21,811 nt of DNA from the NCBI RefSeq assembly GCF_006345805.1, contig NW_021823605.1:1-21811 (forward strand). Direction: 5' to 3'. The notes beneath the pieces are model-generated. The model had not been told where the DNA came from. It did no database searches and saw only the letters and a list, made by a program, of their open reading frames with translations. Of this stretch, positions 1-21,811 are shown in pieces. Position numbers and translations under genes: made by a program. The DNA comes from Octopus sinensis. Lineage: Eukaryota. Within the stretch, counting starts at the first letter, position 1, and each line of letters begins with the position of its first letter.

Positions 1-90
1 GTAGTGGTCCGAACAAATATCACAAAACATATTCCAACGATCTAATGTTTCGGCCAAATACAAAACTGAATACTGCTGCTGTTGTTGTGG

Positions 91-170
91 ATGATGATGA
101 TGATGATGATGATGATGGATGATGAGTGATGAGTTATGATGATGATGATGATGAAATAGATGACGATGAC
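91..170. repeat. (ATG)n microsatellite, degenerate at its edges
   Basis: Run of gatgatgat...; accounts for the poly-Ile ORF 42..251. Confidence 0.9.
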
Positions 171-486
171 AACAGTGACCATAACAATGGTGGCAGCGGT
201 CGTAGTGTTTGTCGTGATGATAATTGCAGCAGATAGAGAAATATTAATCAACTATAATTACAACTGTAGTGATTGATAATAAATCCTTAGCTTAATTATG
301 CATTGTATTTTCTTTCTTAAAAGAGAAGGAAACGGGGAAATAATTGTGAAATTAAATTGATATTAATTTTAAATGGAACGAAACGGTGGAATGACTGTGG
401 TTATTGATGGAGTGGTTAAGACAAAGGTAGACTTATTTCAGTGTTATTTGTTAATTCGTTTAGTTTAACTCGTAAAATATTAATGA

Positions 487-865
487 ATGATGGAAGTAAG
501 GGAGGGAGGGAAGGAAGGAAGGAAGAAATGAATGAGGGAGGTAAGTAAGGAAGGAAGGGAGGAGGAAATGAATGAGGGATGGAAAGAAAGAAGGAAGGTA
601 GGTAGGAAGGGAATAAGTAGGTAAGAAAGTATGGAAGGAAGGAAGGGAGAAATAAATGAGGGAAGGAAAGAAGGAAGGAAGGGAATAAGTAGGTAAGGAA
701 GTATGGAACGAAGGAAAGACAGAAGGGAGTAAGTAAGTATGGAAGGTATGAAGAAAGGAAGGAAGGAAATAAGGGAGTAATTTAGTAATTAGGTAAGGAA
801 GTATGGAAGGAAGGAAAGAAGGAAGGAAGGAAATGAAGGAAGGGAGGAAATGAAGGAAGGAAGAA
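487..865. repeat. Degenerate (GGAA)n polypurine tract
   Basis: ggaaggaaggaa with agta/gagg variants; accounts for the LPSF-repeat ORF 460..873. Confidence 0.9.
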
Positions 866-886
866 ACGATCAAACGAACGAACGGA

Positions 887-1126
887 CCCTATGGACCCCT
901 TCAATTCCTAATTTACTTGGATGTACCTTCGTAGCCATTCGATGTTTAAACAAAGCGTAATATATTTTTATAATTAAATATTATTAGGAATTGTTTTCAA
1001 AAAAATTGTTAAAATATTTTGTGTCTTGTAGAAATAAAATCAATTTTTTTGCAACAAATATAAAATAATCAATTTTTATCAAACAAAATCTTATATGAAC
1101 CTCCAAGGGTCTGTTGAGATCTACTA
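887..1126. mobile_element. Left-truncated hAT-type MITE
   Basis: Interior (tattttttataattaaatattatta...aaaatattttg...aacaaaatcttat) matches the 4400-4879 element. A degenerate right TIR, tgttgagatctacta, lies at 1112-1126. Confidence 0.65.
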
Positions 1127-1191
1127 GAAGCCACTGGGATGGATTTGCCTGTTCTCATGGCTGAAGCCTGGGGATGTAAGACACAACTACC

Positions 1192-1428
1192 TATTTCTTT
1201 ACTACCCACAAGGGGCTAAACACAGAGGGAACAAACAAGGACAGACAAATAGATTAAGTCGATTACCTTGACCACAGTGCGTAACTGGTACTTAATTTAT
1301 CAACCCCGAAAGGATGAAAGGCAAAGTCGACCTCTGCAGAATTTGAACTCAGAACGTAACGGCAGACGAAATACGGCTGCGCATTTCGCGCCCGGCGTGC
1401 TAACGTTTCTGCCAGTTCGCGCCGCCTT
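1192..1428 (-). mobile_element. tRNA-derived SINE, family 1 (head plus one body unit; Meta/MESC-like central domain)
   Basis: The minus strand reads aaggcggcgcgaactggcagaaacgttagc (A-box-like), gagttcaaattc (B-box-like), cctttcatcctttcggggttgataaattaagtacc, and ends gtaaagaaata. An 8-bp direct repeat caactacc at 1184-1191 and 1429-1436 is a probable TSD. The Meta-domain assignment is from recalled consensus similarity. Confidence 0.85.
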
Positions 1429-1610
1429 CAACTACCACTAATTCCCCAGACTCTGGGATTCAGCACTGGAACCACACTCTCCGGCAGGTCCTTCCCTCCC
1501 ATTCTATGAACCTCACACCGTCTTAGAATACAAGTCGCCATGAATATCTGGAATTAATTTAAAATTATTTTTTTTTTATTTTATTCAATTTCATGACTTT
1601 ATTGTTTTAA

Positions 1611-1821
1611 TTTACTTGTTTCAGTCATTGGACTGTGACCATGCTGGAGCAGCGCCTTTTAGTCGAAGAAATCAATACCAGAACTTATTCTTTGTAAGCT
1701 TAGTACTTACTTTATCGTCTCTTTTGCCGAAATGCTATGTTACAGAGACGTAAACACACCGACATCGGTTGTCAAAGCGATGGAAGCGGGACACAGATAC
1801 AAAGACATCCCCTAATATAAT

Positions 1822-1896
<75 letters not shown>

Positions 1897-2060
1897 CAAA
1901 CGCATATATATATGACGAGCTTTCAGTTTCTATCTACCAAATCCACTCACAAGGTTTTGGTCAGCCCGAGGTACAGCAGAAGACATTTGTTCACCGTGCT
2001 ATGCAGTGGGACTGAACTCGGACCATATGGTTGGGAAGCAGCTTCTTTCCACACAGCACC
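1611..2060 (-). mobile_element. tRNA/CORE-type SINE, family 2, with internal (TA)(TG)n microsatellite and 3' tail
   Basis: Minus strand: gctgtgtgg (A-box-like), gggttcagtccc-type B-box region, CORE-like segment, gatttggtagatagaaactgaaag, then (TG)n at about 1823-1900 and a tail at 1611-1805 that matches 8227-8430. Confidence 0.8.
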
Positions 2061-2146
2061 GCATCTAAGTACTAATTAGGCTCGACGTTGCTTAACTTCG
2101 GTGATCGGACGAGAACCGGTGCTTTCAACGTGATGTGGCCGTAAGC
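2057..2146 (-). rRNA. 5S rRNA 5' fragment (about nt 1-85 to 1-90; truncated pseudogene)
   Basis: The minus strand reads GCTTACGGCCACATCACGTTGAAAGCACCGGTTCTCGTCCGATCACCGAAGTTAAGCAACGTCGAGCCTAATTAGTACTT(AGATG), the invertebrate 5S 5' region including loop C and box A. Box C is degenerate and the 3' end is absent. Confidence 0.92.
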
Positions 2147-2166
2147 CATATGTAATATATGTAGCC

Positions 2167-2173
2167 TACACAC

Positions 2174-2250
<77 letters not shown>
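2167..2250. repeat. Compound (CA)n(TC)n(CA)n microsatellite
   Basis: Seen directly. Confidence 0.95.
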
Positions 2251-2251
<1 letters not shown>

Positions 2252-2852
2252 GATATATATATGTATGCATATTCTTTTTCATCGAGTTCCTTATTTAACA
2301 AAGGTACTTGAGCCATCAATCTTTCAATGCACCAATTTACAAAACGGTGCCGTTTAGAAGTACACAACACCGTTTCATTAGCATGTACGGTTGGCCATAA
2401 ATTGGTGAAGGCGACAGGAAACGTCCTTCGTATATCTTTCGTCAAACAGCTTCATAATGGCAACTTCACGGTGTTGCCCACACGATTTAATGGTTTCTGT
2501 CTAAAGACATTTATAATACGTAGAACCGCCTATTTATAAATAAGGGTAAACCGTCACCGACACGGCATTTTCTTAAACCCAACAAAACCGTTTCAAGAAG
2601 TCCGTGTGTGAAATGAGAAAAACCTCACAAACTCAAGGCTGAAAAAGTCTCCTGCTCATATCGTGTAAATGGTGTTGTGTTGTGATCTCAGACAAATACT
2701 GAAAGATTACCGTTGTTGTAATTACCTACTTATCTACCATCAAGGAACATGAAGGTAATTGCTGGGGCGTGACAGGCTATTGCAGATTTGTATATATTAG
2801 CTCCATAATTTTGTTGCAGCTGTTGTTGTTTAGCCTTTGATAAACCTTTTTT

Positions 2853-3080
2853 TTTTACTACCCACAAGGGGCTAAACGCAGGGAGGACAAACAAGGACAG
2901 ACAAAGGGATTAAGTCTATTACATCGACCCCAGTGCGCAACTGGTACTTAATTTATCGACCCCGAAAGGATGAAAGGTAAAGTCGACCTCGGCGTAATTT
3001 GAACTCCGAACGTAACGGCAGACGAAATACCGCAAAGCATTTCGCCCGGCGTGCTAACGTTTCTGCCAGCTTACCACCTT
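2853..3080 (-). mobile_element. SINE family 1, full-length monomer
   Basis: Same head and body as 1192-1428; the minus strand begins aaggtggtaagctggcagaaacgttagc. Confidence 0.85.
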
Positions 3081-3106
3081 CCAATAAGAATGAGCAATAG
3101 ATAATA

Positions 3107-3280
3107 TATTTCTTTACTACCGACAAGGGGCTAAACACAGAGGGGACAAACAAGGACAGAGAAAGGGATTAAGTCTATTACATCGACCCCAGTGCGTAAC
3201 TGGTACTTAATTTATCGACCCCGAAAGGATGAAAGGCAAAGTCGATCTCGGCGGAATTTGAACTCAGAACGTAATACAGA
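3107..3280 (-). mobile_element. SINE family 1, headless body unit
   Basis: Body unit from the B-box-like motif to gtaaagaaata, 26 bp from the previous copy and in the same orientation. Confidence 0.85.
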
Positions 3281-3421
3281 TGTGATACAAAATAGAGAGT
3301 GAGGTGGAGGAAAGAAAATAGATGCAAGATATGTATGGGTATTGAATTCGTAAATCCATTTTTTTAGGTAGAATGGTATATATGTAAGATTCCATGTGGA
3401 ATAGTGTGGATGTAGAACACA

Positions 3422-3440
3422 ATATACATATATGTGCGTG

Positions 3441-3471
<31 letters not shown>

Positions 3472-3530
3472 AAAATATATGCGGTTTAGCGTGTATATAT
3501 ATATATATTCGTGTATATATATATATGTGC

Positions 3531-3566
<36 letters not shown>

Positions 3567-3575
3567 GTACATATA
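3422..3575. repeat. (TA)n microsatellite with recurring gcgtg interruptions
   Basis: Seen directly. Confidence 0.9.
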
Positions 3576-3649
3576 TGTATATTGTGTTCTACGTCCACAC
3601 TATTCTACATACATGCTTTTCTATAAACACTATTCTCTGTATACCTAGA

Positions 3650-3964
3650 CCTCTGTCGGTTCGACGACGAGAGATTCATTATTCCGATCAACGGAACAGC
3701 CTGCTTGCGAAATTAACGTGCAAGTGGCTGACCACTCCACAGACACGTGTGCCCTTAACGGAGGTTTCAGGGTTATTCAGCATGAAACAGAACTTAACAA
3801 CGGTGGCCCTTTGAATTACATGTACTACTACTCATTTTTGCCAGCTGAGTGGACTGGAGCAACGTGAAATAAAGTATCTTGCTCAAGGATGCAACGCTCC
3901 GACGGGAATCGATCTCACGACCTTACGTTCTTGAACCGAATACCCTAATCATTAAGCTACGCAC
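3650..3964 (-). mobile_element. tRNA/CORE SINE, family 3
   Basis: Minus strand: gtgcgtagcttaatgattagggtattcgg (A-box-like), gatcgattccc (B-box-like), then ccttgagcaagatactttatttcac, which resembles the MIR CORE motif ccttgggcaagtcactt. Confidence 0.75.
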
Positions 3965-4075
3965 AATTCCGTTTTCTGTATACAGTCTGGTTTGTAAGGA
4001 TGCTGCATGACGATGCTGATGATGATGGCGACGACTATGACCACGACCACCACCACGACTATTAAACTTGTCCGA

Positions 4076-4387
4076 TTATACTCTTTTCTACTCTTGGCAA
4101 AAGGACTGAAATTTTTGTACGCAACTGGTATTTAATTTATAGAACCCGAAAGAATGACAGGTAACGTCAACCTCGGCGGAATTTCAACTCAGAACGTAAA
4201 GACAGACGAAATACCTATTTCTTTATTACCCACAAGGGGCTGAACACAGAGAGGACAAGCAAGGACAGACAAACGGACTAAGTCGATTACATCGAACCAG
4301 TGCGTAACTGGTACTTAATTTATTGACCCCAAAAGGATGAAAGGCAAAGTCGACCACAGCGGAATTTGAACTCAGAACGTAACGGCA
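4076..4387 (-). mobile_element. SINE family 1, headless dimer (one full unit plus a partial second unit)
   Basis: Contains the junction gacgaaatacc|tatttcttta at 4215/4216, the reverse complement of the array junction. 4076-4116 may be an alternative tail or simply flank. Confidence 0.8.
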
Positions 4388-4399
4388 AAACACCCAAGA

Positions 4400-4879
4400 C
4401 AGTGGTTCTCAACCATTTTTTGCCCTTTGATACCTATTTTATACAGACGAACCCACATTGCTGTTCAATGTTTAAGAAATCCTATTATATTTTTTATAAT
4501 TAAATATTATTAAGAAATTATATTAAAAAAACTGTTAAAATATTTTGTTATTCTTTTATTTGTTTGTTATTTGACCGCAAATAATTGTTGTTGACAAAAA
4601 TCCGGGGAAATTGTATTCACCTCAATAGACGTCATTGATTGGTTGAAATTGCCGAAATGCAAGGAATTAAACAACAAATAGCTTACAAACTACAGAATTT
4701 TCTCAAGAAAGTCAAGAGAAAAAGATGTTTTATGTAATACATTCTACCAGTATACGAAGTTTAAAAGTGTTTAGTTACAAAGAAATTATTTTAAAAATCT
4801 GCCGGTCAAAGCGAAAAGATCCTAAATAAATTTTAGCAACAAAATCTTATGTGGACCCCAAGGTTCATATGAACCACTG
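4400..4879. mobile_element. hAT (Charlie/MER20-like TIR) MITE with perfect 8-bp TSD
   Basis: Left TIR cagtggttctcaacc (4400-4414), shortened right TIR gaaccactg (4871-4879), and TSD acccaaga at 4392-4399 and 4880-4887. Confidence 0.85.
4552..4822. mobile_element. Probable nested insertion within the hAT MITE
   Basis: Segment absent from the 887-1126 homolog; inverted motif tttgaccg (4570-4577) and cggtcaaa (4803-4810) near its ends. Confidence 0.45.
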
Positions 4880-4941
4880 ACCCAAGAACTGGTAGAGCCC
4901 TCTCTCCCTGGTGGGAGAGATGGTTGTACCAGTTCATGGAT

Positions 4942-5068
4942 AGTACTCACTTACAGATAGCTACACTGTGGAACAACGATATTATTAAGCGTCATGCTCA
5001 AAGAAACATCGTGCCACCCGCTCATGGATTTGAACCCGTGATTTATGCTTGTCAGTCCAACACCAAGC
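4942..5068 (-). mobile_element. Degenerate tRNA/CORE SINE
   Basis: The minus strand has ggttcaaatcc (B box) followed by CORE-like tttctttgagcatgacgcttaa. Confidence 0.5.
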
Positions 5069-5914
5069 CTTCTCTCAATGTTGTTACGCACAACTACTAT
5101 TACATTTGACTTATTTTAGTATCTAACAACGTGGAGGTAGGATGTACGTTTGGAAGTGAAAAAAAAAGGCGGATTAGACTTACAAAACTTCTATTGGAAA
5201 TCGAATGTCAAGAGACTAAAATGGAATGCAGAAATTAGCCGGGTTATTCTGAGAGAATCATGTGACGTGAATGAAATGAAATAAACATGGATGATAAAAG
5301 ACTCTCGGTACTGAGTCAGACAAGAGTTCAACTCTCACTTTAAGAAACTTGCCAGATGACAGATTGATATAAAACCAGTGTGCACAAGTATAGAGAAAGT
5401 CTTATATAGACATACAGTGAAGGGTATATAAAAAACAATAGTAACTGTGTAATAAAAGGACTGCTATTTGATGCAAAGGAAAGAGAAGTAAATTATTTAT
5501 GGGAAGAAAGCGATGAGGCGAAAAATTTAAAGTGTGAAAAAAAAAAAAAAATTTGGGGCGGTTGATGAAAATAGAGAGAACTTTGTGGAATACAGAAAGC
5601 AGAATAATGGTAAAAAAAAAAAAGAGCAAAACCGAAGTACAATGAATATCTTTATAACGCTTCCTATTTTCAACCTATATAATTAAATTGTATAAGGTTG
5701 TGTGTTACTGAAGAATAAAAAAATGTGGAAAAACATTCACACATACAACCATATGAACATTATATACGCGAGTGTATGTATGTATCTGTGTCCATGTGTG
5801 TGTGTGTGTGTGTGTGTTGTGTATAAAATTTACATTGCTGTAGATTTAGAAAAACATAAAGATATGCATAGTTACATCAATATACATACACACACACATA
5901 ATATGTATTGATAT

Positions 5915-6231
<317 letters not shown>

Positions 6232-6675
6232 CATACGTGGATTTGTGAAGGAGTAAGATTGGGCTGATTTGTAACAAGATCGGACTCTTCCACTCAAAAT
6301 TGCTGATGGTGTGGGAATAGAGGATTTTATTTTTCAGCCAAGAATCGCGTACATATTGTGTCTAGCATTGCAATGTTTTTCAACAAATACAAATATAGGT
6401 AAAGAGTTTTTCTCCCAATATATTTGAAATGTTCTTGCCAAGCACTCAAACTAAATCAGTCAGCTGGTTATGATAGCTTCTATAATTACAATTTTCTTAC
6501 GTATTCTATGTTATTGACGTTTCTTTTTCGTTGTATTTATTATATTTTCTGAGTCGTTACCATTACAGTTTCCAGTTTAAAATCTAGCTGGCAATGGCTT
6601 CGCTATTCATTCTTTCGATATCAACTGAGTGTACAGAATAACTAACTTAAGTATGAGATTTTTCTGGTCAGAGTT

Positions 6676-7213
6676 ACATACATACATACATACATACATA
6701 TACACATACATACATACATACATACATACATACATACATACATACATACATACATACATACATACATGCATACATACATACATACATACACATAACATAC
6801 ATACATACATACATAATACATACATACATACATACATACATACATACATACCACATACATACATGCATACATGCATGCATGCATACATACATACATACAT
6901 ACATACTACATACATACATACATACATACATACATTCATACGTACATACATACATACACACATACATACATACATACATACATACATACATACATACAAC
7001 ATACATACACACACATTCATACATACATACATACATACATACATACATACATACATACATACATACATACATTCATACGTACATACATACATACACACAT
7101 ACATAATACATACATACATACATACATACATGCATACATATGTACATACATACATACATACATACATGCATACATACATGCATACATACATGCATACATA
7201 TATACACGTATAC
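6676..7213. repeat. (TACA)n tetranucleotide array, about 540 bp
   Basis: Seen directly; source of the YVCM and HTYI ORFs. Confidence 0.95.
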
Positions 7214-7426
7214 ATGATGGCTACCCCCTCGTTATCGAGTATGGCCATTGCACGAAGCTAACTGTTACTGGTGCTGTGATCGAATGTGACTTTTTAGCCC
7301 AGCCAAAGATCTACAATGTCTTGTACAGAATTGGCAACCAAGACCTTTACTAGTAATAGCCGGCTGTAGTTGTAACTGGGCTTCATGTACCTTTGCATGT
7401 CGTTTAAGTCTTCTTGCTGAATTACA
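7214..7426 (-). mobile_element. 3' end of an RTE-like LINE (C-terminal C2H2-like motif and 3' UTR)
   Basis: The minus frame reads [14 protein letters not shown]...[24 protein letters not shown] (stop at 7265-7267), resembling the RTE ORF-terminal CxxCxRxCxSxxGLxSHxRxH. It is followed by a ctcg-ataa-cgag hairpin and gccatcat running into a (TATG)n tail. Confidence 0.65.
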
Positions 7427-7495
7427 CATACATACATACATACATACATACATACATACATACATACATACATACATACATACATACAGGCATAC
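7427..7495. repeat. (TACA)n microsatellite
   Basis: Seen directly. Confidence 0.9.
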
Positions 7496-7670
7496 ATAGT
7501 TAATCCAAACATGAAAACACAAAGAGAAAACACAACAACGTGAGGACTTGGAACAAGTATAGTGTTATTGGACGCTCAGGAAAGAAGGAGGGTTTAACGT
7601 TTCGAGCGGAGCTCTTCGTGAGAAACATAAGAAAAGGAAAGATCCAAAGACGGGAAGACGGAGGAAGAAA
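7496..7670 (-). mobile_element. Penelope/retrozyme-like short element, copy 1
   Basis: Homologous to 19240-19434 and carries a hammerhead-like motif at 7592-7626. Confidence 0.65.
7592..7626 (-). ncRNA. Minimal type I hammerhead ribozyme motif with G5C core mutation (probably inactive)
   Basis: Minus RNA: GUUU-CUCACGA-A-GAGC-UCC-GCUC-GAAA-CGUU-AAAC. Confidence 0.55.
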
Positions 7671-7880
7671 AGTATGGCTGAATTTGGAATCTTGAGAAGA
7701 GAATGCAAATCTTTATTTCAAATGCTACAAATGATCACGATATCTGGAAGCATAGAAATCTACAAGACCTTCTAAAGATTTAAAAGATGACAGTTAAATC
7801 TTGATACTTTTCTTCACAACCTTGCTACCAAGACTTGATCAATCAAAATTTACACTAAATTAAAAACCAGAAAGAGAAAA

Positions 7881-7881
7881 C

Positions 7882-7936
<55 letters not shown>

Positions 7937-8214
7937 ATATATTAATATATATATATATAGACATTCAGACATACACACAAACATAATACATAGATATACA
8001 TACATGTATACATAATACATACATAGAAATTTATACATACATTCATTATATATATATACATGCATACATACATACAAATATGCATACATACATATATATA
8101 GACATTCATACATACACACAAACATATATACATAGACATAAATACATGTATACCTAATACATACATAGACATTTATACATACATTCATGATACATATTTA
8201 CATGCATACATATA
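7881..8214. repeat. Compound (TA)/(TACA) microsatellite containing a ~141-bp duplication
   Basis: agacattc...catacacacaaacata recurs at 7959 and 8100. Confidence 0.85.
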
Positions 8215-8226
8215 CTCTTTTTTGTT

Positions 8227-8484
8227 TACTCTTTTTAGCTTGTTTCAGTCATTTGACTGTGGCCTTGCAGGAGCATCGCCTTTAGTCGAAGAAATCGATC
8301 CCAGGACTAATTCTTTGTAAGCCTAGTTACTATTCTATCGGCCACTTTTGCCGAACCACCAAGTTACGGGGATGTAAACACACCAACAGCGATTGTCAAG
8401 CGATGATGAAGGGACAAACACAGACACACGAACATACACACACGCATGCACGCACACACACACATACATACACACACACACACA
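8227..8484 (-). mobile_element. SINE family 2, 3' tail plus its (CA)n tract (head absent)
   Basis: cttgtttcagtcatttgactg...gtaaacacacc...gggacaaacacagacacac matches 1611-1805. Confidence 0.8.
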
Positions 8485-8818
8485 ACTGCCATCGTCACCG
8501 CCAGGACTACCACATCACGTGATTTCGGTCTTCCTTGATCATGACAATGGTCTTACGACTGCTTCAGTCTTTATTAATTGTATTAATTATAATTAATAGC
8601 GACATAGTTTCACTTGGAACTTTACCTCAATTGACTCCGTTTTCCATCTTTTCACTATTTCCTTAATATGAGGAATATCCAAATAAAGAATATCCAAACG
8701 TTGTTTCTATTTTCCATTTGACCATTTGTGTTTTTTTTAATTTTTATATTAAATCAGGATTATTAAACATGGCAGAATGGGTAGAGCATTGAGCAAAATG
8801 CCTTAATTTGTTTACTCA

Positions 8819-8953
8819 GGTTACCTGGCGATTAGGGTGTTCAGCTCGTGATCATAAAGTCGCGGTTTCAATTCCCAGACCGGGTAGTGCATTGTGTCCT
8901 TGAGTAAGGCGCTTCATTTCACATTTCATTCCCGGTTTACTCAGCTGTAAATA
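8819..8953 (+). mobile_element. Degenerate tRNA/CORE SINE, family 3
   Basis: gattagggtgttcagctcgtgatc...tttcaattccc...tgtgtccttgagtaaggcgcttcatttcac aligns with the reverse complement of 3830-3964. Confidence 0.65.
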
Positions 8954-8984
8954 CCGTCCAGTTGGTGGTGTAGCTTCCACGTCT

Positions 8985-9038
8985 TTCTCTTTCACTCTCT
9001 CTTTCACTCTCTCTCTCTCTCTCTCTATTTGTCCGTTG

Positions 9039-9078
<40 letters not shown>

Positions 9079-9100
9079 CCCTCCCTCTCTCTCTCTCTTA
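8985..9100. repeat. (CT)n and (ATCT)n microsatellites
   Basis: Seen directly. Confidence 0.9.
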
Positions 9101-9630
9101 CCTGCCGTTATATTTTCGGTTTTCTGGTGAATAAAATGAGTTGGATATCCGAAAAGGTATCTACATCTGCTCGTTAGTACATAAATGCATAAAATAATTC
9201 TCCAGAACAGAATACATACTACTAGGCCATGCTCGCTTGCAAGTGACGGCTATGGTTTTGGTTACTAGCAATCTGAACCAAATCCCACTAGTATGTAAGG
9301 AATAGGATCATACCCTTTTTCTCACAACCAAAATTAATAATAATAAAAATAATCGCAATGGTGTAGCTTGGGTTTTCGTCGCTCTTCATAAACCTAAGAT
9401 TCGTTTGTCTAAAGCAATCACACTTACGAAAAAAGGTTGTTCTGTCGGTACAACCTACAGTTGACCACTGTATTGTCGGTTCCCATATTACGAAGAATAC
9501 TGAAATTTGCTTTCAATTATCATTGTATTCATATTGCTTGCTTAGTCCGTTACGTCTAAAACGTTCCCATAAAATTCGTTTAGGGATTTGGTTTGCAAAT
9601 TCTTTGTGTGAGTTCGTGTGTTGAAGCATA

Positions 9631-9894
9631 TTCTGTTGTGTCTGGGGAGAGTCATTTTCTTTTTGTGCCTTATAATATAACACACTCACCAGTAAAATTT
9701 CACTTTTTTCTTATTCTATTTTCCTAAAATTTTCGTTGCGTCTTGCAACCTTTTCAATAGTTTTGACTCTCGGTTGCAAGACGCAACGAAAATTTTAGGA
9801 AAAAATATAATAAGAAAAAAGTGGAAATTTACTGGTGAGTGTGTTATATTATAAGGCACAAAAAGAAAATGACCTCTCCCCAGACACAACAGAA
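9631..9894. repeat. Long inverted repeat: arms 9631-9750 and 9772-9894, 21-bp spacer (foldback/MITE-like)
   Basis: The left arm ends ...ttttcgttgcgtcttgcaacc and the right arm begins ggttgcaagacgcaacgaaaa.... Complementarity extends to ttctgttgtgtctgggg / ccccagacacaacagaa with only a few mismatches or indels. Confidence 0.92.
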
Positions 9895-10111
9895 CATTCC
9901 CATAAATTTATCCCAAAAGTCAATGCTTGTTTTCAGACTTTATTTAGTCCTTGTTTCATACGTTCCGAGGAACATAAAAAACGTCTTCCTTTCACGAATC
10001 TCAAGTTATTCCGATGGCTGAGAAAAACTGAGAACATGCATCAGATACACACACATACACACGTGTGTGAGGGACGGTGTCTGAGGGGTGGACAGTATTA
10101 TGTTATACATC

Positions 10112-13100
10112 AAGGCACCGAGCTGGCAGAAACGTTAGCACGCCGGGCGAACTGCTTTGCGGTATTTCGTCTGACGTTACATTGAGTTCAAATTCCGCCG
10201 AGGTTGACTTTGCCTTTCATACTTTCAAGGTCTATAAATGAAGTGCCAGTTACACACTGGGGTCGATGTAATCGCCTTAATCCCTTTGTCTGTCCTTGTT
10301 TTTTTCCCTCTGTGTTTGGCCCCTTTTGGGTAGTAAAGAAATAGGTATTTCGTCTGACGTTTATGGTGAGTTCAAATTCGCCGAGGTTGAATTTGCCTTT
10401 CATCCTTTCAAGGTCTATAAAAAGTACCAGTTACACACTGGGGTCGATGTAATCGCCTTAATCCGTTTGTCTGTCTTGTTTGTTTCTCTGTGTTTGGCCC
10501 CTTTTGGGTAGTAAAGAAATAGGTATTTCGTCTGACGTTACGTTCTGAGTTCAAATTCCGCCGAGGTTGAGGTTGACTTGCCTTTCATCCTTTCAAGGTC
10601 TATAAATTAAGTACCAGTTACACACTGGTGTCGATGTAATAGACTTAATCCGTTTGTCAGTCCTTGTTTGTCCTCTCGTGTTTGGCCCCTTTTGGGTAGT
10701 AATAAAGAAATAGGTATTTCGTCTGACGTTACGTTCTGAGTTCAAATTCCGCCGAGGTTGACTTTGCATTTCATCCTTTCAAGGTCTATAAATTAAGTAC
10801 CAGTTACGCACTGGGGTCGATATAATCGCTTAATCCGTTTGTCTGTCCTTGTTTGTTTCCTCTCTGTGTTTGGCCCCTTTCGGGTAGTAAAGAAATAGGT
10901 ATTTCGTTCTGACGTACGTTCTGAGTTCAAATTCCGCCGAGGTTGACTTTGCCTTTCATTCTTTCAAGGTCTATAAATTAAGTACCAGTTACACACTGGT
11001 GTCGATGTAATAGACTTAATCCGTATGTCAGTCCTTGTTTGTCCTCTCTGTGTTTGGCCCCTTTTGGGTAGTAAAGAAATAAGTATTTCGTCTGACGTTA
11101 CGTTCTGAGTTCAAATTCCGCCGAGGTTGACTTTGCCTTTCATCCTTTCAAGGTCTATAAATTAAGTACCAGTTACGCACTGGGGTCGATATAATCGCCT
11201 TAATCCGTTTGTCTGTCCTTGTTTGTTCCCTCTGTGTTTGGCCCCTTTTGGGTAGTAAAGAAATAGGTATTTCGTCTGACGTTACGTTCTGAGTTCAAAT
11301 TCCGCCGAGGTTGACTTTGCCTTTCATCCTTTCAAGGTCTATAAATTAAGTACCAGTTACGCACTGGGGTCGATATAATCGCCTTAATCCGTTTGTCTGT
11401 CCTTGTTTGTCCTCTCTGTGTTTGGCCCCTTTTGGTAGTAAAGAAATAGGTATTTCGTCTGGACGTTACGTTCTGAGTTCAATTCCGCCGAGGTTGACTT
11501 TGCCTTTCATCCTTTCAAGGTCTATAAATTAAGTACCAGTTACACACTGGGGTCGATATGTAATAGACTTAATCCGTTTGTCAGTCCTTGTTTGTCCTCT
11601 CTGTGTTTGGCCCCTTTTGGTAGTAAAGAAATAGGTATTTCGTCTGACGTTACGTTCTGAGTTCAAATTCCGCCGAGGTTGACTTTGCCTTTCATCCTTT
11701 CAAGGTCTATAAATTAAGTACCAGTTACACACTGGGGTCGATGTAATAGACGTAATCCGTTTGTCTGTCCTTGTTTGTCCTCTCTGTGTTTGGCCCCTTT
11801 TGGGTAGTAAAGAAATAGGTATTTCGTCTGACGTTACGTTCTGAGTTCAAATTCCGCCGAGGTTGACTTTGCCTTTCATCCTTTCAAGGTCTATAAATTA
11901 AGTACCAGTTACACACTGGGGTCGATGTAATAGACGTAATCCGTTTGTCTGTCCTTGTTTGTCCTCTCTGTGTTTGGCCCCTTTTGGGTAGTAAAGAAAT
12001 AGGTATTTCGTCTGACGTTACGTTCTGAGTTCAAATTCCGCCGATGTTGACTTTGCCTTTCATCTTTTCAAGGTCTATAATTTAAGTACCACTTACACAC
12101 TGGTGTCGATGTAATCGCCTTAATCCGTTTGTCTGTCCTTGTTTGTTCCCTCTGTGTTTGGCCCCTTTTGGGTAGTAAAGAAACAGGTATTTCGTCTGAC
12201 GTTACGTTCTGAGTTCAAATTCCGCCGATGTTGACTTTGCCTTTCATCCTTTCAAGGTCTATAAATTAAGTACCAGTTACACACTGGTGTCGATGTAATA
12301 GACTTAATCCCTTTGTCTGTCCTTGTTTGTCCTCTCTTTGTTTGGCCCCTTTTGGGTAGTAAAGAAATGGGTATTTCGTCTGACGTTACGTTCTGAGTTC
12401 AAATTCCGCCGAAGTTGACTTGCCTTCATCCTTTCAAGGTCTTAAATTAAGTACCAGTTACACACTGGTGTCGATGTAATAGACTTAATCCCTTGTCTGT
12501 CCTTGTTTGTCCTCTGTGTTTGGCCCCTTTTGGGTAGTACAGAAATAGGTATTTCGTCTGACGTTACGTTCTGAGTTCAAATTCCGCCGAGGTTGACTTT
12601 GCCTTTCATCCTTTCAAGGTCTATAAATTAAGTACCAGTTACGCACTGGGGTCGATATAATCGCCTTAATCCGTTTGTCTGTCCTTGTTTGTCCTCTCTG
12701 TGTTTGGCCCCTTTTGGGTAGTAAAGAAATAGGTATTTCGTCTGACGTTACGTTCTGAGTTCAAATTCCGCCGAGGTTGACTTTGCCTTTCATCCTATCA
12801 AGGTCTATAAATTAAGTACCACTTACACACTGGTGTCGATGTGTAATCGCCTTAATCCGTTTGTCTGTCCTTGTTTGTTCCCTCTGTGTTTGGCCCCTTT
12901 TGGGTAGTAAAGAAACAGGTATTTCGTCTGACGTTCGTTCTGAGTTCAAATCCGCCGATGTTGACTTTGCCTTTCATCCTTTCAAGGTCTATAAATTAAG
13001 TACCAGTTACACACTGGTGTCGATGTAATAGACTTAATCCCTTTGTCTGTCCTTGTTTGTCCTCTCTGTGTTGGCCCCTTTTGGGTAGTAAAGAATGGGT

Positions 13101-14757
13101 ATTTCGTCTGACGTTACGTCTGAGTTCAAATTCCGCCGAGGTTGATTTGCCTTTCATCCTTTCAAGGTCTATAAATAAGTACCAGTTACGCACGGGGTCG
13201 ATATAATCGCCTTAATCCGTTTGTCTGTCCTTGTTTGTCCTCTCTGTGTTTGGCCCCTTTTGGGGTAGTAAAGAAATGGGTATTTCGTCTGACGTTACGT
13301 TCTGAGTTCAAATTCCGCCGAGGTTGACTTTGCCTTTCATCCTATCAAGGTCTATAAATTAAGTACCAGTTACACACTGGTGTCGATGTAATAGACTTAA
13401 TCCCTTTGTCTGTCCTTGTTTGTCTCTCTCTGTGTTTGGCCCCTTTTGGGTAGAAAGTAAAGAAATAGGTATTTCGTCTGACGTTACGTTCTGAGTTCAA
13501 ATTCGCCGAGGTTGACTTGCCTTTCATCCTTCAAGGTCTATAAATTAAGTACCAGTTACGCACTGGGGTCGATATAATCGCCTTAATCCCTTTGTCTGTC
13601 CTTGTTTGTCCTCTCTGTGTTTGGCCCCTTTTGGGTAGTAAAGAAATAGGTATTTCGTCTGACGTTACGTTCTGAGTTCAAATTCCGCCGATGTTGACTT
13701 TGCCTTTCATCTTTTCAAGGTCTATAAATTAAGTACCACTTACACACTGGTGTCGATGTAATCGCCTTAATCCGTTTGTCTGTCCTTGTTTGTTCCCTCT
13801 GTGTTTGGCCCCTTTTGGGTAGTAAAGAAACAGGTATTTCGTCTGACGTTACGTTCTGAGTTCAAATTCCGCCGATGTTGACTTTGCCTTTCATCCTTTC
13901 AAGGTCTATAAATTAAGTACCAGTTACACACTGGTGTCGATGTAATAGACTTAATCCTTGTTTGTCCTTGTTTGTCCTCTCTGTGTTTGGCCCCTTTGGG
14001 TAGTAGTAAAGAAATGGGTATTCGTCTGACGTTACGTTCTGAGTTCAAATTCCGCCGAGGTTGAATTTGCCTTTCATCCTGTCAAGGTCTATAAATTAAG
14101 TACCAGTTACGCACTGGGGTCGATATAATCGCCTTAATCCCTTTGTCTGTCCTTGTTTGTCCTCTCTGTGTTTGGCCCCTTTTGGGTAGTAAAGAAACAG
14201 GTATTTCGTCTGACGTTACGTTCTGAGTTCAAATTCCGCCGATGTTGACTTTGCCTTTCATCCTTTCAAGGTCTATAAATTAAGTACCAGTTACACACTG
14301 GTGTCAATGTAATAGACTTAATCCCTTTGTCTGTCCTTGTTTGTCCTCTCTGTGTTTGGCCCCTTTTGGGTAGTAAAGAAATGGGTACTTCGTCTGACGT
14401 TACGTTCTGAGTTCAAATTCCGCCGAGGTTGACTTTGCCTTTCATCCTTTCAAGGTCTATAAATTAAGTACCAGTTACACACTGGTGTCGATGTAATAGA
14501 CTTAATCCCTTTGTCTGTCCTTGTTTGTCCTCTCTGTGTTTGGCCCCTTTTGGGTAGTAAAGAAATGGGTACTTCGTCTGACGTTACGTTCTGAGTTCAA
14601 ATTCCGCCGAGGTTGACTTTGCCTTTCATCCTTTCAAGGTCTATAAATTAAGTACCAGTTACACACCGGTGTCGATGTAATAGACTTAATCCCTTTGTCT
14701 GTCCTTGTTTGTTCCCTCTGTGTTTGGCCCTTTTGGGTAGTAAAGAAATAGGAATTC
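10112..14757 (+). repeat. SINE-derived tandem array: one SINE family 1 head plus 25 units of ~184 bp
   Basis: Head aaggcaccgagctggcagaaacgttagc at 10112. Units start at 10161, 10344, 10522, 10713, 10898, 11082, 11266, 11449, 11634, 11818, 12002, 12186, 12370, 12548, 12732, 12918, 13098, 13279, 13468, 13649, 13833, 14017, 14200, 14384 and 14568; the last ends at 14750. Confidence 0.95.
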
Positions 14758-15342
14758 GTTATTCATTTAATATAGCTTGTCTCGTTCATTTTATTGCATT
14801 CTATCCATTTATCTATTTTACGCAATACAGATGCCTGCATATACCTACTTACATGCGATGTGTGCATGTAGTTATAAGACTATAATTCTGTACATTTAAT
14901 GTTGTTCTCAATTTAATACGGTTCTCAGTTTTATCTAATTTTCTATTTATTTTTACTTCACAAGGATGCAACGGATTCTTGCCTGCCTGCCTGCCTGTTT
15001 CAGCCTCGTTTTGAATCCGGTAGCAATTGATGTAAATTACTCTTGGAACTACATAACATTGACTTCATTCCATGCTAAGTGCAGTTAGGTTTAAGGTCAT
15101 AGGCAGAGAGACCGGTATTACATTAAAGTTCAACTGTCAATCAAATGTTAATTTCTTGTTTTCTAACAACTGAAAGGTCACCATCAGGTAAGGAAGGATT
15201 ACTCACTAAAAACGAATGATTTTTATACGAAACAACAATGAAAATTTTAGATGGACTTTTCTTCGTCTCTTTATTTCTTAGAATCACGTTCTGCTTTAAT
15301 TTTTTTCTGTTAATATTTTTTATACAGCATCCTTTCTCTTAC

Positions 15343-15344
<2 letters not shown>

Positions 15345-15377
<33 letters not shown>

Positions 15378-15430
15378 CACGTATGCGTTTGTGTGAGCGT
15401 GACTCTGTGTGTGTGTGTGTGTGTGAGTGC
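15345..15430. repeat. (GT)n microsatellites
   Basis: Seen directly. Confidence 0.9.
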
Positions 15431-15835
15431 CAGTGCACTATTTTTGCCAAAGTTTCATCTGTGAGAGAAGACAGGGTTATGTAACGTTATCGTGACATTC
15501 ACGGTAAGTTCGCATAATTGACACTATGTTTGGCGGTGGGACGGGGAAGCTAACGTCACACTGCCGAGCATGCGCATATACATTACATATGCGTACGAGT
15601 GAATGCGTACGTCTGTGAATGCCCACGTGTGTTGGTGTGCGTGCTTGAGTGAATGTTGGAGTATTTCTGGTGATGACGAGTTTATAGAATATGGCCAGGC
15701 AACTTAAAATAAAGAATTCAAATTAGAAGTTTTGGCTCGTTTAATCCATCATGTGAGTCCAACGGTTAATAATTTTCTTTCGCTCACGGGCTCATCAATA
15801 AAAAAAATTGTTTTATTTTCAGATTAGTTTTATAG

Positions 15836-15954
15836 AGAATCTAGGGAGATATACAAACTTTCAAATCACTTGGAAGAAGCCATACGGGTAGATGGCGACA
15901 CTGGGAAGCTGACGCATTCGGTTCATGATTTTTATGCACTCAAAGACTTTCAAT
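15836..15954 (+). CDS. Candidate internal exon (ESREIYKLSNHLEEAIRVDGDTGKLTHSVHDFYALKDFQ), product unknown
   Basis: T-rich acceptor region (ttttattttcagattagttttatag), 39 open codons in unique sequence, and donor caat|gtatgt. Acceptor choice is ambiguous and no homology was established. Confidence 0.3.
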
Positions 15955-16228
15955 GTATGTAGCGTGATTTTTATATATAGGTTTCAAACCTAGATCCAAT
16001 GCTCCTAAATAGCAATTCCAACACCAGCCGGGTATCAATGCTTGTATATGTGTATATGTGCAAAATTTAGAATAAAAGCACTTGCAGATTTGTATGTTTG
16101 TCTTATGCATGTAGTCTCAGGCATAAAGCTGCATGTCTAGATGTGCGCATATGTACTTAAAACCCGTACTCTTATATCAACCTTCTGTATCTCTATTTGT
16201 TTCCTTTCTTCATCCCCACGTTCTAAAG

Positions 16229-16572
16229 TAGGGGCTCTCAATCATTTTTTATCTATGGACCACCTTGTCTACTATTTTGTTCTGGTAGACCCCCAAAAGC
16301 CATTCCATGTTTAAAAACTAGTCTTAAAGATCCTTCTTTTAAAATTCCTATTTTGTTTTCCTCGTGTTTTAACATCGTGCAGGTTTGAACTATGTAAAAC
16401 GTTGGAGAAAGAAAAGTTGTTTCTTGCAATACATACCAATACATACATTTAATGCAAGTCCTTTTCAGGGACCGTAAAATACCATGTGTATCCCCAGTTT
16501 ACTATTTTGTTACGTAGACTCGATCTTATACGGACCCTAAGGGGCCATATGGATACTGGTTGAGAACTACTA
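16229..16572. mobile_element. hAT-type MITE with the same termini as 4400-4879 and a different interior
   Basis: TIRs taggggctctcaatc (16229-16243) and ggttgagaactacta (16558-16572), 11/15 complementary; flanks ttctaaag and gtgtaaag (6/8) form a degenerate 8-bp TSD. Confidence 0.7.
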
Positions 16573-16789
16573 GTGTAAAGCGTGGGGAATTCCATTAGAA
16601 AAAGTTTTAATCGATTTTCTCGGTAAGTATGGTGCTGAGGAAAAAATAGAAACACATTCCAATTTATGCACCCATCCACATGTGTACCATTTTTCACGCG
16701 AATCCACCCAGCCGTTTGGCTGTGAACCCCAAGACATGAAAGAATACCACGATCGCCCATGTCCAATTTATATTATAGATTATATTTAT

Positions 16790-16975
16790 ATAACATACTA
16801 TATATATATATAATATATTATATATAATATATATATATATATATATAGATATATATATAGATATATATATATATATATACAATATATATATATATATAAT
16901 ATATAATTAATATATATATATATACATATATATATATATTATATACATGTATATATACATATTATATATATATAT

Positions 16976-17030
<55 letters not shown>
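16790..17030. repeat. (TA)n microsatellite
   Basis: Seen directly. Confidence 0.95.
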
Positions 17031-17033
<3 letters not shown>

Positions 17034-17084
17034 CGGTGTACACACCACAACACACATATATATATTTACATACATACACACATA

Positions 17085-17248
17085 CGATGTGCTTCTTTCA
17101 GTTTCTGTCTCCGAAACCAACCCACGAGGCTTTGGTCAGCTCAGGGCTATAGAAGATGAGGCATACTCAAGGTGCCACTCAGTGTGAGTGCACCGGGAAC
17201 CATGTGGCTGGAAAGCAAAGTTTTTGCAACACAGCCACGCCTGCGTCT
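17085..17248 (-). mobile_element. SINE family 2, 5' part (tRNA head plus CORE)
   Basis: The minus strand begins agacgcaggcgtggctgtgttgc, has cacatggttcccgg and ggcaccttgagtatgcc, and ends gaaactgaaagaagc running into a microsatellite. Confidence 0.7.
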
Positions 17249-17371
17249 ATGAGTGTAATAAATGCAATTATAAATGTAATTCAATTTGAAACATTGTTAA
17301 TAAGTGCGTCTGTGTATCTGGTGCCAGCATAAGTGAACAATGGATTTCACTAAATATCAGTTAAGGTTTAT

Positions 17372-17541
17372 GTACACACACACACACGCACACACACACG
17401 CACACACATACACACACGCACATACATAGCGTAGAATAGACACGAATATTTCATTATATAATTAAATCTAATTCTTGTTTAATTCAGAATTTAGTTCATG
17501 AATATGTTGTGTGGGTGGGTGAAGCGATAATATATATATAC

Positions 17542-17598
<57 letters not shown>

Positions 17599-17708
17599 GT
17601 ATGTATATATGAAATATATATATATATACATATATATATATGTGTATATAATATATATATATATATATATAATATATATATATATATAATATACATATAT
17701 ATACACAA

Positions 17709-17776
<68 letters not shown>

Positions 17777-17869
17777 ATATGTAAATATATATATATATAC
17801 ATATATATATATGTGTATATAATATATATATATATAATATTCTATATATATATTATTATATATATATAC

Positions 17870-17943
<74 letters not shown>

Positions 17944-17970
17944 TTGTGTGTGTGCGTGTGTGTATGTATG
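17372..17970. repeat. Compound (CA)/(TA) microsatellite with a ~170-bp higher-order duplication
   Basis: gtatgtatatatg(t)aaat... recurs at 17599 and 17769. Confidence 0.85.
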
Positions 17971-18138
17971 TAATTGTTCAATTTTATTTCAAGATTTTTT
18001 TGGCAATAGAGAAAGACCGGTTTCTGACCTAGACCCAATGCTCCTTCATTGGAATTTCAACATCAACAACAGAGTATGTTTGTATGTATGTATATATGTA
18101 TGTATGTATGTATGTGTGTGTGTATGTGTGTGTGTGTG

Positions 18139-18206
18139 TTCTGCTATAGCTCGGTGCCGATCAATGCCTTGTAAGTATATTTGGTAGACGGAAACTGAAA
18201 GAAGCC
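18139..18206 (+). mobile_element. SINE family 2, central fragment
   Basis: ttctgctatagc...ttggtagacggaaactgaaagaagcc, followed by microsatellites. Confidence 0.7.
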
Positions 18207-18209
18207 AGT

Positions 18210-18425
<216 letters not shown>

Positions 18426-18628
18426 CTTATGAATATTTAGCAGAAGTAACAGAGTCACTCAGTGTACGAGAACTTTTTGTGTTGGCACTAACTCACGAAA
18501 CACTCTGACCTTGTGTCACTCTGTTACTGCAGCGAAATATTATAAAAATATACATATACTTACTGTTCGAGTTTATTTTTGCTGTTTGCATCAATATACT
18601 TGTACACTCACTCACACACACACACGCA

Positions 18629-18812
18629 GTGTTTGTCCTTGTGTTTGTCCTTGTGATAGTGGTTATTTTAGCTCCTTGTCATCTAGCGGTTCTGTTGTAG
18701 ACACAAGGCTTTTAATAAATAAGTACTGCATTTAATTTGTTCGACTAAAGCCCTTCAAAGTGGAGGCCTCAACGCGGCTGCAGTCTAATGGCTGAAACAA
18801 TTAAGATAAGAG
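18629..18812 (+). mobile_element. Degenerate SINE family 2, 3' tail
   Basis: tgtttgtcc...aataagtactg...atttgttcgactaaag...gcagtctaatggctgaaacaa resembles the reverse complement of 1611-1700. Confidence 0.55.
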
Positions 18813-18899
18813 ATATTTGAAGTGAAAAATATTCTTCAAGGGTACCATGTAGTTTTAATTTGTTGTAGTTTTACCGTTTCTATGAAAGAATAACAATAA

Positions 18900-18927
18900 C
18901 GTATATAAGTATATGTATAGTATTGTA

Positions 18928-18974
<47 letters not shown>

Positions 18975-19070
18975 TATATATACACAACAACATATATATG
19001 TACATATACATGCCACACACACACAACACACACACACACGTACACACACACACACACCAATATATATATT
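18900..19070. repeat. (TA)n/(CA)n microsatellite
   Basis: Seen directly. Confidence 0.9.
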
Positions 19071-19086
19071 GTTATTCCTTGTGTGT

Positions 19087-19220
19087 ACGACAGGCTTCTT
19101 TCAGTTTCCGTCTACCAAGTCCACTCACAAGGCTTTGGTTACGCAAGGTGCCACGCAGTGGGACTGAACCCGGAGCCATGTGGTTGAGAAGCAAGCTTCT
19201 AGCCAAATACCCACACCGGT
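19087..19220 (-). mobile_element. SINE family 2, 5' part with internal deletion in the CORE region
   Basis: Minus strand: cacatggctccgggttcagtcccactgcgtggcaccttg, then jumps to accaaagccttgtgagtggacttggtagacggaaactgaaagaagcc. Confidence 0.75.
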
Positions 19221-19239
19221 CTCTCTGTCATATATATAT

Positions 19240-19434
19240 ATAGTTAATCCAAACATGAAAACACAACAACGCGAGAACGTGGAACAAATATATTATTATT
19301 GGACGCTTAGGAAGGAAGGGAAGAAGGAGGGTTTAACGTTTCGAGTGGAGCTCTTCGTCAGAAACACAGGAAAAGGAAAGATCCAGAGAAGGGAAGACGG
19401 AGGAAAAAAAATCGCCAACGGTACACACGCGGTC
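19240..19434 (-). mobile_element. Penelope/retrozyme-like short element, copy 2
   Basis: About 195 bp, flanked by TA repeats at both ends, shares the terminus tagttaatccaaacatgaaaacac with copy 1, and contains a hammerhead motif. Confidence 0.7.
19331..19365 (-). ncRNA. Minimal type I hammerhead ribozyme with intact core
   Basis: Minus RNA: GUUU-CUGACGA-A-GAG-CUCCA-CUC-GAAA-CGUU-AAAC. Stem I is GUUU/AAAC, stem II is GAG/CUC, and palindromic ACGU replaces stem III. Predicted cleavage is after GUU, between 19335 and 19334. Confidence 0.7.
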
Positions 19435-20179
19435 ATATATATATATTGTTCATAGCATCTAATTCGCAAAATCTTACGCCTCTATTAATTGGATACAAAT
19501 TATGCATATACCTACTTATCTACACCTAATATACCCTTTATCTTGACTTTTAAGGAACCTGTCTTACTCTGTTTCTCTTTAATAGTTGTTGTTTGTGCCA
19601 CGATTTGTCTTTTCATTTTATTTCTTTCCTTCGTTCTTCATTCCTTTATATTTCTTTATTCATTCTCCCTAACACTCCCTCTTTCACTGTCTTTCTCTTC
19701 TAAATTTCTGCAGTGTTTGTTTTAGAAATCTCCATGGAGTAACTTTCCCTATACAATAATCAGTAATATCTCCCTGAATTAACACTTTACGTATTAAACA
19801 TGTGCCGGACTATTTTCTATAATCAGTATACAGTGAAAACTTATAATTCTATTTACACTTGCGTATTACCTTTGGCAATGCCGTTCTATAATGCTAATCA
19901 TATCCATAAATATTATAGCTTTTCAAACTATATATTTAAAATAAATATCGCTGCTTATACGCCAACTGAACATTCCTTAAACAAATCTAATATGCAAGCT
20001 GATGAAATCAAATAGATTGTTCCCTTGTAGAAATTGTCCACAGCTTACTGGCTAAATAAAACTTGACTTCTGCGTAAACTGAAAGTAATTAATATACGCT
20101 TACTTTGCAGGGTGTCGCCACAATCAGTGAACCTATGAGATAGGAATTACCTCTTATCTTTCCGTTTTTACGTTTATGA

Positions 20180-20457
20180 ATTTATGTTGCAAGATTCCTG
20201 ATGTGAAGTCGTGTGTTGAAACAGATTTTGTTATATTTCGGGATGGTCATTTTTTTTTGGTTCTGGGAATGGAATAAGCAGAGCAAGAGCACACACGAAG
20301 ACGGAAAGTGTCGCTGAGGAGGTCACAGATGTATGACGAAGGATTGGACAATGGACAAGAGTTAGAATATAAACGAGTGAAGAACGAATATATAATGCAT
20401 GTTTATTTCGCAAAAAAAATAAAGAAAAAGAAAAATGACCGTGTCGAAACACAACAC
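20180..20457. mobile_element. Degenerate relative of the 9565-9894 foldback element
   Basis: 20185-20258 resembles 9575-9660. Short inverted arms at about 20226-20258 (gttatatttcgggatggtcatttt) and 20428-20457 (aaaatgaccgtgtcgaaacacaac). Confidence 0.5.
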
Positions 20458-20556
20458 TATTTCCCTTTGTTGTATTCTAATTAATAATGTTTGGTCAACA
20501 ATTTCTCATGCGTCTGGTCACTCCTTCTATTGTCTACTTTCTATGACAACCTAACT

Positions 20557-20789
20557 GAAATACCTATTTCTTTACTACCCACAAGGGGCTAAACATAGAA
20601 GGGACAAACAAGGACAGACAACCGATTAAGTTGATTATATAGACCCCAGTGCGTAACTGGTACTTAATTTATCGACCTCGAAAGGATGAAAGCAAAGTCG
20701 ACCTCGGCGGAATTTGAACTCAGAACGTAACGGCAGACGAAATACGGCTGCGCATTTAGCCCGGCGTGCTAACGTTCCACCCTCCTTCC
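20557..20789 (-). mobile_element. SINE family 1 monomer ending 8 nt into a second unit
   Basis: Head and body as in 1192-1428; the minus-strand 3' end reads gtaaagaaata-ggtatttc. Confidence 0.85.
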
Positions 20790-21042
20790 ATTTATGAAAT
20801 GTTGGTTTTCTTGATGTTATTTTATACAACGCTGAAGTTCTCCCCTTGGAATTCCAGATGACCAAACACCAGTGGATTTGCTGGATTGCCTACCCGTTGG
20901 TTTTTGTTTTACCGTGTTATCATTAATATGGTGCGTTTCATTTTGGTATGCCCCGATTTTAATTTTGATTGTTCCTCCTTAATATATACATACCTACGCA
21001 CATACACGCGCACGCACGAAGCCCGGACAACCGTTACCCCAG

Positions 21043-21123
21043 GACAAAGTCCTTCCTCTGGGCTATGTGAACGAGAGGAAGACCAAAGAGGAATTTCTGA
21101 ATGGCTTAGAGCACAGCATAAAG
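21043..21123 (+). CDS. Candidate phase 0-0 exon (DKVLPLGYVNERKTKEEFLNGLEHSIK), product unknown
   Basis: ttaccccag| acceptor, 27 open protein-like codons and AAG|gttgtt donor. Both splice sites are weak. Confidence 0.25.
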
Positions 21124-21811
21124 GTTGTTAGTAAAATGTACTTTAAATGAATCTCAACACTTAATAAGGCTTTTGATATTGTTTGTTTTCATTTTTCAAA
21201 GATACATTATGATGCTCTTTTATATCACTCACTTTTGTAATTGGGGTATTATATAATTAATGTGATATCTTAAATCTTAGAGAAGTGTTCATGAACTACC
21301 ATAATAAGAATAAAAGTGATTTCAAAAGTACTTAATTTTTTTTTGTCTCAGGGAGTTTTGTTCTCGGATTTCTTTCCAGCGATTTGTCCTACCCGCCACA
21401 CAAACACGCAAATACAATCATGGGGATGAGTTCTCAACACCGCCATTGGTGGATAAATATCTTTATTTGTGGTTTAACAAGGCTACCAATGGTTTCATGC
21501 TGAGAGAAAATGCTGTCACGTGGAACATTAGAACGAGTATGCATAATCATTATATTTGTTTATTTATCCTCAAGTCCAGTACAGTCTCGTGTAAACTCCT
21601 GTATTTTCATTCAGAACGGAACGAGTACAAACCTTCTCATGTGACAGGCTTGATAATTGGGAGAGATTTCTCTCAACAAGAAACCAATGGATGTATAAAC
21701 CAACGGATATATAAAAGTAAAAAAGAATATACACACGCATACACGCACACACATATACATATATATGATTGTGCGTTTGTGTATGTATGAATATAAATAT
21801 AAATATATATA

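What the first reader, a model, noticed from the sequence alone, without database searches (positions are those of the whole stretch)
10112..14757. A single SINE expanded into a 25-unit, 184-bp satellite
Seen: one tRNA-like head (10112-10160) is followed by 25 head-to-tail copies of only the downstream ~184 bp. The units share states that differ from the dispersed monomers: tctgAcg vs tctgCcg, gtTgac vs gtCgac, caaggtcta vs cggggtcga, and tttGgccccttTtggg vs tttAgccccttGtggg. The block is flanked by an imperfect 9-bp direct repeat, gttatacat (10102-10110) and gttattcat (14758-14766). Inference: one insertion amplified in place from an already diverged founder, so this may be a satellite caught at birth. 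The unit is close to a nucleosome repeat length. TE-derived satellites are known in general; I do not recognise a description of this one.
Basis: partly seen in the sequence, partly recalled or inferred. Interest (0 to 1): 0.8.

Follow-up and report, generated by a model that had tools for sequence, protein, structure and literature searches.

The report
SINE-derived 184-bp tandem array
One copy of a short mobile element (a SINE) has had its rear 184 bp multiplied 25 times in place, a real example of a mobile element turning into a small satellite-like repeat; this kind of array is already described in reptiles and bivalves, and this one is not newborn.

Summary
Tandem Repeats Finder reports an array at 10161-14756 (period 184, 25.0 copies, 93% matches). 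It follows a single 49-bp SINE 5' end at 10112-10160.

The 25 units form one clade against the dispersed copies (bootstrap 92%), which fits growth in place from one already diverged founder.

It is not a satellite caught at birth. Units differ by 5.1% on average (0-11%). There are supported sub-clades, near-identical units lie far apart, and the three head-proximal units are the most decayed.

The 184-bp unit length follows from SINE anatomy. The SINE 3' end repeats the 9-nt motif GGTATTTCG that opens the unit. A second, independent head-less dimer with the same junction lies at 4117-4387.

The array-type allele CCCCTTTTGGG adds a T4 run, a pol III stop, in 23 of 25 units. The array is therefore unlikely to be an active source element.

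The architecture matches the SINE-derived satellites of squamates (PMC10702118). I file it as a new member of a known kind. No genome-wide data could be reached, and the organism is unverified.

The parts
10102..10110 (+). Candidate 5' target-site duplication, GTTATACAT
   Evidence: 8/9 match to 14758-14766. The chance of such a match within 20-nt flanks is 3-6%.
10112..10160 (+). Single SINE 5' end (head) with the A-box-like motif TGGCAGAAACG at 10124-10134
   Evidence: It aligns to the 5' ends of dispersed copies D1, D2 and D5 and occurs once at this locus. ARAGORN and the Rfam tRNA model find no tRNA.
10161..14751 (+). 25 head-to-tail units of 178-191 bp (mode 184). Each carries a B-box-like motif, and 23 carry a T4 run near unit position 165.
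   Evidence: TRF, unit alignment, fixed differences, tree, T runs and B boxes.
10184..10196 (+). B-box-like motif GAGTTCAAATTCC of unit 1. The 16-mer GAGTTCAAATTCCGCC that contains it is exact in 21 of 25 units.
14752..14757 (+). GAATTC. With the preceding G and following G (GGAATTCG) it is a decayed copy of the motif GGTATTTCG that ends monomeric SINEs and opens each unit.
14758..14766 (+). Candidate 3' target-site duplication, GTTATTCAT
4117..4387 (-). Independent head-less dimer remnant (1.5 units) with the same junction, AAAGAAATA|GGTATTTCGTCTG
   Evidence: Its two units differ by about 20%. The second unit shares two array-type states, T51 and T84.
1186..1423 (-). Dispersed full-length SINE copy D1, flanked by the 8/8 direct repeat GGTAGTTG
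2845..3079 (-). Dispersed full-length SINE copy D2 with an A-rich 3' end
3107..3266 (-). Dispersed 5'-truncated SINE copy D3, starting near element position 72
20559..20787 (-). Dispersed SINE copy D5, with a decayed or truncated 5' end and a 3' end ...AAATAGGTATTTC

Best explanation
This is a SINE-derived, satellite-like tandem array that grew in place from one SINE insertion. It needs no function to explain it.

Shown:
- An approximately 235-bp SINE family populates the window: five dispersed copies, three of them 5'-truncated, all with the common 3' end.
- One further copy at 10112 keeps a single 5' end and is followed by 25 copies of element positions 50-233.
- All units share seven substitutions that the dispersed copies lack.

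Inferred:
1. The founder inserted by LINE-mediated, target-primed reverse transcription, leaving the candidate duplication (G)TTATNCAT.
2. Before the array grew, the founder either acquired the seven substitutions or already carried them. One of them creates a T4 pol III stop, which would disable it as a source gene.
3. The first duplication arose by slippage or unequal exchange between two copies of the 9-nt motif GGTATTTCG. One copy is internal at position 50 and one is at the SINE 3' end, 184 bp apart. This gives a seamless junction and fixes the unit length.
4. Once two 184-bp repeats existed, repeated out-of-register exchange and conversion expanded and partly homogenised the array. The head-proximal units were left as the oldest and most decayed.
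For: - Array and its single head.
- SINE properties of the family: dispersed copies, 5' truncations with a constant 3' end, an 8/8 direct repeat around D1, and no T>=4 run in four of the five dispersed loci (D4 has one T4).
- Seven fixed differences in 24-25 of 25 units, including unit 1, which is joined to the head.
- Units monophyletic at 92% bootstrap, with sub-clades at 94% and 98%. This argues against a single burst.
- U01-U03 have 14-16 differences from the array consensus, the three highest of 25; the others have 2-11.
- Near-identical units lie far apart (U07/U14 and U11/U20 differ at 1 site, U12/U23 at 2), and adjacent units are no more alike than distant ones (13.8 vs 13.9 differences).
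- The nine bases after ...AAAGAAATA in five independent element ends match the unit start at 27/45 positions (p about 7e-7 to 1e-4).
- The same junction occurs independently at 4203-4229.
- T4 is present in 23 of 25 units, plus a T7 in unit 1.
- The same architecture is documented in squamates, including locus-specific subvariants (which there often alternate): tandem units plus one longer terminal unit reaching the SINE terminus, and units that include box B (PMC10702118).
Against: - No genome-wide or cross-species data could be obtained. The array alleles may not be private to this locus.
- The second unit of the dimer at 4117-4387 shares two of the five array-type states that can be scored there. 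This hints at a wider subfamily.
- The target-site duplication is only weakly significant.
- The 3'-terminal motif partly overlaps D1's flanking repeat, so some of that signal could be target preference rather than SINE sequence.
- Multi-unit block duplication, which I first suspected, is not supported by permutation tests (P 0.15-0.64). The mode of growth is therefore inferred only from the tree and the edge effect.
- tRNA ancestry of the head is not detectable with the models available.
Confidence: 0.6

Rival explanations
1. This locus is one of many belonging to a multi-locus SINE-derived satellite family. The seven 'array-specific' alleles would then be family-wide, and the units or their founder came from elsewhere (a dispersed multimeric subfamily, segmental copying or circular-DNA reinsertion) rather than diverging at this site.
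For: In squamates, sSat variants with fixed unit boundaries occur at tens to thousands of loci and are more alike between loci than the parent SINEs (PMC10702118). A second locus with the same junction lies 6 kb away. Its second unit shares T51 and T84 with the array; T84 is a transversion.
Against: The first unit of the dimer carries none of the array alleles, and its second unit lacks three of the five that can be scored. The T4 run in 23 of 25 units would stop pol III before the 3' end needed for retroposition. The array keeps a normal SINE head and a candidate target duplication.
Confidence: 0.25
2. The multimer was made during insertion. The reverse transcriptase repeatedly jumped from position 50 of the SINE RNA to the matching 3' end of another or the same RNA, and copied the head only on the last template.
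For: The 9-nt identity between position 50 and the 3' end is the kind of microhomology that template switching uses. The product would have exactly one head at the 5' end and a single target duplication. The dimer at 4117-4387 could be such a product.
Against: Four of the five other elements in the window are monomers, so the jump frequency is low and 24 successive jumps are very improbable (inference). Units of equal age from one RNA should give a star tree, but there are supported sub-clades and an edge gradient. The mechanism could still explain the first dimer.
Confidence: 0.07
3. The array is real, but its length is an assembly artefact: units were over-expanded or collapsed.
For: Tandem arrays are error-prone in assemblies, and no reads are available here.
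Against: Units are individually distinguishable, with 0-11% pairwise divergence and many private indels. No multi-unit block is exactly duplicated: the best two-unit pair still differs at 8 sites. There are no N gaps.
Confidence: 0.05

Closest known systems
SINE-derived satellites (sSats) of squamate reptiles (Vassetzky, Kosushkin & Ryskov 2023, Mob DNA 14:21, PMC10702118)
   Same: Both are tandem repeats of a portion of a tRNA-related SINE with one longer terminal unit that runs to the SINE terminus. In both, units can include the 3' part of the head with box B, plus the body and tail; whiptail sSat3Ati2 is 179 nt. Both show locus-specific subvariants within an array (in squamates these often alternate; here no ordered pattern is significant). 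Unit similarity of 82-94% is comparable.
   Different: The SINE family is different and so, apparently, is the phylum: on memory only, this looks like a cephalopod mollusc. Multi-locus distribution, between-locus homogeneity and subtelomeric position, which characterise the abundant squamate sSats, could not be examined. Here a short direct repeat within the SINE explains the unit boundaries, a point that paper does not make.
Tandem-like SINE arrays in bivalves (HCD-tRNA SINEs; Scapharca broughtonii arrays of 4-15 units, PMC11481361)
   Same: Both are direct tandem arrays of SINE sequence in a mollusc, attributed to unequal homologous recombination.
   Different: Those arrays were scored as consecutive SINE elements of at least 150 bp from one family and reach at most 15 units. 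Here only the head-less 184-bp portion is repeated, 25 times.
Octopus SINE families OK, OR1 and OR2 (Ohshima & Okada 1994, cited in PMC4758252)
   Same: From memory only, the dispersed element resembles the abundant octopus tRNA-related SINE. SINEs make up 11.6% of the O. vulgaris genome, and a 5S-type SINE family is listed there too (PMC13282606). Both points fit this window.
   Different: Not tested, because no octopus sequence was reachable. Alignment to a recalled MIR (CORE-SINE) consensus was not significant.
Classical satellite DNA
   Same: Both have a head-to-tail array, a unit in the 150-200 bp range and partial homogenisation.
   Different: This array is only 4.6 kb at one known locus. 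There is no evidence of heterochromatic location or of high genomic abundance.

Membership tests
SINE (LINE-mobilised, pol III-type retroposon) | Short, non-coding, multiple dispersed copies | tested here: met
   There are five dispersed copies of about 160-240 bp besides the array. ORFs in the window have no Pfam match.
SINE (LINE-mobilised, pol III-type retroposon) | 5' truncation with a common 3' end (signature of target-primed reverse transcription) | tested here: met
   D3 starts near position 72, D4a near 61 and D5 near 20. All reach ...GTAGTAAAGAAATA.
SINE (LINE-mobilised, pol III-type retroposon) | tRNA-derived head with internal A and B boxes | tested here: inconclusive
   A-box-like TGGCAGAAACG and B-box-like GAGTTCAAATTCC are present. 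ARAGORN finds no tRNA, and the Rfam tRNA model gives no hit at E<=10.
SINE (LINE-mobilised, pol III-type retroposon) | Target-site duplications | tested here: inconclusive
   D1 has an 8/8 GGTAGTTG repeat. The array has 8/9, with a 3-6% chance level. None is clear for D2, D3 or D5.
SINE (LINE-mobilised, pol III-type retroposon) | No internal pol III terminator (T>=4) in active copies | tested here: met
   D1, D2, D3 and D5 have no T>=4 run. The array units do have one: T4 in 23 of 25.
SINE (LINE-mobilised, pol III-type retroposon) | 3' tail shared with a partner LINE | not testable with these tools
   There is no LINE in the window, and no genome or repeat library was reachable.
SINE-derived satellite (sSat sensu PMC10702118) | Tandem repeats (at least 4 monomers) of a portion of a SINE | tested here: met
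   25 units correspond to element positions 50-233.
SINE-derived satellite (sSat sensu PMC10702118) | One longer terminal unit extending to the SINE terminus | tested here: met
   The head at 10112-10160 is joined to unit 1.
SINE-derived satellite (sSat sensu PMC10702118) | Locus-specific subvariants within the array (often alternating in squamates) | tested here: inconclusive
   Subvariant clades exist, with bootstrap 94% and 98%, and their members are scattered along the array. No regular alternation or ordered pattern is significant by permutation (P 0.15-0.64).
SINE-derived satellite (sSat sensu PMC10702118) | Several loci per genome with the same unit boundaries | tested here: inconclusive
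   One further locus (4117-4387) has the same junction. The rest of the genome is unreachable.
Classical satellite DNA | Long arrays at high genomic abundance, usually heterochromatic | not testable with these tools
   The array is 4.6 kb. Its abundance and chromosomal position are unknown.
Multimeric SINE that retroposes as a multimer (Alu-like dimers) | The whole multimer is one pol III transcript and is copied as a unit | tested here: not met
   T7 and T4 runs lie at positions 188 and 213 of head plus unit 1, and T4 is in 23 of 25 units. On established knowledge of pol III termination, these would end transcription inside the first unit.
CORE-SINE superfamily (e.g. MIR, octopus OR2) | Conserved central CORE domain | tested here: inconclusive
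A collinear weak match exists but is not significant.

The most novel reading that the evidence does not exclude
This SINE family may be a built-in satellite generator. Because its 3' end repeats an internal 9-nt motif, head-less 184-bp arrays would arise recurrently across the genome. The resulting arrays, each a string of B-box motifs without A boxes, could act as clustered TFIIIC-binding sites (boundary or insulator-like elements) or as phased nucleosome arrays. If so, a cephalopod-type, SINE-rich genome would be seeding new tandem-repeat chromatin domains from one retroposon.
Probability: 0.12. Interest if true: 0.6.

Novelty: new member of a known kind. Interest (0 to 1): 0.3.

Why it matters
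It is a clean single-locus example of a dispersed retroposon becoming a tandem repeat. It retains the founder's head and a candidate target duplication, and it shows a simple structural reason for the unit boundaries: a 9-nt direct repeat inside the SINE. If the source genome is a cephalopod, as I suspect but could not show, it would extend SINE-derived satellites from squamates to a very SINE-rich invertebrate lineage. It would also be a tractable locus for measuring array turnover between individuals and species. It does not reveal a new mechanism or function.

Tried and rejected
1. Finding other loci or the organism. All attempts returned nothing:
- A protein search with junction-spanning consensus ORFs gave 0 hits.
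- Exact-pattern scans of metagenome, prokaryote-genome and viral collections with two conserved SINE motifs gave 0.
- An exact ORF look-up was not on record.
- SINE and 5S sequence strings were not found in the full text of papers.

2. tRNA identity of the head. ARAGORN and Rfam were negative.

3. CORE-SINE membership. Alignment to a recalled MIR consensus was not significant.

4. Higher-order repeat or multi-unit block duplication. By eye there was a recurring three-type motif and low-difference two-unit blocks. Permuting the unit order gives equally good blocks (P 0.15-0.57; 0.46-0.64). I dropped the claim.

5. Coding context. Seven non-microsatellite ORFs had no Pfam domain.

6. Rfam miRNA hits in the window all fall below gathering scores and lie on microsatellites or on a palindrome. 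I rejected them as artefacts.

7. The nucleosome-length idea. No test is available here, and the unit length is already explained by SINE anatomy.
Full report
**Observation.** Tandem Repeats Finder reports one array at 10161-14756 with period 184, 25.0 copies, 93% matches and score 7819. A blastn of head plus first unit (10112-10344) against the window shows that query positions 1-49 occur once at this locus, while positions 50-233 recur 25 times head to tail. The same element is present five more times on the minus strand: D1 1191-1419, D2 2850-3071, D3 3107-3266, D4 4123-4387 and D5 20564-20776. The junction 27-mer occurs 22 times in the array and once at 4203-4229, against 0 expected from shuffles.

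**Diagnostic alleles.** I aligned the 25 units with the dispersed copies. Seven columns separate them:
- A instead of C in TCTGACG (24/25 units vs 4/4 dispersed).
- T instead of C in GGTTGAC (25/25 vs 5/5).
- AA instead of GG, and T instead of G, in CAAGGTCTA (25/25).
- G instead of A, and T instead of G, in TTTGGCCCCTTTTGG (25/25 vs 5/5).

Unit 1, which is joined to the head, carries all seven.

**Flanking repeat.** GTTATACAT (10102-10110) and GTTATTCAT (14758-14766) are present. An 8/9 match somewhere within 20-nt flanks arises in 2.9% of random genomic pairs and 5.8% of shuffled flanks. It is compatible with a target-site duplication but is weak evidence on its own.

**Is the element a SINE?**
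- For: there are several dispersed copies. Three are 5'-truncated (D3, D4a, D5) and all reach the same 3' end, as target-primed reverse transcription produces. D1 is flanked by an 8/8 direct repeat, GGTAGTTG. Four of the five dispersed loci have no T>=4 run on the sense strand, as expected of pol III templates. A-box-like (TGGCAGAAACG) and B-box-like (GAGTTCAAATTCC) motifs are present.
- Not confirmed: ARAGORN finds no tRNA, and the Rfam tRNA model gives no match even at E<=10 on the isolated heads. 'tRNA-like' therefore rests on the two box motifs only.

The B-box-like motif lies inside the repeated unit. The unit begins within the promoter-bearing region and each unit carries a B box but no A box. 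The 16-mer GAGTTCAAATTCCGCC is exact in 21 of 25 units.

**What sets the unit boundaries.** Every junction reads ...AAAGAAATA|GGTATTTCGTCTG. Monomeric copies do not stop at AAATA. D5 continues GGTATTTC, D1 GGTAGTTG, D2 GGTTTATC, and the array itself ends GGAATTCG. Over five independent ends, the nine following bases match the unit start GGTATTTCG at 27 of 45 positions (p about 7e-7 at a 0.25 background, 1e-4 at 0.32).

The SINE therefore most likely ends with a copy of a motif it also carries at position 50, which gives a 9-nt direct repeat 184 bp apart. One caveat: in D1 part of this motif is also in the 5' flank, so some of the signal may reflect target preference.

D4 supports a recurrent, register-fixed process. 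It is a head-less 1.5-unit dimer with the identical junction, on the other strand and 6 kb away. Its first unit has dispersed-type alleles, and its two units are about 20% apart. The 184-bp length is thus explained by SINE anatomy, without invoking nucleosomes.

**History of the array.**
- In a neighbour-joining tree the 25 units are monophyletic against the dispersed copies (bootstrap 92%). Supported sub-clades exist: U11/U15/U20 at 94% and U09/U10 at 98%.
- Mean pairwise substitution distance among units is 5.1%, with a range of 0-11%. The dispersed copies differ by 8-12%.
- U01, U02 and U03 have 14, 15 and 16 differences from the array consensus, the three highest values. The others have 2-11.
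- Adjacent units are no more alike than distant ones (13.8 vs 13.9 differences).
- The closest relatives of many units lie far away: U07/U14 and U11/U20 differ at 1 site and U12/U23 at 2.

This is not the star tree of a single burst, and it is not neighbour-only slippage. It fits repeated out-of-register exchange or conversion, with the head-proximal edge escaping homogenisation. I first read the order of subtypes as multi-unit block duplications, but permuting the unit order gives equally good blocks (P 0.15-0.64). I make no higher-order-repeat claim.

On a rough clock, the 7 fixed changes in 184 bp (3.8%) plus about 2.5% per unit lineage add up to about the age class of the dispersed copies. 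The array is not newborn.

**Competence as a source element.** The array-type change CTTGTGG to CTTTTGG creates a T4 run in 23 of 25 units, and unit 1 also has a T7. By established knowledge of pol III termination at T runs, a transcript from the head would stop before the SINE 3' end. This argues against the array alleles marking an actively retroposing subfamily, and against the multimer being copied as one transcript. The step is inferred, not shown.

**Rivals.**
1. The locus belongs to a multi-locus sSat-like family and the seven alleles are family-wide. The squamate precedent and D4b sharing T51 and T84 favour this. D4a's dispersed-type alleles and the T4 run argue against it. I put it at about 0.25, and it is untestable here.
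2. Reverse-transcriptase template switching between the two GGTATTTCG copies made the multimer at insertion. This is plausible for a first dimer. It is very unlikely for 24 consecutive jumps when four of five neighbouring elements are monomers, and it conflicts with the non-star tree. I put it at about 0.07.
3. The unit count is an assembly error. The units are individually distinct and no block is exactly duplicated. I put it at about 0.05.

**Comparison with what is known.** Vassetzky et al. 2023 (PMC10702118) describe SINE-derived satellites in 56 squamate genomes. These are tandem repeats of a SINE portion with one longer terminal unit reaching the SINE terminus. Units often include box B or the end of the head plus body and tail (67-215 nt; 179 nt in one whiptail variant). 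Locus-specific subvariants alternate, unit similarity is 82-94%, and arrays run from a few to about 1000 units. Bivalve HCD SINEs form tandem arrays of up to 15 units (PMC11481361). The present array matches this architecture feature by feature, so the kind is known.

I found no description for octopus or other cephalopods in the papers searched. I also could not verify the organism. That it is an octopus SINE is my recollection only. The very high microsatellite and SINE density, and the presence of a 5S-type element, fit what is reported for O. vulgaris (PMC13282606).

**Verdict.** It is a new member of a known kind and of modest interest. The decisive tests, none of which could be run here, are a genome-wide census of the junction and the seven alleles, the orthologous locus in relatives, and spanning long reads.

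Noticed in passing
window 2048-2146 (-), with tail to about 2000: 5S rRNA match of 68.4 bits (gathering 38) with a deletion of about 19 nt. It is followed by a T-arm-like GGTCCGAGTTCAGTCCCACTGC and flanked by (GT)n/(GA)n. It looks like a 5S pseudogene or a 5S-headed SINE rather than a working gene.
   Followed up: partly
window 9628-9897: Near-perfect palindrome of about 270 bp: 72-nt arms at 96% complementarity, with nested 47- and 37-nt arms. It lies 215 bp upstream of the array and is foldback- or MITE-like. It produces spurious sub-threshold plant-miRNA Rfam hits. Whether it influences array instability is unknown.
   Followed up: partly
window 4117-4387 (-): Head-less 1.5-unit SINE dimer with the same junction as the array. 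Its units are about 20% apart, and the second is cut at unit position about 107 next to an A-run. This is a 3' truncation that retroposition alone does not produce.
   Followed up: yes
window 2845-3266 (-): Two SINE copies in the same orientation only 36 bp apart: a 5'-truncated D3 followed by a full-length D2. This suggests clustered insertion near an existing SINE 3' end.
   Followed up: no
whole window, e.g. 492-863, 6675-7206, 16769-17033, 17530-17943: The window is very rich in microsatellites, including (GGAA)92, (TACA)135, (TA)138 and (AT)211. All Rfam miRNA-family hits lie on these or on the palindrome and are below gathering scores. No ORF tested has a Pfam domain.
   Followed up: partly
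SINE copies throughout the window: CpG remains frequent in the SINE copies: 15-17 per roughly 235 bp in dispersed copies and 5-10 per 184-bp unit. There is little sign of methylation-driven CpG decay. This fits the low TE methylation reported for octopus (PMC9476566), if the organism is an octopus.
   Followed up: no
heads of D1/D5 versus D2/array (e.g. 10150-10162): There are two head variants just upstream of the unit start. D1 and D5 read GCGCAGCCGTATTTCG. D2 and the array read GCTTTGCGGTATTTCG. Only the second gives the full GGTATTTCG match to the 3' end, so one subfamily may be more prone to tandem duplication.
   Followed up: no
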